Under the pieces are notes generated by a model. The model worked only from the letters and a program-made list of their open reading frames with translations, was not told the DNA's origin and did not search any database. Both the position numbers and the translations under genes were made by a program. A stretch of 64,000 bases of DNA from IMG/VR virus record IMGVR_UViG_3300042540_001399, positions 124,001 through 188,000 of that record. One strand, 5' to 3'. This document shows, in pieces, positions 1 to 64,000 of this stretch; within the stretch, counting starts at the first letter, position 1; each line of letters opens with the position of its first letter.

Positions 1-58
1 AAACAAGGGTAGAATATTTCAAAACCTTGGAACAAATAAAAGAAATAGAGTTTTAAGT

Positions 59-83
59 AAACCCCCTTAAATGGGGGTTTTTT
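59..83. terminator. Bidirectional intrinsic terminator between convergent genes
   Basis: AAACCCCC-loop-GGGGGTTT followed by T tract. Confidence 0.65.
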
Positions 84-622
84 TATTGTAATGAAATCCA
101 TTTAGATTTATAATCTAAATTGGTGGCACAATATCTACCATAGTCATTTACAACTGGCCTACCTGTATTGTACCAACCACAAACAATTGACCAATTACCA
201 TACTTTTTGTGCAAGTAATTAAGAAGTTTCATACTTGTCATGACATTTAATTCTAAATCAGACATTATTTTATTTTTACTGTAGTTTGAATTGTTGATCC
301 AATTACAAGTTTTTGGTAAAACTTGCATCGGACCAACAGCTCCAACAGAAGAAACCTGATTCGGATTGTAATTCCAATGAAACGGTCCCATATATCTTGT
401 TTCTTTAAACGCAACATTGTAGGCGATGTATTTTGGAACTGAATATTCATCAGAATATTTTTCTATTAAATCAAAAAGAACCATAGAACTAAATTGTTTA
501 GTTTTGAAATTACTTTTGTTGTCTAATGGTTTGTAATCGTTGGAAAAACTATCGAATGAAAATGAAAAATATATCAAAAATGAACAAAAAAGTCCGTAAT
601 AAAAAACTGTTTTTATCTTCAT
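83..622 (-). CDS. Soluble lytic transglycosylase (SLT) domain protein with N-terminal membrane anchor
   Basis: AFKETR (catalytic Glu), GAVGPMQV and WYNTG motifs; hydrophobic N-terminus. Confidence 0.8.
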   Translation of the reverse strand: MKIKTVFYYGLFCSFLIYFSFSFDSFSNDYKPLDNKSNFKTKQFSSMVLFDLIEKYSDEYSVPKYIAYNVAFKETRYMGPFHWNYNPNQVSSVGAVGPMQVLPKTCNWINNSNYSKNKIMSDLELNVMTSMKLLNYLHKKYGNWSIVCGWYNTGRPVVNDYGRYCATNLDYKSKWISLQ

Positions 623-623
623 A

Positions 624-941
624 CTATTTTTCCGATTTGACTATAACATTTCTGGCGTACATATTAAAAATTGCAACACCAATTGAATCTTCATAAACAG
701 TGTAATTACCATTATTCTTATCAATTATGATTAAGTGGTTATTTTCATCAATTGCCAAATTAACCTGTGACTTGTCCAAAGAAATCATTTCTATGGTTGG
801 TGATTTGGGACCATAAATTCTGTGGTAAAGATAACCAACAGAAAACCCACTAACAATGGAAAGTGAAAGTACAGTTATGACTGTGACTTTTTTGATCATT
901 GGTTTTGAATTCTCGATTAAAGCTTTGATTTTTTCTTTCAT
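624..941 (-). CDS. Single-pass membrane protein, unknown function
   Basis: One hydrophobic segment; TATATTTG on the minus strand upstream at 968-975. Confidence 0.6.
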   Translation of the reverse strand: MKEKIKALIENSKPMIKKVTVITVLSLSIVSGFSVGYLYHRIYGPKSPTIEMISLDKSQVNLAIDENNHLIIIDKNNGNYTVYEDSIGVAIFNMYARNVIVKSEK

Positions 942-1031
942 AATATATTTTTTTTATTGGTTTGATACAAATATAATAATTTTATCAACAATTTACAAAA
1001 TTTAATCTTCAACAATCGATATTTATGTTAT

Positions 1032-2414
1032 ATGAAAAAAGGAATATTAGTAGAATCAGGAATTAGGGACATTAAAAAGCTTGCTGATAGATACAAAAAG
1101 GCTAAAATTTATTTTCATCAAGATTTGGATGGTGTAACTACTGCAATTGCTATGAAAGAATATTTGGAAGATAATGGTATTGACGTTGTTGACGCCGAAA
1201 TAATACAATATGGTGATAAAGAATTTGCAATAAAAAAACTTGACGCTGAAGGTGATACGATGCCGGTTTTGGTTGATTTTGCCCACGGAAAACCAATGTT
1301 TGTAATTCACACAGATCACCATGATACACAAGCTGGTGTAGAAAAAGGAACATCTACATCATTCAAAAGTTCAAGGTCTAACGTTGAAACAATATCTCAA
1401 AGTTTATCACCTAAAGAAATTTTTACACAAGAAGACATAACGTTAATATCAACTGTTGATTCTGCAAATTTTGCTCAATACAATATATCAGTTGACGATG
1501 TAATGAAGTATATTTTCAAATTAGATAAGAATTCTGATGTTAAAAGAAATAAAATGTTGTTAGGATTAGTTGCTAATAAATTACTTTTAGCGTTCAAAAA
1601 TAAACCCGGATTTCTTGAAGAATTAGTATTAGACTGTAAACCATCGTTACTGAATATTTTATTAAAGATCAAATCAATTATGAAACGAGAAGGTTTTGAT
1701 GATGAAGAAAAACTCACACAAAATCAACAGGCCTACATCCAAAATATGAATGTTAGCCCCAACGTTAATGTTAGCGGTAACATATTAGTTCAATACGGAG
1801 GTGGATACATGACACCACAAGGTTCATATGATAGATATACACCATTTAAAAACAATCCAGACGCTGATTTTTTAGTAATTGCATGGCCGTTGGGATTAGT
1901 TCAAGCATCATGTAACCCATACAAAAAAGAACGAGCACTTAAGGGTGTTGATTTGGGTGAAATCAAAAATGAAGTATTGGATGAAATGAATCCAGAATTA
2001 CAAAGTATTATTGTACCATTATCAGTTTTGAAAAGAATATCTGAAACAAAAGCAACCTTCAAGTCTGTTGGTTTTACATTTAAGGATTTTATGGCAATTT
2101 ATGGTAACAGTCCATCTTTGAAAGTTTTGGGTAGAAAAGAAAGTTTATTCCCAATATTGGATAACATAATGAATAGACCTTACAGAAAACTAAGTGAAAA
2201 ACAAATTGCTTTATTAGATAAAGTTGTACTAAATGGTAGAGATATCATAAATGCAAATTCTGGGGGACATAAATGTATTACCAATATTTCAGGTATTAGT
2301 TTTCTTTACAGAAAAAAAGATGGTGGAGAACAAAAAAGTTATGTAGATTTAACAAAGCAGATACAAAGTAAGTTTTACGAAATTTTACAGGCAAAAATCA
2401 GTTCTGAAAAATAA
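1032..2414 (+). CDS. DHH-family phosphoesterase with short leader (MKKGILVE)
   Basis: FHQDLDG, LVDF, TDHH and C-terminal SGGHK motifs; TATTTAT at 1020-1026. Confidence 0.7.
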   Translation: MKKGILVESGIRDIKKLADRYKKAKIYFHQDLDGVTTAIAMKEYLEDNGIDVVDAEIIQYGDKEFAIKKLDAEGDTMPVLVDFAHGKPMFVIHTDHHDTQAGVEKGTSTSFKSSRSNVETISQSLSPKEIFTQEDITLISTVDSANFAQYNISVDDVMKYIFKLDKNSDVKRNKMLLGLVANKLLLAFKNKPGFLEELVLDCKPSLLNILLKIKSIMKREGFDDEEKLTQNQQAYIQNMNVSPNVNVSGNILVQYGGGYMTPQGSYDRYTPFKNNPDADFLVIAWPLGLVQASCNPYKKERALKGVDLGEIKNEVLDEMNPELQSIIVPLSVLKRISETKATFKSVGFTFKDFMAIYGNSPSLKVLGRKESLFPILDNIMNRPYRKLSEKQIALLDKVVLNGRDIINANSGGHKCITNISGISFLYRKKDGGEQKSYVDLTKQIQSKFYEILQAKISSEK

Positions 2415-2745
2415 TTTCGTCACCTTCATTTATGTTATATTTTTTACATTCACCACCTGGTAATTCTAAAACAATATCGCCATTTCCATTATATGTCTGA
2501 CACTTACCTTGATTACATGGTTTACAATTGTGATGAATTTTAGTTATAACATCTTCATTTATAAAAATAATATCAAGTGGTATAATACAATTTTTCATCC
2601 AAAAGGAGTGATCCCTACCGTCTAACATGAATAACATACCATCAAAGTCTTCATCAAATTTTTTATTCATCATACCATTTGAAATATCTTTATTTGTCAA
2701 TGCCGACTTGACCCTATAACTATTATTATTTATTACTATGTTCAT
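2398..2745 (-). CDS. DUF192 family protein
   Basis: GMLF, FWMKNCIIPLDIIFI and VLELPGG motifs. Confidence 0.8.
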   Translation of the reverse strand: MNIVINNNSYRVKSALTNKDISNGMMNKKFDEDFDGMLFMLDGRDHSFWMKNCIIPLDIIFINEDVITKIHHNCKPCNQGKCQTYNGNGDIVLELPGGECKKYNINEGDEIIFQN

Positions 2746-2757
2746 ATTTATAAATAT
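2744..2757. promoter_or_regulatory. Palindromic bidirectional TATTTAT-type promoter element
   Basis: ATATTTATAAATAT places TATTTAT on both strands between divergent DUF192 and NUDIX genes. Confidence 0.55.
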
Positions 2758-2763
2758 TGTATT

Positions 2764-3186
2764 ATGAAAGAATTCAAAAGGTATTCGGGTATTGTTATAA
2801 AAAAAGGTAATGAAGTTTTACTATGTAAAAGAAGCCCAAAAAATTCCTTACCTAATGAATGGTCCATTCCATCAGGAGGTATGGAAGGAAAAGAAACGCC
2901 AAAAGAAACCGCAATCAGGGAATTCAAGGAAGAAACAAATATTCAAATAAAAGGGGAATTAAAGTTAGTCGACATACTTAACCTGTATGAGGATGAAGAT
3001 ACAAAAAAAGGTTTAATGTATATTTTTCTTCATGAAACAAATAGATATGTGTTTCCTGAACTTGAATCAGCAAAAGATGGTCATGAACACACAGAATGTG
3101 GGTACTTCAACTTAAAAAACAATCCTATAAGTAAAAAAAATCAAGAATTTGGTAAAATAATTACAAATATTTTGAAAAAATATTGA
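2764..3186 (+). CDS. NUDIX hydrolase
   Basis: Nudix box GGMEGKETPKETAIREFKEET. Confidence 0.9.
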   Translation: MKEFKRYSGIVIKKGNEVLLCKRSPKNSLPNEWSIPSGGMEGKETPKETAIREFKEETNIQIKGELKLVDILNLYEDEDTKKGLMYIFLHETNRYVFPELESAKDGHEHTECGYFNLKNNPISKKNQEFGKIITNILKKY

Positions 3187-3216
3187 TTTTTACCAATTTA
3201 TCACATATTTATTTAA

Positions 3217-3308
3217 CACAAAAAAACATTACACCCCTTTCACTTACTGTAATGGTTTATCAAAACCCAACCCACAAATTAAGTAAAATTTCTTTGTGGG
3301 TTTTTTTA
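3217..3308 (+). ncRNA. Candidate short late non-coding transcript
   Basis: TATTTAT at 3206-3212, CATTACA/TGTAATG hairpin, then AACCCACAAA/TTTGTGGGTT terminator; no credible ORF. Confidence 0.35.
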
Positions 3309-3324
3309 TATACAAAATTTCCCT

Positions 3325-3332
3325 TATATTTG
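3325..3332 (+). promoter_or_regulatory. Bacteroidota primary-sigma -7 element (TAnnTTTG), representative copy
   Basis: TATATTTG. Other copies before genes at 3876, 4272, 8127, 9479, 10455, 21576, 26875, 29469, 47203 (+) and 968, 36651, 41635, 56015 (-). Confidence 0.75.
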
Positions 3333-3346
3333 TATAAATAAAAAAA

Positions 3347-3538
3347 ATGAAATCAATTCCGTTGTATATTGTAATAAACAGTCACTTGAGTGACTCACTT
3401 ATTGAAATTTCCTTCAACCCTGAACTAGCAAGAAATAGGATTCAATTTGTAAAAGTTTTAACAAACATGTTTACCGATCTGACAGAAAGAATAAGTGAAG
3501 AAGAATTGAATAAAATTTGGGATGAAAAAATAAATTAA
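3347..3538 (+). CDS. Hypothetical protein
   Basis: ORF directly behind TAnnTTTG. Confidence 0.6.
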   Translation: MKSIPLYIVINSHLSDSLIEISFNPELARNRIQFVKVLTNMFTDLTERISEEELNKIWDEKIN

Positions 3539-3539
3539 A

Positions 3540-3869
3540 ATGGGAACTTACATTTACACTTACAAGAAAAAATTAGATAAAAAGGCAATTCTTAACGGAC
3601 AAGAAGTTAAGGTTGGTGAAGCTACTTTTTTATGTAAACAAGATTGGTCAGGAAATTACACACCACAAGAAAAACGTGAAATGACAAGAGCCACATGTTT
3701 ACTTGAAAACGATCAACCAGAATACATTACATTTGGTGAAGAAGTTTATAAAAATAATAAACGTGGTATTTGGACTGATGGTAGTGGTTTTTGGTCAGGT
3801 ATTGATCATAAAAAAGATTTTGTTGGAACATTAAAAAAATCGGGTAAAAAATTTGTTATTGAAAAATAA
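3540..3869 (+). CDS. Hypothetical protein
   Basis: Tightly coupled ORF. Confidence 0.6.
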   Translation: MGTYIYTYKKKLDKKAILNGQEVKVGEATFLCKQDWSGNYTPQEKREMTRATCLLENDQPEYITFGEEVYKNNKRGIWTDGSGFWSGIDHKKDFVGTLKKSGKKFVIEK

Positions 3870-3887
3870 TTCATGTATATTTGTATT

Positions 3888-4163
3888 ATGAATAAAGTAG
3901 GTTTCAATATTAAAGTTATGAATGAAAAGTTTGGTGATTTAATCAACGAAACTTTTATGGACCAAGTACAGTTTAAACTTTTTTTAAAAATGGTACACGG
4001 TTGTGTAGAATTAGGCGAAGACCTAACATTCTTCAACGGAGATACTTTCTTTGTAAACATACCAAACAAAATCCTCAAAGAATCTGTTATTGTAACTAAC
4101 GTTAAAGAAATTACAATGACTGAACAAGTTAAAAGTAAAATAGAGGCTCTTGTAACAAAATAG
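3888..4163 (+). CDS. Hypothetical protein
   Basis: Start moved to ATG 3888, 4 nt after TATATTTG (3876-3883). Confidence 0.6.
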   Translation: MNKVGFNIKVMNEKFGDLINETFMDQVQFKLFLKMVHGCVELGEDLTFFNGDTFFVNIPNKILKESVIVTNVKEITMTEQVKSKIEALVTK

Positions 4164-4283
4164 TTTCTTTGTTTCCTATAAAACAAAGTGGTGGAGTCAG
4201 TCCAATTTGGACGGCCTGAAAAAAAGGGATCTTTTACGATCTCTTTTTTTGTTTTATATTAAAATTTTTATTATCTTTGTTTT

Positions 4284-4496
4284 ATGAAATTAACTAAAAA
4301 AGAACAATTATTTTTAGACCAATTAGAAAAAAATGGTGTAGTTTGGAATTTTGACCCTATATACTTAGAAACCAAAGACAAAAAAGGTTTTGACAAGGTA
4401 ATTGGTTATAAATCTTCTTTTATTGCCTACGACTTAATTGAAAAAGGTTTGATTAAAAAAAATCCCGAAAATCCATCAAGTTGGATCAAAGCTTAA
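4284..4496 (+). CDS. Hypothetical protein
   Basis: ATG 4 nt after TATCTTTG. Confidence 0.6.
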   Translation: MKLTKKEQLFLDQLEKNGVVWNFDPIYLETKDKKGFDKVIGYKSSFIAYDLIEKGLIKKNPENPSSWIKA

Positions 4497-4500
4497 TACT

Positions 4501-4890
4501 ATGGAAAAAATATTATATATTGTAAGAGGGGTGCCGGGTTCAGGTAAAACAACTTTAGCAAAAGAATTAACTGCAAACGTGTTTGAGGCGGATCATTATT
4601 TTTATGATAATGATGGTAATTATAATTTCATTCCTTCAGAAATAAAAGAAGCACATAAAGAATGTCAACAGTTTGTTGGATATGCGATGGAATCAGGAAT
4701 TAAAAAAATTGCAGTATCTAACACATTCACTCAAGAGTGGGAAATGGAACCCTACTTTGAGTTAGCAAAAAAACATGGGTTCAAAGTTTTTACTATCATA
4801 GTTGAAAATAGACATGGTGGTGTTAATCAACATGGAGTTCCCGAAGATAAAATAGAACAAATGAAAAAACGTTTTGAAATAAAATTATGA
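4501..4890 (+). CDS. P-loop kinase, AAA_33/polynucleotide-kinase-like
   Basis: Walker A GVPGSGKT; EAD, VSNTF and HGVP motifs. Confidence 0.8.
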   Translation: MEKILYIVRGVPGSGKTTLAKELTANVFEADHYFYDNDGNYNFIPSEIKEAHKECQQFVGYAMESGIKKIAVSNTFTQEWEMEPYFELAKKHGFKVFTIIVENRHGGVNQHGVPEDKIEQMKKRFEIKL

Positions 4891-5789
4891 ATAGATTAGA
4901 AAGACTTAAGCAACAACATCAAGATCTTGATGTTTCTTTGATTGATATTATTTCTTTTTTAGACCCAACGGATTCATATAAATATTTAGAATTTTTAATC
5001 AAAAATTTCAAAAATGAAAATGATTACTACAGCCCAAACAAAGAAGAATTTATGGGGTATATGGGTGTATTTTTATTTGGGTCTGGTGAAATTGAAACTT
5101 TGAATGAATTTGAAAGACATTCCAAGGCCAACCGAATTAAAAACAAAGATATTAGTTCATATAATGATTTCTTAGAATTACATGAAGTTGTCAAGAAAGC
5201 TGAAGAAATTGAAAAAAGAAAACGTATTGAAAAAGAAATTATAAAAATACATGAAGATGACATTTGGTTAGTTTTGACACCATTAAGTTTTGAATCTGCT
5301 AAAATTTATGGGTCTAATACGAAATGGTGTGTCACTCAAGAAAAGTATTGGGTAGATTATTTATCAACACACAGACTGATATATCTTATAAATAAAGAAA
5401 ATGGGTGGAAGATGGCTTTTTCAAGAAATTTCAGATTAAATAATGGAAGAAGAAGTTTTGGGAATGAAGTACAAGCTTGGGATCAACAAGATAAAGAACA
5501 AGATCCCATGTCCATAGAAAATATACCTGATGAAATCTTTTTGAAAATAAAAAAAGAGTTGCAAATCTATAAAACTACTGGTGAGTTATGTGGAATAAAA
5601 AATGAAACGCTTTTGACTACTTCAGATTCTTTTCATGGTACAATTCATCATAATTCTCATATAACAACAACAAGGTCTTTTGGTGAAATAATGGGTTTAT
5701 ACACACCAAATTCTCCAATAGATGGTTTAACATATAATAGTCCATGGTCACAATCGTCCGATATCATCGAATTGGATGATTTACCTTAA
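4887..5789 (+). CDS. YGxxTKWC-motif protein, paralog 1
   Basis: LTPLSFESAKIYGSNTKWCV...LIYLINK, shared with 11673 and 39452. Confidence 0.65.
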   Translation: MNRLERLKQQHQDLDVSLIDIISFLDPTDSYKYLEFLIKNFKNENDYYSPNKEEFMGYMGVFLFGSGEIETLNEFERHSKANRIKNKDISSYNDFLELHEVVKKAEEIEKRKRIEKEIIKIHEDDIWLVLTPLSFESAKIYGSNTKWCVTQEKYWVDYLSTHRLIYLINKENGWKMAFSRNFRLNNGRRSFGNEVQAWDQQDKEQDPMSIENIPDEIFLKIKKELQIYKTTGELCGIKNETLLTTSDSFHGTIHHNSHITTTRSFGEIMGLYTPNSPIDGLTYNSPWSQSSDIIELDDLP

Positions 5790-5800
5790 AAATAAATTTT

Positions 5801-6454
5801 ATGGGATTCAAAAAAATTTTAACAACAGGAAAAGTATATATAACTTCAGATATACATTTTGGTCATAAAAATATCTGTCGAGGTGTTACTAATTGGAGAA
5901 CACAAAATGGTGAAATACCTGTAGAATCAACTAGGGATTTCCAAACAATAGAACAAATGAATCAAAGATTAGTTGATGGGATTAACCACTTTGTTGGTCA
6001 AGACGATACGTTAATTATTTTGGGGGATGTTTCATTTGGTGGATTTGATAATGTAGGGATTTTTTTAAGTCGGTTAGTTTGTAAAAATATTCATTTAATA
6101 CTTGGGAACCACGACCATCATATTGAAAATGATAGAATGGGAATACAAAGTAATTTTTTAAGTGTACAACATTATTTGGAAGTTAATATTAATGGGGAAA
6201 ATTTTGTATTATGTCATTACCCATTACAAAGTTGGCACGGAATGAATAAAGGGGTTATTCACCTTCACGGTCACGTTCATTTACCAGAAAGCCGTAAATT
6301 TGGGAATGGTAAAAAAATGGATGTTGGCGTTGATGGTAATGGTATGGATCCATATGACATCGATGAAATTATTAAAATTATGAACAGAAGAAATATTTTT
6401 TCTGACATGGATGGCGACCATCATATGGATAATTTGGTTGGAATTGTTGGTTAA
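5801..6454 (+). CDS. Calcineurin-like metallophosphoesterase
   Basis: SDIHFGH, LGD, GNHD, LCHYP and HGHVH motifs. Confidence 0.9.
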   Translation: MGFKKILTTGKVYITSDIHFGHKNICRGVTNWRTQNGEIPVESTRDFQTIEQMNQRLVDGINHFVGQDDTLIILGDVSFGGFDNVGIFLSRLVCKNIHLILGNHDHHIENDRMGIQSNFLSVQHYLEVNINGENFVLCHYPLQSWHGMNKGVIHLHGHVHLPESRKFGNGKKMDVGVDGNGMDPYDIDEIIKIMNRRNIFSDMDGDHHMDNLVGIVG

Positions 6455-6481
6455 ACTTTTTTTTTAGATATTTATCTGAAT

Positions 6482-7738
6482 ATGAAAACTTTTATTTTAA
6501 CAGAAAAACAATTTGATAAATTAAGTAAAAAACTTATTAGCGAAGCGGTTGGTGTACCTCAAGGTATTTTAGAAGCTTCAGAAAAACTATACAAGTTGAT
6601 ATCTGAAGAGTTAAAAAAAATAAATACTAAAGAGACAGAATATACTTTTTACATCAGGAATCAAAAATTAAAAATATCTGACATAGTTATAAAAACTATA
6701 CATGTAACGATCAACGTTGAAGAGTTGGAAAGTTATGACGGTAAACCCGTAATTGCGTCCATGGGTGTTGCTAATGAATTTAATTTTGATGAAGGTATTA
6801 TGATGCAGGTAAACAAAGTAAGTAAAGAAGTGCAATTAACCTTAAATTATATTGTTTCGGAAAATTGGGAACCAAATGAATTATACGATAATTTTGTTTC
6901 AGATGAAATACAAACTATTTCGGTTATGTCTCATGAATTGAAACACAAATATGATAGGACTAAAAAAACAAAAGGTTTTGTTGGTGATATTTCAGACTAC
7001 CAAGCTTATTCATCAGGTAGGCTTAGGTTTGGCATTCCTATAATTGATCAATTTATGAGATATAGTTATTACATTCAAAATGTGGAAAATCTAGTTAGAC
7101 CAACTGAAGTCTCAACAAGAATGATCAAGAAAGGTATAAATAAAGAAACTTTTTATGATTTCATCACAAATGATGAAACCTTTTTAGAATTAAAGGAAAT
7201 TCAAAATTTTTCATATGATTATTTTATTAAGAGTTTATATGAACAAATGGAAGATATTGACAGTTTAATTGAACATGCTGGTGGGGATCCATCAACTATG
7301 TCTGAAGAAGAAAAGGTGGAAGGTGTTTTACAATTGGTTTATGTTAATTTGGCTAATCTTAAAACTGATTTATTTGATCATTATTTTTATACTTCAAAAG
7401 AAAAAATTGATAAAATGTTTGGGGGTATGTTGAGGTCTCTTTTTGGTCAATCAGATAATTCCAATGAAGGTAAAGAAAAAATTAGAAATAAGTATTGGAA
7501 TTACGTTATGAAATATAAAAATAACGAAATAAAATTTTTCGAAGATGAATGTGAAAGATTTAATTATGTTTCAACAAAACTTCTTAAAAAAATTAGTAAA
7601 ATATATTCTTTAATTCCTGATGATAAAGAAGTTACCAATGAATCAATTATAAATTGGGAACTTCATCACAAACTAATGGAAAAAAAATATGGTAAAAGAA
7701 AAATTCAAACAACATACAATTACAAAAATTTTAAATAA
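6482..7738 (+). CDS. Leader-bearing protein with HExxH motif (possible zincin)
   Basis: SHELKH; leader MKTFILTEKQF; TATTTAT at 6469-6475. Confidence 0.5.
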   Translation: MKTFILTEKQFDKLSKKLISEAVGVPQGILEASEKLYKLISEELKKINTKETEYTFYIRNQKLKISDIVIKTIHVTINVEELESYDGKPVIASMGVANEFNFDEGIMMQVNKVSKEVQLTLNYIVSENWEPNELYDNFVSDEIQTISVMSHELKHKYDRTKKTKGFVGDISDYQAYSSGRLRFGIPIIDQFMRYSYYIQNVENLVRPTEVSTRMIKKGINKETFYDFITNDETFLELKEIQNFSYDYFIKSLYEQMEDIDSLIEHAGGDPSTMSEEEKVEGVLQLVYVNLANLKTDLFDHYFYTSKEKIDKMFGGMLRSLFGQSDNSNEGKEKIRNKYWNYVMKYKNNEIKFFEDECERFNYVSTKLLKKISKIYSLIPDDKEVTNESIINWELHHKLMEKKYGKRKIQTTYNYKNFK

Positions 7739-8102
7739 AGTATTTCTAATCTTAATTTCTTTATTTCTTTTGTCTTTTATTTTTTCTGAATTTAAAGAAT
7801 ACAAAGGAACCGCAACTTACTACGGACAACATTGGACAGGAAGACTAACTTCATCAGGGGAAAGATTCCATGCAGATAGTTTGACTGCAGCCCACAAATA
7901 CTTTAAGTTTGGAACAATTCTTAAAGTAACTAATACAATCAATGACTCAGTTCGTTATGTTAAGGTGAATGACAGACTACCAAAAAGTTCAAAATTTATA
8001 ATTGATCTTAGTTATGGAACGGCAAAAGAACTTAACTTTTTGAAAAGAGGTGTAATTCCAGTCATCTTAGTTCCTGTTGACACCGTAAAAATTGTAAAAT
8101 AA
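7689..8102 (+). CDS. rlpA: RlpA-like DPBB lytic transglycosylase
   Basis: GTATYYG, TSSGE, TAAH, VKVNDR and IIDLS motifs; signal anchor. Confidence 0.85.
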   Translation: MVKEKFKQHTITKILNKVFLILISLFLLSFIFSEFKEYKGTATYYGQHWTGRLTSSGERFHADSLTAAHKYFKFGTILKVTNTINDSVRYVKVNDRLPKSSKFIIDLSYGTAKELNFLKRGVIPVILVPVDTVKIVK

Positions 8103-8139
8103 TTTTTCTAATCCAATTTAATTTCCTATCTTTGTTTCT

Positions 8140-9489
8140 ATGTGGACAACTAAAGAAACTAAAAGAGAGTATCGTGGGGTAACAATATGGAAGTTTGAAG
8201 GATCAAAAGTTAAAGACTCCTTCAGAAAAAGAGACCCACGCACATTTCAAAAAGACGACAGTAGATTTACCAAATGGCATTCCTATCAGGTTGAACTATT
8301 TGGTGTTAAATACGAATCAGAATTGTTAAGAGATGTAAAAGAGTACATTGATTCAATCTTTGATAAAATATGAAAAACCCCTGTAAAGAGTGTCCCCACT
8401 TTATTCGTAATCGTCATAATGATATGATTGTGGAGTTTGGAAAAAGAACTGGAAAAAAACACAATTGTCATATGACTGAAGGAGTAAAAGATTTATGGAA
8501 TGTTAAGAATGAAAAATTAGAATGTTATGGTTCAAAGAAAGATAATTTACGGAGTGTGTGATAAGACAGGATCTTGTGATTCATATTTTGGTTTTTTTAA
8601 AACCAAGTCAGACGCAGAACACGAAGTTGAGATACAAGCAAAACGACTCAAAGAAGACTTGGGTATGATGGATATTGAAATCAAATCAGACCGAGCATTG
8701 TTCGGAGGTAAAGTAGTAATTGTTATTCACCAGTATATGTTAAGGTGATGAAAAAAGTACAAACTAAATTTGGAACCTATATAGATATGGAAACAAAAAG
8801 TAATACAGAATTAACCGGTGATAAAATCAAGGTATTTGTAGAGAGATTAAAAAAGATTGGTATTGAAGTTAAACTTGTGGGTAACTATCCTTGGGTTTAT
8901 ATTGATGAAATCTGTGGTATCAAAGTAAAAGAAAAGTTTGAAGGAAATCATGGGTTTACTCTAATATTCTTACCTGCAAAAACTGACTCACCACCATCCG
9001 ACTTCACAGATATAACGGAGATATTCAAACTAATACGAAAGTATATTAGACAAGCGAATCTTATTGAATTAATGAAAATAGACGAAAAAGACGGAATGTA
9101 TGACACTGAATGAATTAAGAGTTGGTAGTATTGTAACCCACCCAATTTTTGGAACACCTGTTGCTGTAAGGGCGATTGCTTTTAACGGATTATATATCGG
9201 AACTGAAAACGGTCTTCCACTTCATATCGATGACTTCAAACCTGTCGAAATAACTGAACAGATATTAGAGTTGTTACATTTTGTTAGAATGGAAGCCGAA
9301 GCACCTGGTATTGGTGAATACGAGTGGTGGGAAACAGATACCTTTTCCCTAACGCACCTTTATAAAGGTTTATATGGTGTTGAAGGATTAAGTGGTATCA
9401 ACCCAATTAGATATGTTCATCAACTTCAAAATGCGGCATTTGTTATTGATGGAAAAGAATTAGATACGAAAGAATTATTATATTTGTAA
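8140..9489 (+). other. Run of five small overlapping hypothetical ORFs (8140, 8370, 8527, 8745, 9100)
   Basis: Coupled ORFs behind TATCTTTG (8127-8134); 8370 has CxxC...HxCH. Confidence 0.6.
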
Positions 9490-9494
9490 AAGTT

Positions 9495-9908
9495 ATGGAA
9501 AAGAAAAGAATTTATTTAGATGATGTTCGTACACCAGTCGATAAAGACAATTGGATTGTGGTTCGTTCTTATGATGAGTTCGTTCAAAAGATTAATGAGG
9601 TTGGTATGGAGAATATTGAACTCATATCTTTGGATCACGACTTGGGTGATAGTGCGATGAAAGAGTGGTTACATGGTGTTGTAAGAAACTATGAAATCAA
9701 CTACGATAATATCACCGAAAAGACTGGTATGGATTGTACTAAGTGGTTAGTGAATCAGTGGATGGATGGTAAACCTATTGTTGATGTTGTAGTTCACTCC
9801 GCAAACGCTATTGGATCTGCAAACATGATGGGTTACATCAACAACTACCGACACATCAATCGACTACCACAGAATTGTAATAGAATATTTTGGGAACACA
9901 CAGTATAA
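9495..9908 (+). CDS. Cyclic-phosphate-processing receiver-domain protein
   Basis: IYLDDVRTP, ISLDHDLG, TGMDC and VHSAN motifs. Confidence 0.75.
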   Translation: MEKKRIYLDDVRTPVDKDNWIVVRSYDEFVQKINEVGMENIELISLDHDLGDSAMKEWLHGVVRNYEINYDNITEKTGMDCTKWLVNQWMDGKPIVDVVVHSANAIGSANMMGYINNYRHINRLPQNCNRIFWEHTV

Positions 9909-9918
9909 AAAATTAGTA

Positions 9919-10443
9919 ATGGAATTAGAAAAATTAACAATGGACGAACTTATTTCTTTAAGAAATAAAATTGAAGGACTTATTCATTCATATGAGGACG
10001 GTTATATCTACATATGTTCTGTTCGTCAGTTCGGTAGTGTTTGGGAAGAAAGACCTTCTAGTTTATATTCTTTAAGGGAACTGTGTGATTCTTATTACGG
10101 AGATAATGGAATTGTGGATGTTTATACCAACAACCCGAATTTAGAATTTCCTGAAATGGAGTTTGAAAATTATGGTGATGTTATGTATATTGAATCTGAG
10201 TATGATTACAGAGAGTGGATTAAACACACTAAAGCTAAAAATCTTATTAAAGATGTGACACAACGACTTGATGAGTGGGATGAAAGTAAAAATTTACCAT
10301 TTAAGTACCGTCCTTCTTTTGCGCCACATTGGACAAGAGAAGATGTTAATGGATGGATTGAAGAATTTGAAAATACTAAGTGGGATTTTGTTGAACCAAG
10401 ATCAATAAAAATAAATTATCTTGAAGAAGATACTGACGAATAA
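9919..10443 (+). CDS. Hypothetical protein
   Basis: 174-aa ORF in operon. Confidence 0.6.
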   Translation: MELEKLTMDELISLRNKIEGLIHSYEDGYIYICSVRQFGSVWEERPSSLYSLRELCDSYYGDNGIVDVYTNNPNLEFPEMEFENYGDVMYIESEYDYREWIKHTKAKNLIKDVTQRLDEWDESKNLPFKYRPSFAPHWTREDVNGWIEEFENTKWDFVEPRSIKINYLEEDTDE

Positions 10444-10466
10444 AAAAATATTATTATTTTTGTAAA

Positions 10467-11600
10467 ATGGAAAATTTAAATAGTGTATGTTATGTTGGTT
10501 TTATAGGTGAAGTTCTATCAATAGAAGGCGCAGATAACATAGAATTGGTCTTAGTTAGTGGATGGCAAGCAATTACAAAAAAAGGTGAATACCAGGTTGG
10601 GGATAAGGTTGTAATTGCAACCACTGATGCTGTGATCCCAAAGGATTTATCTGATCTTATGCAGGTGACTAGCTACCTTCGTAAAGGTCAGCGAGTTAGA
10701 ACCGTTAAACTTCGTGGGGTATATTCTGAATGTTTGTTAATACCGTTTAAGTACTTGGCACCAGAGTCTTTAGAGACAAATGTTGAAGAAGGTCACGACA
10801 TGATGGGTATCTTAGGTATCACTAAATACGAACCTCCTGTTAAGATGGTTGAGATGAGTGTTGGTGGTAGAAAAATAAAATATCACCAAAACCCAAACTT
10901 CCATGTTTACTACAAGTTTCCTAACTTGAAGAATGTTCCTGAGTTATTTACTGAAGAAGATAAGGTATCTATAACTAGAAAAATTCATGGTACAAACGCA
11001 AGATACGGTATTGTTAAAAAGAAAAAAATTACAATTATTGATCGTATAAAAAAGTTTTTTGGTAATGAATGGGCATTTTACGAATATGTTTACGGATCTC
11101 ACAACGTTGAAAAAGGTTCTGATTCGCAAGGTTTCTATTCTACCGATGTTTGGAGAACAATTGCTGAAAAATACGAAATTAAACAAAAACTTTGGAAATA
11201 TGTGAAATCTTATTATAGTCATAGAACATTTAAAAGTGGAATTATTATTTACGGTGAAATTTACGGACACGGAATTCAAAAAAATTACGATTATGGATTA
11301 CAAGAAATAAAATTTGTTGGATTTGATGTCGAAGTAGATGGTGAATACAAAAGTTTTTTTACTGAAAGAGGTATATTTGAAAGTTTGTCTTTACCTACGG
11401 TGGAACTTTTGTACACAGGATATTGGTCTAAAGAAAAACAAGACAAGTATGTGTTTGGAAATTTTATCGAAGGAACTAAAATTCCGCACGAAGGTATTGT
11501 TGTTAAGTGTTTAAGTGGTGATCGTCACAAAGTGGCAAAAGTTATAAATCCTGATTACTTAATCTACGGAGAAAAAAATAATGTTGGTGACTCCCATTGA
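10467..11600 (+). CDS. ATP-dependent RNA ligase, DRB0094/Rnl5-like (N-terminal OB module)
   Basis: Motif I KIHGTN; YGE, FDV, EGIV and AKVIN; N-terminal IEGADNIE...LRGVYSE. Confidence 0.85.
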   Translation: MENLNSVCYVGFIGEVLSIEGADNIELVLVSGWQAITKKGEYQVGDKVVIATTDAVIPKDLSDLMQVTSYLRKGQRVRTVKLRGVYSECLLIPFKYLAPESLETNVEEGHDMMGILGITKYEPPVKMVEMSVGGRKIKYHQNPNFHVYYKFPNLKNVPELFTEEDKVSITRKIHGTNARYGIVKKKKITIIDRIKKFFGNEWAFYEYVYGSHNVEKGSDSQGFYSTDVWRTIAEKYEIKQKLWKYVKSYYSHRTFKSGIIIYGEIYGHGIQKNYDYGLQEIKFVGFDVEVDGEYKSFFTERGIFESLSLPTVELLYTGYWSKEKQDKYVFGNFIEGTKIPHEGIVVKCLSGDRHKVAKVINPDYLIYGEKNNVGDSH

Positions 11601-11616
11601 TGGGGTCACCTTTTTT
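11586..11616 (+). terminator. Intrinsic terminator
   Basis: GGTGACTCCA/TGGGGTCACC-type stem plus T tract. Confidence 0.7.
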
Positions 11617-11672
11617 ACTTATAATTAAAAACAAACTATAATGGGAGAAGAAAACGACCAAAATAAAATAAA

Positions 11673-12638
11673 ATGGGAATTAAAAAAATTAAAAAAGAAA
11701 ATGATCAATTAAATTTAAATTTAATTGAAATGTTGGGGGCTTTTGATACAAGTAAAACAAAAAAATACACTCAATTCTTAATCAAAGTTTTGAACAAAAG
11801 AATAAAAGAGTATGAAAATTACCCTCAACTTGTAGAAAATGAAAATGTTATTGATAAAATTTTACCTTTGAATTCTTGGAAAAATTTACAGATTAGGAAT
11901 TATGTTTGTGATTTTTTATTTTCTTGGAATCAAATGAAAACTTTCATTGAATTTTGTGAATTAATGGAAAAAGGGTTAATTGAAGAAAATGACATCAGTA
12001 AATACGATTCATGGGAAATGTTAGAACATAATCTTTTTTATGCTAAAAATAAAGAAATGTTTAAAAAATCAAAAAAAGACATTAAGGTTATATTCGAAGA
12101 TGAAAAGTATCTGATTTTCAAACCAACAAGTTATTTGGCATCATGTTCCTATGGTTATCAAACTAAATGGTGTACCGCAATGGTGAATGATCCAGATTAT
12201 TTTTATCGTCACAGTCACAATGGTATTTTAATTTATTTGATTGATAAAAAAGAAAATAAAAAGTTTGCGTTTTATAAAAGAGTTTCTGATAATGATGTGG
12301 ATGATCATGAACAGTATATTTTTAAAACTTTCAATCAGCAAGATAAACAAATAGATACTATTCAAACAGGATTACCTGTTGAAATATTGAAAGTAATAAT
12401 GTTAGAAATGGACATTACGAACCCGACTAACTTACCAAATTATAAATTATTTTCTGAAGATGAAATTTCAAAAATGAAATATTACATCAACTTGAATGAA
12501 GAAGTTACTGAAAATGTAACACGACCACGTTTTAGAAATATATACCGAAGGTTAGAAGTTCTAAGAAACAATGAAGAGATTAATGAAGCTGAAATTGTTT
12601 CAGAATCTGAAGAAAATGTTGAAAACACATCAATTTAA
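11673..12638 (+). CDS. YGxxTKWC-motif protein, paralog 2
   Basis: FKPTSYLASCSYGYQTKWCTA...LIYLIDK. Confidence 0.65.
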   Translation: MGIKKIKKENDQLNLNLIEMLGAFDTSKTKKYTQFLIKVLNKRIKEYENYPQLVENENVIDKILPLNSWKNLQIRNYVCDFLFSWNQMKTFIEFCELMEKGLIEENDISKYDSWEMLEHNLFYAKNKEMFKKSKKDIKVIFEDEKYLIFKPTSYLASCSYGYQTKWCTAMVNDPDYFYRHSHNGILIYLIDKKENKKFAFYKRVSDNDVDDHEQYIFKTFNQQDKQIDTIQTGLPVEILKVIMLEMDITNPTNLPNYKLFSEDEISKMKYYINLNEEVTENVTRPRFRNIYRRLEVLRNNEEINEAEIVSESEENVENTSI

Positions 12639-12974
12639 TTATAATATTATATGAAAAAAGTAGAAATAAAAGTTAGGTTTGCTAATGAAAGTAATTACTA
12701 CAATAAAATAACTATTGACCCCCAAAAAATAGAAACCCCAACAATCCTGAATAAAGAAGTTTTTTTTACAATTGACGGTATAAGAGTTGCGACTAAATCA
12801 GAAGATTGGGAACAAATAAAAAAATTAATTAATTAATATGAAAAAATTGGATACATTTTTAACATTTGTTTTTTTAATAAATGTAATAGGATCATTTTTT
12901 ATGAGTGATTTGTTTGGTACTTTAGGATGGAGCTGTGCTTTACTAACACAATTAAGAATTAAAGAACTATTTTA

Positions 12975-13406
12975 ATGAGATATCATGCTAATTTTTATGT
13001 AAACAGATTAGTTTCTGAATGGTTAGAAAATGATAAGATAATCATTGCTTGTGATTTAGATGATACTATCATACCCAAAAACAATGAAATAAAGACAAAC
13101 TGTGATAAGATGGTAAAACTTATCCTTGATTGTCAAAAAGAAGGTATTATATTTCTAATTAACACTGCTAGAAGTAAAGAACAGTTAAAAACTGTAAAAG
13201 AAGAAGTTGAAAATCTTGGAATAAAAGTACATGGTGTGAATGAGATGCATCCCGAATGGAATAAAGACTATGGTGTAAATGGAAAGTTGTATGCTAACAT
13301 TTTTTTAGATGATCGTGGAGGTTTTTGGGATTCATATTGGACACTATTTACAACTTTAACACATGTAAAAATTAACAGAAAAAAAATATCAACAAGTAAT
13401 GATTGA
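12975..13406 (+). CDS. HAD-superfamily phosphatase-like protein
   Basis: CDLDDT, NTAR, K and FLDDR motifs. Confidence 0.75.
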   Translation: MRYHANFYVNRLVSEWLENDKIIIACDLDDTIIPKNNEIKTNCDKMVKLILDCQKEGIIFLINTARSKEQLKTVKEEVENLGIKVHGVNEMHPEWNKDYGVNGKLYANIFLDDRGGFWDSYWTLFTTLTHVKINRKKISTSND

Positions 13407-14028
13407 TAATTATGAAATATTAGAAAACGGTCTTATTAGACAAATTAAAATATTGGATAAAATACAAAGTTATGATTTCCAATACGTTGACGAAAGATAT
13501 AATAAATATGGCGAAAAGGGCCCGCAAATGGCCGGTTTACGACTTGGTTATTTAATAGGTAATCTTGGTTATATTCCTAAATCTATTTTAGATATTGGAT
13601 ATGGTAATGGTGATTTTTTAAAAGTAACAGAACAGGGAATTGAATCATATGGAAATGACATTTCAGGATATCCAATCCCAACGGGATCCAAGTTTGTTAA
13701 TAATATTTTTGATAAACACTATGATGTTATCTGTATGTTCGATGTACTTGAACATTTTGAAGATATTTCATTCGTTAAGGACTTAAGTTGTGATTATATA
13801 TATATAAGTTTACCTTGGTGTCATAATTTTTCTGATGATTGGTTTGAAAATTGGAAACATAGAAGACCAGACGAACATTTGTGGCATTTCAATGAAACAT
13901 CCATAACTAATTTTTTTAAAGAAATGGGATTTGAATTAGTAATACATTCAAACGTTGAAGATATAATAAGAAAGTCAACAGATAATAACCCAAATATATT
14001 AACTTGTTTATTCAAAAAGACAAAATGA
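13399..14028 (+). CDS. Class I SAM-dependent methyltransferase
   Basis: ILDIGYGNG, FDVLEH and EHLWHF motifs. Confidence 0.8.
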   Translation: MIDNYEILENGLIRQIKILDKIQSYDFQYVDERYNKYGEKGPQMAGLRLGYLIGNLGYIPKSILDIGYGNGDFLKVTEQGIESYGNDISGYPIPTGSKFVNNIFDKHYDVICMFDVLEHFEDISFVKDLSCDYIYISLPWCHNFSDDWFENWKHRRPDEHLWHFNETSITNFFKEMGFELVIHSNVEDIIRKSTDNNPNILTCLFKKTK

Positions 14029-14957
14029 GATTTGGATTCAAAATATCTGGATGTTTTGGAGATGTCTTATATTCAACACCAGTATTAAAATATCTCAGTC
14101 AGTGTCACCAAGATAAATTGGATGTTGAAACAAATTATCCTGAAATATTTGAAAATAATCCTTATGTTGGTTTGATTTATAATCCTGAAAAAGGTGAAAT
14201 TATGCCTCATGATCAAATTTTTTATGATTGTAATGGTCACAATTTTGGTGACATACAAAAACAAATAAGAAAAATGCATTTAACTGATTATTGGTCAACT
14301 CATTTAGGATTTATTTTATCTCCCAAAGAAAAAACAATTGAATATTATCCATCCGAAATTGATTTTGAATTACCTGAAAGTAATTATGTGGTTATAAATC
14401 CATCAAAAACATGGGAATGTAGAACTTGGTCAAAAGAAAATTGGGAAAGACTTACAGAAAAAATATTGAATTTGGGAATCAAGGTTGTAGTTACTGGTAA
14501 AAACATTGTTTACGGAGATAATGATCAAAAAACATTTTTAAAAGTTGATAATTCAAATGTCATCAATTTGGTCGATAAACTTAACCTATCACAACTTTGG
14601 CACCTACTACAAAATAGTTTAATGGTCATAACAATGAACGCTGGTTTGCTACCTTTTGCAGGTTCTACAGACTGTAATATCTTACAACTTGGCGGAGCTA
14701 TCGACCCAAGTTATAGAACTCCATTCAGACATGGTACACAAGATTATAAACATAAATTTATTGGTGGGTCTTGTAAGTTACTTTGTCAATCAGATATGAA
14801 ATATAATGTTTTAGAGGACAAAAAAATAACAAGATGGAATGGATATCGATCACCTGGTTGTTATGAAAATAAACCAACTTTCGAATGTCATCCATCCGTA
14901 AACGGGGTTTTTAATGAAGTTTTAGAAATTTTAAAAAATGAAAAAAAAATATATTGA
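14025..14957 (+). CDS. Glycosyltransferase family 9-like (heptosyltransferase fold)
   Basis: FGDVLYSTP, NPYV, RTWSKENW and INLVDKLNL; start moved to 14025. Confidence 0.7.
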   Translation: MRFGFKISGCFGDVLYSTPVLKYLSQCHQDKLDVETNYPEIFENNPYVGLIYNPEKGEIMPHDQIFYDCNGHNFGDIQKQIRKMHLTDYWSTHLGFILSPKEKTIEYYPSEIDFELPESNYVVINPSKTWECRTWSKENWERLTEKILNLGIKVVVTGKNIVYGDNDQKTFLKVDNSNVINLVDKLNLSQLWHLLQNSLMVITMNAGLLPFAGSTDCNILQLGGAIDPSYRTPFRHGTQDYKHKFIGGSCKLLCQSDMKYNVLEDKKITRWNGYRSPGCYENKPTFECHPSVNGVFNEVLEILKNEKKIY

Positions 14958-15561
14958 TAGAATAGAACTTGTTAAGGATTTAGATACTTTTTATCCAAAA
15001 GGGAAAGGTGTTGAACTAGGTTCTTTTAAAGGGGAATTTGCTAAAATTATTTCAGAAAATTGGAGTGGTAAACTTTATCTTATAGATGTTTGGAGACCAT
15101 TAGATTTTGACGAATATGACGACACATCTAACCATTTTAATCATTCAGACGCTTATAGAACCTGTATTGATAATTTAAAAGGTTATGAAAATAAAACATT
15201 TATGTTACGGATGGATGGAAACGAAGGGTCTAAACTATTTTCAGATGAATCATTAGATTTTGTTTATATTGATGCCAATCACACTTATGAATCGGTGAAA
15301 AATGATTTAGAAATTTGGTATCGTAAAGTTAAATCAGGTGGAATGATTATGGGTCATGATTATTTACCTGATTATTTTTATGAAGGTAAAGAAGGGAAGG
15401 ATCAAGCTCTTTACACTTTTCCGAATGGAAAACCTGAAGAAGCTAAATACGCGGGCATGTTCGGTGTAAATCCGGCGGTTAATGAATTTTGTGAAAAAAA
15501 TGATTATGAACTTAACAAAACTGAAGAATTTTTGGCTACATGGTGGTTCGTTAAAAAGTAA
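14938..15561 (+). CDS. Methyltransferase (Methyltransf_24-like)
   Basis: GVELGSFKG, FVYIDANHTY and GHDY motifs. Confidence 0.8.
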   Translation: MKKKYIDRIELVKDLDTFYPKGKGVELGSFKGEFAKIISENWSGKLYLIDVWRPLDFDEYDDTSNHFNHSDAYRTCIDNLKGYENKTFMLRMDGNEGSKLFSDESLDFVYIDANHTYESVKNDLEIWYRKVKSGGMIMGHDYLPDYFYEGKEGKDQALYTFPNGKPEEAKYAGMFGVNPAVNEFCEKNDYELNKTEEFLATWWFVKK

Positions 15562-15566
15562 TTGAA

Positions 15567-16703
15567 ATGAAAAAAATACCCATAGTTTTACATTGTACTG
15601 AAAATTATCTGAAAAATTCTTTGAATCTGATTAAATCGCTCCAATCATTCCACGACGACCTTATTTACTATCTTTATACTGTAAATTTTTTATACGAAAG
15701 TAATGATGAAGATATTGTAAGTATATACTACAATAAAACAGGTATAGAAAATAGTATGTCATTTGTTGGAAATAAAAATGATACTGCTAACTTAAACATG
15801 TTTAAATCTGTTTTCTTGAAAAGTGAAATAATTTTGGACTCATTAATCAATCAAAAGTTAGATCAGGCAATTTACATTGATTCAGACATGATACCAACTG
15901 GGAATATTTCGTATTTGTTTCAATTTTTTACTGAATTAGAAGATTACCCCTTAATCCAAAAAGGTTTGTTTGAATATCAAATAAACTATGGTAGGGGAAA
16001 TCCGTTTCATAACGGGGGATTTGATAAAACAAATATTTTAGAATTTCCTCTTATGGATTTATCTTACGTTCCTATTGAAAATAGAAGTCATTATTCGGTA
16101 TCATCAATTATGATCTATAATCAAAAATGTTTACAATTTATTAGAGAATATGATTTTATAAATAAATTATCCAACAAATTAGATATAGAAAAAATCAAAT
16201 ATTATTTTCCATTTAGTGATGAAACAACAATCAATGTATTGTTATGGAAATACAAATTTGACAAAAGGTTACCCACCCTTCAAATGAACATTGACACATT
16301 AGAAAACGTAATTGAATTTTATGAATCAAATAATGACAGTGAAAAAGAAATTAGTCCATTTATCAGAGTACCTGACAAAAAAAATCGTAAGAACATACTT
16401 TTTTTTCACGGAGTCAAAGGAGAACTTTCAAATAAATTATCTAATTACCAAAGTGAAATATTTGATTTTAAAATAGATTTTATTCAGAATAAAATTTTCA
16501 TTTTAAGTAATTGCGATTTCCAAAGGGTGTTAAAATTTGTCGTGTTTGATCAAAATAAAGAAGTATATACCTTTGAAAGTTACATTAGTAAAAATGAAGA
16601 ATATTGGGTTTCCACTAATAAACTTCTGATTGACTATCAAAAAATAAAAATAAAAATTTTTGATGAAGACAAACTAATTTATAATTATGAAAATATTGGG
16701 TAA
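15567..16703 (+). CDS. GT-A fold glycosyltransferase (GT8-like)
   Basis: IYIDSD DxD motif, SDETTIN and FFHG. Confidence 0.6.
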   Translation: MKKIPIVLHCTENYLKNSLNLIKSLQSFHDDLIYYLYTVNFLYESNDEDIVSIYYNKTGIENSMSFVGNKNDTANLNMFKSVFLKSEIILDSLINQKLDQAIYIDSDMIPTGNISYLFQFFTELEDYPLIQKGLFEYQINYGRGNPFHNGGFDKTNILEFPLMDLSYVPIENRSHYSVSSIMIYNQKCLQFIREYDFINKLSNKLDIEKIKYYFPFSDETTINVLLWKYKFDKRLPTLQMNIDTLENVIEFYESNNDSEKEISPFIRVPDKKNRKNILFFHGVKGELSNKLSNYQSEIFDFKIDFIQNKIFILSNCDFQRVLKFVVFDQNKEVYTFESYISKNEEYWVSTNKLLIDYQKIKIKIFDEDKLIYNYENIG

Positions 16704-16732
16704 TATAAAATGTTAATTCAATATTTATATTT

Positions 16733-17362
16733 ATGAAATTTTTATTGAAAGAATCACAAATTGACAGTTTATCAAAAGAAATATTAAAATCTGTAAATAA
16801 CATAGGTTATTTTGATACTTTATTAAGATACAAATTTCCATTTAAAGCCGCAAGTATATTTTTAAAACCAAAAAATAAAGAATATTTCACCCCGAAGGAA
16901 TTAACTGAAATAATGTATTATTATGTTTTTTATGCAAAACAAATACCTAGCAGAATAGAATATAAAAATTTTATTATTGAAAACAGGGAAACCGATTCTG
17001 AAGGTTTTTATTGGGACACGGACATAATAAAAAATCCAAAAAAAAAGTCATTAACTGAAACTTGTTTTGGATATGCCCAACCATTTTGGGAAGACAAAAA
17101 AATTAGTTATTTTGGTAATTTAACCCAAATGCTTTTAGTCGCTCGATTTGATTTCTATACTAAAGGTGATTGGGCTGATCCTGATGAAGAATACATCGAA
17201 GAAGATAAATTTTCCAAAAGTTACCAATTTGATATGTCAGGTCTAAAGTTTAGAACCTTGGATGAAGCAAAAAATTGGTATTTGAATGATTACCCAAAAT
17301 TAGTAGTTGAATTTGCAAATGATTTTTTTGAAAGTGCAAGAACTTTTGAGGAAAATAACTGA
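16733..17362 (+). CDS. Leader-bearing hypothetical protein, paralog of 63560
   Basis: MKFLLKESQI; FDTLLRY and AQPFWE match YETLRRY and ATPYWD in 63560; TATTTAT at 16722. Confidence 0.6.
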   Translation: MKFLLKESQIDSLSKEILKSVNNIGYFDTLLRYKFPFKAASIFLKPKNKEYFTPKELTEIMYYYVFYAKQIPSRIEYKNFIIENRETDSEGFYWDTDIIKNPKKKSLTETCFGYAQPFWEDKKISYFGNLTQMLLVARFDFYTKGDWADPDEEYIEEDKFSKSYQFDMSGLKFRTLDEAKNWYLNDYPKLVVEFANDFFESARTFEENN

Positions 17363-17407
17363 TTATTTTATTTGTAAAATTACTTTTTGTTTATTATATT
17401 TACATCC

Positions 17408-17992
17408 ATGAAGATAATCTTTTTAGATAACGACGGTGTAATTTGTCTTTCTACTAATTGGGGGGGACGAACAAAAAAATGGGCGAAATACCGTTCAGCA
17501 AATCCCGACAGTAGTAGGGAAAAGAAAGACGCCCCTGTATTTGTTCGATTTGACGACTTTGATAAAAAGGCGATTAAGATTCTTAATGAGATAATTGAAG
17601 AAACAGGTTGTGAGATTGTTGTAAGTTCTGATTGGAAGTTACATGCGACATTAGAAGAACTTGGGGATTACTACGAAAGTCAGGGAATAATCAAACGTCC
17701 AGTTGCCGTAACACCAAACATTCAAAATTGTACCGTTCATGGTAATTTATTCATATGGTCACCACGATGGGATTTAGAACAAACAAGAACTATTGAGATC
17801 AGACAATACCTACACGATCATCCTGAAGTAACACACTGGGTTTCAGTTGATGATTTGAACATGGGTAAGATTGGTGAACCATGGAAAGACGAATGGGCGA
17901 TTGATAACTTTGTTCTTACATCAAGATCAAGTGAAGGAATTAAACAATCTGGTGTTAAAGAAAAAATAATTAAATATTTGAAAAATGACTAA
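17408..17992 (+). CDS. HAD domain protein, RNA-repair (Swiss Army Knife) type
   Basis: IIFLDNDGV, VVSSDWK, R..EI..YL and WVSVDD; start moved to 17408. Confidence 0.75.
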   Translation: MKIIFLDNDGVICLSTNWGGRTKKWAKYRSANPDSSREKKDAPVFVRFDDFDKKAIKILNEIIEETGCEIVVSSDWKLHATLEELGDYYESQGIIKRPVAVTPNIQNCTVHGNLFIWSPRWDLEQTRTIEIRQYLHDHPEVTHWVSVDDLNMGKIGEPWKDEWAIDNFVLTSRSSEGIKQSGVKEKIIKYLKND

Positions 17993-18368
17993 GGAAGAAA
18001 TGAATGATTATCTTGAGTCCATAGGTGGACTTGAGAATGGTTTTTATTTGGATAGACCTCCGATAAAAGATTGTGGTTTTTTTAGTGTTAACAGTGGATG
18101 GTATCCATTAATTAAAGATCTAATAAATGATCTGATAAAGTTAGGTTGGAACAAACAAGTTTGTCAAGTGAAAGAAAAGTTTGGTGGTTTAAGATTCTAT
18201 ATAAATGAAGGTTCGGAAGAAATACACAACAGAATCTCAAACGCCGAAAAACTTAGTTACGAAATATGTGAATTATGTGGTCAAAAGGGTGAATTAAGAA
18301 CCAAAATAAGATGGTTCACAACTTTATGTGATGAACACTTTGAAAAAAAACATCAACCATTTATATGA
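17985..18368 (+). CDS. Conserved phage protein with zinc ribbon
   Basis: QVKEKFGGLRFY; CELCG...TLCDEH. Confidence 0.65.
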   Translation: MTKEEMNDYLESIGGLENGFYLDRPPIKDCGFFSVNSGWYPLIKDLINDLIKLGWNKQVCQVKEKFGGLRFYINEGSEEIHNRISNAEKLSYEICELCGQKGELRTKIRWFTTLCDEHFEKKHQPFI

Positions 18369-19672
18369 AATGAAAAGTATTTGGCAAATATTCAAGGGAA
18401 ATGAGCATTTGATGGATTTAGCTCCTGTAGAAGAACTTATAGACTATACTCAAGAACTTGAAGGACAAGTAATGGAAAAAAAAATTGAAAATAACTATGA
18501 TAAACAACATATGTTAAAATCGATGTTATCTGATATATTAACAAGTTGTAAGGAATATGAAGAAAATAAATTACTACAAGACAGATATCCTGAAATTTAT
18601 CAAAAAATGGAAGCGGATACTTTAGTTAAAAACTTAATGGATTATATTATAACTATGAATGCTAAAAATGATTTGAGGTTGTGAAAGAAATTATTATAAG
18701 TGAAAATTGTTTTGGTCCTGATGTTTTAATTGATCAAGAAAGTTTATTTGTTCATAAATATGAAAACAGGGATCTGAAAAAAATTGATAATATAAAAAAA
18801 ATTTTAATAAAAGAGTTAAATGAGTTGAGAAATGATTTGACTATAAATGATTGGACTAAAATATTAGAAATAATAATTGATAAGCCCAATAAATATGAAT
18901 ATGATGTAGATAACTCGACTGAAATAAAAAACTGTGAACAATGTGGAAATTGGAATCATAAATATGTTTTTAAAAAAATAAAATGAGAAAAACTGTAAAA
19001 TTATTTAATATAAACAATGAAAATTATTTAGTTTCAGCCGACCCAATCAAAGTTGGTGATTTGGCGGTTGTGACAGTTGGTGGTGAATATCCAAATATAG
19101 TTAAGTGTGAAAATGAAATGGTTTTGAATTTGATTACAGATTCTAAACTTTCCCTAACTAAAGCATTCAAAGTTGTTGCAGAACCGAATCAGTTAGATCT
19201 TTCGATTGATGAACTATCAAAAATAGAAGAAAATCAATGGTTTTGTTTGATTGAAGAAGACGAAAGTGAACTTGATGAAAGAAAAGATTGGGGGTTTTCT
19301 TTACCAACAACTAAAAAAGTTAAAGTCATAGTAGAATAAAATGTCAGAATTATCTATTTTAACACCGAAAGGTTACGGAAAAGTTGATCGAATTTTTTTA
19401 TCAGAATTAGGTTTTTTTATGTTGAAAATTAGTTTTGAAAATGGTACATTTACAACATATAACCTCGGAAAACATAATATAGATGATAATATTTTTACAA
19501 ATGAATTAATGATTTATGAAGAAAAAGAAAATTAAAATTTTAGTGGATGGTAAAATAGTTTCGGCAAAAATCGAAAATGACTTCCATTATTTAGGTGGAA
19601 AAAAAGTAGTTTATGTATTACCAAATAATGTTACTGGTAACACTTCTTTAGAATTAACAAAAATAGTCGAAG

Positions 19673-19930
19673 ATGAAAAAGTTAATTAGTTTTTTATTTT
19701 TAACTATTGTTTTTTATTCTTGTGAATTCAAACAATATAGATATGAAATTAAAGGTAAAGTTTACATACCAACAGGTGGTGTAAGTGGATTACATGATGC
19801 GGTTTGGTTTACTGACACAATAAGTTTTGATGGTGATACCGCTTATTATTTCAATAGTGACGGAAGCGAAGTCAGAATCCAACCACCATTCACAATTATC
19901 GATCATTCATCCAAAACCCAAAAAAAATGA
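19673..19930 (+). CDS. Putative lipoprotein
   Basis: MKK, hydrophobic core, FYS-C lipobox. Confidence 0.6.
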   Translation: MKKLISFLFLTIVFYSCEFKQYRYEIKGKVYIPTGGVSGLHDAVWFTDTISFDGDTAYYFNSDGSEVRIQPPFTIIDHSSKTQKK

Positions 19931-20145
19931 AATACTTTTATCTACTGTTACTTTTAGTTTTATTTTCTTGTGTGCCAAAGTACAAATACAAAATAATTAA
20001 TTCCAAAGGGGATAAATTTTATTGTAACTTCTATAACGAAACGAGTCAAGGATGTATACTTTTTAATAAAAACCCTGGTTTGAATAATACACCAGGAGAA
20101 CCATTCATTATTTGTGGTAATTACAAAATTGAAAAATTGAAATGA
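19927..20145 (+). CDS. Putative lipoprotein
   Basis: Hydrophobic core and LFS-C lipobox. Confidence 0.6.
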   Translation: MKYFYLLLLLVLFSCVPKYKYKIINSKGDKFYCNFYNETSQGCILFNKNPGLNNTPGEPFIICGNYKIEKLK

Positions 20146-21587
20146 AGAAAATAAAAATAGACCCAAAAAAAGTTATTAAAACTGAACCAAAAATGGTTAA
20201 ACAAGGGGCAGATGCCGGGATTTTATTGGTAATGATATTAGGATTTTTGTTAGGAATGACATTGATATCTTTATAAAAAATGAGTTTTGACAAAAAAATA
20301 TTAAACCTTAGTAGAACAATTTATCAAACTTCGATTATGTCACATGGTACAAAAGAAGATCCATCAAAACAAATTGAACAGATAAAAAATTTGATCAGAG
20401 AATTTATAAGGGTTGAAGTGGTTCCATATGAACTTACTGATTCTGAAAAAATGTCTTTTATCCTTAAAAATGAAATGAATATTTGTGAAGCGATATCCAA
20501 GGGACATAAAGCAACAGATCAGGATGAATTTGCTGAAGTTAGAAAAAAAATAAATAAGTACAGAAAAGATTTAAAATTAATATGAGTGCAAACAAAATAC
20601 CACATCTTTCAGACGATTTACAAAATGGACCAGATGGTGTATTCGAAGACCAAAATGGAAAAAACCCTTTAATTGGTTTAGATAGATATCACTACAATGA
20701 TGAAGATATGTCAATTTGGGATAATACTTTAAGAGATGGATTAGAAGATTTTGAAGTTTACGAAACAATTCAAAAAATAAGAAACTATTATAATGGTCAT
20801 CACAATATTGATGGAAGGCCACCATCTAAAAAAGATTTCAATGATTATCTTGATTCATTACAAAAAGTTTAAGATATTTAAAATAAAAAAAAACAATGAC
20901 AGAAAAAGAACTAACCCTTTTGGGATTCAAAATGGAAGAAATCAAAGAATATGATGAAGATAAGTCTTACTATTACGTATTAGACATTGTTGATGGATTA
21001 ACATTGATTACACCAACTAACGAAGAAATAAAAAATAATGATTGGCATGTAGATTTTTTCGATACCGAACCTTTAGTACGATTCAAAAACTTTGGCGAAT
21101 TACAGGCATTGATAAATCAATTAACTAACGCAATTGTAAAATAAAACTCATGAACGATAAAAGAGAACTCCAAGGTAAACTTATGGATAATCATAGAAGA
21201 ATTCTTAATGAAATATCCGATATAAAATCCAAAAATTATGAATTATCACAAGAAGATAAGTTAAAAATTCAGGAATTGGAAAAACAACTCAAGTTGGTTG
21301 CAGGTAGTCTTTACAATCTTTATAAACAATAAAATGTCTGATTTTGGTAAAGTAAAAATATGGATTGAAAAAGTTATTTTATCTTGTAAAACTTGGGACC
21401 AAATAATCACTTCAGAAAAACTTGTAAATAATTTCCAAAAACAAATGGAAATTGACAACTTCGATAAAATGTTATTAGAACCTTACTTAATCCATTTACA
21501 AAATCTTATTCACCTACAAAAAAAAGAAATATTTCAAAAAACTATAGTAAGTAACTTTAATTAATTTTTTTCTTTTATATTTGTGTT

Positions 21588-22862
21588 GTGATAATAGAAA
21601 AACTTTCAAATATTCCACAATCTAGTGGTTGTTACCTTTTCAAAAATGAAAAGGGTCAGATCATCTATGTGGGTAAGTCAAAGTTTTTACCCAAACGAGT
21701 TAAGTCTTATTTTCAAAAAAATCACAAAGATCAAAAGACAACTTTGTTGGTAAACGAAATTCGTGATGTCGAGTTCATGACTACTAACGACGAATCACAG
21801 GCTCTTTTGTTGGAGGATGAACTTATCAAGTCTTTGAAACCCAAATACAACATCAAGGCAAAAGATGACAGATCTCGTCGTTGGTTTATTACTTTGACTG
21901 ATGAGGAGTTCCCAAGACTTTTGGTTTGTAATCCTTCTAACTTTTTAGGTGAAGTTCTTTTGGAATCTACAAGTTCCAACTCTTGTTATGAGATCTATGA
22001 AATGGTTCACGACATCTTTAATCTTCGTTCTTGTTCTTACAACTTGACTGAAGAAAACATTTCAAACGAAAAGTTCAAGACTTGTTTGGAGTTTCATCTT
22101 GGTCGTTGTAATGCTCCTTGTATTTCAAACATTCTAAAATTCTCCTACAAAAAGATTGTAAGTGAAATGAAAGAAGTATTTTCTTTTGAGTTTGACAAGG
22201 TTCGTAACCGTTTGAAAAGATCTATGAAATACTTTTCTGAATCTATGGAGTTTGAAAAAGCTCAAGAGTTCAAAACTAAAATTTCTGTTATTGATTTACT
22301 TCAGAAGAAACTTGAGCCTTTTCGCGTTCGAAAGTATAATGATTTTGCTCGCCAGTTCAAAGAGTCTTTGGGTCTAATCAATGTTCCTACTTTGATCGAA
22401 GCGTTCGATAATTCACACAATGCTGGTGACTGTCAGGTGTCCGCTCTTGTTCGTTACAAGAATGGTAAAACTGATAAGTCAAACTATCGTAAGTTTAACA
22501 TCAAAACTGTTGAGGGTCCTGATGATTACGCATCTTTTTCTGAAGTTCTTTCTCGTCGTTTTACAAGACTTTTGAATGAAAAACAAGAGTTACCTTCACT
22601 TGTTGTTATTGATGGTGGTAAAGGTCAGTTGGGTGTTGCAAAACAAGTATTTGAATCTCTTGGTTTGTTGTCTCGTATTGATTTGATTTCTATTTCTAAA
22701 AACGACAAACACCAGTCTCAAACAATTCATTTGATTAATGGGTCATCATATGACATTCCAAGAAATGAGTTTGGGTTTTTATTAGCTGAAGTTCAGAATG
22801 AAGTTCACAGATTTGTGATTTCATTTCATAGAAATAAAAAAAGTAAAAAATTATTTTTGTAA
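21588..22862 (+). CDS. uvrC: UvrC-like excinuclease (GIY-YIG, UVR and RNase H-like domains; no C-terminal HhH)
   Basis: GCYLF...IIYVGKS, MEFEKA, EAFDNSH, DDYAS, IDGGKGQ and EVHRF; GTG start 4 nt after TATATTTG. Confidence 0.9.
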   Translation: MIIEKLSNIPQSSGCYLFKNEKGQIIYVGKSKFLPKRVKSYFQKNHKDQKTTLLVNEIRDVEFMTTNDESQALLLEDELIKSLKPKYNIKAKDDRSRRWFITLTDEEFPRLLVCNPSNFLGEVLLESTSSNSCYEIYEMVHDIFNLRSCSYNLTEENISNEKFKTCLEFHLGRCNAPCISNILKFSYKKIVSEMKEVFSFEFDKVRNRLKRSMKYFSESMEFEKAQEFKTKISVIDLLQKKLEPFRVRKYNDFARQFKESLGLINVPTLIEAFDNSHNAGDCQVSALVRYKNGKTDKSNYRKFNIKTVEGPDDYASFSEVLSRRFTRLLNEKQELPSLVVIDGGKGQLGVAKQVFESLGLLSRIDLISISKNDKHQSQTIHLINGSSYDIPRNEFGFLLAEVQNEVHRFVISFHRNKKSKKLFL

Positions 22863-23142
22863 AATGGGTTTTAATAAAAGATTTTTAAGTCAAAAAGGTA
22901 TTCTAAATAACTTGGATAACATAATGAAGTATTTAGACGCCGATGCGGTATATCTTACAGATGAGTTTTCAAGGAACGTTTATAAAATTTACAATTCAGC
23001 TGGATCAGAAACCGAAGTCAGAAAAAAAATAGAGCAATTATTGTCTGAAGAAAAAAAATATTAAAAAAATGTAAAACTTTGTTTTTTATATTTGAATTTT
23101 TTTGAAAAATTTGTTATTATTTTATTGAATAAAAAAAATTAT

Positions 23143-24267
23143 ATGAAGTTAAAATTAGAATATGTTTGGTTAGATGGTTATAAACCTGAACCAAATCTTA
23201 GAAGTAAAGTTAAAGTCGTTGAATACGAAAAAGTTAGAAATGCTCTTTTAGATGGAAATTTTCCTGTTTGGAATTTTGATGGGTCATCAACATTACAAGC
23301 AGAAACAGGAAATTCAGATCGTTTATTAAAACCTGTTAGACATTACATGAAAGACATGCAATCTACAGTTTATGTATTGTGTGAAGTTCTAAATCCTGAT
23401 GGTACACCACACGAATCAAATAAAAGATCTCAAATTGGTGAAAATTATGAAGATTTATGGTTTGGATTTGAACAAGAATATTTTATTCGTGAAGAAATTA
23501 ACGGAAATATTTTAGGTCATAAAAGAAATATTCTTAAGGGTCAAGGTGAATATTATTGTGGTGTTGGGCACAATGTTGTTGGACGTGAATTTGTTGATGA
23601 ACATTTGAACATGTGTTTAAATTATGGAATTGATGTTACGGGAATTAATGCCGAAGTTGCATTAGGTCAGTGGGAATATCAAGTTTTTTCCCAAGGTAAA
23701 TTGAAAGGTGGTGATGATCTTTGGATGACTCGATATTTTCTTTATAAAGTTGCTGAAAAATATAATTATCATATTGAACTCCACCCTAAACCATTGACCC
23801 ACGGTGAATGGAATGGATCAGGACTTCATACAAATTTTTCAACAGACAAGATGAGAAATGAAGGAAATGAAGACTATTTTAAGGCACTATTCAATGCATT
23901 TGAATCAAGACATGATGATCATATCAAAGCTTATGGTTCACAAAATCATTTAAGACTTACTGGTGAATATGAAACCCAATCAATTGATAAATTTAGTTGG
24001 GGTGTATCCGATCGTGGGGCGTCAATTAGAGTTCCTCAGGACACGGCAAAAGAATGGAAAGGTTACATCGAAGATCGCAGACCAGGATCAAATGCCGATC
24101 CATACAAGATAATTCGTGAAATAGTTAAGTCCTTGGATGCAACAAAAGAAATCTACGAAATGAAAGGTATGATGACTTCGTTTGTTGATATGGATGGTCT
24201 GAGTGGTAAATATGGCACAATGACTAATGAAGAGTTATTAAAAGAATACAGATCTGATGAAAACTAA
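23143..24267 (+). CDS. glnII: Glutamine synthetase type II
   Basis: LEYVWLDG, WNFDGSST, FGFEQEY, NAEV..GQWEYQ, WNGSGLHTNFS and EDRRP; start moved to 23143. Confidence 0.9.
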   Translation: MKLKLEYVWLDGYKPEPNLRSKVKVVEYEKVRNALLDGNFPVWNFDGSSTLQAETGNSDRLLKPVRHYMKDMQSTVYVLCEVLNPDGTPHESNKRSQIGENYEDLWFGFEQEYFIREEINGNILGHKRNILKGQGEYYCGVGHNVVGREFVDEHLNMCLNYGIDVTGINAEVALGQWEYQVFSQGKLKGGDDLWMTRYFLYKVAEKYNYHIELHPKPLTHGEWNGSGLHTNFSTDKMRNEGNEDYFKALFNAFESRHDDHIKAYGSQNHLRLTGEYETQSIDKFSWGVSDRGASIRVPQDTAKEWKGYIEDRRPGSNADPYKIIREIVKSLDATKEIYEMKGMMTSFVDMDGLSGKYGTMTNEELLKEYRSDEN

Positions 24268-24546
24268 ATTTTATAATATTACCAAATGGTTTGAAATCAA
24301 TTTTGGATGGTTTTTTATAAACTGTAGAAAACAAGCCGCTTGGGCGGAATACTTAAGAAAAAAATATAAAAATGAAAGTAATTGAAGTTAATTTAGGGAT
24401 TGGGATAAATATGTTTTTTGTTGAACCTGTTAAAATTATAATTGAAGATGAAACTGATTCTGAAAAACCAAAAAAAAGAAAAAAAACCGTCAAACCCATC
24501 AAAAAGGAAATAGAAATAGAAAAAGAATAGATTCAATACAAATAAA

Positions 24547-25665
24547 ATGAACACATTAGATAAAAATTACCAAGAACTTCTTTTTGAATTAATTGAAAAA
24601 GGAATAAAAAAAAACGATAGAACTGGAACAGGAACTCGTTCACTTTTTGGTCGTCAGATTCGACACAATATGAATGAAGGATTCCCTTTGTTAACAACCA
24701 AAAAAATGTATTGGAAAGGAATTGTAACAGAACTATTATGGTTTTTAAGAGGTGATACAAATATTAAATATCTTGTTGATAATGATTGCCATATTTGGGA
24801 TGGTGATGCATATAAGAACTATTCTAAAATTGCTGGTTCTGTTGAAGAACCTGATTATGACATTCACGTAGATGACCCTAATCAGAATTGTACTCGTTTG
24901 ATGACACAAGAAGAATTTATCAACAAAATCAAAACAGATGATGAGTTTGCTGAGAAGTGGGGTGATTTAGGTCCTGTGTATGGTAAACAATGGAGAAGTT
25001 GGGGTGGATTTGAAAAAAAAACTATTGGTTGGCATCACGGGTCACCGTCTGAATTTGATTTTATCGCGGTAAATGATCAAATCACAAACCTAATAAACGA
25101 CCTTAAAACAAATCCAGACTCAAGACGATTAATGGTTTCTGCTTGGAATGTAGGTGAATTAGACCAAATGGTTCTTCCTCCTTGTCATTATGGATTCCAA
25201 GTTTATACAAGAGAGTTGACATGGGAGGAACGATATGAGTATATGTACAATACTAATGTTAGGGCCGAAGATGGGTTTAGACCACCACTAACTCCCGAAA
25301 TGTTGCAACAATACAACATCCCGACCAGAGCAATCTCTCTAATGTGGAACCAAAGGTCGGTAGATACATTTTTAGGTTTACCATTCAATATTGCTTCCTA
25401 CGGACTTCTTCTAACTATTTTGGCTAAAGAAGTGAATATGATCCCTGACCAACTTATTGGTAATTTGGGTGATGTACATTTATATGAAAACCATGTGTCT
25501 CAAGCATCACAACAGATTACAAGAGAACCATTTAAGTTACCAACATTAAATTCTTTTCCAATTTATCAAGGAACTAAACTGGGTATCGAATGTTATGTGG
25601 TTAGTGATTTTACACTAAAAGATTATCAATCACATGAATCAATAAAGGCACCATTATCAAATTAA
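24547..25665 (+). CDS. thyA: Thymidylate synthase with loop insertions
   Basis: DRTGTGT, FPLLTTKK, ELLWF, LPPCH, QRSVDTFLGLPFNIASY and HLYENH. Confidence 0.97.
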   Translation: MNTLDKNYQELLFELIEKGIKKNDRTGTGTRSLFGRQIRHNMNEGFPLLTTKKMYWKGIVTELLWFLRGDTNIKYLVDNDCHIWDGDAYKNYSKIAGSVEEPDYDIHVDDPNQNCTRLMTQEEFINKIKTDDEFAEKWGDLGPVYGKQWRSWGGFEKKTIGWHHGSPSEFDFIAVNDQITNLINDLKTNPDSRRLMVSAWNVGELDQMVLPPCHYGFQVYTRELTWEERYEYMYNTNVRAEDGFRPPLTPEMLQQYNIPTRAISLMWNQRSVDTFLGLPFNIASYGLLLTILAKEVNMIPDQLIGNLGDVHLYENHVSQASQQITREPFKLPTLNSFPIYQGTKLGIECYVVSDFTLKDYQSHESIKAPLSN

Positions 25666-25669
25666 AATT

Positions 25670-25906
25670 ATGAAAGAACAAAACAATTGGAATGACCCAC
25701 AATTATCAGATGGAGATTTCCCACAAACAAACAAAACAAAATTCCAAGTAGGAGACAAAGCGATAAAACTAAAAGGATATAAATTCCCATGTACTATTGT
25801 ATCAGTATTTAAAACCGTAGAAGGAAATGTTCGGGTCGTTGGTGAGATGGATGACTATGGGTTACTTCATATTTTTAACGAAGAACAATTAGAAAAGGTA
25901 AATTAA
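25670..25906 (+). CDS. SH3-fold protein resembling type II (R67/DfrB) dihydrofolate reductase
   Basis: FQVGDKAIKLKG...GLLHIFNEEQLEKVN aligns with R67 FGMGDRVRKKSG...GSVQIYPVAALERIN; directly follows thyA. Confidence 0.5.
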   Translation: MKEQNNWNDPQLSDGDFPQTNKTKFQVGDKAIKLKGYKFPCTIVSVFKTVEGNVRVVGEMDDYGLLHIFNEEQLEKVN

Positions 25907-26157
25907 TGAAAAAATTTTTTGTGATATTCCTTGCATCTTTTATATTGGAAACGGCGTCTACTATGTACATTTCTACAGTATCACAAAAAAGTATTTCTAT
26001 GATTTTTTGGGCGTTTATAGGACCTTTTTTGGCGTTACCTTTTGTCGGGTATATGGTAGAATCTAAAACTTGGACAGAAAGATCAAAAATGGCACTCGCA
26101 TCGGGAATTGGTTATATGATTGGCGCTTATTTAGTTTATTTATATTCAAATATTTAA
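25906..26157 (+). CDS. Small membrane protein (about 3 TM segments)
   Basis: Hydrophobicity pattern. Confidence 0.6.
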   Translation: MKKFFVIFLASFILETASTMYISTVSQKSISMIFWAFIGPFLALPFVGYMVESKTWTERSKMALASGIGYMIGAYLVYLYSNI

Positions 26158-26256
26158 AAGTAAAAATTATGATAAAACTTATAAAGTTTTTTATTTGGTT
26201 GGAAAAAGAAAAAATAAATGCTATGATTCATAGCGGTAAAGGGATTTATTAGTGTT

Positions 26257-26628
26257 ATGGAAAAACCTGATAATGTTGCAGAAAAACCAAATTTGTTACC
26301 ATACGGATCAAACGTAGGAGCTCCTTCGATTAGAATAGAAAACATACAGTTTTGGAAAGAAACAAAAGTGAATAAAGTAAATCATCTGTTTGATGAAAAG
26401 TTCAATTCAATCAAAAAAGATTACGAAAAACTTTTAGAAGAATACGAATGGAATAATTTGGTTTATAAATCAAATTTTAACTTCGAGCCAACTATAGGAC
26501 AAACATATTATTTATATAGTTCTGATGATGATAAAACGTTTCTATCCTTAATTGAACCGAACCAATGGAATAAAAAATATATAGGTTCATTTTTTTTGAA
26601 CCATGAATGTAAATGGGTCAAAGTCTGA
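26257..26628 (+). CDS. DUF2452-like protein
   Basis: LLPYGSNVGAPSI...FEPTIGQTYYLY...LSLIEP. Confidence 0.7.
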   Translation: MEKPDNVAEKPNLLPYGSNVGAPSIRIENIQFWKETKVNKVNHLFDEKFNSIKKDYEKLLEEYEWNNLVYKSNFNFEPTIGQTYYLYSSDDDKTFLSLIEPNQWNKKYIGSFFLNHECKWVKV

Positions 26629-26864
26629 TGTCAAAAAAAAGAATTCATGTAAACCAACATCATATTAGATCAAACAAATCTAAAAATACTGATCTACCTG
26701 TTATTACAATAAAAGAAGGTAGAAAAAACACATATTGTAACGAAGTTGAAATTTTGGGACCAAGTAGAATAGTTTATTGTGGTAGTGGACAACAAAAACC
26801 CATTCTTAGTTGTGGAGCCAGGGTTGTTATTGAAACTGAAAGTGAAATTATTATAATAAGTTAA
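26628..26864 (+). CDS. Conserved phage hypothetical protein
   Basis: IHVNQH...LSCGARVVIET; ATG overlaps the preceding stop. Confidence 0.6.
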   Translation: MSKKRIHVNQHHIRSNKSKNTDLPVITIKEGRKNTYCNEVEILGPSRIVYCGSGQQKPILSCGARVVIETESEIIIIS

Positions 26865-27087
26865 AAAAAACCATTATATTTGTAGAAAATTATTTCATGA
26901 ATGCCGATAAAGATTTTAAATTTGTATTAAGGGTGTTAAACTCAAGTGAAAACAATGAACACATTAAAACTTCAGATAAACTTTTCGAAAATTTCAAAGA
27001 CAAGTGGAAAAGAAAGATGGAATGTTTTGAATTAGTTGATTATATGTTCAAATATAAAGTAGAAAGAAAAAAAAATAAAAAAAGTAT

Positions 27088-27780
27088 ATGAAACTTACAA
27101 TAATATCAGACACTCATAATCATCACAAAAGAATTACCGATGATCTTCCTGGTGGTGACCTTTTAATTCATGCGGGTGACCTTAGTTCTATGGGTTATGA
27201 GCATGAAATAACTAATTTTGCGAAATGGTTTGATAGTTTAGACAACTACACTAGTAAAGTTTTTATTGCGGGTAACCACGATTGGGGATTTCAAAATAAC
27301 ACCGAAAAAATCAAAGGTCTTCTTACAGGTTATAAAAATATAGACTATCTTCAAGATGACTTTATGGGAATAATAGAAGGAGGGGAACCTGAAGTTAAAA
27401 TTTGGGGTAGTCCTTGGCAACCTGAGTTTTATAATTGGGCATTCAATTTACCAAGAAATGGTGATGAGTTGAAAGAAAAGTGGGATATGATTCCCGATGA
27501 TATTGACATTCTAATCACACATGGTCCTGCTTGGGGATTCTTGGATGATGTAGAAGGTCGAAGAGGAGAACATCTTGGGTGTGAATTACTTGCAGAAAGA
27601 ATCAAACAAATCAAACCAAAGATTCACATTTGTGGACACATTCATACAGGATATGGTCATTATTATAATGGACATACTCATTTCTTCAATGCATCTGTTC
27701 TAAATGAAAGATATGCTTATGCTCATTTACCTTGGAATATTGAATGGGACCCAATTACAAATGAAATTTTGTTTCTCTAA
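27088..27780 (+). CDS. Metallophosphoesterase (MPPED/239FB-like)
   Basis: SDTH, HAGD, GNHD, THGP and GHIH motifs. Confidence 0.9.
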   Translation: MKLTIISDTHNHHKRITDDLPGGDLLIHAGDLSSMGYEHEITNFAKWFDSLDNYTSKVFIAGNHDWGFQNNTEKIKGLLTGYKNIDYLQDDFMGIIEGGEPEVKIWGSPWQPEFYNWAFNLPRNGDELKEKWDMIPDDIDILITHGPAWGFLDDVEGRRGEHLGCELLAERIKQIKPKIHICGHIHTGYGHYYNGHTHFFNASVLNERYAYAHLPWNIEWDPITNEILFL

Positions 27781-27807
27781 ATTAAATGAGCCTAATATTT
27801 ATCATAT

Positions 27808-28506
27808 ATGAAAAATAGGCTCATTTTACTTTTTGAACTATTCAAACAAATAGGGGGTACTTCGGCAGATTTAGAAATTATTATGGACCGAAGTTTTATC
27901 GAAGACTGGAATCAAACCGTTTATATAAACTATAATAATTCATCACGAAGAAATGTAAAAATACCATTTTTAATGGTCAAAACTTTGAAAGACTTAGTCA
28001 AAAAGTATGATGATGTTTTTTGGGACTATAATAATTATGATAATGATGAAATTTGGTATTTATTGATTACAATAAATTATATAGAAAAAAAAATAATTTT
28101 TAGAAGTCAGTGTAAAGAAGAAACTTATAATAAATTTAGTCACGACTTTAAAAAAGATGATTTTAGTGAAATAGTACAAAATTATATTTCTGAACTCACA
28201 AATAATGCAAGTGATATTGTTGACTTTGAGTTCTTTGGTAGATGGGATGATGGTGAAATATATAATGTTAATTTGAACGGAAAAAAAAATACGGAATTTT
28301 TCTTGGGAAACGATCATGCTTATTGGGAAATTTGTAATGCCGTTATGGAAAAAATAATTAGCAAATATTGGAATTCAGAACAAGGGGCTACAGGTGAAAT
28401 AAGATTATGGGGTGATGATATTTTTGTTCGAGGTAAAGAATTATTAGAAGAATATCAATGGACTGATTTGAATCTTGTTGTAACACCTGATAACGTTGAA
28501 GATTAA
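27808..28506 (+). CDS. Hypothetical protein, divergent paralog of 30779
   Basis: FEFFGRWDDGEI...WNSEQGATG parallels FRYNGGGDSGEL...WEIDDGSSG; TATTTAT at 27796. Confidence 0.5.
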   Translation: MKNRLILLFELFKQIGGTSADLEIIMDRSFIEDWNQTVYINYNNSSRRNVKIPFLMVKTLKDLVKKYDDVFWDYNNYDNDEIWYLLITINYIEKKIIFRSQCKEETYNKFSHDFKKDDFSEIVQNYISELTNNASDIVDFEFFGRWDDGEIYNVNLNGKKNTEFFLGNDHAYWEICNAVMEKIISKYWNSEQGATGEIRLWGDDIFVRGKELLEEYQWTDLNLVVTPDNVED

Positions 28507-28555
28507 ATAATCTTTGAATTTACAAATAAACAATATATTTATTAGAAAAAAATAT

Positions 28556-29098
28556 ATGAAAACTGAAAAATTAGATTTAACAGAAAAATTAATTGAAGAA
28601 TTGAAAAAAAGAAGAATGTTCGAAGCTAAAGAATTCGAAGAAGATGATGATGATGAGGATGATGACGATGAGAATAATGATGAGGATGATGACGAAGACG
28701 AAAATGATGATGAAGATGAAAATAATGATAACAACGAAGACTTTTGTGAAATGGTTTGTAAAATTCTTCACTCAAGAAATCAAGCTCACATATATCACCT
28801 TCAGACACAATCTTTTGCTGAACACAAAGCTCTAAATGATTACTATGATGGTATATTAGGACTATTTGATGCTATTATAGAGTCTTACCAAGGTAAATAC
28901 GGTATAATCAGAACTTATAAGACATTTAAAATTGAACAGTATAAAAATAATAAAAAAACAATTTCTTATTTTGAAAGATTACTGGACGATATAGATAATC
29001 TTAGAGGATCTGTTGAAGATAGTTATCTACAAAATCAAATTGATACTGTTGAAGAATTAATTAACTCAACAATTTATAAACTTAAATTTCTTAAGTGA
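28556..29098 (+). CDS. Ferritin/Dps-like four-helix protein (DUF5856-like) with leader and acidic tract
   Basis: QAHIYHLQT.SFAEHKAL..YY...ESYQGKYG; start moved to 28556. Confidence 0.65.
   Translation: MKTEKLDLTEKLIEELKKRRMFEAKEFEEDDDDEDDDDENNDEDDDEDENDDEDENNDNNEDFCEMVCKILHSRNQAHIYHLQTQSFAEHKALNDYYDGILGLFDAIIESYQGKYGIIRTYKTFKIEQYKNNKKTISYFERLLDDIDNLRGSVEDSYLQNQIDTVEELINSTIYKLKFLK
28637..28741 (+). repeat. GAT/GAA/GAC/AAT low-complexity tract encoding about 35 D/E/N residues
   Basis: Seen directly in sequence. Confidence 0.9.
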
Positions 29099-29457
29099 AA
29101 CTAGAAATTACAGAAAATGAAAAAAATGATATTTCTTCACATCACGAAGAAATAGACAACATCCTGTTCAATTTTTTAATAAGAAGAGTAAGAATTGAAG
29201 AAAAAAATTTAGGTACAGATTGGTTTGATCAAAAACCGCTTAAAGTTACTGAATATAGATTTGAAGGATTTCCTGGTTATGGGTTTAATAGTTTTTCTTC
29301 TAAAAAAGACATGGAATATAAAATTGTTGAAATGTTGGTTGAAGGAACTGATATGGTTGGTGACTGGTTTTTTGGACCAAACAATGTTAATAATCCGGAA
29401 AGACAAAAATTTATGAAAACAGTAAGAAATTTTTTAAATTTCATTTTGACAAAATGA
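29095..29457 (+). CDS. Leader-bearing hypothetical protein
   Basis: MKLEITENEK; FLIRR motif. Confidence 0.6.
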   Translation: MKLEITENEKNDISSHHEEIDNILFNFLIRRVRIEEKNLGTDWFDQKPLKVTEYRFEGFPGYGFNSFSSKKDMEYKIVEMLVEGTDMVGDWFFGPNNVNNPERQKFMKTVRNFLNFILTK

Positions 29458-29509
29458 AAAAAAAATTCTAAATTTGTTTATTGTTTAACTTAAAATTATA
29501 AAAAAAGAA

Positions 29510-29758
29510 ATGGGTACAAAATCAGGGAAGAACGGGAGGTATATTTGTAAAGTTGGTTATTTTGACATTTATGCAAAAGATAGTCACAAACCAAAAAAAG
29601 ATTCAAAATATAAATTTTTAAAGGCAGAAGTTAAATCAACAGTTTACAATGTACTACACGCCAAAAAATTAATCCAAGGGAACTTTAAAACCAAAGATGA
29701 TGCTGTTAAAAATGCTATTGAGCTTTTGGGGGATAAAAGATTAAACTATTCATTATAA
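29510..29758 (+). CDS. Basic hypothetical protein
   Basis: ORF behind TAAATTTG (29469), followed by terminator at 29763-29788. Confidence 0.6.
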   Translation: MGTKSGKNGRYICKVGYFDIYAKDSHKPKKDSKYKFLKAEVKSTVYNVLHAKKLIQGNFKTKDDAVKNAIELLGDKRLNYSL

Positions 29759-29793
29759 AACAAAGTCGGATCAAAAATCCGACTTTTTAATTT

Positions 29794-30351
29794 CTAATCG
29801 TCCCATTGAGAAGTTACATCTAAATAATTTAAACCAAAATCAAGTTGTATTGTGTGAACGTAACCTTCAATCTCACCACGTAACCAATTTACAACATCCA
29901 AATAAATATCATCATAGTGATCATCCATAAGTTCTTCATAGGTTAATTGTCCATCACTTGTATCAAAAGTACCATTTATAATATAAAAACCAAAATTAAG
30001 TTCACCATCTTCCATGTAGAATTTTTCAAAACTACGGGTAATCATAACCTCGAAGTGGTCATTTGAATAAATATTTTGATCTGAGTTTCTTAGGTCTTTA
30101 TCTGTTACCTTTAAATTTGTAATGTATTGGTCAAAAAGTTCGAAAGCCTTATCCTTACCACCAACAAATTCATAATACCATTTATCAATTTGATCTATAT
30201 ATTTAGATAATTTTTTTCTATATAGATCAACGTAACCTATCCTTGGTATTTCACCTGAATTTACTTGGCGTTCCCATAGATTGAAAAAATACTTTTTTAA
30301 TGTATCCATTTTAGAATCTTCTCTTAATATGGTTTTGATAAGATCTTTCAT
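29794..30351 (-). CDS. Leader-bearing hypothetical protein, paralog of 37266
   Basis: MKDLIKTILRE; LKKYFFNLW matches LKRFFYNKW; minus-strand TATTTAT upstream. Confidence 0.65.
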   Translation of the reverse strand: MKDLIKTILREDSKMDTLKKYFFNLWERQVNSGEIPRIGYVDLYRKKLSKYIDQIDKWYYEFVGGKDKAFELFDQYITNLKVTDKDLRNSDQNIYSNDHFEVMITRSFEKFYMEDGELNFGFYIINGTFDTSDGQLTYEELMDDHYDDIYLDVVNWLRGEIEGYVHTIQLDFGLNYLDVTSQWDD

Positions 30352-30412
30352 ATTTAAATAAATACTACAAAAAACTGAAGTAAAAAACTATATTTATTAA
30401 AAATATAAAGTT

Positions 30413-30766
30413 ATGGCACATCCACAAGTACACGCAAAAAGCTCTGTAAAAAAATATGGTGGTAAAGTTGAAGATTACATAAAAATTCATGAGTGGTTTG
30501 ATGAAACTAAAGCATGGATCGGACATTCATATCACAGAATGTTTAGACATCACAGCGAAGGAATTTTTGAATGTGAAAAAATCTTCGGACCATCTTTTGA
30601 AAATAGTGATGGAAAAACAGTTTACACTAGATATATTGGCGAAGATCATGTTAAAGAAGATTGTTTTAATTACGTCCCTTCTGCTAAAGAATGGATTAAA
30701 AATATACAAGAAAAAGAAAAACCAATATGGATGATGAGAACCTTGGATCTTAAATTTGATGATTAG
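30413..30766 (+). CDS. DUF6915-like protein
   Basis: HPQVHAKSS..KYGG, IHEWFDETK, HRMFRHHSEGIF and EDHVKEDC. Confidence 0.7.
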   Translation: MAHPQVHAKSSVKKYGGKVEDYIKIHEWFDETKAWIGHSYHRMFRHHSEGIFECEKIFGPSFENSDGKTVYTRYIGEDHVKEDCFNYVPSAKEWIKNIQEKEKPIWMMRTLDLKFDD

Positions 30767-30778
30767 ATATTTATTATT

Positions 30779-31462
30779 ATGGAAAAAAGAATTTTTGAAA
30801 ATGTAATGAAGTTTTTACAGTCCTATGATAAAAAAATAATAAATTTTGAATGGAGTTCATATGGTGGTGACGGATTCAATGATATTGAATGGGAATACGG
30901 ATGGTCCAACTTAGGAAATAGAAACTTACCAACATCAATTAATAATTTAGTTATTGAAATTGTTTCCGAATACGCAGAAACAATGTTTGAAAATGTTTAT
31001 AGTGATCTCGAATCATATAAATTAAGGGCAACTTTTTTCCCTTTCGAAAAAAAAGTAGAACTTTATGTTGACGCCGAAGAAAATCAAACTGAATACCGTG
31101 AAGAACAAGGGAACTTAGGCGAAAATTCTGAAGTGGTTGCTATCATGAAACAAAATGAATATGAAGAAATTGAATTTAGATACAATGGTGGTGGCGATAG
31201 TGGTGAATTAGAATCCGTTAAAGTTAATAGTATAGACGATCAAATATATAACTGGGAAAGGGATAATGACAAAACTGTTATTTACCAAAAAGCATATGAT
31301 TTATTAGAAAGCGCGTTTGCCGGTTGGGAAATTGATGATGGATCTTCAGGTACAATATATATGTTTGCTAACGGTTCATATGTTATCGAACATGAATGGT
31401 ATACGCGAGAATTTGTTGATTCAGGTGAACAAAAAATAATTACAGTAAAAGACTTTGAATAA
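30779..31462 (+). CDS. DUF6878-like protein
   Basis: YNGGGDSG and GWEIDDGSSGT; adjacent to DUF6915-like gene. Confidence 0.6.
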   Translation: MEKRIFENVMKFLQSYDKKIINFEWSSYGGDGFNDIEWEYGWSNLGNRNLPTSINNLVIEIVSEYAETMFENVYSDLESYKLRATFFPFEKKVELYVDAEENQTEYREEQGNLGENSEVVAIMKQNEYEEIEFRYNGGGDSGELESVKVNSIDDQIYNWERDNDKTVIYQKAYDLLESAFAGWEIDDGSSGTIYMFANGSYVIEHEWYTREFVDSGEQKIITVKDFE

Positions 31463-31465
31463 AAA

Positions 31466-31966
31466 ATGAATATTTTAATAACAAAAAGTCAATATGTTAA
31501 CTTGAAAGAAAATCTTGATCAGGTATTAGATTTATATTCAAAAATGAATAGTGGTAAAGAACTTAAACCTTCCGAAAAAGACGTTTTGAGGGCTTTCAAA
31601 AGGTTTACCGACAGGGGAGGTAATCCAGAAGATTTTATATTTGATTTAGAATACATATATGATAATGATGAAAGACAAGGAATGAAGTTTAAATACGATA
31701 TCAAAGGTAAACTTTTTATTTATGAATTCTCAGAAGAAATTGATAAGGGTGATGAAATAGAATACTATGGAGAAGTAAAGTATAACGATGACGAATTCCT
31801 TGGTGTAATTGTAACAGATAAAAGAGGTTATTTGATAACCTACGATTTTTATAGTGTTATAAGTGACCAAGATATAAGATTACAAAACATTTTGAAAAAT
31901 GAAGGTACTGATTCCGAAATACAACATTTTTTCCAAGAAGAAGTTATAAATAGTTTGAAAAAATGA
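31466..31966 (+). CDS. Leader-bearing hypothetical protein
   Basis: MNILITKSQY..LKE; ENLDQVLD...GKEL module shared with 51091. Confidence 0.6.
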   Translation: MNILITKSQYVNLKENLDQVLDLYSKMNSGKELKPSEKDVLRAFKRFTDRGGNPEDFIFDLEYIYDNDERQGMKFKYDIKGKLFIYEFSEEIDKGDEIEYYGEVKYNDDEFLGVIVTDKRGYLITYDFYSVISDQDIRLQNILKNEGTDSEIQHFFQEEVINSLKK

Positions 31967-32157
31967 AAATTATTATTACAGAAAAACAAGCAGATAAGTT
32001 GTTTGGAAATAATGTTGAATGTAAAAAATGTTCACACAGTTGGGAAATAGAAAAAAATGATAAAAACCCTTTTCTGTGTCATAATTGTGGGTGGGATCAA
32101 AAAATTAAAAAATATAAAGATAAAGAGTTGTTAAACTTTTGGAAAAAATATGAGTAG
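31963..32157 (+). CDS. Leader plus small zinc ribbon
   Basis: MKIIITEKQ; CKKC...CHNC. Confidence 0.65.
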   Translation: MKIIITEKQADKLFGNNVECKKCSHSWEIEKNDKNPFLCHNCGWDQKIKKYKDKELLNFWKKYE

Positions 32158-34648
32158 TTTAATTTCGGAAATAAACAGAATGCGAGATTTGATGGGTATT
32201 AAAACTCAAATCAATGAAAACTACTTCAAAAAAAATATTTTGCTTTTGGAAGAAACTGGATATGGTCAAGCCATGGATATTTACAAGGGCATGTTGAAAA
32301 AAGTTGGAATAGAACTTTCAGAGGAAGAACAGAAATATCTTAAAGCTTTTGTCGATGAATTTAACAGAAAATTCCCGTCAGAAAAAATTGATTTTTCTGG
32401 TGGACTAGATAATTTAACAAGAAAAACTTTAAATAATTTTCTGACTAAAGAAACAGAAGAAGTTGTTGGTGAAGTTTTTGAAAGAGCTATAAAAAATATT
32501 GAAGCCGATATTGCTATAAAACAAATTCAAACACCAACAGAAGTTTTAAGAACAAAACTAACAAATAATAATATTTTGAGTTCAGGTGGGGAAGCAAAAT
32601 CCTTGACGGATTACATTTCATTTATTTATCAAAAAGGGGGCGTAAAAAATTCAAACATTCCGCCCGATACATTAACTTTTTTGAAAATGGATTTAGAAGA
32701 AGCGGCAAAAAAATTAGTATCTACAGGAGAAGAAACTGTAAAAAAATATGTTAATGACTTAATAGGACAGATTGATGAATTAGAAGGAACTTCAGTAAAA
32801 ACTATAGATCCCGAAATAAAAAAATCAGTCACTGATTTAAAAACATCTTTAAAACCAGCGGTTGAAACCCAACTTTCGAAAGTAGATATTTCTAATAAAT
32901 TAAAAAGTTTGGCGGATGCAGACCAATCTATGAGATTAGGTAATGAAATGGATGTTGAAGTTGATTTGTCAAATCAAACAGATCTTAAAAACTTAATGGG
33001 TAACGATCCTGAAAGTTTTATTAAAAGTTTAGATTCTATGGAAGACCTTCAAAATGTTTGGATCATTGTTCAACATTCTGATAACGACATAAACTTTCAA
33101 AAACAAATTCTTAGTATACTACAAAAAAATCAACAATTTCTTGAAACTAAATTTACAACAGAAGCATCTCAGATAAAATCGGGAATTGCAATGTTAGAAG
33201 ATAGGGTTATGGTTAATTCGAACACAAGTGTGACAGGATATAGGGAAACTGGAATGGATGATTTTGGGGATTTAACCAAAGGTAAACAAACATATGGTTC
33301 ACAAGGTGGAATGACACCTGACGGTAGTTTTTGGGTCCCAAGACCAATAGAATTAGATGGAAAAATATATTTTTTCGAAACACCTCAAAAACTTTTAGAT
33401 GACACTGAATTTCTGAATAAACTAAACGCAAAAAGAACTTCTATGGGATTATCCAAAATGGAAGATTATTTGAAACTTATGAACGATGAACTTGGTGTGG
33501 TTGATGAATTAGTTGACGATTTGGTTCCTGCACAATATCTACCTAAAAATCTATCGGATAAAACAGTATTTTCGATTTTTTCAAAAAAGGGAATTTTTTA
33601 CTCAGAAGGTATCAATCTTACTAGAGAACTTATTGATAAATTTTTATCTGAATCACAAAAACTTTATGTGGATGCCATTACAAAAAAAGAATTACAGGAT
33701 TACATAACCGCATTAAATTATCTAAAAAATAAATTTGGTAACGGAAAAATATATGTTACTTCACTTTTAGATGGAAAAACAATAGAAAAAAAGACCATAG
33801 GTGAGTTTATTACCGATGTTGAAAATAATTTCAAAAGAATTTATGATGAACAGGGAAATTGGTCTCCTTTGAATAAGTTGGATACAAATTATAACGACAT
33901 GCCCAAAGAGATGACAACCTTTATCAAAACAGTTTTGAATCCTGAAGAATACGAAAATTTTGTAAAAAAAATACAAGATTTTGAAAATGCCCCTGCTAAT
34001 TCAATTGAAAAAGAACAGGCAAAAAAATTATTGGAAGACGAATTTAAAAATATTAAATCAAAACTTTTGACAAATGAAAACTATGTAAAAAATTGGACAA
34101 AAAGAGTTGACGAATTAACCCAATCAATTAAAAATAACAGCGCTTTAGGTAATTTATCAGAAACAAAGGTTAATGAAACTTTAAAAAATAATAATTTCAA
34201 AATTTTATTCACCGCTAGTGATGGATCACCAATTGACGTTTTACTCAATATAGATCAAATTGTAGAAGACACATCAGGAGTTTTTGGTGGTGGTATTAAA
34301 ACGGTTCAGACAAAAACAGCTAACTCAATCCAAGAAGGAAAATTTGTTGGTGTTGGTAAAGACAGAAAATTTGTACCTGAAGAAGGAACGGGCATATTTA
34401 AAGTTGAAATAACGGCAAATAAACGGATTGCGAAACAAAGTCAAATTGACCTTGCTGGGTTCTATGACCCTCAAACAGGTAAAACTTTAATTGTTGGTAA
34501 ACAACCAAAACTAAGTGGAACTTACAATCCGGACGGTACACCTCAGTATCTTTCACAGTTAGAACTACCTGGATCTACAATACCAGTTACAAAATCACCA
34601 ATTAAACCAATTATAATTGACAAAGATACGCCGAAGATCTTCCAATAA
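32150..34648 (+). CDS. Large leader-bearing multidomain protein (DUF6624-like middle, possible PD-(D/E)xK C-terminus)
   Basis: DADQSMR...WIIVQHSD...LEDR...QTYGSQ; GNLSE...IDQIV...VQTKT. Confidence 0.55.
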   Translation: MSSLISEINRMRDLMGIKTQINENYFKKNILLLEETGYGQAMDIYKGMLKKVGIELSEEEQKYLKAFVDEFNRKFPSEKIDFSGGLDNLTRKTLNNFLTKETEEVVGEVFERAIKNIEADIAIKQIQTPTEVLRTKLTNNNILSSGGEAKSLTDYISFIYQKGGVKNSNIPPDTLTFLKMDLEEAAKKLVSTGEETVKKYVNDLIGQIDELEGTSVKTIDPEIKKSVTDLKTSLKPAVETQLSKVDISNKLKSLADADQSMRLGNEMDVEVDLSNQTDLKNLMGNDPESFIKSLDSMEDLQNVWIIVQHSDNDINFQKQILSILQKNQQFLETKFTTEASQIKSGIAMLEDRVMVNSNTSVTGYRETGMDDFGDLTKGKQTYGSQGGMTPDGSFWVPRPIELDGKIYFFETPQKLLDDTEFLNKLNAKRTSMGLSKMEDYLKLMNDELGVVDELVDDLVPAQYLPKNLSDKTVFSIFSKKGIFYSEGINLTRELIDKFLSESQKLYVDAITKKELQDYITALNYLKNKFGNGKIYVTSLLDGKTIEKKTIGEFITDVENNFKRIYDEQGNWSPLNKLDTNYNDMPKEMTTFIKTVLNPEEYENFVKKIQDFENAPANSIEKEQAKKLLEDEFKNIKSKLLTNENYVKNWTKRVDELTQSIKNNSALGNLSETKVNETLKNNNFKILFTASDGSPIDVLLNIDQIVEDTSGVFGGGIKTVQTKTANSIQEGKFVGVGKDRKFVPEEGTGIFKVEITANKRIAKQSQIDLAGFYDPQTGKTLIVGKQPKLSGTYNPDGTPQYLSQLELPGSTIPVTKSPIKPIIIDKDTPKIFQ

Positions 34649-34811
34649 CATCAACTATAAATCAAACCAACAGTATAATAAACTACCACACAATATAAAA
34701 TATACATGTTAATGTAAAACCATTTTTTTTCTGAACTACTCATAATTTGTTTTTTGAACAAAAATATGGGTTCTAATTAACAATACAAAATATTTATTAA
34801 AAAAATAAAAG

Positions 34812-35537
34812 ATGAAAATTAAAATTACGGAAGATCAATTCCAAAGACTTTTGGAAAACAAATTAAATGGTAACCAAATTAATGAAGGCGTTTTCGGTAT
34901 ATTAGGAAAAATTGCTAAGTACGCTTTAGGTGGTGCGGCAATTTCATATATATTAAAAAAACTAATAGATAAGTTCAAGGATAAAGAACCTACAAAAGCG
35001 GAAGTAGAAAAAGAAATTGAAAGACTTGGAAATGATGTAAAAAAATCTGAAGAATCAGAATCCAAAATAGATAATAAAAACATAATAATAGGAGATTCAC
35101 AAGTACCTTACATTGATATGAATACAAAAAAGGCCAGTAAAATATCAACCAAAGGTGGTGAAGAATCTTTGTGGTTAGGTGGTGTTGGGTTAAACTGGTT
35201 AAAAAACGCAGTTAGAAATTATAAAACGGATAATACAGTCAAAAATGTAATAATCAGTATTGGGACTAATGGTGGTTTTAACACTAATGAAGATATTAGT
35301 GGATTATTTGATAATTTGAAAAAAACATTTCCTAAGGCAAATTTTTATGTTGTACAAGGATCATGGGGATGGGGTGGAAACAAAGACATAGAACAATCTG
35401 AAGTTGATAGGTATTACAGAGTCTTCAAAAACCAAGGGGCAACAATTATAGAACCACCTATAGGTAAAGTTTCGGACCCACACGGTGATTTATCTGTTTA
35501 TGGTGAAATAGGTAAAAACATCGATTCCAAACTATGA
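34812..35537 (+). CDS. Leader-bearing SGNH hydrolase-like protein
   Basis: IIGDS, SIGTNG and SDPH motifs; MKIKITEDQF. Confidence 0.65.
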   Translation: MKIKITEDQFQRLLENKLNGNQINEGVFGILGKIAKYALGGAAISYILKKLIDKFKDKEPTKAEVEKEIERLGNDVKKSEESESKIDNKNIIIGDSQVPYIDMNTKKASKISTKGGEESLWLGGVGLNWLKNAVRNYKTDNTVKNVIISIGTNGGFNTNEDISGLFDNLKKTFPKANFYVVQGSWGWGGNKDIEQSEVDRYYRVFKNQGATIIEPPIGKVSDPHGDLSVYGEIGKNIDSKL

Positions 35538-36004
35538 AAAAACCTAATGTAAAAATGTTGATAGAAAATCGGAATATTTACGACTATCAGTTCGGATTTT
35601 GTCATTACTTCGCCACAAATATTAAAGATAAGTTACAGGAAATTCTTTCACATAAAAAAGTTACTTATTATTTGATTGTTTCCGAAGAACTGGTAATTGA
35701 CACCAATGAAATTATTGAATATCATCTAATTCACGTTTATTTAAAAGTAGATGAATATTTTTTAGATTCAAAAGGAATACACGGATATGATGATGTTATT
35801 TCCAAAATAGAAAAATATGAAATGGAAGCGATTAAATATCTTCCTGACTTCATGGAACTTACAATAAAAGAAGGTGAATCAGATATCATACCCAATTTAT
35901 TTTTTGATGACAACGAATGTGATCAAGTACAGGTAAAAAAAGACGTTGAAGAATTTATGTCTAATCCTGAAATAAAAAAATTCATAAAACAAATGAAATC
36001 ATAA
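35534..36004 (+). CDS. Possible papain-fold (Cys-His-Asp) protein
   Basis: YQFGFCHYFA...IHVYL...FLDSKG. Confidence 0.45.
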   Translation: MKKPNVKMLIENRNIYDYQFGFCHYFATNIKDKLQEILSHKKVTYYLIVSEELVIDTNEIIEYHLIHVYLKVDEYFLDSKGIHGYDDVISKIEKYEMEAIKYLPDFMELTIKEGESDIIPNLFFDDNECDQVQVKKDVEEFMSNPEIKKFIKQMKS

Positions 36005-36646
36005 GTCGTACTGATCACTAATTTCAACTAAACATTTATCTAAGTCTAAAAAATTGAATTGTCTTCTAAACATCCTAACAAATTGGGATGATATTTTTGA
36101 TTTTTCGAATTTCCAATAACTTGACCGACAACAAACTTTTATAGTTAGTTTAGTATCAATTTCTCTGCCTGAATGAGTAACATCTCCATAACCAAAAAAA
36201 TCATCAATTTCGTAAAAAAAAGTTTTTTGTTGAAATCTTTCAATATTAATCGATTCGATGCCTACAATATCACCAAAAGTAATTTCTTTTAAAAAAATAT
36301 TGAAAATTGGAAAACAGTTCAAAATTTTATCTACGTTATCGCCAATATACTTATCATGACTTGAGGATATAAGATTACACATTTGTTAATTTTACATATT
36401 TTTTATCACAGCCTCAAGTATTCCTATAGATTCTAAATCTTTTTTAGTCTTCAATTTTTTACTTTTCAAAAATAAAAGAGACTCCATAAGTTCATCTTTT
36501 TTTGTTCGTTTACCTGAGCTACAAGTGTAATCGGCATCGTTTGATTTTTTTGTATCATCTGAATAAACTATTTTCAAAACCTTGTTGGTTTTTTTTTCAC
36601 ATTTAGTCAAATGTAAAACGATCATTCTAAATAGTTCCTTATCCAT
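35999..36646 (-). other. Two small minus-strand hypothetical ORFs (36392-36646 and 35999-36382)
   Basis: TATCTTTG on the minus strand at 36651-36658. Confidence 0.55.
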
Positions 36647-36691
36647 ACTACAAAGATAACGAAAATACTCTGTAATACAAAAAAATCCACC

Positions 36692-36820
36692 TTACGATGG
36701 ATTTTTAATTTGATCGTAGAAGAACTTTAACAACCTATCATTATCTTTTATTAACTTCAAAGTTTTGTTAATGCTTTTTCTACTTTTCTTTTTTTTACCT
36801 TCCTTTTTTGCTTTTGCCAT
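36692..36820 (-). CDS. 42-aa very basic protein (below the ORF-track cutoff)
   Basis: MAKAKKEGKKKKSRKSINKTLK...; minus-strand TATTTAT near 36860; hairpin at 3' end. Confidence 0.55.
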   Translation of the reverse strand: MAKAKKEGKKKKSRKSINKTLKLIKDNDRLLKFFYDQIKNPS

Positions 36821-36891
36821 TTTGATTGTTTAAAAGGATTTATGAGTAAAAACACAGTGATAAATATATTCCTTATGGTATTTATATTATT

Positions 36892-37266
36892 ATGAAAGTT
36901 CTGATAATGGAAAATCAACTAATATCTACAGTTCAAGGAATGGTAGATAATACAATTGACGAGTTCACAAAAGATTGTGAAAATATAGACGCTGAAAATG
37001 GGCCACCATATTTATCATTTGATGACTGTGATTTATTGGATAGTCTCGAAGAACTTGAAATTGTAGAAGTAACAAAAAGTGATCAAAATAAAGGTAAGTA
37101 CTTACTTTTCGACGCAAAGGTTAATGTTTATTATAGGAATGTTTTTGAATATCAGGACTATAGTAATTTTTTACATAGTTTAAGATTAAGAATAAAAGAA
37201 AAATATAAAATAACTGTGATGTTTACTGTTGCTGATGAAGTAAATAATCAACCAAGAGAATGGTAA
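36892..37266 (+). CDS. Leader-bearing hypothetical protein
   Basis: MKVLIMENQL; TATTTAT at 36879. Confidence 0.6.
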   Translation: MKVLIMENQLISTVQGMVDNTIDEFTKDCENIDAENGPPYLSFDDCDLLDSLEELEIVEVTKSDQNKGKYLLFDAKVNVYYRNVFEYQDYSNFLHSLRLRIKEKYKITVMFTVADEVNNQPREW

Positions 37267-37883
37267 TGAAAGGTATTATTAGACAAATATTGAATAACGA
37301 AATTAAGAATAATTTATATGAAGGAAAACCTTCAAATTATAAAAATATAGAACAACTTAAAAGATTTTTTTATAACAAATGGGATAAAGAAAAAAATGAA
37401 GGAAAAACACCATCAATTGGGGATATATCCAAATTAGGGTTGAATAGGGCTAAAGATCAAATAATTTCCTTATATGTTGAATATATGGGTTATGATTCTG
37501 AAATTAGTAAAATCACCGCTATTAAAAAATATTTGACATCGAATATTTTCACTGAAAAAGACATTACAGAAATGGATAATTTTAGTGAAGGTAAAATAAC
37601 TGTAAAATTTGATAAAGTTGATTTTTCCGAATATGAAAGTGATCGTGACAATGTTATGGATTTAGATGTTAGTTTTATAGTTCTTAATGGATCCTTCTAT
37701 AATAGTGAAGAAGACGAAATATATAACTTTTCAACTGGAAATAACCCATTTGATGACTTTGTTACATATTTTGAGTTTAAAGAAGAAATTGAACAGATTG
37801 TGGAAAGTTTTGTTCACAGAACAATAGAAAATTTTGGATTAGATATAAACCGTAATTTTGATTATATAAGTGTTAAGTGGTAA
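37266..37883 (+). CDS. Leader-bearing hypothetical protein
   Basis: MKGIIRQILNNE; paralog of 29794. Confidence 0.65.
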   Translation: MKGIIRQILNNEIKNNLYEGKPSNYKNIEQLKRFFYNKWDKEKNEGKTPSIGDISKLGLNRAKDQIISLYVEYMGYDSEISKITAIKKYLTSNIFTEKDITEMDNFSEGKITVKFDKVDFSEYESDRDNVMDLDVSFIVLNGSFYNSEEDEIYNFSTGNNPFDDFVTYFEFKEEIEQIVESFVHRTIENFGLDINRNFDYISVKW

Positions 37884-38383
37884 TGAAAAAAATCATAAGA
37901 AATATACTACATGAAGAAAATAAAAATAGTCGTTTATTATCTGATATGATAGAAAATGAAGGTCTTCTTATGACATGTAAAAAAGTTGGTGGTATAGAAA
38001 GGTTATCAAAAATTTTAGGTGTAAGAGATTATAAAATAGTTGAAAATTATTTTGTTGGAAGACAAATATCAACAAATAATTTTGAATTTCCATTAGAAGT
38101 TGGGGGATATGATTTTGTTTTTGAAGTAACCCATGTTAATTATGACTTAACTGACGATTTTATGGAAATAAGATTCAAAATAGTAGAAGGGGAAGTCACA
38201 CTTATAATGACAACGGATGAAACTTATGATCTTTTAGGTGATGATCTAAAAGAAAATGAATATTTGGTTTGGGAAATAAGATATGAAGTTAGGGAGGTTG
38301 TACGTGAATATTTCAAACTATATTTTGAATATATTAGATATAGATTATTTAGCGGTTTAGATGTTGAAGTAACAAATATGTAA
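37883..38383 (+). CDS. Leader-bearing protein with KxVGG module
   Basis: MKKIIRNILHEE; KKVGGIERLSKIL. Confidence 0.6.
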   Translation: MKKIIRNILHEENKNSRLLSDMIENEGLLMTCKKVGGIERLSKILGVRDYKIVENYFVGRQISTNNFEFPLEVGGYDFVFEVTHVNYDLTDDFMEIRFKIVEGEVTLIMTTDETYDLLGDDLKENEYLVWEIRYEVREVVREYFKLYFEYIRYRLFSGLDVEVTNM

Positions 38384-38388
38384 AATAA

Positions 38389-38415
38389 GTTTACAGTAAA
38401 CTGTTTACTGTAAAC
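38389..38415. repeat. Perfect nested palindrome
   Basis: GTTTACAGTAAAC-T-GTTTACTGTAAAC. Confidence 0.85.
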
Positions 38416-38430
38416 AAAAAAAATAGAAAT

Positions 38431-39426
38431 ATGAAAAATATTATAAGAGATATATTAAAAGAAGAAACTTTTTTAATAAGCGAGATAGATATAAAACCAT
38501 CTCAAGTCGCTTTGGACAATGTATGTAAATCAAAAAAGTTTTGTAATGCTCAAGGTAAAATTACATTTGGGCAATTAAGGGAACTTGTAGAAAAAGGTAG
38601 ACTCAAAAGAATAGGAACACACATTGGAGAAGGTGGTTATAAAGCGACACTTAGGTTGATACCTTGGTTTATACCACAATTAGCACTTTTAGGTTTTGGA
38701 GCAACATGGGTTAGGGTTGCAAACAAAATATTCAGACCAGCTTTAGAAGAAACTACAGGATATAAAACATGGTGGGGAAAAACCATAATGAAAATATTTG
38801 ACATGGTAGAAGGTGAATTAAAGGCCGAAGACCCTTTGTCAAAAATATTTTTCATTTCTGATGGTTTGATGACAATGTTGGATGAAAAATATAAAGTTAA
38901 ATTTGCAAATTACATTTCTCAAGTGGCTGATGAAAAACCCAACGATGAAATAGTACCTGATTATTTTGTGGAAAATGAATTAAGAAATTGGTTAAATCAA
39001 AAGTTTCTTTTGGATCCGCCATTACAACCTAAACAAATTACAACATACGTGGATAATGATACAAAATCAGAAGTTGAATTAAAAGAAAACAAAGATTCGA
39101 ATTATGATAAAAAAAATATGGCATCGAAAGTTCTTGATGAATTGAATTTATCACCATGGAAAAATGATACCTATGGTATGGAATATTTATCAACACCAGG
39201 AAAAACAATTATTTTTTTGAATATCAAACCCGATAAGGAAGTTGTAATATTGGATACAATTTATAAAGTCCTGAACAGGATCTTCAAAGAAGAACAGGCA
39301 CTTGAAAACTTTATTTTCGAGTATATCGAATATTTTGGATTGAATGTAAGAATAGGAAGTTTTTTAACTATTTCACAAGACGTTGGTACGTTAGAAGAAG
39401 ATGATGAACCATTAGACTTTGATTAA
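38431..39426 (+). CDS. Leader-bearing two-module protein
   Basis: MKNIIRDILKEE; internal ELKE before a second module. Confidence 0.6.
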   Translation: MKNIIRDILKEETFLISEIDIKPSQVALDNVCKSKKFCNAQGKITFGQLRELVEKGRLKRIGTHIGEGGYKATLRLIPWFIPQLALLGFGATWVRVANKIFRPALEETTGYKTWWGKTIMKIFDMVEGELKAEDPLSKIFFISDGLMTMLDEKYKVKFANYISQVADEKPNDEIVPDYFVENELRNWLNQKFLLDPPLQPKQITTYVDNDTKSEVELKENKDSNYDKKNMASKVLDELNLSPWKNDTYGMEYLSTPGKTIIFLNIKPDKEVVILDTIYKVLNRIFKEEQALENFIFEYIEYFGLNVRIGSFLTISQDVGTLEEDDEPLDFD

Positions 39427-39451
39427 TTAAAAAATAATAATATTTATATAT

Positions 39452-40666
39452 ATGAACCTGAAAAATGAACTATTGAGAATTGCTCAACTTTCCAAAAAAA
39501 TAATTGGTGAAGGTTCATTCAAAATGACTATTATATCAGAAGATAAAAAAGATGATCTTTTAAAACAGTATGGTGAAGATTATGAATGGTTAATTGATTA
39601 TTTGTATGATGAAGATCCATCCCCTTCTAAAAAATATGTTAATTGGATGGTCAAAACTTATTTAAATAACGAGTCAATTGACCAAACCAATATGGCTGGC
39701 ATGATTCAATATTTTGATAAAAATCAACACAAGTTTCAAAAAAAAGATATCTATCAATACACTTATGACGAGCTAGTTAGAGCTTATGAACAAGCGTTAA
39801 CAAAAATTTCGAAAAGAGAAATTTCTTCAGCTGGTGTAGAAAAACTTTATGAAGACGAAAGATATGTTCTGGTAAGACCCAAAAACGAAGAAGCTTCCTG
39901 TAAGTACGGTGCAAACACCAAATGGTGTATTGCATCAAGAATGAATAACTATTTTTATTCCTACAGCGATGAAAATCTTTTCTTTTTCATAATTGACAAA
40001 TTGAGACAACCAATAGAAGGAAAAAAAAAGTCTTCTAACTATTTCAAAATTGCGGTTCAATATTCGCCTAATAAAGAACTATCTTGGGACCATGGTGGAG
40101 TGTCAGATTTTAGTAAACAAATGTTTTTGAAACAAAGTCAAAAAGGTGTTATACAATATTGGAATTCGGTTGACGAAAATATTACAAAAAAAACTGTTGA
40201 AAAATATTTACCCGATCAACTGTTAAGAACATTTATAGATTTGATTAAAAAACATACATATCAAGTTTATTTAAATTATTACGAAAAACAATTAGCAGAA
40301 AAACAAAAATTTGATTATGATTACTTTAAAAAGTTAAAAAAATCACTTAATACCAAAAAGAAAAATTTTAAAATCTTTTCTGATAAATATTTCAGTAATC
40401 CATCTGTAATTTTTGTGTATCAAACTAATGATTTATACGAAACGTTTGTACATTTTATGAAAAGTATACAAATGGAACCAAAAACATTCGATGAACTTTT
40501 GGAGTTTAAAAAAATTAAAGAAAGATATTACAAAGAAAAAAAAATACAAACTGATTTACAAACTCAGCTTAATGATTTATCTGAAGATGTCAAAAGGACC
40601 CAAAAAGAATATGATGAACTTCTAAAAATAGCAAAATCGTTGGAATTAAATATAGAATTCAGATAA
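39452..40666 (+). CDS. YGxxTKWC-motif protein, paralog 3, with leader and C-terminal coiled coil
   Basis: ASCKYGANTKWCIA...FFIIDK; MNLKNELLRI; TATTTAT at 39441. Confidence 0.65.
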   Translation: MNLKNELLRIAQLSKKIIGEGSFKMTIISEDKKDDLLKQYGEDYEWLIDYLYDEDPSPSKKYVNWMVKTYLNNESIDQTNMAGMIQYFDKNQHKFQKKDIYQYTYDELVRAYEQALTKISKREISSAGVEKLYEDERYVLVRPKNEEASCKYGANTKWCIASRMNNYFYSYSDENLFFFIIDKLRQPIEGKKKSSNYFKIAVQYSPNKELSWDHGGVSDFSKQMFLKQSQKGVIQYWNSVDENITKKTVEKYLPDQLLRTFIDLIKKHTYQVYLNYYEKQLAEKQKFDYDYFKKLKKSLNTKKKNFKIFSDKYFSNPSVIFVYQTNDLYETFVHFMKSIQMEPKTFDELLEFKKIKERYYKEKKIQTDLQTQLNDLSEDVKRTQKEYDELLKIAKSLELNIEFR

Positions 40667-40717
40667 CTTTTTCAGTGAAGAATATATTTATTATTATAAA
40701 ATAAAAAAAAACAAATT

Positions 40718-41143
40718 ATGAAAAGAATAGTTAGATTAACAGAATCAGATTTGGCTCGTATCGTTAGACGAGTTATCAGGGAAGAAGCTGAAGGTCAAGG
40801 AACAGAAAACAGAGAACAATATTACGAAATGATGAGAAATGGTAAATGTCCTAACGTTGTTTTGTCATACAAAAAAGATGGTGATTGGTTTGATAATCAT
40901 ACAAGTACATCTTTGTTTGACATGGCTTCTCGTGTAAATGGTTTGGACTTAAGTCAAAAACAAGGAAATGGTACCCTTGGTGAGTATCTTCTTATGATGG
41001 TAAGAAAAGGGAAACATGGTTTGAAATGTGGTAGTAACGGATATTACTTTTTGAAACCTGAAGAACAAGAAGTGGCTTCTGATGAGTATGGTATCACTAA
41101 GAAACTAGAAAGAAAATTCCAAGGACAAGGTGGACCAAGATAA
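40718..41143 (+). CDS. Leader-bearing hypothetical protein
   Basis: MKRIVRLTESDLARIVRRVIREE. Confidence 0.65.
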   Translation: MKRIVRLTESDLARIVRRVIREEAEGQGTENREQYYEMMRNGKCPNVVLSYKKDGDWFDNHTSTSLFDMASRVNGLDLSQKQGNGTLGEYLLMMVRKGKHGLKCGSNGYYFLKPEEQEVASDEYGITKKLERKFQGQGGPR

Positions 41144-41620
41144 TTAGTCCACCTTTATATCATATTTACTAAAAACGTATAGGTTAAATTCTGATTCAAA
41201 ATCCAAATTAATTTCAGTATAAGTTACTTGATCATTATTTTGGTCAATACGAATAGTTGAATATATTTTGGAAACATTTTGGTAAATATCATTATCGTAG
41301 TAAGAAATTTCGTAAATGTTATTTTTTTCTGATACTGTTACAGAATCAAACATTACAACACTACCATCGGAGTGAGTTACTACAACAATTTTAGATTTAA
41401 GATCAATTGTATACTTTGTATCGGTTGATCTTTTTTCGTTTAAATAAGATTTACCATCGATGTTTCTAGAATAATCAACTTCTGTGACATGTATACTTAT
41501 TGTATCAATTATATTTTGAGAAACAGAAGTGTTTATAGTATTGTAAATTTTAGTTGAGTCATTCATAAATGCAAATGAAGACAAAATAAACATAAGACAG
41601 ATTAAAAATAGATTTTTCAT
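41144..41620 (-). CDS. Secreted beta-rich protein
   Basis: Signal peptide; TATCTTTG on the minus strand at 41635-41642. Confidence 0.6.
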   Translation of the reverse strand: MKNLFLICLMFILSSFAFMNDSTKIYNTINTSVSQNIIDTISIHVTEVDYSRNIDGKSYLNEKRSTDTKYTIDLKSKIVVVTHSDGSVVMFDSVTVSEKNNIYEISYYDNDIYQNVSKIYSTIRIDQNNDQVTYTEINLDFESEFNLYVFSKYDIKVD

Positions 41621-41704
41621 AAGGGTTTTTTTTACAAAGATATTATTTTTATTTGGTTAATCAAACTTTTTTTAAATAACTTTCTGATTTATATTTATAA
41701 TAAA

Positions 41705-42145
41705 ATGAATAAAGTAAAAAATATTGTAAAAATTATTGTCGAAAGTGTTTCATTACAAGACTCATTAAAAAAAATGATTCGTGATTCAGGAATTGTAACA
41801 GCGGCAAAAGCTGTCGGTGGCATAAATAATGTTACAAAAATATTAGATATAGATTTTGAAAATAAAGACGATGTTGAAATGTTGATCAAAAATTACATTT
41901 ATTTTTGGAATGATAGCGATGTAGAAATTTCCTTTTTAGAAACACGAACATCAAAAAACGGAAACAGAATAATCAATATCCACTTTAATTCAGATAGTAA
42001 TGCTTCAAATATAGAAAGTTGGTTGGCAAGAACCTTGTCTGACGAAATGAATCAATTTTTTCCTTTCAGAATAGGGGTTACGTGGGAACCCTTTTTTGCA
42101 TCTAGAAATGTTAAAATATTTATTGATGCAACAAAACTCAATTGA
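41705..42145 (+). CDS. Leader-bearing protein with KAVGG module
   Basis: KNIVKIIVE; AAKAVGGINNVTKILD; TATTTAT at 41692. Confidence 0.6.
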   Translation: MNKVKNIVKIIVESVSLQDSLKKMIRDSGIVTAAKAVGGINNVTKILDIDFENKDDVEMLIKNYIYFWNDSDVEISFLETRTSKNGNRIINIHFNSDSNASNIESWLARTLSDEMNQFFPFRIGVTWEPFFASRNVKIFIDATKLN

Positions 42146-42173
42146 TCTTATAATCAAATCATAAAAACTAAAT

Positions 42174-42233
42174 GTTAAGGGAAAGTTAAGTCGTTACCTT
42201 TTTGTTAAGTATTGTAAATGAATTGAACTTAAC
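42174..42233. promoter_or_regulatory. Pho-box-like direct repeats with 11-bp period
   Basis: GTTAAG at 42174 and 42185; GTTACC/GTTAAG at 42193 and 42204; inverted CTTAAC at 42228. Confidence 0.4.
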
Positions 42234-42281
42234 AAAATGGTTTACTATCTATTGTTAGATATAAACAATAAAATTAAAAAA

Positions 42282-43847
42282 ATGAAACAAATTTATCTAA
42301 CAATTTTTTCTGTAATGATGACAGTTTTGTCTTATTCACAGAATTCTTTTTGGACACCTACAACATACAGAGGTGCTTTTCCTATAACAGATAACACACC
42401 ACAAACAGATTGGACTCATGGTTGGTCTAATTGGGATCCACAAAATACACAGTACCCAACAACTCAATTGGTAATTAATACTGATGTAACTACTGATGCA
42501 ACTTGGTCAGGTGTTATAAAATTACAAAACAAAGTTTATATTAAAAATGGTGCAACACTTACAATACTTCCAGGAACTATAATTAGAGGTGATTACAATA
42601 GTCAAGGAACTCTAATTGTAACAAGAGGATCAAAAATTATTGCTGATGGAAATGTGAACCAACCAATCGTCTTTACCTCAAACAATCCTGTCGGAAGTAG
42701 AAACGAAGGAGATTGGGGAGGTTTAGTTCTTTTGGGGCATGCCATTAATAATCAACCTGGTGGTGTTGTTAACATAGAAGGATTACCACCATCTACAAAC
42801 ACTCAACATGGAGGAGGTAATGATAATGATAACTCAGGAGTGTTAAGATATGTAAGAATCGAATTTGCAGGAATTCCACTTGAACCAAACAAAGAAATTA
42901 ACGGATTAACATTCGGTTCAGTTGGAAGTTTAACTACAGTGGATTATGTACAAGTAAGTTTCTGTGGAGACGACTCGTTTGAGTGGTTCGGAGGAACGGT
43001 AAACTGTAAACATTTAATTTCATATTCAACAATAGATGACGATTTTGATACTGACTTTGGATACAGAGGTAAGGTTCAATTCGGTTTGGCGATTAGAAAT
43101 GAAAATTTGTCAGACGCAGCGGGCGACTCAAATTGTTTCGAATCGGATAATGACGCACAGGGTAGCGCTTCTCAACCATTGACGGCACCTATTTTTTCTA
43201 ACTTCACGATTATTGGGGCTAAGGGTGATGGGACTGTAATTCTTCCAGTGGGTGAAAAATTTGAAAAAGCTTTCAGATTAAGAAGAAATACTGCAACTTC
43301 TGTTTTCAACTCAATTGCGACAGGATGGGAAAAAGGATTATCTTTAGAGGGTGTTCCTGTTGAAAATAACATAACTTCAGGTGTTATGAACTTTAATAGT
43401 AACATACTTTCAAACTTTAATACTGGGACAGTTTGTTATACAACAACACCAAACTTTCTTTCATCTTATTTTTCTCAAAACTTGAATGACTCAACTTTAA
43501 CGAATCAAGACATCAATTGGGTTAACCCATTTGTTCAAATAGGATCAACACCTGATTTTAGATTGAATGGGTTCTCGTTTGCGGCAATTGGTGCCAACTT
43601 CCCTTTAAACATATTTGGAAATATTGCGTCAGTCGATGAACTTAATAATGGGTACACAATTTATCCTAACCCGGCAACCAATCAAATTACGGTTAATGAA
43701 AAAACTAATATCGAAGTTATGGATCAAAACGGGAAATTATTAGTAAGTTCTTTTGATAATCAAGTTGAATTGATAAATCTACCAAATGGAGTTTATTTTG
43801 TTAGACTAAACAACTCCAAGGTTGAAAAGTTAATAATTAGAAAATGA
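42282..43847 (+). CDS. Secreted beta-helix-like protein with T9SS (Por) C-terminal sorting domain
   Basis: Signal peptide; GDWGGLVLLG, DNSGVLRYVRIEFAG and DDSFEWFGG; C-terminal IYPNPA...GVYFVRL...KLIIRK. Confidence 0.85.
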   Translation: MKQIYLTIFSVMMTVLSYSQNSFWTPTTYRGAFPITDNTPQTDWTHGWSNWDPQNTQYPTTQLVINTDVTTDATWSGVIKLQNKVYIKNGATLTILPGTIIRGDYNSQGTLIVTRGSKIIADGNVNQPIVFTSNNPVGSRNEGDWGGLVLLGHAINNQPGGVVNIEGLPPSTNTQHGGGNDNDNSGVLRYVRIEFAGIPLEPNKEINGLTFGSVGSLTTVDYVQVSFCGDDSFEWFGGTVNCKHLISYSTIDDDFDTDFGYRGKVQFGLAIRNENLSDAAGDSNCFESDNDAQGSASQPLTAPIFSNFTIIGAKGDGTVILPVGEKFEKAFRLRRNTATSVFNSIATGWEKGLSLEGVPVENNITSGVMNFNSNILSNFNTGTVCYTTTPNFLSSYFSQNLNDSTLTNQDINWVNPFVQIGSTPDFRLNGFSFAAIGANFPLNIFGNIASVDELNNGYTIYPNPATNQITVNEKTNIEVMDQNGKLLVSSFDNQVELINLPNGVYFVRLNNSKVEKLIIRK

Positions 43848-44056
43848 TTTTAACTTGGGGGTTATTTTTGGTATTGATTATACCAAGAATAATCAAAGAT
43901 AGAAAAGAATATCTCAAGTGGTCAAAAAAATAATAAAAGTCCTCACCAACAAGGTGGGGATTTTTGTTATCATAGATCAATCAATAAATGATTTACATGT
44001 TGATTCAAAAGGCCTATTATTTCCATACGAAAATAAACCAAAAACAAATATAAAAA

Positions 44057-44599
44057 ATGACAAAACTTGTAATTGACCCGTCCCACTCTGATTTGGGTTT
44101 TAAAATCAGACACTTAATGGTATCTAATGTAAAAGGTACATTAACTAATTACTCAGGAGGTATGACATATACCGCTGAAGATATGAGTGACGCTCAAGTA
44201 AGATTTGATGCCGAAGTAAACTCTATTTCTACAGGAAATGCTGACCGTGACGCACACTTAAACGCTGAAGACTTCTTCAACACAGAAAGATTCCCAAGAA
44301 TGTATTTTGAATCTACAATGGTAAATGTTGAAAACGGAAAGATGAAAGGTGAAATGACAATCAAAGATACAACAAAAGAAATCGAGTTGGATATTGAGTA
44401 TAACGGTAAGAGTGTTGATCCATGGGGTAATACGAAACATGGGTTTGAAATTACAGGAGTAATCAATCGTTCTGATTTTAATCTTACATGGAACGCACCT
44501 TTAGAAACAGGTGGTGTATTGTTGAGTGATGAAGTTAGATTAACACTTGATGTTCAGATGATGGAAATGGTTGAACAAACTGAAGAGCAACCCGCATAA
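44057..44599 (+). CDS. yceI: YceI family lipid/polyisoprenoid-binding protein
   Basis: IDPSHS..GFKIRHLMVSNVKG, RDAHL and DPWG...INRSDF. Confidence 0.92.
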   Translation: MTKLVIDPSHSDLGFKIRHLMVSNVKGTLTNYSGGMTYTAEDMSDAQVRFDAEVNSISTGNADRDAHLNAEDFFNTERFPRMYFESTMVNVENGKMKGEMTIKDTTKEIELDIEYNGKSVDPWGNTKHGFEITGVINRSDFNLTWNAPLETGGVLLSDEVRLTLDVQMMEMVEQTEEQPA

Positions 44600-44693
44600 T
44601 ATAGTTTTAGAATAACACTAAAATATAGAAATCCCCACCAAAAAAGTGGGGATTTTTCTTTTTTATATCATTTACATTTACTATATTTTGTAT

Positions 44694-45011
44694 ATGTTAA
44701 GACACCAAAACCCAATTCAGATCAATTCTACAACAACAGGATTTGCTTCACCAGCGGAAACATACGTTGACAAACGATTAGATCTAAATGACTTGATTGT
44801 GAAAGATCACTACACAACATTTTATTTTAGATATTCAGGACCATCAGTCTTTGGAATCAATCAAGGTGATACAATAGTAATTGATCGAACTGAGAATCCA
44901 AAAGATGGGGATTTGGTAATCTTAACTGATAAGAATCATTTCAAACTTCGAGAGTTCAAAGGACAAAAAAACTTATGGGGAAAAGTAACATGGGTATTAA
45001 AGAAAATGTAA
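44694..45011 (+). CDS. umuD: UmuD-like (S24) protein, short and degenerate
   Basis: GFASPA...LDLNDL...SGPS...GDTIVIDR; directly upstream of umuC; start moved to 44694. Confidence 0.8.
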   Translation: MLRHQNPIQINSTTTGFASPAETYVDKRLDLNDLIVKDHYTTFYFRYSGPSVFGINQGDTIVIDRTENPKDGDLVILTDKNHFKLREFKGQKNLWGKVTWVLKKM

Positions 45012-46207
45012 AAAAGATTGGAATAATTGATTGTAACAACTTCTATGTTAGTTGTGAAAGATTATTTAATCCTGAATCTATTGGAAGACCAACCGTTGTA
45101 TTATCAAACAATGACGGATGTGTAATTGCCAGATCACAAGAAGCAAAAGACCTTGGAATTAAAATGGGGGAACCATTCTTTAAGAGTCGAGAGTTCATGG
45201 ACCAACATAGATTTTGTGTATACTCATCAAACTACAACCTGTATGGTGATATGTCAGATAGGGTTATGAAAGTAATCTCGGAGTTTGGAAATGATATTGA
45301 GGTATATTCAATTGATGAAGCGTTTGTTGATTTTTCAAACATACCTTTAGAAGATCTCACAGAAACATTAATAGCAATTAAAGAAGAAGTTAGAAAGAAA
45401 GTTGGAATTCCTGTATCAATTGGTGTTGGCCCAAACAAAACTTTAGCTAAACTAACATCCTTTTTAGCTAAACAACAGCTAAACTATAATGGTGTATGTT
45501 CATATTGGGACTTACCAAACTTTAGAAATATGTCTTATGGGATTAATGTTGATGAGGTTTGGGGTATTGGTAGAAAGTGGGCAAAAAAACTAAAAAACAT
45601 TGGGGTAGAATCAGTAGGTCAGTTTATTAACACAAACGAATATACTGTTAGAAAGTTGATGAATATCAATGGAGTAAAAACTCAATTGGAGTTAAAAGAA
45701 ATGTATTGTTTTTTAATTCAAAAGAAGTCCAAACCAAAAAAAAATATTGCATCTACTCGTTCTTTTGGAAAAGATGTACAGGACTTTGATCAACTGGGTG
45801 AAGCGATGTATACATACATTAAAAACGGTGTGAAGAAATTAAGTCAAAACAAGTTGTTTGCAAATAAAGTAACTATATTTGTTTCAGGAAATTATCATAA
45901 AGGTGATAAGTATTACCATTCTAAAACAATCAAACTTCAAAATCCAACTAGAGATCCTGACCTTATTTGGTCACAGATTCACGAACAATATAAAGTTCTT
46001 TGTGACAAATCTGAAAAGTATAAAAAGTGTGGAATAGTATTTAATGAACTTACTCCTGATACAATTATCCAAACTTCTTTATTTAGTGACGATGTTAAAG
46101 TTGTAAACGCCCCACAGAATGAAAACCATGAGTGGGAAATGAAACAAGACTATATTACTCAAAAGTACACAACATCATGGAATGAGTTACCACTTGTTTT
46201 TGTTTGA
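44990..46207 (+). CDS. umuC: Y-family DNA polymerase V catalytic subunit
   Basis: DCNNFYVSCER, SNNDGC, YSIDEAF and STRSFG; C-terminal YTTSWNEL. Confidence 0.93.
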   Translation: MGIKENVKKIGIIDCNNFYVSCERLFNPESIGRPTVVLSNNDGCVIARSQEAKDLGIKMGEPFFKSREFMDQHRFCVYSSNYNLYGDMSDRVMKVISEFGNDIEVYSIDEAFVDFSNIPLEDLTETLIAIKEEVRKKVGIPVSIGVGPNKTLAKLTSFLAKQQLNYNGVCSYWDLPNFRNMSYGINVDEVWGIGRKWAKKLKNIGVESVGQFINTNEYTVRKLMNINGVKTQLELKEMYCFLIQKKSKPKKNIASTRSFGKDVQDFDQLGEAMYTYIKNGVKKLSQNKLFANKVTIFVSGNYHKGDKYYHSKTIKLQNPTRDPDLIWSQIHEQYKVLCDKSEKYKKCGIVFNELTPDTIIQTSLFSDDVKVVNAPQNENHEWEMKQDYITQKYTTSWNELPLVFV

Positions 46208-46224
46208 CGTAGTATTTATAGTTA

Positions 46225-47166
46225 ATGAAAAATTTAATTAGATCAATACTAAATGAAGAATTACACCGTGAAGTTATACATGAATGTACTATAGCTGCGG
46301 TAAGACTCGAAGATGGTGTTGTTTTGGCGAAAAATAGAGATCGTGGATATAAAGCAAGAGTTGAAATCATTCATGAAATAGTCAATGATGTTGAAATGGT
46401 TTATTGGAGAGATGTTGACACTGATTGGAGTGAAGGAATGAATGAATTTGGTATCGGGATTGTAAATTCAAGTTTATTAGTCGTTCAAGACGAAAAGGAA
46501 GGTAAAGGGGTTGAAAAAGAAAGAAAATCTGATGGAAAAGATAAGGACAAACCAGCAAAAAAAAGATTCGCGGCTGACGGTGGTAAAATTAGAAAGGCTC
46601 TAACTTATAAAACTTTACCTAAAGTTATCAAATCAATTATTTCTTTCAGAGGTGAAGATAAAAAAGATGTTGGCCTCAAAGGGGAAACAATAGTGTCCAA
46701 TAATGAAAATGTTTACGTAGTTGAAATGACCGCAAAACATTCCCCTGTGATCAAAAAATTGAAAAAAGAATCAAAATTAGTTGTCAGAACTAATCACGGC
46801 ATTTATCAGAAAAGTGCTGGTTATACCAGTGGTAAAAAAAGAAAATCTTCAGTTTCAAGGATGAAATTGGCTCAGGATCATCTCAAAGATGTAAAAAATG
46901 ATATGGATGTTATTGATGCTATGAAAAAGAAATACAAAAAAGATCCATTTTTGAATCCATACAGAACAAAAAATATGTATCACATGCAAACAACGGGACA
47001 AATTATGATGAATCTTGATAAAAAACTTGTTGTTGTAAGAATGGATAATGAAATGGGTGAATTTGTTGGAATAGAAAACAAACTTCCTAAAGATTATGAA
47101 CCCAAAATCAAAATCAAAGTCGAAAGTGAAAAAACACATGATAACGGTAAAAAACTACCAACTTAA
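46225..47166 (+). CDS. Leader-bearing Ntn (N-terminal Cys nucleophile) hydrolase
   Basis: CTIAA...LAKNRD, EGMNEFGI and RTNH motifs; Cys21 follows I-H-E; TATTTAT at 46213. Confidence 0.75.
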   Translation: MKNLIRSILNEELHREVIHECTIAAVRLEDGVVLAKNRDRGYKARVEIIHEIVNDVEMVYWRDVDTDWSEGMNEFGIGIVNSSLLVVQDEKEGKGVEKERKSDGKDKDKPAKKRFAADGGKIRKALTYKTLPKVIKSIISFRGEDKKDVGLKGETIVSNNENVYVVEMTAKHSPVIKKLKKESKLVVRTNHGIYQKSAGYTSGKKRKSSVSRMKLAQDHLKDVKNDMDVIDAMKKKYKKDPFLNPYRTKNMYHMQTTGQIMMNLDKKLVVVRMDNEMGEFVGIENKLPKDYEPKIKIKVESEKTHDNGKKLPT

Positions 47167-47416
47167 TTTTTGAAACATTCTTGTTTTTTAATTTTTTATT
47201 CTTATCTTTGTCAAACTTATGGAAACACAATTTGAAGATTTAGAAAAAAAAATACGTGAAAAATTTGCTGAAAGACAAAAAAATGTCCCTAGAGTTGTTG
47301 ACCGTTATTTAAGAATCAAATTCAAACAAAAACTTAAACAGTTTACAGGAATAAAACTGAAATAACAAAACCCCACCATCTTGTGGGGTTTTTTATTTAC
47401 TCTAATATTTATCATT

Positions 47417-48304
47417 ATGGGATTAAATGAATCAATATATAGAATAATTAGAGAAGAAACTGAAACCGATAAAAATATTGATGGTGGTAAATTAAAAGTT
47501 TGTTCTCGTAACCCAATTACAGGTTTTTATAGAGATGGATACTGTAGAACAGGTGATGATGATAAAGGTAGTCACACGGTATGTTCTAAGGTGACAAAAG
47601 AATTTCTTAAATTTACAAAGTCACAGGGAAATAATCTTGATATGTTACAACCTGGTGACAAGTGGTGTTTGTGTGCAAAAAGATGGGAAGAAGCAAATGA
47701 AAATGGGGTAGCTCCAAAAATTATCAGAAGTTCCACCAATATTAAAACTTTAGATATTATTAATAGTGTAGACGAAGAATTGGATGAATATGCAAGAACC
47801 TTAAAAAATGCTAGAAGACAAGGTGTTGGTATAAGATTTCCACAATCCGCAATCAAAAGTAATCCAAGTAGATTTAGACCTTCAGTTAGAAAATCAATTT
47901 CAGAAATCTACGACAACTTTAGCTTATTAAGAAGATTAAATAGATCAATTGATGACACAACGATAAAAAGGTTAGTAAAACAAAAAATGTATGACCTTGA
48001 ACCCACTGAATATAATTCCAAATATGGTTACGCGGATGATGTTATTTTTTATGTTACTGATGAATTTATCAAACCTTCAGATGATCCACAATACAGTAAA
48101 ATTTACGATATTTTATACGAATATATTAGAATGAATTTTTCTAATATCATTTATAATTATTGGACGGAAAATCAGTTGGAAAATGATGACGAGTTATATG
48201 AAAACAAAGAAATAACAGAAAGATGTTGGAAGGGATACACTCAAAAAGGTATGAAAACTATGTTTGGTAAAAAGTATCCTAATTGTGTAAAAATAAAGAA
48301 ATGA
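47417..48304 (+). CDS. Modular protein: leader, DUF2237, basic peptide, LRR-motif helical module and CWKGY peptide
   Basis: TGFYRDGYC...HTVC...PGDKWCLCA; C-terminal RCWKGY...PNCVK; start moved to 47417. Confidence 0.75.
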   Translation: MGLNESIYRIIREETETDKNIDGGKLKVCSRNPITGFYRDGYCRTGDDDKGSHTVCSKVTKEFLKFTKSQGNNLDMLQPGDKWCLCAKRWEEANENGVAPKIIRSSTNIKTLDIINSVDEELDEYARTLKNARRQGVGIRFPQSAIKSNPSRFRPSVRKSISEIYDNFSLLRRLNRSIDDTTIKRLVKQKMYDLEPTEYNSKYGYADDVIFYVTDEFIKPSDDPQYSKIYDILYEYIRMNFSNIIYNYWTENQLENDDELYENKEITERCWKGYTQKGMKTMFGKKYPNCVKIKK

Positions 48305-48305
48305 A

Positions 48306-48716
48306 ATGAACCTACAAGAAAACATACAAAGAATCAAAGAAATGATGAAAATAAATCATTCATTTTTGAACGAATCGCAAAGTTTAGGAGTTACCAAAAT
48401 TTTGGGTAGACCATTCCAATTAGTTAAAACTGAAGTACCTTACAAATTTGAAATCCAAGATAACAAAAATGACATGATTAAAATGCAAATAACCGCACCT
48501 AATGGTTCTTTTATTAATATAGATGAAGTTGACCATGTTTTGGAAGAAACTGACGGTGGTGGAAAAAAATTGATTGGTTATAATTTCAAGGGTAAGAGCG
48601 GAACTGTAAAGTTGATAGATGTTCCAAATGTTAAAAGAATTATTGAGTTTGTTGATAATTCAGAAAAAAAATCAATAACAATTTCTTTTGTGACATTCGA
48701 AAAAGTACTTGAATAA
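48306..48716 (+). CDS. MNLQE-leader hypothetical protein
   Basis: Leader repeat followed by an unrelated body. Confidence 0.7.
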   Translation: MNLQENIQRIKEMMKINHSFLNESQSLGVTKILGRPFQLVKTEVPYKFEIQDNKNDMIKMQITAPNGSFINIDEVDHVLEETDGGGKKLIGYNFKGKSGTVKLIDVPNVKRIIEFVDNSEKKSITISFVTFEKVLE

Positions 48717-49198
48717 TGAACCTACAAGAAAACATACAAAGGATAAAAGAAATGATGGGAATAATAGTTGAAAATTACTATGACCCAAAAAAGTTGTATG
48801 TTGACATGGGTGGAGTTTTATTCAAAAAAATGGGTGCCGATGAAGGTGGATCAGGTAATGAAACTGATTATATAGGGAGCGAATTATGGGAAAGTATTAA
48901 AAAATATTACCCAATAATTCTTACTTCCACAGGATCCAAAAATATAGAAAATTCAGAAAAAATAAAAACCAAACAAGTTCAAGACTATTTAAACCCAATT
49001 CCAAAAATTGAATTTGTTGTCTTTGGGGCTGATAAAAAAACTTTTGCCACCACAACTCAAGACGATTTAGTTTATCCAAATATTTTAATAGATGATTCTG
49101 AAACAAACATAAACGGATGGGTAAACAATGGAGGTATTGGAATACTTCATAAAAATAATCAAACAACTTTGGAACAATTAAAAAGTTATATCAAATGA
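48716..49198 (+). CDS. MNLQE-leader HAD/5'(3')-deoxyribonucleotidase-like protein
   Basis: LYVDMGGV, ILTS, KK and ILIDD...GGIGILH. Confidence 0.7.
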   Translation: MNLQENIQRIKEMMGIIVENYYDPKKLYVDMGGVLFKKMGADEGGSGNETDYIGSELWESIKKYYPIILTSTGSKNIENSEKIKTKQVQDYLNPIPKIEFVVFGADKKTFATTTQDDLVYPNILIDDSETNINGWVNNGGIGILHKNNQTTLEQLKSYIK

Positions 49199-49950
49199 AC
49201 CTACAAGAAAACATACCGGTACATATAAAAAGAAGAATTCATTTAATTGATAAGGTAATAGATAATTTGTTACCCAATATGTATCCGTGTGATTATAATT
49301 CTTATGACCATTTTGTGGAAGGAGTATTAGATGAAATTAGATGGTTTTTAATTGATGTAGAAGAATTACAACGTATTGAAAGATCGGATATTGAAAACTA
49401 CATTCTTGATTACAAATATGATGAATTAACTGAATACTTCAATGAAAGGTGTATTGTTTTAAAAAATGATAAACTACAAGAAAACATAAGAAGACTTTCA
49501 AGAGAAAATTCACTAAAGAATGATTTGATGAATCTAATTGATAATGTTGGTTTAAAAAAAGCGTCAAAGGCTGTGGGAGGGATGGTTAGATTATTAAAAA
49601 TATTAGATCTTGATCAACAAGAAATTAATAATTTTATTTACCAGTATCTAAAAGAAGAGTTTTATCCTGATTATAATTGGGGACCTGAAATACATGATTT
49701 TTATAAAAAAGAAATTGAACAGTATGGTATATATGATTTTTTGATTAATGATGATCCGGCATATTCATATTTAGGTGAGTGGGATGGATATGAATATCTA
49801 TACACACTATCAATTGGTAAACTTGTCAGGGATGAACTTACAAAACTGTTTGGGGATAAGTGGATTCCAATTTTTAAGAAATGGTTTGAAGAAAACTCAG
49901 GTCTTGAAGTAAGAGAAATAGACTTAAATAATAAATTTTTAGTGTATTGA
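49195..49950 (+). CDS. MNLQE-leader two-module protein (RR/YPC module and KAVGG module)
   Basis: Internal second leader KLQENIRRLSRE. Confidence 0.7.
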   Translation: MNLQENIPVHIKRRIHLIDKVIDNLLPNMYPCDYNSYDHFVEGVLDEIRWFLIDVEELQRIERSDIENYILDYKYDELTEYFNERCIVLKNDKLQENIRRLSRENSLKNDLMNLIDNVGLKKASKAVGGMVRLLKILDLDQQEINNFIYQYLKEEFYPDYNWGPEIHDFYKKEIEQYGIYDFLINDDPAYSYLGEWDGYEYLYTLSIGKLVRDELTKLFGDKWIPIFKKWFEENSGLEVREIDLNNKFLVY

Positions 49951-50297
49951 TTGAGGTGAACAAAAAAGAATTTATAAAAAGACTATTAAGGGAAAATAAT
50001 TCAAATCCAATTAATCCAATTTTAAGAAGATTGGATGTCGTTGATTGGTTGGTTGAGTTTTCAGTAAGAGAAATAGAAAGACAATATAATGGTATATGTA
50101 AAGTAAGAACCCCTGAAAACTTTTTGGAAATTGTAATAGAAAAGACTGGGGATGGAATGTATTGGGATTATTTTTCTGACACACTAGATGATGATTCAGA
50201 AGAGTGGGCGGAAATGTATAGATTCATATCCATATATGTGTATAATAAATTTGGTGATAAGTTAAGAGAACATTTTCACACACAGTGTGGAGATTAA
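49947..50297 (+). CDS. LRR-motif helical module protein
   Basis: NPILRRLD...C...C; exact start uncertain. Confidence 0.6.
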   Translation: MIEVNKKEFIKRLLRENNSNPINPILRRLDVVDWLVEFSVREIERQYNGICKVRTPENFLEIVIEKTGDGMYWDYFSDTLDDDSEEWAEMYRFISIYVYNKFGDKLREHFHTQCGD

Positions 50298-50311
50298 CAT
50301 AATTATATAAT

Positions 50312-51094
50312 ATGAACCTACAGGAAAACATATTAAGAATTAAACAAATGATGGGACTTGTTACAGAAGTTACTAATCCATACAAAGTTGAATGGTTGGA
50401 ACCTACACAAGAATACTTTACACAAGAGTTAAGTGAGTTATTGGGCAATCCTATTAGGTTTACAGACAAAGAGTTTTTCAACCCTGAAAACTATGATACG
50501 GTTTATAACATTATGCCACACACATTCAAAACGATTGCTGAATTTTCTAAAGGTGAATATGTGGAAGGCGAAGATAAAATTAAGGACATACTTCTAAATC
50601 AAAATATAATATCTCTTTTAAAAGAAGAAGAAAGATGGAATGAATTGAAAAACATTTTAATGAATGACCCGCAATCAATCCAAGAAGGTTATGATTTCTT
50701 CAGTCGTGGTCAAATGACGATATGGAAAGGAACTAACCCTGAAACAGGTGAACATATTGATAATGTAAACAACACTGATTACATGGGTGAATTAACAAGT
50801 TTTCTTGAACCATTAAAAAAAACCGTATCTTCCAAAATGTCATCACATTTGAAAAAAGTTGGTGACGGAGAAGGTAATAAAGATTTACACGCTTTTGCAG
50901 GAAACATCGACCAATATAGAGAATTTGCAAAGAAAAGTGAAACAAGAAAATTACCAGCACCATTTGTTGTTAAATACTACACAAAGAAAAATGATAAAGA
51001 TTATGTTTTAATAGGTGGATTCAAAAGAAGTTCAATCGCATTACAAATGGGTATTGAACCAATAAAAGTTTGGTTAATAGATTTAACAATATGA
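50312..51094 (+). CDS. MNLQE-leader protein with C-terminal ParB/Srx-like motif
   Basis: LPAPFV...LIGGFKRSSIA. Confidence 0.55.
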   Translation: MNLQENILRIKQMMGLVTEVTNPYKVEWLEPTQEYFTQELSELLGNPIRFTDKEFFNPENYDTVYNIMPHTFKTIAEFSKGEYVEGEDKIKDILLNQNIISLLKEEERWNELKNILMNDPQSIQEGYDFFSRGQMTIWKGTNPETGEHIDNVNNTDYMGELTSFLEPLKKTVSSKMSSHLKKVGDGEGNKDLHAFAGNIDQYREFAKKSETRKLPAPFVVKYYTKKNDKDYVLIGGFKRSSIALQMGIEPIKVWLIDLTI

Positions 51095-51840
51095 ACCTAC
51101 AAGAAAACATACAAAGGATTAAACAAATGATGGGGATCATTAACGAGAATATAGATGATGTTCTTGACAAAATGAGCCGAGGTGAAGAATTGTCACAGGA
51201 AGATAAAAATAAAATGTCAGTATTTCAAAAACATCTTTTTTCAGGAAAAAAAGAAAATGATTTCAAATATCACAGAGTATCTGAGTTAAATATTGCAGAA
51301 CCTAATTCAGAAAATCATGTAAATGAATCACAAATTCTTGTACACTACGATTCTAATACTAATATCAAACCAGAATACATGGTAAAAAAAATTGCACTTA
51401 TTTTAAATAAATCAAACATTGATTGTGTAGTTGGGTATTCTTTTAGATTGTTTACATTTGCCAATGGGTATTTTGTTAAGGTAAATGAGTACCAAGTCGA
51501 AAACGCAATTTATGTTTTGAATAAAAACGGGTTTAGTACGGAAATGAATCCAATGTATGATCTTTCAAATAACTATGACACAAAAAGTAACCGAGAAGAA
51601 AAACTACAAAACTTTTCTGAAAATTCAGATATAATAATTTTGAGTGACTCTGAAATTTATCAAAATTTAAATCTTACTGATACACAATTTAATGATAGAT
51701 TAGAAAAACTGTTAAAAAAATTTGGTATAAATAACTTCTTTATAACAAAAAATAAAATAACCATTTCTGATAAATCAAAAATTGACGATGTGATTAATTA
51801 TTTGAATACCAAAGGATACAACACAAGAAGATCAAGATAA
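51091..51840 (+). CDS. MNLQE-leader hypothetical protein
   Basis: True start at 51091 (ATGA overlap with previous stop). Confidence 0.7.
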   Translation: MNLQENIQRIKQMMGIINENIDDVLDKMSRGEELSQEDKNKMSVFQKHLFSGKKENDFKYHRVSELNIAEPNSENHVNESQILVHYDSNTNIKPEYMVKKIALILNKSNIDCVVGYSFRLFTFANGYFVKVNEYQVENAIYVLNKNGFSTEMNPMYDLSNNYDTKSNREEKLQNFSENSDIIILSDSEIYQNLNLTDTQFNDRLEKLLKKFGINNFFITKNKITISDKSKIDDVINYLNTKGYNTRRSR

Positions 51841-51841
51841 T

Positions 51842-52249
51842 ATGAATTTACAAGAAAACATATCAAGGATTAAACAAATGATGGGACTTCTTACAGAAGG
51901 ACTTCATGACACATATTGGCAAAATGAAGATGGTGACAAAATAACTCTAATTGATTTATTAAATGCAACACAAGACATACCTGTAGAAGAATTTTCCGTA
52001 GAAGAATTAAAACCGCATCTATTAACTTGGGATGGGGATGAAGATGAGGTTAAAAAAATAGAAAGTGCCAATTTACAATACCCAATATTAATATTCGTAA
52101 ATGACGATGGTGAATTTATATCAATTATAGATGGTCATCACCGAGCACAAAAAGCGGTGAGAAAAGGGTTAGAAACAATTAAGGCGAAGGTAATACCAAT
52201 TAATTCTTTACCTAAAAACATAAGAAGAGTATTTTCACATATGAACTAA
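51842..52249 (+). CDS. MNLQE-leader ParB/Sulfiredoxin-like protein
   Basis: ANLQYPILI...IIDGHHRAQKA. Confidence 0.8.
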   Translation: MNLQENISRIKQMMGLLTEGLHDTYWQNEDGDKITLIDLLNATQDIPVEEFSVEELKPHLLTWDGDEDEVKKIESANLQYPILIFVNDDGEFISIIDGHHRAQKAVRKGLETIKAKVIPINSLPKNIRRVFSHMN

Positions 52250-52250
52250 T

Positions 52251-53531
52251 ATGAACCTACAAGAATCCATAAGAAGAATATTAAGGGAAGATTTGTTAAA
52301 TAAATCAAAATTCTTTCTAAGAAGAATTAATTTAGATGAGGTTAAAAAATTACTTCCAATCAACGCAGAACAAGTACATGGTGAAACAAAAAGTTATGAG
52401 CAATTCAAGTATGAATTAACTTTAAGAGCCGTGGAGGCAATTATGTGGAATGATTATGAACTCGGGTGGGAAGATCTACCAGAACAAGAGGAAATAGAAT
52501 TTGTTAATGAAGTTTCCAACATGTTTAATAAAACAATCAAAAAGTTATATAATTCTTATAGTGGAAGAATATTAAGGGAAGAAGATTATTCTCCGGCGGG
52601 TAAAGAAATAATACCAAATAAAATTGTGATCCACAAGTCCAATCCGATCTTCAGAAATAAGATAATGGAAAATGGTCTTAAAGTAAGGGCAGGAGAATGT
52701 TACAAAATATATGTTGGTTATGGTGTTAAGTGTAAACCTGCAATTTTTGCAACCAACTCAACGAACAAAAGAGCATGGTTTGATTCAACATACGACGATG
52801 ATATATGGGAAATAAATACAGAAATGATTCCTGATGTAAAGTGGTATAAAGATAGACACTTTGAGTCAAGGTCAAAACATATTGTTACGTTTCAAGACAT
52901 ACCAAAAGAAGCAATAACTTTAAAATATGAAGGAAGTGGAAGTGGAGATGTAGAAAAGTGGGATAAAGATTCGCCAAACATAGTTAGAGAATCCCAAATA
53001 GACCCTTATCTTCTAAGAAGATTTCATGAGTTCGACGACACTTTCAAATTGGTATCATCAAATGTTTATCCATGTGATTTCAGACATCCACAACATTATT
53101 GGAATTACACGATAGAAAGAGTACTGGAAGCTATTTATTTTAATTTTTTCTATGAAACTAAATCCGAATTAAATTGGGAGTCCCTTTCTGATGAAATTCT
53201 TTATCTTCTAAATAGAACATATTATGATGAATTAGTTTCAGACTGGGAATCCAAGTGTAATAATAATATTCATGAAGATTTTTCACCTGAGTTTTTAAGA
53301 AGAATAACTATAATTGATACGTTAATTGACGCAACCCTTTCTTCTATGTACCCATGTGAATATAGTTCTGAAAAAGCTTTTCTTCGTGGTTTATACGACG
53401 AATTATATTGGTCATTTATAGGGGAAGACTTAAAAATTATTGACTATTCAGATATTATTGATTTTATAGAAGAAAACAGAAAAGAAGACATATATGATTA
53501 TTGGGACGAATATTGTGTTCGATTATCATAA
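52251..53531 (+). CDS. Four-module protein: LRR module, ADP-ribosyltransferase-like domain, two more LRR modules
   Basis: VIHKS...IMENGL...IFAT...DIPKEAI; modules separated by ILREE, VRE and IHE. Confidence 0.6.
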   Translation: MNLQESIRRILREDLLNKSKFFLRRINLDEVKKLLPINAEQVHGETKSYEQFKYELTLRAVEAIMWNDYELGWEDLPEQEEIEFVNEVSNMFNKTIKKLYNSYSGRILREEDYSPAGKEIIPNKIVIHKSNPIFRNKIMENGLKVRAGECYKIYVGYGVKCKPAIFATNSTNKRAWFDSTYDDDIWEINTEMIPDVKWYKDRHFESRSKHIVTFQDIPKEAITLKYEGSGSGDVEKWDKDSPNIVRESQIDPYLLRRFHEFDDTFKLVSSNVYPCDFRHPQHYWNYTIERVLEAIYFNFFYETKSELNWESLSDEILYLLNRTYYDELVSDWESKCNNNIHEDFSPEFLRRITIIDTLIDATLSSMYPCEYSSEKAFLRGLYDELYWSFIGEDLKIIDYSDIIDFIEENRKEDIYDYWDEYCVRLS

Positions 53532-53532
53532 T

Positions 53533-53610
53533 TAACTATGGTTTTCAATTACTCGGTTCATAGTCCTTCACTTCGTTCGGAATTCACCTCATAATTTAAT
53601 ACCATAGTTA
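53533..53610 (-). other. Hairpin with three tandem G.A pairs and a C-GAA-G triloop
   Basis: Minus strand: TAACTATGGT...GA-GGT-GA-AT-TCC-GA-AC-GAA-GT-GA-A-GGA-CT-AT-GA-ACC-GA...ACCATAGTTA. Confidence 0.7.
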
Positions 53611-53650
53611 TATTTATTATACATAAAGGATAACAAATCAAAAGACAACA

Positions 53651-53974
53651 ATGTCACTTAAAAAAATAATTAGAAAAGTATTGATTCAAGAATCGGGAAA
53701 CATAGATCCTTACATACTTCGAAGACTTGATTTAGATAAGTTCAATGATCTCTTAGATAAAGGAAAAGTATATATGTTTTATGAATCCAATTCATTAGAA
53801 GAATTCAAATGGAAGTTAGTTACGGCAACATTAGAAAACTATCATTACTACAAGTATGAAACTGATATAGATACAAGTGATGGATATTTCGATCAAACAA
53901 TACAAAGTCTTATCAACTTATTTGAGCCCAAGTTAGAAACTATTTATAACAGATTAAAAAATGAAAGAGGATGA
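53651..53974 (+). CDS. Leader plus LRR-motif module
   Basis: KKIIRKVLIQE; IDPYILRRLD. Confidence 0.65.
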   Translation: MSLKKIIRKVLIQESGNIDPYILRRLDLDKFNDLLDKGKVYMFYESNSLEEFKWKLVTATLENYHYYKYETDIDTSDGYFDQTIQSLINLFEPKLETIYNRLKNERG

Positions 53975-54594
53975 ACAAACAATTAAATCCATTTTTGTTA
54001 CGTAGAGTTGATCCTAAAGTGTTAGACGCCGAATTTGAGGATTGTTTAGATACTGCCACAAACATGTACAACAGGGGAAAAGACAAAAGTTCGGTATCAT
54101 TACCTCAGTTTAGAAATAGAGTCATATCCATGTTGATAGACTCAATTCACTATGATATACATAGCTCTGTTCCAGAAGAACTTCAGTGGTATGATGATGT
54201 CTTTTATATGTTAAAAGATTATTATGGGGGTAAGATTAAAAAAAGATTAGATCAATTAAATTCCAAAACTATAAATGAATCCAAGTTACAAATTTATATG
54301 TTAAGAAGAATAGATGTTGTTGAACATTACCTTAACAATTTAAGTTCAAAAGATGTTTGTATACACTGGTCAGACGATGAGGCTTTAGAATATTCTAGTC
54401 AAATACTTTCAGACATGTCAAGAATTATTATTGATGAACTACACTATGTTGATTCAGAATCATATGTAGACAAGTATGATGAAATATATCAATTTTTAAT
54501 TGATCTTGATTATCCGAAAAGAATAGTAGACTTCTTTTATGATTCATTAAAAACTTGTGAAGATAGACATAGATATAAATTTAGAAAACCATAA
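53971..54594 (+). CDS. Two LRR-motif modules
   Basis: NPFLLRRVD and INE-SKLQIYMLRRID. Confidence 0.65.
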   Translation: MNKQLNPFLLRRVDPKVLDAEFEDCLDTATNMYNRGKDKSSVSLPQFRNRVISMLIDSIHYDIHSSVPEELQWYDDVFYMLKDYYGGKIKKRLDQLNSKTINESKLQIYMLRRIDVVEHYLNNLSSKDVCIHWSDDEALEYSSQILSDMSRIIIDELHYVDSESYVDKYDEIYQFLIDLDYPKRIVDFFYDSLKTCEDRHRYKFRKP

Positions 54595-54676
54595 AATAAT
54601 ATAACACATTCACTCATTACAAAGGGGACCTCAATCGGTTCCCTTTTTCATTCACTCATATGTTATACTATTTTAT
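54591..54676 (-). other. Second tandem G.A hairpin
   Basis: 19-bp outer stem (two G.T); ATGAGTGAAT paired with ATGAGTGAAT; inner AAAGGG/CCCTTT and ACC/GGT. Confidence 0.7.
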
Positions 54677-55796
54677 AAAACTATAATCCCCCCATTTAGT
54701 TAAGTCCTAATATATTGTCCCCCCATTTAAGTTGACCAATGATTACACATTTTGCGTAACACATTTTGTATAATGTTATGGTACAACTATCAAGACAACT
54801 TTGTACCAAAGTTATATTTTAGTGTTGTACTTGTATTATATTTTGGTGTGGTGATTAGTTACTAAATGAATGTGTATATGAAAAGGGTATAAACATACCC
54901 ACTTATTACCACTTATTAGAAGTTATTACCACTTTACTATGTGTTATTAGTTGTGTAGATTTTAGTGGTCAGGATGTTGAAAAACCCACTAAAGTGGTCG
55001 TTGAAGTTATCTATTTAATGATCTATAAGTGATCTACTAACGACATAAATGTCTGTCCACGGCAACAGTACCATTAATATATGTTTTTCGCTGGAGAATA
55101 GACATAGTGAAAAAAGTGGTTCTGTAGGGGTCAAGAAGGGGGATTTTTTAGGTCTGTAGATAGCAACAGGTACAATTTCGGTGGTAGAAAGTGGGAAGTA
55201 TAGAGTGGGGAAAAGTGGTAGAAAACCCGTAAAGAGATTGTGTCGTGTGTAACGCTCGACTGACATTTTGACAAAAACAAGTTTTTTAACATAATTATTT
55301 ATTAACAATTCCCCCTGGTGATGGAGATATTAAAAGTTTTCAACAAAGTAATTGACAAAAGTGGTGATACCATAACCCTGACATATTGTCACCAAAACTA
55401 TTCTGGTACATGTGTGTATAAAGAACATAACTTGGTTGGTAAAAATAAACCTATCAGACAAAGGTTCTACACCCTTGAGTCATCAGACATGGGGGATGTA
55501 TTAGAATATCTATTTACACAGGGACATATTAAAGATGGGGACTTCAATACCATTGGTCCCCAACTACAAGACTATTCATTAGGTCTTATATATGATCATC
55601 CATTTGATCAATAATATAACGACGAATAAAGTTAGTTATATTTGACGTGGGGAAGTAGTCCAAAAAGAAAGCACACACTGTAAGACCAAACAGAAATAAC
55701 AACGTGATTACAACATAGACCATAAGAAACATTTCCATAACAGAATAATAACACACACCATTCACCTTTTCAAGATCATTAGTATATTTATTATTA

Positions 55797-55920
55797 GAAG
55801 TTCATTTTCCCCACAGTAGGGAATTAGTTGTTCAAGACCCAGGCGGTCTGTAAAGTTCAAGATGAAGTTGACAACATAATTTTCTTAAGGATCCCTATTC
55901 GGTGATGGGGAATTTTTTAT
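55797..55920 (+). ncRNA. Candidate structured late sRNA
   Basis: TATTTAT at 55785; stems TTCCC/GGGAA, AATTAGTTG-TCAA/TTGA-CAAC-TAATT and AGACC/GGTCT; terminal hairpin with T tract. Confidence 0.4.
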
Positions 55921-56010
55921 GCTCCCTTATTTTTTTTATAAGGCATCCTGCCTCTGATTGAGCTCCACGGGTTGTTCCCCCGAGCCCGACTTAACCTTAT
56001 CATCAGTGTC
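55921..56010 (-). ncRNA. Candidate structured sRNA behind a host-sigma promoter
   Basis: TACCTTTG on the minus strand at 56015-56022; stems CTGAT/ATCAG, GGGCTC/GAGCTC, GGG/CCC and GGCA/TGCC. Confidence 0.45.
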
Positions 56011-56347
56011 AATACAAAGGTACGGGATTAATTTGACACTACCAAATTTTCCCCCATGTTTATTTGATCAAAAGTTATTAACACCACTATAGTCGTTTAC
56101 TAAGTTATCAACATGACAGTGTGTCACATGGGGGACCAATAGAGTTTGGCATACCCCTACCATAGGGGGATCCACAAGAATTACCCCCTCCCCCCTCCCG
56201 TATGCCCCCTTATATGACATATTGTCAGGGGAAAAAGGGGGGTCAATCCCAAATATAACATATTCGTAAAAAAAATTCTGGAAAAATTTTTGGGAAAATT
56301 TGGAAACTATACTATCCCATATTATACAGTAAAGTATATTTATCAAT

Positions 56348-56653
56348 ATGGAAGAAGGTTTAAGATGGTTTTTAAGAAGAACAAATGATCCTGAAATAAT
56401 AAATCACATCGAGGAACTTGTGGAAGAGGGTTTTGATTATGAAGACGTTTGTGATTACATCGGTAGGAAAAGAGAATATGTTAGGGAAATAGTTCGTGGG
56501 TCAACTATTACTTTTATAAATTCTTATGATGGATTAGATAAACTAAATGAGTCAAGTGTGTTAAGGATTTATAATTTTATTATGTCCAGATTTCTTGAGT
56601 TAATTACGGACCATTATGACTCTAATATCGAAGATTGTGATGGATTCTTATAA
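56348..56653 (+). CDS. LRR-motif module protein
   Basis: WFLRRTND...VCDY...EDC; TATTTAT at 56337. Confidence 0.65.
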   Translation: MEEGLRWFLRRTNDPEIINHIEELVEEGFDYEDVCDYIGRKREYVREIVRGSTITFINSYDGLDKLNESSVLRIYNFIMSRFLELITDHYDSNIEDCDGFL

Positions 56654-56715
56654 TGTGTAAAGTAAAACCCTTACAATCTGTAAAGTGAAACCCTTATAAT
56701 CTGTAAAGTCGACCC
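56647..56715 (+). repeat. Three tandem 23-bp repeats
   Basis: CTTAYAATSTGTAAAGTnnAcCC; TGTAAAGT at 56656, 56679 and 56702. Confidence 0.85.
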
Positions 56716-56812
56716 CTTTTTAATTTACCTTCAAATACTAAAAAAAATTTCTGGAAAAATTTTTCAAAAATATAGGTTTTAGACATTCTACATATTTATT
56801 GGAAAATACATT

Positions 56813-57526
56813 ATGGAACTAAATAGATTTAAACAATTATTGGAATCAAGCTTGGGGGATGTTAGACCACTTATATCTGAACAAGAAGTAAAAGATTTTT
56901 CAGCTCAGATTTTTGAAGAACTAAAAACAAACGGATTTACAATATCAAATGTAAACGCCAATCTTGTTCAAGCGTCAAAGGCGTCACTTACACTTTTATT
57001 TCAAGTACAGGTTGATAAGCAACAACAGAAATATTATAGACTAATTGAAATAGATTATATGTTGGCGGTTGATCCAAATAATGAAGGGATTTCACCTGAG
57101 TTATTAAAAACATTTACAGGTGTGGGTGCCAGTGGGGAGTACATTGGTCCTGTTTATTCTAAACCAACAGAAGAAGATAAAGAGTTTTTAAAAACTTTAT
57201 CCAACAAAGATAGGAACATGATGACCAATAGTGGACCTACAGAAAAAAGAGCAGGTTTTAAAATGTGGAAATCTAATCTTGGGGGTCTTGATCTTACGAC
57301 TTTGGGACAATCAAAAGAAACCACAAGTATATACAAGTACATGAAAGATTTTTATGCTTTGGGTGTTACCGCACAAAAATATCAAAACTTTAATAGTGCT
57401 AATTTTGCAGGTCAAGTTAAGATTGTTGGTCAGGAATTAAAATCGGCAGCCGCTCCTATGGTTGACAAGGCTAAACAAGGAATACAAAATCTGGCATCTA
57501 AGGTCAAAGGAAAACTACAACGTTAA
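56813..57526 (+). CDS. MExNRFKQLLES-leader hypothetical protein
   Basis: 24-aa leader nearly identical to 60624; bodies unrelated. Confidence 0.7.
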   Translation: MELNRFKQLLESSLGDVRPLISEQEVKDFSAQIFEELKTNGFTISNVNANLVQASKASLTLLFQVQVDKQQQKYYRLIEIDYMLAVDPNNEGISPELLKTFTGVGASGEYIGPVYSKPTEEDKEFLKTLSNKDRNMMTNSGPTEKRAGFKMWKSNLGGLDLTTLGQSKETTSIYKYMKDFYALGVTAQKYQNFNSANFAGQVKIVGQELKSAAAPMVDKAKQGIQNLASKVKGKLQR

Positions 57527-57636
57527 AAATTAATAAAAATAGAAACCCTACCTCATCGGTGGGGTTTTTTGTTATTGACAGTAGTATTTATTTTTGTTAA
57601 TATTATTTAACAAATAAACTTATAATTTAACTTACC

Positions 57637-57807
57637 ATGAAAAGTTTAACTTTGATGGGTCTTTTGTTAAGTTTTTCGTTGATGGTATCATCATGTAATT
57701 CTAAAAAAGAAGAAACAACTACAAACAATGTTTCTACTGAAAATGTTGGAACTGATAGTACTACAACCGAAAACGTATCAAATGATTCCTTGACTGTTAT
57801 TAAGTAA
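57637..57807 (+). CDS. 56-aa lipoprotein (below the ORF-track cutoff)
   Basis: MKSLTLMGLLLSFSLMVSS-CNSKKEE followed by a T/N/S-rich tail; flanked by terminators. Confidence 0.7.
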   Translation: MKSLTLMGLLLSFSLMVSSCNSKKEETTTNNVSTENVGTDSTTTENVSNDSLTVIK

Positions 57808-57886
57808 AAAATAATTTATAATCTGTGAATTATTTATCCCCCACTTTTATCGGTGGGGTTTTTTGTTTTACATTATATTTATTGAT

Positions 57887-58213
57887 ATGAAAATTATTAT
57901 AACGGAAAGACAATATAATAAAGTAATTGTTCTAAGAAGAATTAATGAAATAATGCATGAAGCCTTGTTAATGATTAGGGATGATGGGGCTTTTTATGGT
58001 GACGTAAACTTTTGTTATCATTACCCCACATTTGAAGGTTTTATGGAAGATATGGTTGAGGAAATTATTCGCAATTATGAATATTTTAATAATTTCGACA
58101 TATCGGATTTTATCTATGATGAAGTTGGTTTTGAAAACTTTATTAACATATTGATTGATGTTCACGGTGATGAGATTAGAGAGTTCTATAACTCAAAAAC
58201 AGAAGATTGTTAA
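57887..58213 (+). CDS. Leader plus LRR-motif module
   Basis: MKIIITERQ...VLRRI...C...EDC; TATTTAT at 57876. Confidence 0.7.
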   Translation: MKIIITERQYNKVIVLRRINEIMHEALLMIRDDGAFYGDVNFCYHYPTFEGFMEDMVEEIIRNYEYFNNFDISDFIYDEVGFENFINILIDVHGDEIREFYNSKTEDC

Positions 58214-58214
58214 C

Positions 58215-58544
58215 ATGAAAATCATTATCACAGAAAATCAACTATTTCTTATTAGACGGCTACAACAATTTGTTGATCTTGTTGAAGATCAGATTGATGG
58301 GTACGAAAGAAATGAAGATGGTGCTTGGTGGTGTAAATATAATACCCCCGATTCTTTTTTAGAAAATTTTAGAGATAGATGTATCGAGGAGTTTGTTAAT
58401 AACAATTGGGAATTCTTTCATGATAACAGTGAAAATGGGGGATCTAATATGGATATAAGTTTATTATATAATATTGTTGATCAAGATTACGGGAACTATA
58501 TTAAAAATCTTTTTGTTCGTAAGTGTAATTATTATCGTTATTAG
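58215..58544 (+). CDS. Leader plus LRR-motif module
   Basis: MKIIITENQ..LIRRL...WC...KC; start moved to 58215. Confidence 0.7.
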   Translation: MKIIITENQLFLIRRLQQFVDLVEDQIDGYERNEDGAWWCKYNTPDSFLENFRDRCIEEFVNNNWEFFHDNSENGGSNMDISLLYNIVDQDYGNYIKNLFVRKCNYYRY

Positions 58545-58564
58545 TAAAATTCTTCCTTTTTATT

Positions 58565-58630
58565 GGGGGCCGGATACCGCGGGTCCCGACTTCGTCGGAA
58601 AAATCGACCGACCGAACCCTTCGGGTTTTT
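58565..58630. other. GC-rich intergenic element with two GAA/TTC triloop hairpins
   Basis: CCGAC-TTC-GTCGG and AACCC-TTC-GGGTT (C-GAA-G on the minus strand); GGGGCC/GGTCCC. Confidence 0.6.
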
Positions 58631-58737
58631 AATAGTTCATATTATATCTTACTTAAGTGAATCTTTCAGAAAAAGGTGGTTTCCCTACTTGACTTAATGG
58701 TATTTACTGTTTATAATTTTATACACAAAAAAAAGTT

Positions 58738-59172
58738 ATGACAATTAAACAAGCACTGAAACAAAAAAATAAACTGATCAAACAGATCGGTGAAAATACA
58801 AAGTTGATGCAAGAGTACAACTCAATTGAAGTTGGAAATGAAAGACCATATAGCTCAAACGAACTATTGGTTGAAATAACTAAAGACACAAAGGAGTTGG
58901 CAAAGTTAAAAACAAAAATTCACATTGCAAACACACCAGTGTTAGAAGACATCTTTTTTATGTCGGAGTTAAAATCAATGACTCAATCACTTAAAAAAAT
59001 GGATTGTACCGAAGGGAAGTCAAATAGAGATAGGTACCGATTGGAAAGTGAAAGTATTAAAACCTCAGAAATATCTTTGGTTAAACGAAATGAAACAATC
59101 AAAGAGTTGGAAGCTCGAATTGAAGAAATCCAAGATCGATTGGATATATTCAACGCAACCACTCAAATTTAA
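58738..59172 (+). CDS. DUF6847/DIP1984-like coiled-coil protein
   Basis: MTIKQALKQKNKL...YNS...LKTKIHIAN...IQDRLDIFNATT. Confidence 0.6.
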   Translation: MTIKQALKQKNKLIKQIGENTKLMQEYNSIEVGNERPYSSNELLVEITKDTKELAKLKTKIHIANTPVLEDIFFMSELKSMTQSLKKMDCTEGKSNRDRYRLESESIKTSEISLVKRNETIKELEARIEEIQDRLDIFNATTQI

Positions 59173-59347
59173 TATGGTTTGTGGGTAGGGTCAAAATGAT
59201 ATGTGTTCTACAATTAGAGACTGAATAGTCAGATAATTGATCGTGATAAAGTAATGGTCCCAAACTCATTATTCAAAGACTCAAAAGTCATTTGATTAAA
59301 ATTTAAAACTCTTGATGACATAATTTTAATCCTCGAAACAAACTATA
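59173..59347 (+). ncRNA. Candidate 175-nt structured RNA in 3' UTR
   Basis: UAUGGUUUGU/ACAAACUAUA and AGGGUCAAAAU..UAUGU/ACAUAAUUUUAAUCCU long-range stems; terminator at 59351-59378. Confidence 0.6.
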
Positions 59348-59400
59348 TGGAACCCTCACAGAAATGTGGGGGTTTTTTAGTTGTAAGATATTTATTTCAT

Positions 59401-60021
59401 ATGAAAATCATTGTTACCGAATCACAGTTAAGACGATACCTTGTTAAAGAATCTACAGAAGAATCTGTTGATTTGGAAATGAATCAATCAATAGACACAA
59501 CAATAAATGAACTACACCCCAACGTTATTCCAAAATTCCAAAAATTAGTAAACGCGTGGAAAGCTAAGGGATACAAATTTAAAATTACCGACGGATTTAG
59601 AACATTTGATGAACAAGAAAACGAATTCCAAAAAGGAACTAGTAAAGCTCGTGGTGGTCTTGGGATTCACAATTATGGTCATGCGATTGATGTTTATATG
59701 TGGAATGGAAAAAATTGGGATAAACCATCTGACGCAATGTTAAAAGTTGCCGTGAACAATGGTTTTGAATCATACGGTCTTTCTTGGGGTTGGGATTTTT
59801 ATCACGTACAATATACAAAAGAATTCACAGGTCAAAAAGGTGGTGATGCTAATTTCATAAAAAAATACGGAAAACAATTAATCGATTCTTATTCCAAAAT
59901 TTCATCTGAAGACAAAAAGAAAATGAAAAAAAATATTGACGCTAAATTTAAACAGGGGAATGGCGGTTACAAAGATTTAATTAATAAATGGTTGGACTTA
60001 TATAGCCCCTTCAAAGATTAA
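59401..60021 (+). CDS. Leader-bearing M15 family peptidoglycan peptidase
   Basis: GFRTFDEQ, HNYGHAID and WDFYHVQ; MKIIVTESQL; start moved to 59401. Confidence 0.8.
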   Translation: MKIIVTESQLRRYLVKESTEESVDLEMNQSIDTTINELHPNVIPKFQKLVNAWKAKGYKFKITDGFRTFDEQENEFQKGTSKARGGLGIHNYGHAIDVYMWNGKNWDKPSDAMLKVAVNNGFESYGLSWGWDFYHVQYTKEFTGQKGGDANFIKKYGKQLIDSYSKISSEDKKKMKKNIDAKFKQGNGGYKDLINKWLDLYSPFKD

Positions 60022-60268
60022 AATTTTTTTGACAAATATTTTTTTTATCATTAATTTTAAATTTGAAGATGAAAAATTTAGGATTGTTTATTGCAGGAAT
60101 TGTTACCGCAATTTTGGCTTTGTTATATTTACCACCATTTATAATTTATCTTATTGGTTGTTTTCAGATTGGGTCATGGATTGGATCTTATATTCAAAAC
60201 AAAAGATTTGAAGATTAATTAATAATTGGTAACTTATACTGTTTTTATTTCACAAATATTTATTTTAT

Positions 60269-60568
60269 ATGGTGAATATACCCACATTTTTACTCAGAAG
60301 ATTTGACGGTCACAAGATAGAAAAGACGATGAAAAAAATTGCCGGTCAAGTTTATTTTGGTACTGACAACAAACAAGAATTCAAAGATGAACTTGTTTAT
60401 AGAACTCTTTCTAATTATTTTTGGACAAAATATAATTTCGATATTACACAACTCAGTGACGATGAATTGATATCTATGAATGAATTAATTTTTAAAATCT
60501 TTGAACCACTTATGAATGTATATTATTCAGGTCTTAAAAAAAATTACCCGAGTCCAAAAACAAATTAA
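60269..60568 (+). CDS. LRR-motif module protein
   Basis: IPTFLLRRFD; TATTTAT at 60257. Confidence 0.65.
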   Translation: MVNIPTFLLRRFDGHKIEKTMKKIAGQVYFGTDNKQEFKDELVYRTLSNYFWTKYNFDITQLSDDELISMNELIFKIFEPLMNVYYSGLKKNYPSPKTN

Positions 60569-60623
60569 TTTTATTTTATTAAAAAATTTTTGAAATTCAT
60601 AAATATTTATAATAAAAATATTT

Positions 60624-61130
60624 ATGGAAACAAATAGATTTAAACAACTTTTAGAATCAACTCTTGGAAATGTTAAACCATTAATTTCTGAACAAAGAGT
60701 AAACCAATCATCAATTCAAACAGTTGAACAATATGTTGTAAAATGTCTTACAGACATTAACAATTTCATTTTAAAAACAAACAAGGAACAAAAGAAAAAT
60801 GTACCAATAATTAAATATACCGTTAAAAGAATGAATGTTGCCGCTGATCCATCATACGGGACAAGACAAACTGTAGAAGTTCCTCAATATACCTTGATGA
60901 TAAACGGAGTACAGGCACCCGCACAATTAGATTTTGGTGTTTATTTAAATAACCCAAATACTTTTTTTAGAATTTGGAAAGATACTTTAGGTAATACAGA
61001 TTGGTTATTGAAAAACATCAAAGATACGCAAATTCTTCCTATAATACAAAATATAGATAAAAAATACTACGATTTATCTTTTAGAGCAACGCAGCAAGGT
61101 AACAAACAATCCCCTGTAAAAAAACCATAA
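60624..61130 (+). CDS. MExNRFKQLLES-leader hypothetical protein
   Basis: Leader shared with 56813. Confidence 0.7.
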   Translation: METNRFKQLLESTLGNVKPLISEQRVNQSSIQTVEQYVVKCLTDINNFILKTNKEQKKNVPIIKYTVKRMNVAADPSYGTRQTVEVPQYTLMINGVQAPAQLDFGVYLNNPNTFFRIWKDTLGNTDWLLKNIKDTQILPIIQNIDKKYYDLSFRATQQGNKQSPVKKP

Positions 61131-61218
61131 GACACATAAAGTTACTTACAGAAAAACCTCATCTTCAAAAGATGAGGTTTTTTATTTTCTTTATGTATTT
61201 ATAACGTATATATTAATT

Positions 61219-61401
61219 ATGACAAACGAACAAAAAGCACAAAAGTATAACGAACTAATGTACGAATATACTAGAACACAGAACAAAATTTCATCAATCA
61301 AAGGTGAATCATTGGAATTAAATCAAAAACAAATCCATGAAGTAAGATTATTGGAAGACAAGTTAAGGTTTTTGATGCAAATGGCAGCGAAACTTCATTA
61401 A
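61219..61401 (+). CDS. Small coiled-coil protein
   Basis: Resembles ORF 21150-21332 (ISSIKGESLELNQ vs ISDIKSKNYELSQ). Confidence 0.55.
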   Translation: MTNEQKAQKYNELMYEYTRTQNKISSIKGESLELNQKQIHEVRLLEDKLRFLMQMAAKLH

Positions 61402-61454
61402 TTTTTATTTTTTTTATTGTATTTATAATAAAAATAAATTACCAAATAAAAAAA

Positions 61455-62093
61455 ATGAAAAACTTTATAATAACTGAATCAGAAAAACAAAGAATTTTAG
61501 AAATGCACCAAAGTGCAACGTCAAGACAATATTTAAAAGAAAATGAAGATGAATGGATAGACATGTCAAATGATATGGAAACAGAATCAGATTTTTCAAT
61601 GATAGATTTAAAAAATGACAGAAATTTCAAAAGATTGGTTTCATTTCTTAAAAGAAATCCTGATGCCGCTATGGATATCAAAAATTCTTTAGAAATGAAT
61701 ATCAATGAGGCTCAAAAATACTATGATTATAGTGATGATCGTGGAAAAAAAGAAATTACTAGAAATCAGTATCTTAAAAGAAAACTAATTAATTATGGTA
61801 TATTTGGATTATTAGGGGCTGCAATTGGTGCAACAATGGGAGCCATGGCTGGTGACCAAGTTTTAGAAGCCGCTCTTCTTATGGCTGGAATGGGTGGTAC
61901 CGTGGGAGCGGAACTTGCTGGTCAGATTGGTAGAGAAAGAGTCAAAGACGAACCACCAACAGACGAAACTTCGATAGAAGATGACGAAACATTAAGTGAA
62001 CGTTGGTCACAAAAATACAAAAGATCAATAGATTGTAATAACCCAAAGGGTTTTTCACAAAAAGCCCATTGTCAAGGTAGAAAAAAAAGATAA
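61455..62093 (+). CDS. Leader-bearing protein with Gly/Ala-rich membrane hairpin and C-terminal WSxKYK...HC peptide
   Basis: MKNFIITESEKQRILEMH; GLLGAAIGATMGAMAG; LSE-RWSQKYKRSIDCNNPKGFSQKAHC. Confidence 0.65.
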   Translation: MKNFIITESEKQRILEMHQSATSRQYLKENEDEWIDMSNDMETESDFSMIDLKNDRNFKRLVSFLKRNPDAAMDIKNSLEMNINEAQKYYDYSDDRGKKEITRNQYLKRKLINYGIFGLLGAAIGATMGAMAGDQVLEAALLMAGMGGTVGAELAGQIGRERVKDEPPTDETSIEDDETLSERWSQKYKRSIDCNNPKGFSQKAHCQGRKKR

Positions 62094-62153
62094 ACCAAAC
62101 CCCGCGTTAATGTGGGGTTTTATTTTTATGTAATATTTATAAAATAAAAAATT

Positions 62154-63056
62154 ATGAAAAAAGTATTTAAAAAAATTAGTAAGTTGTTTTCCAAAAACAA
62201 AACGGTATCGGTAGATCCAAATACAATCGAAGGTGTGATTGTAAGCACACTTAACACAATTATTCAATCACCACAAGTACAGGACATGACATTCAAAGTG
62301 TCTTCGTCTTGTGATAAAACATCTGTTTTAAACGACATTGAATTTTGTAACGAAGTTTATGTTCACGATAAATATACTTGGAGTGTTGTTGATGATGCTT
62401 GTATTGATGCTTGTAATGTGGCATATGACATTTGTCATGGCGGATGCTCTGCGATAGATTGGACATGTAATAACTGTTGTACTAAAGAATGTAAACAAGG
62501 AAGAGATGCTTGTAAAAGTCTTTGTGGTTATTTAGATATGACAGGAGGTTACGAGTTCAGACTTATGAACATAAAAGGTGTTGGTGGTATTCAAGTAACA
62601 AATGTATATGATATGATACCAAAGTCTGATGTAGATAACGTATTTAGTATTACTATGGATTTAAATGTTCCAAAAGTTACCGCTCAGGCATATTATAAGA
62701 TTTGGCAAGACCCTATTCCTGCTATGACTGGAACAATTCCTGTGGTTGCATCTAATGTTACAGGAAAAGCAACCGGAACTTTAATTATTTCTTGTGATGA
62801 AAATAATCCTTCTGAATCAGGTTACTATTTACATATTGACACAATAGAAATTAACATACCTAAAAATGTATTTGATTCAAATATTTTATTAACTGCGGTG
62901 TCTATCTTTGGAATGGACATTCAATACTTAACAGGTGGTATTGTTGATCTTGATCAAATGTTGTTAGATTTAGCGGACGGTGAGTTGGCAGATGTTGTTG
63001 TTGATGTCTTAAACGATATTTTGGATGATTATAAATTAATGGATGCAAATTGTTGA
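62154..63056 (+). CDS. Cysteine-rich hypothetical protein
   Basis: Dense Cys cluster DACIDAC...CNNCC...C; TATTTAT upstream. Confidence 0.6.
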   Translation: MKKVFKKISKLFSKNKTVSVDPNTIEGVIVSTLNTIIQSPQVQDMTFKVSSSCDKTSVLNDIEFCNEVYVHDKYTWSVVDDACIDACNVAYDICHGGCSAIDWTCNNCCTKECKQGRDACKSLCGYLDMTGGYEFRLMNIKGVGGIQVTNVYDMIPKSDVDNVFSITMDLNVPKVTAQAYYKIWQDPIPAMTGTIPVVASNVTGKATGTLIISCDENNPSESGYYLHIDTIEINIPKNVFDSNILLTAVSIFGMDIQYLTGGIVDLDQMLLDLADGELADVVVDVLNDILDDYKLMDANC

Positions 63057-63059
63057 TAA

Positions 63060-63548
63060 ATGAAATCCAAATTAGAAAGTCTAAATGATACTAGTTTATC
63101 AAGATATCTTAATTATGTAAAAAACGCATTATCTAATGTTGTTGATATTGAAACGATAGAATTCACTGAATTTTATGAAAAATTAACTTATGATCTTGAT
63201 TTAGAAAGAAAAATTTTTTCCCCAATAAGAGGTGGTGATAGGTATGATGTAGAATACATCTTTGCATGTTTTTCATTAAATAATTACGGAAATAATAATT
63301 TCGACCCGAATGATTTAATGAGACCTGATCAGAAAGGGTTTACAGTTAACTATATGCTAGATGAAAGAGAATTAACTAGACGAACCTACAGGATAAAGAT
63401 GGAAACTTATCTTACGCGAAGAGATTTTGACACATCATATCTTTGGCAACTTAAAAATGAAGACGAAATCGATCCATGGTCATGGGAACATGTTGACACA
63501 GATTATTTGGATAGTGATTTTGTGGATGATGATTTTGATATACATTAA
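63060..63548 (+). CDS. Acidic hypothetical protein
   Basis: 162-aa ORF in operon. Confidence 0.6.
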   Translation: MKSKLESLNDTSLSRYLNYVKNALSNVVDIETIEFTEFYEKLTYDLDLERKIFSPIRGGDRYDVEYIFACFSLNNYGNNNFDPNDLMRPDQKGFTVNYMLDERELTRRTYRIKMETYLTRRDFDTSYLWQLKNEDEIDPWSWEHVDTDYLDSDFVDDDFDIH

Positions 63549-63559
63549 AATTTTATATT

Positions 63560-64000
63560 ATGAAGTTTATTATAAATGAAAACCAATTTGCCGGATTAAG
63601 ACAGAAACTTAGAAATTCAATTGAAACGGTAGGTGTATACGAAACTTTGAGAAGGTATAATATTACATTAAATATTTTATCGGTAATCTTCGATGGGAAC
63701 ATGCCTGACACATCTTGTTATGATTTGTATGAATTAATTAGAGTATATCTAAGACAAAAAAAGTTCAAAGAAAAAACTTATAAAAATTTGACATTTAAGT
63801 TTAGCTTCGATTCTATGGGTGGGGTTTTAGAATTTGAATGTGAAGATAAAATAAAAAATGATTTTGTAACAGCGTTTGCTACACCATATTGGGATGGAGA
63901 GTGTCACCTTCCAATAGATTTTCAATATTTTGGTTTTATTGGTGGAGGACCAGAATCCGAATTTGAAATAAGTGGTGATTATTTCTACATTGAAGATTTA
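63560..64000 (+). CDS. Leader-bearing protein, truncated by window end; paralog of 16733
   Basis: MKFIINENQF...; open to end of window. Confidence 0.65.
   Translation, partial: MKFIINENQFAGLRQKLRNSIETVGVYETLRRYNITLNILSVIFDGNMPDTSCYDLYELIRVYLRQKKFKEKTYKNLTFKFSFDSMGGVLEFECEDKIKNDFVTAFATPYWDGECHLPIDFQYFGFIGGGPESEFEISGDYFYIEDL

What the first reader, a model, noticed from the sequence alone, without database searches (positions are those of the whole stretch)
54591..54676. Second G.A-paired hairpin with different sequence, same strand and architecture, at the edge of the non-coding region
Seen: the apparent direct repeat CATTCACTCAT x2 becomes ATGAGTGAAT on the minus strand, which pairs with its copy as A-T, T-A, G.A, A.G, G.T, T.G, G.A, A.G, A-T, T-A. 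It sits inside a 19-bp outer stem whose two mismatches are G.T only on the minus strand, and around an AAAGGG/CCCTTT and ACC/GGT core. Inference: two unrelated sequences 1 kb apart with the same non-canonical design point to selection on structure and a family of ssDNA elements.
Basis: partly seen in the sequence, partly recalled or inferred. Interest (0 to 1): 0.7.

Follow-up and report, generated by a model that had tools for sequence, protein, structure and literature searches.

The report
Terminator nested in G·A-zippered phage hairpin
A real 86-base hairpin, conserved at one site in a group of uncultured freshwater jumbo phages, holds an ordinary transcription terminator inside a longer stem whose interior of invariant G·A and G·T pairs forms only on the opposite strand, which points to a second, still unproven, strand-specific role.

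Summary
Window 54591-54676 has two 40-nt arms with 29 Watson-Crick pairs. It is the best long hairpin in the whole 290,887-bp phage genome. On the minus strand the other 11 positions are 6 G·A, 4 G·T and 1 A·C.

AAAGGGGACC-TCAATC-GGTTCCC followed by TTTTT is a textbook plus-strand intrinsic terminator, one of 33 on that strand. It begins at the stop codon of a plus-strand gene.

Ten distinct homologs from related phages show the following:
- Eight pairs in the outer stem have compensatory double changes.
- The two "internal loop" segments are the best conserved part, and all G·A positions are invariant.
- Ten pair positions are wobble on the minus strand only, against one on the plus strand.
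- The minus strand folds more stably in 10 of 10 homologs.

The element is single-copy per genome. It sits between a variable gene slot and a strongly conserved ORF-free region. Hairpin 53533-53610 has the same design and ranks second genome-wide.

It is therefore a conserved pair at one locus, not a dispersed family. Whether the rod acts as single-stranded DNA or as leftward RNA is undecided. No integrase or HUH (Y1) transposase gene was found in the genome.

The parts
54591..54606 (-). Left arm of the outer stem (+ strand ATAAAATAATATAACA). It overlaps the TAA stop codon (54592-54594) of ORF 53971-54594.
   Evidence: The stem covaries in homologs: pairs 4/90, 6/88, 9/85, 10/84, 11/83, 14/80 and 17/77 of A5 have double changes.
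54607..54620 (-). Left conserved segment (+ strand CATTCACTCATTAC; minus strand GTAATGAGTGAATG). It contains the left copy of the direct repeat. On the minus strand it faces the right segment as A-T, G·A/A·G and G·T pairs.
   Evidence: It is 15-17 of 17 identical in all homologs. The G·A columns are invariant.
54621..54648 (+). Intrinsic terminator core: stem AAAGGGGACC / GGTTCCCTTT, loop TCAATC (54631-54636) and T-run 54644-54648. It has G·U on the plus strand, which is A·C on the minus strand.
   Evidence: It is one of 33 plus-strand terminators against 0 in shuffled sequence. In homologs the stem is GGAGACC/GGTCTCC or GGAGAC/GTCTCC, always followed by T5.
54647..54660 (-). Right conserved segment (+ strand TTCATTCACTCATA), with the right copy of the direct repeat at 54649-54659.
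   Evidence: The C at 54655 is T in haplotypes H3/H4 and in L036, L041 and L045. That makes the central pair A-T.
54661..54676 (-). Right arm of the outer stem (+ strand TGTTATACTATTTTAT).
53533..53610 (-). Companion hairpin 1. It has 29-nt arms and a 20-nt loop. On the minus strand it has 22 WC, 1 G·T, 5 G·A (two tandems in TGAG/TGAA context) and 1 A·A. It starts 2 nt after the stop codon of ORF 52251-53531.
   Evidence: (I2). The ortholog is at L029 160-234, with a changed outer stem and the same G·A tandems.
54677..55317 (.). Conserved ORF-free region bordered by the hairpin. It is nearly invariant among close haplotypes and alignable across the divergent clade. It contains an invariant GTATAAT block (~54768-54774), TTGTAC/GTACAA repeats, CCACTT x3 then AAGTGG x4, and TGACATTTTGACA.

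Best explanation
This is a composite element with two layers that read different strands.

**Layer 1 (well supported).** The inner GC hairpin plus T5 is a Rho-independent terminator. It ends rightward transcription of the variable gene block just before a conserved control region.

**Layer 2 (inferred).** The full 40-pair rod is a strand-specific recognition hairpin that forms when the minus strand is single-stranded. That could be the lagging-strand template or an extruded DNA strand, or a leftward RNA.
- In the folded strand the two conserved direct-repeat segments (minus strand ATGARTGAAT) lie antiparallel.
- They zip into a two-fold symmetric duplex of A-T, tandem sheared-type G·A/A·G and G·T pairs, clamped between two stems whose sequences are free to covary.
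- On the plus strand the same positions are C·U/A·C. The mRNA therefore forms only the terminator and is not locked into the long rod.
- The symmetric, sequence-conserved non-canonical duplex is most plausibly the docking site of a (dimeric) phage protein. That protein would act at the left border of the conserved region, which is a candidate origin or regulatory region.

**Status of each step.** Shown: the anatomy, the conservation, the covariation, the strand asymmetry, the single-copy synteny and the terminator features. Inferred: that the rod forms in vivo, that it is DNA rather than RNA, that a protein binds it, and what process it serves.
For: - **Terminator:**. T5 is retained in all homologs. 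The element lies 0-63 nt after a plus-strand stop codon in 8 of 8 loci.
- **Structure:** 8 pairs carry compensatory changes, and 0 of 500 shuffles reach the observed covariation.
- **Strand:** 10 pair positions are G·U on the minus strand only, against 1 on the plus strand. The minus strand has the lower MFE in 10 of 10 homologs with RNA parameters and in 7 of 10 with DNA parameters. Genome-wide, the plus strand is on average the more stable one by 0.9 kcal/mol.
- **Mismatch types:** all 12 transversion-type mismatches of the two hairpins are purine·purine on the minus strand, and 11 of them are G·A.
- **Conserved interior:** the G·A columns are invariant. The interior segments are 94% identical in L036, where the stems are 55-75% identical and the neighbouring 98-aa protein is 53% identical.
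- **Geometry:** repeat spacing varies from 42 to 45 bp between homologs (sequences). That spacing would change helical phasing on duplex DNA, but it leaves the two copies opposite each other in a hairpin.
- **Copy number and context:** the element is single-copy and syntenic, and it stays linked to the conserved downstream region rather than to the upstream gene.
Against: - There is no direct evidence that the minus strand is ever folded, and none for any binding protein.
- Six of the nine homologs were retrieved with a pattern that fixes 21 nt of the interior. Part of the conservation is therefore circular. Only L036/L029, the four close haplotypes and columns 22, 23, 71 and 72 are free of this.
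- The plus-strand interior contains no G. Every transition mismatch there must be A·C, so the wobble asymmetry partly restates a composition bias. That bias could instead serve to keep plus-strand RNA loops unpaired.
- With DNA parameters the strand difference is small: -12.8 against -12.1 kcal/mol in the window.
- Some homologs have C·C (minus strand G·G) or T·T mismatches in the outer stem (L038, L039, L041, L044, L045, L036).
- Intramolecular template switching at quasipalindromes can copy a change from one arm to the other without selection.
- GC skew gives no sign of an origin here.
Confidence: 0.4

Rival explanations
1. The element works on plus-strand RNA only, as a terminator nested in a longer dyad like lambda tI/sib. 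Transcripts that stop at T5 carry only the inner hairpin and are stable. Read-through (antiterminated) transcripts also contain the right arm, fold the long hairpin and are cut by RNase III, which destabilises the upstream message (retroregulation). Alternatively the two conserved C/U/A-rich loops are held single-stranded as a binding platform.
For: - The terminator lies exactly inside a longer inverted repeat, and a terminated RNA cannot contain the right arm (sequence).
- The plus-strand RNA fold is -24.6 kcal/mol with z -8.4.
- In haplotypes H2/H3 the plus-strand outer stem is 16 perfect pairs.
- G-free loops would stay unpaired on RNA.
- Lambda int retroregulation is established (Plunkett & Echols 1989, cited in PMC5371410).
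Against: - On the plus strand a 14 x 14 interior of C·U and A·C oppositions separates the stems, so there is no continuous ~20-bp dsRNA.
- Ten wobble positions favour the other strand, against one for this strand.
- The plus strand is the less stable one in 10 of 10 homologs.
- Hairpin 1 shares the design but has no terminator on either strand.
Confidence: 0.2
2. The element is a bidirectional transcriptional insulator. The inner hairpin plus U5 stops rightward RNA polymerase. The whole rod, stabilised by G·A and G·U on minus-strand RNA and ending in the U-rich 3' arm (UUAUUUUAUGGUUUUCU), stops or stabilises leftward transcripts leaving the promoter-rich conserved region. This protects the gene block from antisense RNA.
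For: - Minus-strand RNA folds at -32.8 kcal/mol with z -6.4, in the top 0.14% of minus-strand windows genome-wide.
- In all homologs the outer stem has a 5' A-run and a 3' T-run on both strands.
- The position is between a gene block and a regulatory region.
Against: - The outer stem is purely A/U at its base, and the minus-strand inner stem is followed by only CUUUG. Both are poor terminator features.
- No conserved leftward promoter was identified.
- Mere termination does not explain why 2 x 17 nt of interior are more conserved than either stem.
- Hairpin 1 has no U-run on either strand.
Confidence: 0.15
3. The element works at the duplex-DNA level. The direct repeats are iteron-like sites for a DNA-binding protein flanking the terminator, or the AT-rich palindrome extrudes as a cruciform under the negative supercoiling generated by the strong promoter ~100 bp downstream.
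For: - Conserved repeats lie next to a region full of other repeated motifs: CCACTT/AAGTGG and TTGTAC.
- A partial inverted copy (ATGAATGTGT..ATGAAAAGGG) lies at 54860-54887 (I7 and I11).
Against: - Repeat spacing varies from 42 to 45 bp between homologs, which changes helical phasing.
- Duplex binding sites would not require the flanking stems to covary.
- The purine·purine purity of the mismatches has no meaning in duplex DNA.
Confidence: 0.1
4. The element is a recombination or mobility signal of a gene cassette, like integron attC sites or the ends of IS200/IS605-type elements. Two same-strand imperfect hairpins, each just 3' of an ORF, would flank a slot whose gene content differs between phages.
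For: - The gene content between or beside the hairpins differs: 107+207 aa in the window, an additional 150-aa ORF in L011/L017, and one 164-aa ORF in L029.
- L045 has a hybrid of the hairpin-2 left half and the hairpin-1 right half.
- attC sites fold on the bottom strand and share structure rather than sequence (PMC5027507).
Against: - The genome has no tyrosine recombinase (PF00589) and no Y1 transposase (PF01797).
- The AAC/GTT in the outer stem is not conserved. It becomes AAG/CTT and AAT/ATT, so there is no R''/R' core.
- The 544-bp insertion in L011 is not flanked by hairpins.
- The element is single-copy per genome.
Confidence: 0.05

Closest known systems
Rho-independent (intrinsic) transcription terminators
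   Same: The core is a 7-10 bp GC-rich stem with a 6-9 nt loop and a T5 run. It lies directly after the stop codon of a co-directional gene. It is one of 33 such sites on the plus strand of this genome.
   Different: It is embedded in a further 2 x 30 nt of conserved, paired sequence that a terminated transcript cannot contain. That outer part is better paired on the opposite strand.
Lambda tI / sib retroregulator (terminator inside a longer RNase III hairpin)
   Same: The terminator is nested within a larger dyad, so terminated and read-through RNAs would fold differently.
   Different: Here the extension is interrupted on the mRNA strand by a 14 x 14 interior of C·U/A·C. It pairs continuously only on the complementary strand.
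Strand-specific single-stranded DNA signals: integron attC sites, plasmid ssi/Frpo hairpins, G4/phiX-type complementary-strand origins
   Same: These are imperfect hairpins that work on one strand only. Their structure is more conserved than their stem sequence. attC sites sit just 3' of ORFs and fold on the bottom strand (PMC5027507). Frpo is a folded ssDNA that mimics duplex DNA (PMC11541004).
   Different: This element has no conserved R''/R' cores and the genome has no integrase. I saw no -35/-10 pair formed in the rod. It lies in a dsDNA jumbo phage, is single-copy, contains a plus-strand terminator, and is defined by a symmetric tandem G·A interior made from direct repeats.
Tandem sheared G·A motifs in nucleic-acid duplexes, e.g. 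(GGAAT)n/(AATGG)n satellite self-duplexes and RNA internal loops (own knowledge)
   Same: 5'-Y-G-A-R-3' steps face each other (TGAG, TGAA) and are flanked by A-T and G·T pairs.
   Different: Those are structural chemistry precedents, not genetic elements. No structural data exist for this sequence.
PeSL (promoter-early stem-loop) cassettes of T4-type phages (own knowledge)
   Same: A stem-loop or terminator next to a promoter region borders a slot of variable small genes.
   Different: PeSLs are repeated many times per genome and mediate shuffling by homology. This element is single-copy with no repeats elsewhere.

Membership tests
Intrinsic terminator (+ strand) | GC-rich stem, short loop, and a run of at least 5 T immediately 3' of the stem | tested here: met
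   The sequence AAAGGGGACCTCAATCGGTTCCC + TTTTTCAT was found by my scan, which gave 33 hits on +, 18 on - and 0 in shuffled sequence. T5 is present in all 10 homologs.
Intrinsic terminator (+ strand) | Lies downstream of a co-directional gene end | tested here: met
   It overlaps the stop codon of ORF 53971-54594. It lies 0-63 nt after a + ORF stop in 8 of 8 loci.
Intrinsic terminator (+ strand) | Transcripts end at the T-run | not testable with these tools
   The RNA runs held only a few unstranded contigs of this phage.
Lambda sib-type RNase III retroregulator | Terminator enclosed by a longer dyad | tested here: met
Lambda sib-type RNase III retroregulator | About two turns of near-continuous dsRNA on the mRNA strand | tested here: not met
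   The + strand fold leaves a 14 x 14 open interior. Only 73% of cells are paired on +, and all interior oppositions are C·U or A·C.
Integron attC site | Conserved R'' (RYYYAAC) and R' (GTTRRRY) core sites | tested here: not met
   AAC/GTT is present in the window but is replaced by AAG/CTT (L045), AAT/ATT (L036), AAC/ATT (L039) and AAC/CTT (L041).
Integron attC site | Integron integrase (tyrosine recombinase) in the same replicon | tested here: not met
   PF00589 has no match in the 290,887-bp record, while all 14 control genomes match.
Integron attC site | Imperfect hairpin 3' of an ORF, folding on the bottom strand, with unpaired features | tested here: inconclusive
   Position and strand bias fit. 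In the six divergent homologs (L036, L038, L039, L041, L044, L045) the inner stem has an extra C on the minus strand.
IS200/IS605 ends or REP/RAYT elements | Y1 HUH transposase, and many or paired similar hairpins | tested here: not met
   PF01797 is absent. The genome has only two hairpins of this design and their sequences differ.
Frpo/ssi single-stranded DNA promoter | -35 and -10 hexamers formed in the stem of the folded strand | tested here: inconclusive
   Read by eye only. The minus-strand 3' arm has TGTTATATT (extended -10-like) but no -35 at 16-18 nt. Feature definition is from PMC11541004.
Any Rfam family | Match to a curated covariance model | tested here: not met
   cmscan of 52500-57500 on both strands at E<=1 gave only two chance-level hits elsewhere and none on the hairpin.

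The most novel reading that the evidence does not exclude
The rod is a new kind of strand-specific single-stranded-DNA signal in a dsDNA jumbo phage. Two direct repeats placed in opposite arms of a hairpin self-pair into a symmetric G·A/G·T/A·T duplex. A phage protein recognises that duplex only when the minus strand is unwound. The signal marks the edge of the replication origin (priming or helicase-loading site) or of a cassette-exchange hotspot. Because the other strand cannot form the rod, the same DNA can also serve as a plain mRNA terminator.
Probability: 0.2. Interest if true: 0.8.

Novelty: new variant of a known kind. Interest (0 to 1): 0.6.

Why it matters
Strand-specific folded-DNA signals are known from integrons, conjugative plasmids and ssDNA phages, but not from large dsDNA phages.

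This element shows an unusual conservation pattern. The stems covary, while an "internal loop" of non-canonical pairs stays invariant at protein divergences of 35-53% identity. That is the signature of a functional structured nucleic acid.

The element is also short enough (about 90 nt) to test directly with oligonucleotides. If the minus-strand rod is real, it would give three things:
- a handle on where and how this uncultured clade of freshwater jumbo phages starts replication or exchanges genes;
- a natural example of one DNA segment encoding two different structures for its two strands;
- a defined symmetric G·A duplex as a protein-recognition motif.

If it is not real, the element is still a clean example of a terminator with an RNA-processing or insulating extension.

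Tried and rejected
- **Near and distant DNA searches and a protein search of cultured phages:** no match.
- **The 207-aa upstream gene:** it is an ORFan of this lineage, so orthologs could not be reached through it.
- **The 426-aa and 237-aa neighbours:** they hit hundreds of proteins, but only through promiscuous domains or N-termini without synteny. L020 showed no syntenic hairpin.
- **Exact 11-mer pair pattern in viral contigs:** besides near-identical genomes, it found only unrelated tandem repeats.
- **Metagenome scan with the inner stem:** one identical copy.
- **Repeats of the hairpin or its flanks elsewhere in the genome:** none. There is no genome-wide motif for CATTCACTCAT, CCCCCATTTA or TGACATTTTGACA.
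- **Sequence homology between hairpins 1 and 2:** not significant (p about 0.14).
- **GC skew:** it follows gene orientation, with no inflection at the site.
- **Sequencing runs:** X18 and X19 are probably DNA, and X20 and X27 have almost nothing on the stretch. There were no read-end pileups or strand information.
- **Promoter-block pattern (TAACRCATTTKGTRTAAT):** it returned mostly chance matches, and none of the 27 new loci has the hairpin by covariance model.
- **Plus-strand promoter reading of the right repeat (TTCACT-17-TATAAA):** not conserved in homologs.
- **Pairing of the repeats with 54860-54887:** not conserved in L038.
- **K-turn or sarcin-ricin motifs:** rejected by eye, because there is no bulge (the register is ungapped).
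- **Pfam and PHROGs on neighbouring ORFs:** nothing informative.

Full report
**Context**

The window is bases 124001-188000 of a 290,887-bp IMG/VR virus record, estimated 99% complete. The genome is about 30% GC and almost all genes are on the plus strand. A T9SS C-terminal sorting domain in ORF 42237-43847 suggests a Bacteroidota host. The DNA occurs in many lake-water metagenomes. No cultured phage is similar.

**The observation**

- One search reports arms 54591-54630 and 54637-54676, 40 nt each and 73% complementary, with a 6-nt loop.
- The same call reports the direct repeat CATTCACTCAT at 54607 and 54649. These are the only two copies in the genome.
- The outer stem is 19 uninterrupted pairs when the minus strand is folded as DNA. 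It is interrupted on the plus strand.
- On the plus strand the 40 positions are 29 WC, 1 G·T, 4 A·C and 6 C·T. On the minus strand this reads 4 G·T, 1 A·C and 6 G·A, with nothing else.
- All folds beat 200 of 200 shuffles, with z from -5.8 to -8.4.
- It is the best long ungapped hairpin in the genome.
- With scoring that tolerates G·T and G·A but punishes other mismatches, it ranks first of both strands at 30.75.

The hairpin begins at the stop codon (54592-94) of plus-strand ORF 53971-54594. Its core, AAAGGGGACC-TCAATC-GGTTCCC followed by TTTTT, is a standard intrinsic terminator.

A simple scan finds 33 such sites on the plus strand and 18 on the minus strand, against none in shuffled sequence. 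Eleven lie in the window, and this is one of them. The one wobble of the inner stem is G·U on the plus strand.

A transcript that terminates at T5 cannot contain the right repeat or the right outer arm. The outer 2 x 30 nt must therefore serve something other than that termination event.

**Close relatives**

Sixteen near-identical proteins of the ORFan upstream gene led to contigs carrying four haplotypes of the hairpin. Haplotype H1 is the window itself; H2 to H4 are the variant copies.

- The inner hairpin is invariant.
- In H2 and H3 the window's A·C is a G-C pair.
- H4 (L011/L017) has a perfect 14-bp outer stem with two double changes, a 13-nt deletion at the base of the stem, and a 544-bp insertion with a 150-aa ORF just left of it.
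- The right repeat is CATTCATTCAT in H3 and H4. The perfect direct repeat of the window is therefore probably a derived state.

**Divergent relatives**

A G·A-aware scan of loci fetched for other reasons turned up orthologs of both hairpins in L029 (the same contig as L036). They lie in the same order and on the same strand, upstream of the same conserved region. A pattern built from the conserved interior then found L038, L039, L041, L044/L046 and L045.

Ten distinct sequences were aligned on each strand (A5 minus, A6 plus).

| Measure | Minus strand | Plus strand |
|---|---|---|
| Cells forming a standard pair | 80.1% | 73.2% |
| Pairs with changes on both sides | 8 | 8 |
| Shuffles reaching the observed covariation | 0/500 | 0/500 |
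| Pair positions that are wobble on this strand only | 10 | 1 (inner stem) |
| Mean MFE, RNA parameters (kcal/mol) | -33.2 | -25.9 |
| Mean MFE, DNA parameters (kcal/mol) | -14.6 | -12.8 |

- Slid registers fall to 31-56% of cells paired.
- The six G·A pairs are invariant in all ten sequences. Columns 22, 23, 71 and 72 were not fixed by my search pattern.
- The minus strand is the more stable in 10 of 10 homologs with RNA parameters and in 7 of 10 with DNA parameters. Genome-wide, the plus strand is slightly the more stable on average.
- In L036, which was found independently of the interior, identity to the window varies by segment:

| Segment | Identity to the window |
|---|---|
| Two interior segments | 16/17 and 16/17 |
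| Outer arms | 12/16 and 11/16 |
| Inner stem | 6/9 and 4/7 |
| Loop | 2/7 |

Covarying stems around a sequence-invariant "loop" are the usual signature of a functional structured nucleic acid.

**Genomic logic**

- A covariance model built on A5 finds one strong hit (97-100 bits) in each of five genomes. Otherwise it finds only ordinary terminators, so the element is single-copy.
- In all eight loci it lies 0-63 nt after a plus-strand stop codon. The upstream genes are mostly unrelated between phages.
- The 130-640 nt ORF-free region downstream is conserved.
- The 98-aa gene beyond that region is also conserved, at 35-53% amino-acid identity among the window/L011, L036 and L044.
- That region is nearly invariant among close haplotypes, more so than the coding flanks.
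- It contains an invariant GTATAAT block and CCACTT/AAGTGG iterons. It also contains repeats that change as a set between clades: GTACAA/TTGTAC against TGTTCA/TGAACA.

The hairpin therefore belongs with this control region and borders a variable gene slot.

**Hairpin 1 (53533-53610)**

It starts 2 nt after a stop codon. It has the same minus-strand design, including two tandem G·A steps in TGAG/TGAA context, and is more stable on the minus strand. It is invariant in close relatives. In L029 it keeps the tandems with a different outer stem.

It has no terminator features. The two hairpins are not significantly similar overall, but they share ATTCAC(C)TCATA. L045 has a hybrid of the two.

**Interpretation**

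The terminator layer is well supported. For the outer rod I favour a strand-specific hairpin on the minus strand, for four reasons:

- the wobble asymmetry;
- the purine·purine purity of mismatches in two independent hairpins (11 G·A and 1 A·A of 12);
- the invariance of those positions;
- the variable 42-45 bp spacing of the repeats, which matters on duplex DNA but not in a hairpin.

Placing direct repeats in opposite arms creates a two-fold symmetric self-duplex, which is a natural target for a dimeric protein.

Whether the strand is DNA or leftward RNA cannot be decided here. GC skew is uninformative and the public runs gave no strand or end information.

**Caveats**

- The G-free plus-strand interior makes part of the asymmetry a composition effect.
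- Part of the homolog set was retrieved through the interior sequence.
- Several homologs have G·G or A·A mismatches in the outer stem.
- Quasipalindrome template switching could mimic compensation.

**Known families**

- It is not an attC site. The cores are not conserved and there is no integrase.
- It is not an IS200/IS605 or REP element. There is no Y1 transposase and only two copies exist.
- It matches no Rfam family.
- It does not meet the continuous-dsRNA requirement of a sib-type RNase III site on the mRNA strand.
- It works like, but is not a member of, the class of strand-specific folded-DNA signals (attC, ssi/Frpo; PMC5027507, PMC11541004).

I rate it a new variant of a known kind: a terminator with a conserved, opposite-strand G·A-zippered extension. 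Interest is 0.6.

Noticed in passing
window 54677-55317 (also L036, L038, L039, L044, L045): This ORF-free region is more conserved than the neighbouring genes and can be aligned across phages whose 98-aa neighbour is only 35-53% identical. It has an invariant GTATAAT block at ~54768-54774 preceded by ACACATTTTG x2. It has CCACTT x3 (54899-54934) followed by AAGTGG x4 (54991-55218) in inverted arrangement. It is a candidate origin or complex operator/promoter, or an ncRNA gene.
   Followed up: partly
window 54780-54850 vs L036/L045: The repeated hexamers GTACAA/TTGTAC of the window clade are replaced at the same alignment positions by TGTTCA/TGAACA in L036 and L045. This looks like either covarying helices of an RNA or a set of protein sites whose specificity changed together.
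   Followed up: partly
window 55261, 55379, 56215: Operator-like palindromes TGACATTTTGACA, TGACATATTGTCA and TGACATATTGTCA occur here. The first is conserved in L036 and L044, just upstream of the 98-aa gene. Metagenome contigs with other flanks share 55258-55291.
   Followed up: partly
window 53567-53595 (inside hairpin 1): A sigma-70-like promoter, TTCACT-17-CATAAT, sits inside hairpin 1 upstream of the 107-aa gene. L029 has TACACT-18-CATAAT at the same place (by eye, from the sequence).
   Followed up: no
window 53568: Three Logan contigs from different runs (L012, L017, L018) all begin exactly at 53568, the centre of hairpin 1. This may mark a graph branch or structural variant there.
   Followed up: no
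L011 3004-3548 / L017: A 544-bp insertion carrying a 150-aa ORF lies between the 207-aa gene and the hairpin in one haplotype. A 13-nt deletion sits at the other base of the stem.
   Followed up: partly
L045 (reverse strand) ~946-1040: This hybrid element has the hairpin-2 left half plus a terminator with T8, followed by the hairpin-1 right half (CACCTCATAATTTAAT). It lies 1.5 kb upstream of that phage's own hairpin 2.
   Followed up: partly
window 52251-53531 (especially ~52650-53000): The 426-aa protein carries a ~140-aa domain found at ~80-97% identity in hundreds of proteins of very different lengths. The same stretch has a very high summed depth in other metagenomes.
   Followed up: no
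window 56101-56280: This is the second most minus-strand-biased, strongly folding stretch in the neighbourhood, at -40.8 against -32.3 kcal/mol per 100 nt. It overlaps minus-strand ORF 56068-56346 and G/C-run motifs.
   Followed up: no
genome 1-~8000 (outside the window): A giant gene is made of 9-nt-periodic repeats (GGAACAAATGG, GGTACTAATGG and similar, dozens of copies). It resembles a collagen-like or G-T-x repeat protein.
   Followed up: no
window 21588-22862 and 44975-46207: The phage encodes a UvrC-like nuclease (GIY-YIG + UvrC RNase H domain) and a Y-family (ImpB/UmuC) polymerase.
   Followed up: no
G003:C1:29527-29601 (L052): An ordinary terminator, CATTACAAAGGGGACC..GGTCCCCTTTTTT, shares the TTACAAAGGGGACC left half with the window's core. 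It lacks the repeats and the outer stem.
   Followed up: no

What the first reader, a model, noticed from the sequence alone, without database searches (positions are those of the whole stretch)
58738..59378. DUF6847-like coiled-coil gene followed by a 175-nt rod-closed RNA inside the same transcript
Seen: starting 1 nt after the stop, 59173-59347 is closed by a 10-bp stem and a ~15-bp bulged stem whose G.U pairs work on the + strand. The enclosed region has repeated A-rich units (CAAACTCA, AAGACTCAAAA, AAAACTC). A separate terminator follows at 59351-59378. Such a long UTR is rare in this compact genome. Inference: a protein-ncRNA pair, for example a ribonucleoprotein, RNA antitoxin, decoy or autoregulatory element.
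Basis: partly seen in the sequence, partly recalled or inferred. Interest (0 to 1): 0.7.

Follow-up and report, generated by a model that had tools for sequence, protein, structure and literature searches.

The report
New stable RNA behind DIP1984-like gene
In this jumbo phage, a small gene of unknown function (a distant DIP1984/DUF6847 "septicolysin" relative) is followed by a folded RNA of about 180-210 nt that is conserved, shows compensating base changes, and is the only part of the locus recovered in six environmental RNA libraries; this protein-RNA pair matches no Rfam family, was not found in the papers searched, and has a second version on bacterial chromosomes and plasmids.

Summary
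Bases 59173-59347 form a rod-closed RNA on the + strand, directly after the 144-aa gene (58738-59172) and before an intrinsic terminator (59349-59378). A near-consensus promoter (58689-58717) makes promoter-gene-RNA-terminator one self-contained unit.

Evidence for the RNA:
- An element of the same design follows relatives of the gene in nearly all ~75 non-redundant loci, down to 33-36% protein identity.
- The rod covaries: 83.7% of cells paired against 73.8% in shuffles, 0 of 500 shuffles as high.
- G.U pairs outnumber A.C pairs 107 to 21, which fits an RNA read from the + strand.
- Six metatranscriptomes hold contigs only over about 59098-59377, while a DNA-like run covers all 5.4 kb.
- The interior holds conserved motifs and a G-poor tract with 7-nt periodicity.
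- There is no Rfam match.

The protein has the fold of PDB 3KDQ (DIP1984/DUF6847), whose function is unknown.

Canonical DIP1984 genes in Bacteroidota, Acinetobacter, Picosynechococcus and Enterococcus plasmids carry their own conserved 3' rod-closed RNA.

Function is unproven. My best guess is a two-part protein-RNA module in which the RNA is a multivalent binding platform. The rivals are a host-factor decoy, a type III-like toxin-antitoxin pair, and a cis-acting 3'UTR.

The parts
58612..58632 (+). Intrinsic terminator of the upstream unit, at the end of an unusually GC-rich stretch (58560-58632). It isolates the cassette on its 5' side.
   Evidence: Terminator scan; sequence.
58689..58717 (+). 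Sigma-70-type promoter TTGACT-17-TATAAT (11 of 12 matches), the best in the 3 kb scanned.
   Evidence: A TTGAC...N17-18...TATACT/TATAAT motif sits at the same place upstream of the gene in most phage relatives.
58738..59172 (+). 144-aa protein gene, a distant member of the DIP1984/DUF6847 ('septicolysin') superfamily: a helical bundle plus a beta-hairpin.
59173..59347 (+). Structured RNA element, rod-closed (175 nt between the outermost pairs).
   Evidence: RNA-library contigs.
59173..59182 (+). P1a 5' arm; pairs with 59338-59347.
   Evidence: 92-99% paired across 40 sequences, with AU/GC/GU exchanges.
59338..59347 (+). P1a 3' arm.
59183..59204 (+). Purine-rich internal loop (GGGU opposite CGAA), then the P1b/P1c 5' strands (59187-59191, 59193-59197, 59200-59204).
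   Evidence: P1b is 84.8% paired and 6 of its 10 pairs show changes on both sides. P1c is weaker (59.6%).
59318..59337 (+). P1c/P1b 3' strands (59318-59322, 59323-59327, 59329-59333) and the 3' side of the internal loop.
59219..59230 (+). P2 hairpin (GACU-GAAU-AGUC). Its sequence varies between clades but a hairpin is kept.
   Evidence: all 4 pairs change on both sides; 74.7% paired.
59232..59251 (+). Conserved motif M1: three GAU/UGAU units (GAUAAUUGAUCGUGAUAAAG).
   Evidence: Alignments. Pairing of M1 with the UCAA units is possible but not supported by covariation.
59260..59311 (+). G-poor tract of about seven 6-8-nt units (UYAARAN type: UCAAAGAC, UCAAAAG, UUAAAAU, UUAAAAC), ending in the near-invariant UUAAAACUC. 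It is predicted to be mostly unpaired.
   Evidence: (lag-7 periodicity; 6% G here against 17% in the whole element).
59349..59378 (+). Intrinsic terminator (12-bp GC-rich stem plus U tract); likely 3' end of the RNA.
   Evidence: A terminator lies within 12 nt of P1 in 22 of 34 diverse relatives. A head-to-tail junction 59377>59170 occurs in one RNA-library contig.

Best explanation
SHOWN:
- A self-contained cassette (promoter 58689-58717, gene 58738-59172, RNA 59173-59347, terminator 59349-59378) makes a conserved, folded RNA from the 3' end of the transcript of a DIP1984/DUF6847-like gene.
- In natural samples this RNA is recovered where the coding part is not.
- The RNA is a long, imperfect rod (about 25 bp with a conserved purine-rich internal loop). 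The rod encloses a roughly 110-nt core with a small variable hairpin, three UGAU units, and a G-poor, mostly unpaired tract of about seven heptad-like UYAARAN units.
- Gene and RNA move through evolution as one unit. They sit beside lysis genes in this phage, inside tRNA clusters in other phages, and at scattered chromosomal sites in a few Bacteroidota.
- The canonical branch of the protein family on bacterial chromosomes and plasmids has its own conserved 3' RNA of the same design.

INFERRED (my commitment):
- The two products act together. The stable RNA, probably released from or outlasting the mRNA, serves as a multivalent platform whose repeated units and internal loop are bound by several copies of a protein. 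The most economical candidate is the co-encoded DIP1984-like protein, giving a ribonucleoprotein.
- The strong host-type promoter suggests heavy, probably early, expression during infection.
- What the particle then does (host takeover, counter-defence, RNA metabolism near tRNAs) is unknown.
For: RNA is real and structured:
- Closing rod in the MFE.
- A non-structure-guided MAFFT alignment of 40 unique elements gives 83.7% paired cells against 73.8% in shuffles (0/500). Slid controls reach at most 54.7%. 21 of 29 pairs change on both sides.
- G.U/U.G 107 against A.C/C.A 21.
- Across 24 diverse loci, cognate 5'/3' flanks pair at -23.0 kcal/mol against -14.1 for non-cognate flanks, and the cognate partner is best in 19 of 24.
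- No conserved ORF lies inside the element.

Expression:
- In six metatranscriptomes (X1, X2, X3, X5, X6, X7), the only contigs that lie well on the 1.6-5.4 kb laid fall within 59098-59377. The exceptions are 39-base partial matches of longer, otherwise unlike contigs at 58737-58775 (X3, X5) and 60555-60591 (X7). A seventh run, X4, holds only a divergent contig over 59106-59196 plus one contig inside the gene (58744-58894).
- The DNA-like run X21 covers the whole stretch.

Linkage:
- Model R1 finds the element directly behind the gene in 59 of 72 non-redundant sources. The remaining sources show the same rod and motifs on inspection.
- In L072/L077/L085 a small ORF is inserted between gene and RNA, yet the RNA stays intact.
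- In a pattern scan of IMG/VR that ignores the gene, all 7 model-confirmed hits lie just downstream of a family gene.
- The element is single-copy in the genome.

Cassette: promoter and terminators; promoter conserved in relatives.

Family-wide second RNA type: (R2 hits the Acinetobacter plasmid at E 1.6e-8 and Picosynechococcus at 6e-5). Its P1b covaries across phyla: AGUAC:GUACU, AGCAC:GUGCU, AGUGU:ACACU.

Platform idea: conserved primary sequence in M1 and the heptad tract; lag-7 periodicity in 33 of 36 sequences; the tract is more unpaired than the arms in 33 of 34.
Against: - No direct evidence that the protein binds RNA. The complex job was not folded.
- The protein is near neutral (pI 7.8), and its fold (3KDQ) has no known function or RNA-binding precedent.
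- Fold relatives are listed in AlphaFold DB beyond this family, so the protein may have an RNA-independent role.
- Linkage could reflect shared regulation rather than contact.
- Logan contigs show presence, not quantitative abundance, and strain variation breaks contigs, so the exact RNA ends are uncertain. Contigs start at 59098-59186, and one junction suggests 59170.
- Model R2 of the canonical RNA does not detect the phage-type RNA, so homology of the two RNA types is not demonstrated.
Confidence: 0.42

Rival explanations
1. Host-factor decoy or sponge that works without the neighbouring protein. It would be an abundant rod-shaped RNA, 6S-, Y- or CsrB/CrcZ-like in logic, whose repeated single-stranded units or bubble sequester a host protein (RNA polymerase, an RNA-binding protein, Rho, S1 and so on) during infection. 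The gene would simply share the transcript.
For: - Strong host-type promoter and high apparent RNA level.
- Closing rod plus a large interior with a possible terminal irregular hairpin, which resembles the 6S outline.
- G-poor tract with regularly spaced repeats, as in protein-sponge RNAs.
- The protein has no known RNA-binding features.
Against: - A decoy alone does not explain obligate linkage to one protein family across very different genomes and contexts.
- No match to 6S, 6S-Flavo, Y RNA or any other Rfam model even at E<=10.
- The putative terminal stem M1:M2 lacks covariation.
- No Ro/TROVE gene in the phage.
- Hosts range over several phyla for the canonical type, so a single host target is harder to picture.
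Confidence: 0.2
2. Cis-acting 3'UTR. The rod and terminator protect the mRNA from 3' exonucleases or tune its translation or decay. The RNA seen in libraries would be a nuclease-resistant decay remnant with no role in trans.
For: - It lies in the same transcript, with the rod starting at the stop codon.
- Several RNA-library contigs run from up to 75 nt inside the coding region into the element.
- Structured 3' ends commonly outlast mRNA bodies (general knowledge of bacterial mRNA decay).
Against: - The unpaired interior (M1, heptads, UUAAAACUC) is conserved in sequence more strongly than the stems, down to 36% protein identity. A mere stability element does not need that.
- The element survives insertion of an extra ORF between gene and RNA.
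- In clade D it is followed by tRNAs instead of a terminator.
- A plain terminator already follows it.
Confidence: 0.15
3. Type III-like toxin-antitoxin or abortive-infection module. The protein would be toxic and the abundant RNA would neutralise it by binding. This would be a special case of a protein-RNA complex with addiction or defence logic.
For: - Two-part module, patchy and mobile. The phage-type family was found in 1 of 401 Bacteroidota genomes sampled, the query genome itself. Canonical DUF6847 was found in 3 of 401, and in 1 of 301 for the order.
- 370 plasmids carry the gene, 341 of them Acinetobacter.
- It is mostly viral in the ESM Atlas.
- A McrBC neighbour in L094.
- The RNA appears to exceed the mRNA.
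Against: - The layout is the reverse of known type III systems, where the RNA comes first with a terminator between.
- There are no 34-36-nt tandem repeats.
- The protein is a helical bundle, not a ToxN/Kid-like endoribonuclease.
- No toxicity data, and no hit in Pfam or NCBIfam toxin models. The PADLOC library was not searched.
Confidence: 0.12
4. A DNA-level element (origin, packaging or recombination site, iterons) or a chance inverted repeat.
For: Short repeats flanked by an inverted repeat in AT-rich DNA. The single-sequence fold z-scores are similar on both strands.
Against: - Strand-specific G.U excess.
- Fixed orientation behind the gene and ahead of a terminator.
- Selective recovery in RNA libraries.
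- Compensatory changes in arms that share no sequence between clades.
Confidence: 0.02

Closest known systems
3'UTR-derived small RNAs of bacteria (e.g. CpxQ from cpxP, SroC, DapZ)
   Same: It is made from the 3' end of a protein-coding transcript, shares that mRNA's intrinsic terminator, and accumulates beyond the mRNA. The protein and the RNA from one locus may serve one pathway.
   Different: It is much larger and more structured (a 25-bp closing rod with a 110-nt core). It is conserved across phages and, in a second version, across phyla. It has no known chaperone or target, and its 5' end mechanism is unknown.
Type III toxin-antitoxin systems (ToxIN, CptIN, TenpIN)
   Same: A protein gene plus a cis-encoded non-coding RNA with short internal repeats. 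The unit is mobile and patchy, and is found on phages and plasmids.
   Different: The gene order is reversed. The repeats are 7 nt inside a rod-closed fold rather than 34-36-nt tandem units. The protein fold is unrelated to ToxN. Toxicity is untested.
6S RNA and bacterial Y RNAs (YrlA)
   Same: About 180-200 nt, with the 5' and 3' ends paired into a long imperfect rod carrying conserved internal loops. It is abundant and stable. Some canonical-type copies contain a T-arm-like hairpin (L114, L150), and several copies sit next to tRNA genes.
   Different: No match to Rfam 6S, 6S-Flavo or Y RNA models. There is no covariation for a terminal stem and bubble, and no Ro/TROVE gene in the phage. The tight linkage is to a different protein family.
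OMEGA systems (TnpB with its reRNA/omega RNA)
   Same: A structured RNA encoded at or just beyond the 3' end of its partner protein gene; it travels with that gene on mobile DNA and forms a complex with the protein.
   Different: The protein here is a 144-aa helical bundle with no nuclease domain. There are no transposon ends and no guide segment is evident.
PDB 3KDQ / DIP1984 family (Pfam DUF6847, NCBIfam NF038048; older annotation 'septicolysin')
   Same: Same fold (TM 0.82, Z 13.5) and a full-length weak sequence match. Canonical members also carry a conserved 3' rod-closed RNA.
   Different: The window protein scores below both curated cut-offs. Its RNA is not detected by the model of the canonical RNA. 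No function is known for the family; the toxin-like name comes from annotation, not from a test that I could find.

Membership tests
Pfam DUF6847 / NCBIfam DIP1984 family (protein) | Score over the curated cut-off of the family model | tested here: not met
   Pfam 16.7 bits against a cut-off of 27. NCBIfam NF038048 24.3 bits against a cut-off of 70. Both alignments are full-length. 40 of 72 close relatives hit DUF6847 at E<=0.01, best 7e-11. The Saprospiraceae copy scores 29.7 bits.
Pfam DUF6847 / NCBIfam DIP1984 family (protein) | Same three-dimensional fold as the family's solved member 3KDQ | tested here: met
   Model pLDDT 96.4. Foldseek TM 0.82, probability 1.00. VIA-align Z 13.5 over 140 residues, next best 9.2.
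Any Rfam 15 RNA family (including 6S, 6S-Flavo, Y RNA, ToxI, tRNA-like) | Covariance-model match at gathering score | tested here: not met
   No hit in the window at gathering threshold. Only sub-threshold chance-level hits at E<=10 in 59100-59420. No hits on related loci other than tRNAs and one sub-threshold chance-level match.
Type III toxin-antitoxin | RNA gene of tandem 34-36-nt repeats upstream of the toxin, separated by a terminator | tested here: not met
   The RNA is downstream. Its repeats are about 7 nt inside one fold, and the terminator follows both gene and RNA.
Type III toxin-antitoxin | Toxin is a sequence-specific endoribonuclease neutralised by its RNA | not testable with these tools
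   The fold is unrelated to ToxN. Toxicity and cleavage need experiments.
6S RNA | Closing stem, large central bubble and terminal stem supported by covariation; binds RNA polymerase holoenzyme | tested here: inconclusive
   The closing stem is supported. The candidate terminal stem M1:M2 does not clearly exceed the shuffles (3 pairs with double changes against 2.7 expected). Binding is not testable here.
Bacterial Y RNA (YrlA) | Encoded near or with a Ro (TROVE) protein; tRNA-like module | tested here: not met
   No TROVE match in the 290,887-bp genome. ARAGORN finds no tRNA-like gene in the window. T-arm-like hairpins were seen only in two canonical-type copies.
3'UTR-derived sRNA | Shares the terminator of the upstream mRNA and accumulates as a shorter species | tested here: inconclusive
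   The layout fits. RNA-library contigs are confined to the 3' part. A junction suggests ends at 59170 and 59377. Contigs are not read-level end maps, and no Northern or dRNA-seq data exist.

The most novel reading that the evidence does not exclude
The DIP1984/DUF6847 ('septicolysin') superfamily as a whole is the protein half of a previously unrecognised, mobile ribonucleoprotein system. Each gene would carry its own roughly 170-210-nt rod-closed partner RNA with a heptad-repeat tract, in at least two RNA types: a phage type as in this window, and a canonical type in Bacteroidota, Acinetobacter, cyanobacterial and enterococcal replicons. The complex would carry out a new function in phage-host or plasmid-host conflict, or in RNA metabolism near tRNA operons.
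Probability: 0.35. Interest if true: 0.9.

Novelty: new variant of a known kind. Interest (0 to 1): 0.78.

Why it matters
This is a well-supported new class of structured RNA with an obligate protein partner of unknown function.

- It is abundant enough in lakes and rivers to be the only piece of a 290-kb phage locus assembled from RNA libraries.
- The same design recurs behind canonical DIP1984 genes in several phyla and on 370 sequenced plasmids, 341 of them from Acinetobacter, where the gene has long been labelled 'septicolysin' without evidence that I could find.
- The pairing turns a domain of unknown function that already has a crystal structure (3KDQ) into a testable RNA-linked system.
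- It gives cultured, tractable carriers in which to test it: Flavobacteriaceae, Picosynechococcus, Deinococcus and laboratory hosts.
- It adds a case to the short list of mobile protein-RNA modules (type III toxin-antitoxins, retrons, OMEGA) that have repeatedly yielded new biology.

Tried and rejected
- Rfam at gathering and permissive thresholds on the window and on related loci: nothing relevant.
- tRNA/tmRNA scan of the window: none.
- Phage nucleotide search: no match.
- Second copies in the genome by BLAST and by covariance model: none.
- RNAalifold on the first, too-divergent alignment found only the terminator.
- A naive stacked-column covariation scan was defeated by indels.
- The M1:M2 'terminal stem' (P3) is compatible with the sequences but does not clearly exceed the shuffles, so I do not claim it.
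- Complex prediction of protein x2 plus RNA: NOT FOLDED by the tool. This is no evidence either way.
- Fold searches beyond 3KDQ (PDB, wide VIA, AFDB clusters, BFVD) gave only generic helical matches and no functional lead.
- Neighbouring genes across clades are mostly unknown PHROGs and show no constant partner. An endolysin lies nearby in two clades, but of different families and on different sides, so I treat it as coincidence.
- Ro/TROVE is absent from the phage.
- An internal sigma-70 promoter for the RNA: none convincing by eye or in the scan.
- Literature: 'DUF6847' gave 0 papers. 'DIP1984', '3KDQ', 'septicolysin' and 'p2AB5075 sRNA' gave nothing about an RNA.
- A catalogue of more than 8,000 unnamed candidate structured RNAs from IMG/VR exists (PMC10690425). 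It might contain part of this element; I could not check.
- Model R2 of the canonical RNA does not detect the phage-type RNA, so I do not claim homology of the two RNA types.
- Ideas of complementarity to the 16S 5' end or to the tRNA-Gln anticodon loop, and of a Rho-binding site, were considered by eye only. They are not supported by any test.
Full report
**Where the window lies.** It is bases 124001-188000 of a single 290,887-bp contig with 31% G+C. The tools class it as a virus record about 99% complete. Near-identical IMG/VR contigs exist (L001, L002). It is a jumbo phage from freshwater-type samples.

**The observation.**
- The ORF 58738-59172 encodes 144 aa.
- Immediately after its TAA, the minimum-free-energy fold of 59173-59347 pairs the first ten bases with the last ten. 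It then continues through a 4x4 internal loop into three further short helices, about 25 bp in all.
- A separate GC-rich terminator hairpin with a U run lies at 59349-59376/8.
- For the single sequence the fold is only about 2 sd better than shuffles, and the opposite strand is nearly as good. The sequence alone would not prove anything.

**The cassette.**
- The best sigma-70-type promoter in the surrounding 3 kb (TTGACT-17-TATAAT, 11 of 12) sits at 58689-58717, 20 nt ahead of the start codon.
- A terminator at 58612-58624 closes the preceding unit.
- A TTGAC...N17-18...TATACT/TATAAT motif is found at the same place in most phage relatives.
- Promoter, gene, RNA and terminator therefore form one insulated unit.

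**The protein.**
- Pfam gives only a weak but end-to-end match to DUF6847 (E 0.007). NCBIfam gives the same for NF038048, 'DIP1984 family protein' (E 2.9e-5, 24 bits against a cut-off of 70).
- The family around the window protein is large and of very uniform length. A profile search found 1,689 representatives at 50% clustering with E<=1e-3, nearly all 140-150 aa.
- 40 of 72 sampled members hit DUF6847, best 7e-11.
- AlphaFold2 with that alignment gives pLDDT 96.4: four helices with a small beta-hairpin between the third and fourth.
- The only meaningful structural match is PDB 3KDQ, a functionally unknown protein of Corynebacterium diphtheriae (locus DIP1984): TM 0.82 and Z 13.5, against 9.2 for the next hit.
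- Nothing in PDB, AFDB or BFVD suggests a function.
- ESM Atlas clusters of the family are 86-98% viral. One bacterial DUF6847 cluster carries the automatic name 'putative septicolysin'. I found no experimental basis for that name in the searchable literature.
- The predicted pI is 7.8.

**The RNA is conserved behind the gene.**
- Two scans of IMG/VR and one of GTDB genomes returned 97 loci with relatives of the gene, at 100% down to 33% identity. These give 75 distinct downstream sequences.
- Reading them shows the same design everywhere: complementary arms starting at or within a few bases of the stop codon, and a conserved interior.
- In 22 of 34 diverse cases a terminator lies within 12 nt of the 3' arm.
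- Covariance model R1, built from 22 sequences, finds the element directly behind the gene, on the same strand, in 59 of 72 non-redundant sources. It finds the element nowhere else in the window or genome.
- The most distant clades are missed by R1 but show the rod and motifs on folding.
- In L072, L077 and L085 a roughly 70-codon Cys-rich ORF has been inserted between gene and RNA, and the RNA is intact.
- In clade L036-L040 the pair lies inside a phage tRNA cluster, and tRNAs rather than a terminator follow the RNA.

**Structure tests.**
- I projected four helices of the window's fold (P1a, P1b, P1c, P2) onto A6, a plain MAFFT alignment of 40 unique elements. 83.7% of cells are standard pairs against 73.8 +/- 0.8% when 3' partners are shuffled (0/500). 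Sliding the partners by 1-3 columns gives at most 54.7%. 21 of 29 pairs change on both sides.
- P1a is 92-99% paired with AU/GC/GU exchanges. P1b is 85% paired. P2 is 75% paired and all four of its pairs covary. P1c is weak (60%).
- In these pairs G.U/U.G occurs 107 times and A.C/C.A 21 times. This is as expected if the + strand is the folded RNA.
- As a test independent of my trimming, I took the first 45 nt after the stop and the 60 nt after the last conserved motif in 24 diverse loci. Cognate pairs duplex at -23.0 kcal/mol on average and non-cognate pairs at -14.1. The cognate partner is the best of 24 in 19 cases.
- Arms in different clades share no sequence (for example UAUGGUUUGU, AGAGUAGAGUU, GGAGGGUCGGG, GGAGAACUUG) yet stay complementary.
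- There is no conserved ORF inside. The median longest ORF is 27 aa and the minimum 7 aa.

**The interior.** It is conserved in sequence more than the stems are. It contains:
- three GAU/UGAU units (59232-59251);
- a GGUCCC-type motif;
- a G-poor tract (59260-59311) of units such as UCAAAGAC, UCAAAAG, UUAAAAU and UUAAAAC, ending in the almost invariant UUAAAACUC.

Further measurements on the tract:
- Autocorrelation over the 3' half of the core in 36 sequences peaks at lag 7 (+0.128 over shuffles, 33 of 36 positive), with a shoulder at lag 8 and an echo at lag 14.
- The tract has 6% G in the window against 17% for the whole element.
- It is predicted to be more unpaired than the arms in 33 of 34 sequences.
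- Pairing of the UGAU units with the UCAA units into an irregular hairpin is possible, but its pairs hardly vary and it does not clearly exceed the shuffles. I leave it open.

**It is an RNA in nature.**
- Public metatranscriptomes from lakes and rivers hold 5-17% of the sampled words of a 1.1-kb query.
- When contigs of seven such runs were laid on 1.6 or 5.4 kb around the locus, six of them (X1, X2, X3, X5, X6, X7) held contigs of 117-239 nt that lie between 59098 and 59377. Nothing else lay well on the stretch. The exceptions are 39-base partial matches of longer, unrelated contigs at 58737-58775 (X3, X5) and 60555-60591 (X7).
- X4 held a divergent contig over 59106-59196 and one contig inside the gene (58744-58894).
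- A run of unrecorded type that behaves like DNA (X21) covered the whole 5.4 kb.
- One X6 contig joins 59377 to 59170 through one extra G. Such a head-to-tail junction is what template switching at the ends of an abundant RNA would give. It suggests a 5' end at the stop codon and a 3' end in the terminator's U tract.
- Other contigs begin at 59098-59161, and three begin at 59113/59114. Longer forms therefore exist, or strain variants break the assemblies there.
- These are assemblies, not reads. They show presence and relative prominence, not exact ends.

**Linkage in both directions.**
- A pattern for two interior motifs, which ignores the gene, matched 14 IMG/VR stretches. 7 of them lie directly downstream of a family gene (hmmsearch E<=1e-53). 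The two of these that were searched with R1 (L102, L106) matched at that place. The other 7 lack both the gene and any R1 match at the pattern and are chance hits.
- Conversely, I found no family gene with enough downstream sequence that lacks a rod-closed element.

**Distribution.**
- The phage-type family is rare in bacteria: 1 of 401 Bacteroidota genomes sampled, the query genome itself.
- The few bacterial copies sit in unrelated contexts: PRPP synthetase with two tRNA-Leu genes and an AAA ATPase; a beta-lactamase-family protein and T9SS cargo proteins; a PKD/T9SS protein and McrBC.

**A second RNA type behind canonical DIP1984 genes.**
- Searching Bacteroidota with Pfam DUF6847 itself found two canonical genes. 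Both are followed by a rod-closed element.
- Fifty metagenomic loci of canonical relatives show a highly conserved element of about 180 nt.
- RNAalifold gives a 10-bp P1, an asymmetric loop (GGCG opposite GA), a 6-bp P1b (AGUACC:GGUACU) and inner helices. G.U intermediates occur on the + strand.
- It also carries a run of UAC-containing heptads (such as cUUACaa, aUUACaa, gUGUACa) before the 3' arm.
- tblastn finds the gene on 370 PLSDB plasmids: 341 Acinetobacter (next to ZnuD2 in the one 8.7-kb plasmid inspected), 17 Enterococcus, and others from Picosynechococcus, Mycobacterium and Streptomyces.
- In the three plasmids I opened, an unannotated gap of 270-370 nt follows the gene. It contains the same design, with P1b covarying between phyla: AGUAC:GUACU in Acinetobacter, AGUGU:ACACU in Picosynechococcus, AGCAC:GUGCU in Enterococcus.
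- Model R2, built only from Bacteroidota, hits the Acinetobacter element at E 1.6e-8, Picosynechococcus at 6e-5 and other metagenomic copies at 1e-4 to 0.09. Every hit lies right behind the gene.
- R2 does not detect the phage-type RNA. I therefore call the two RNA types positional and architectural counterparts, not proven homologues.
- Neither type matches Rfam.

**How it most likely works.**
- Shown: a conserved folded RNA is made from the 3' end of this gene's transcript. It is prominent in RNA libraries, and it is inherited with the gene as one mobile unit.
- Inferred: the two products cooperate. The features under strongest sequence constraint are unpaired or loop nucleotides arranged as repeats (three UGAU, about seven heptads) plus a purine-rich internal loop. 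That is what one expects of a platform recognised by several copies of a protein. The constant companion is the DIP1984-like protein, so a ribonucleoprotein is the most economical reading (about 0.4).
- Other readings: a decoy for a host factor (about 0.2), a purely cis-acting 3'UTR (about 0.15) and a type III-like toxin-antitoxin or abortive-infection pair (about 0.12) remain open. A DNA-level element is very unlikely.

**Novelty.**
- There is no Rfam family, and no paper in the searchable library mentions DUF6847 or links DIP1984/'septicolysin' to an RNA.
- A 2023 catalogue of thousands of unnamed candidate structured RNAs from IMG/VR (PMC10690425) may include fragments of it.
- I rate it a new variant of a known kind: a stable structured RNA born from a 3'UTR and coupled to a protein gene. 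There is a real chance (about 0.35) that it marks a new ribonucleoprotein system spanning phages, plasmids and several phyla.

Noticed in passing
L115, L117-L147, L114, L167 (Acinetobacter plasmid NZ_CP027529.1), L168 (Picosynechococcus plasmid), L169 (Enterococcus plasmid): Canonical DIP1984/DUF6847 genes carry their own conserved rod-closed RNA of about 170-200 nt right after the stop: P1, a GGCG/GA loop, a covarying AGUACC:GGUACU helix, and UAC heptads. It is not in Rfam. 370 plasmids carry the gene, 341 of them Acinetobacter.
   Followed up: partly
window 57884, 58215, 59401, 61455; and 56813, 60624: Several neighbouring ORFs, including the M15/VanY-type endolysin (59401-60021), begin with the same N-terminal motif MKIIITE(S/N/R)QL. 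Two others share MExNRFKQLLESxLGxVxPLISEQ. These may be a shared targeting or packaging signal, or paralogous modules.
   Followed up: no
window 58560-58632: An unusually GC-rich stretch of about 70 nt in a 31% G+C genome, ending in the terminator at 58612-58624. It may be a further structured element between transcription units.
   Followed up: no
L072, L077, L085 (about 3436-3650): A Cys-rich (zinc-ribbon-like) ORF of about 70 codons is inserted between the gene's stop codon and the RNA, leaving the RNA intact.
   Followed up: no
L036-L040; L089:2467-2907; L114:1187-1398: tRNA genes lie immediately next to the gene-RNA pair in three unrelated settings: phage tRNA clusters on both sides, two tRNA-Leu genes, and tRNA-Gly plus tRNA-Val. 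Two canonical-type RNAs (L114, L150) contain a T-arm-like hairpin (GGGUUCGAUCCC type).
   Followed up: partly
L114, L150, L154, L155, L158, L168, just 3' of the RNA: A conserved G-rich motif, GAGGGTGGGAA(A/C)GGGG, follows the RNA in the GC-richer DIP1984 loci. It could be a G-quadruplex-like or protein-binding element.
   Followed up: no
window 59170/59377 (run X6): One metatranscriptome contig joins 59377 to 59170 head-to-tail with one extra G. It could be a template-switch artefact marking the RNA ends, or a circular or concatemeric form.
   Followed up: no
L064, L073, L079 and others, about 3630-4370 on the minus strand: In several phage clades a conserved gene of about 230 aa with no family match converges on the same terminator from the opposite strand.
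   Followed up: partly
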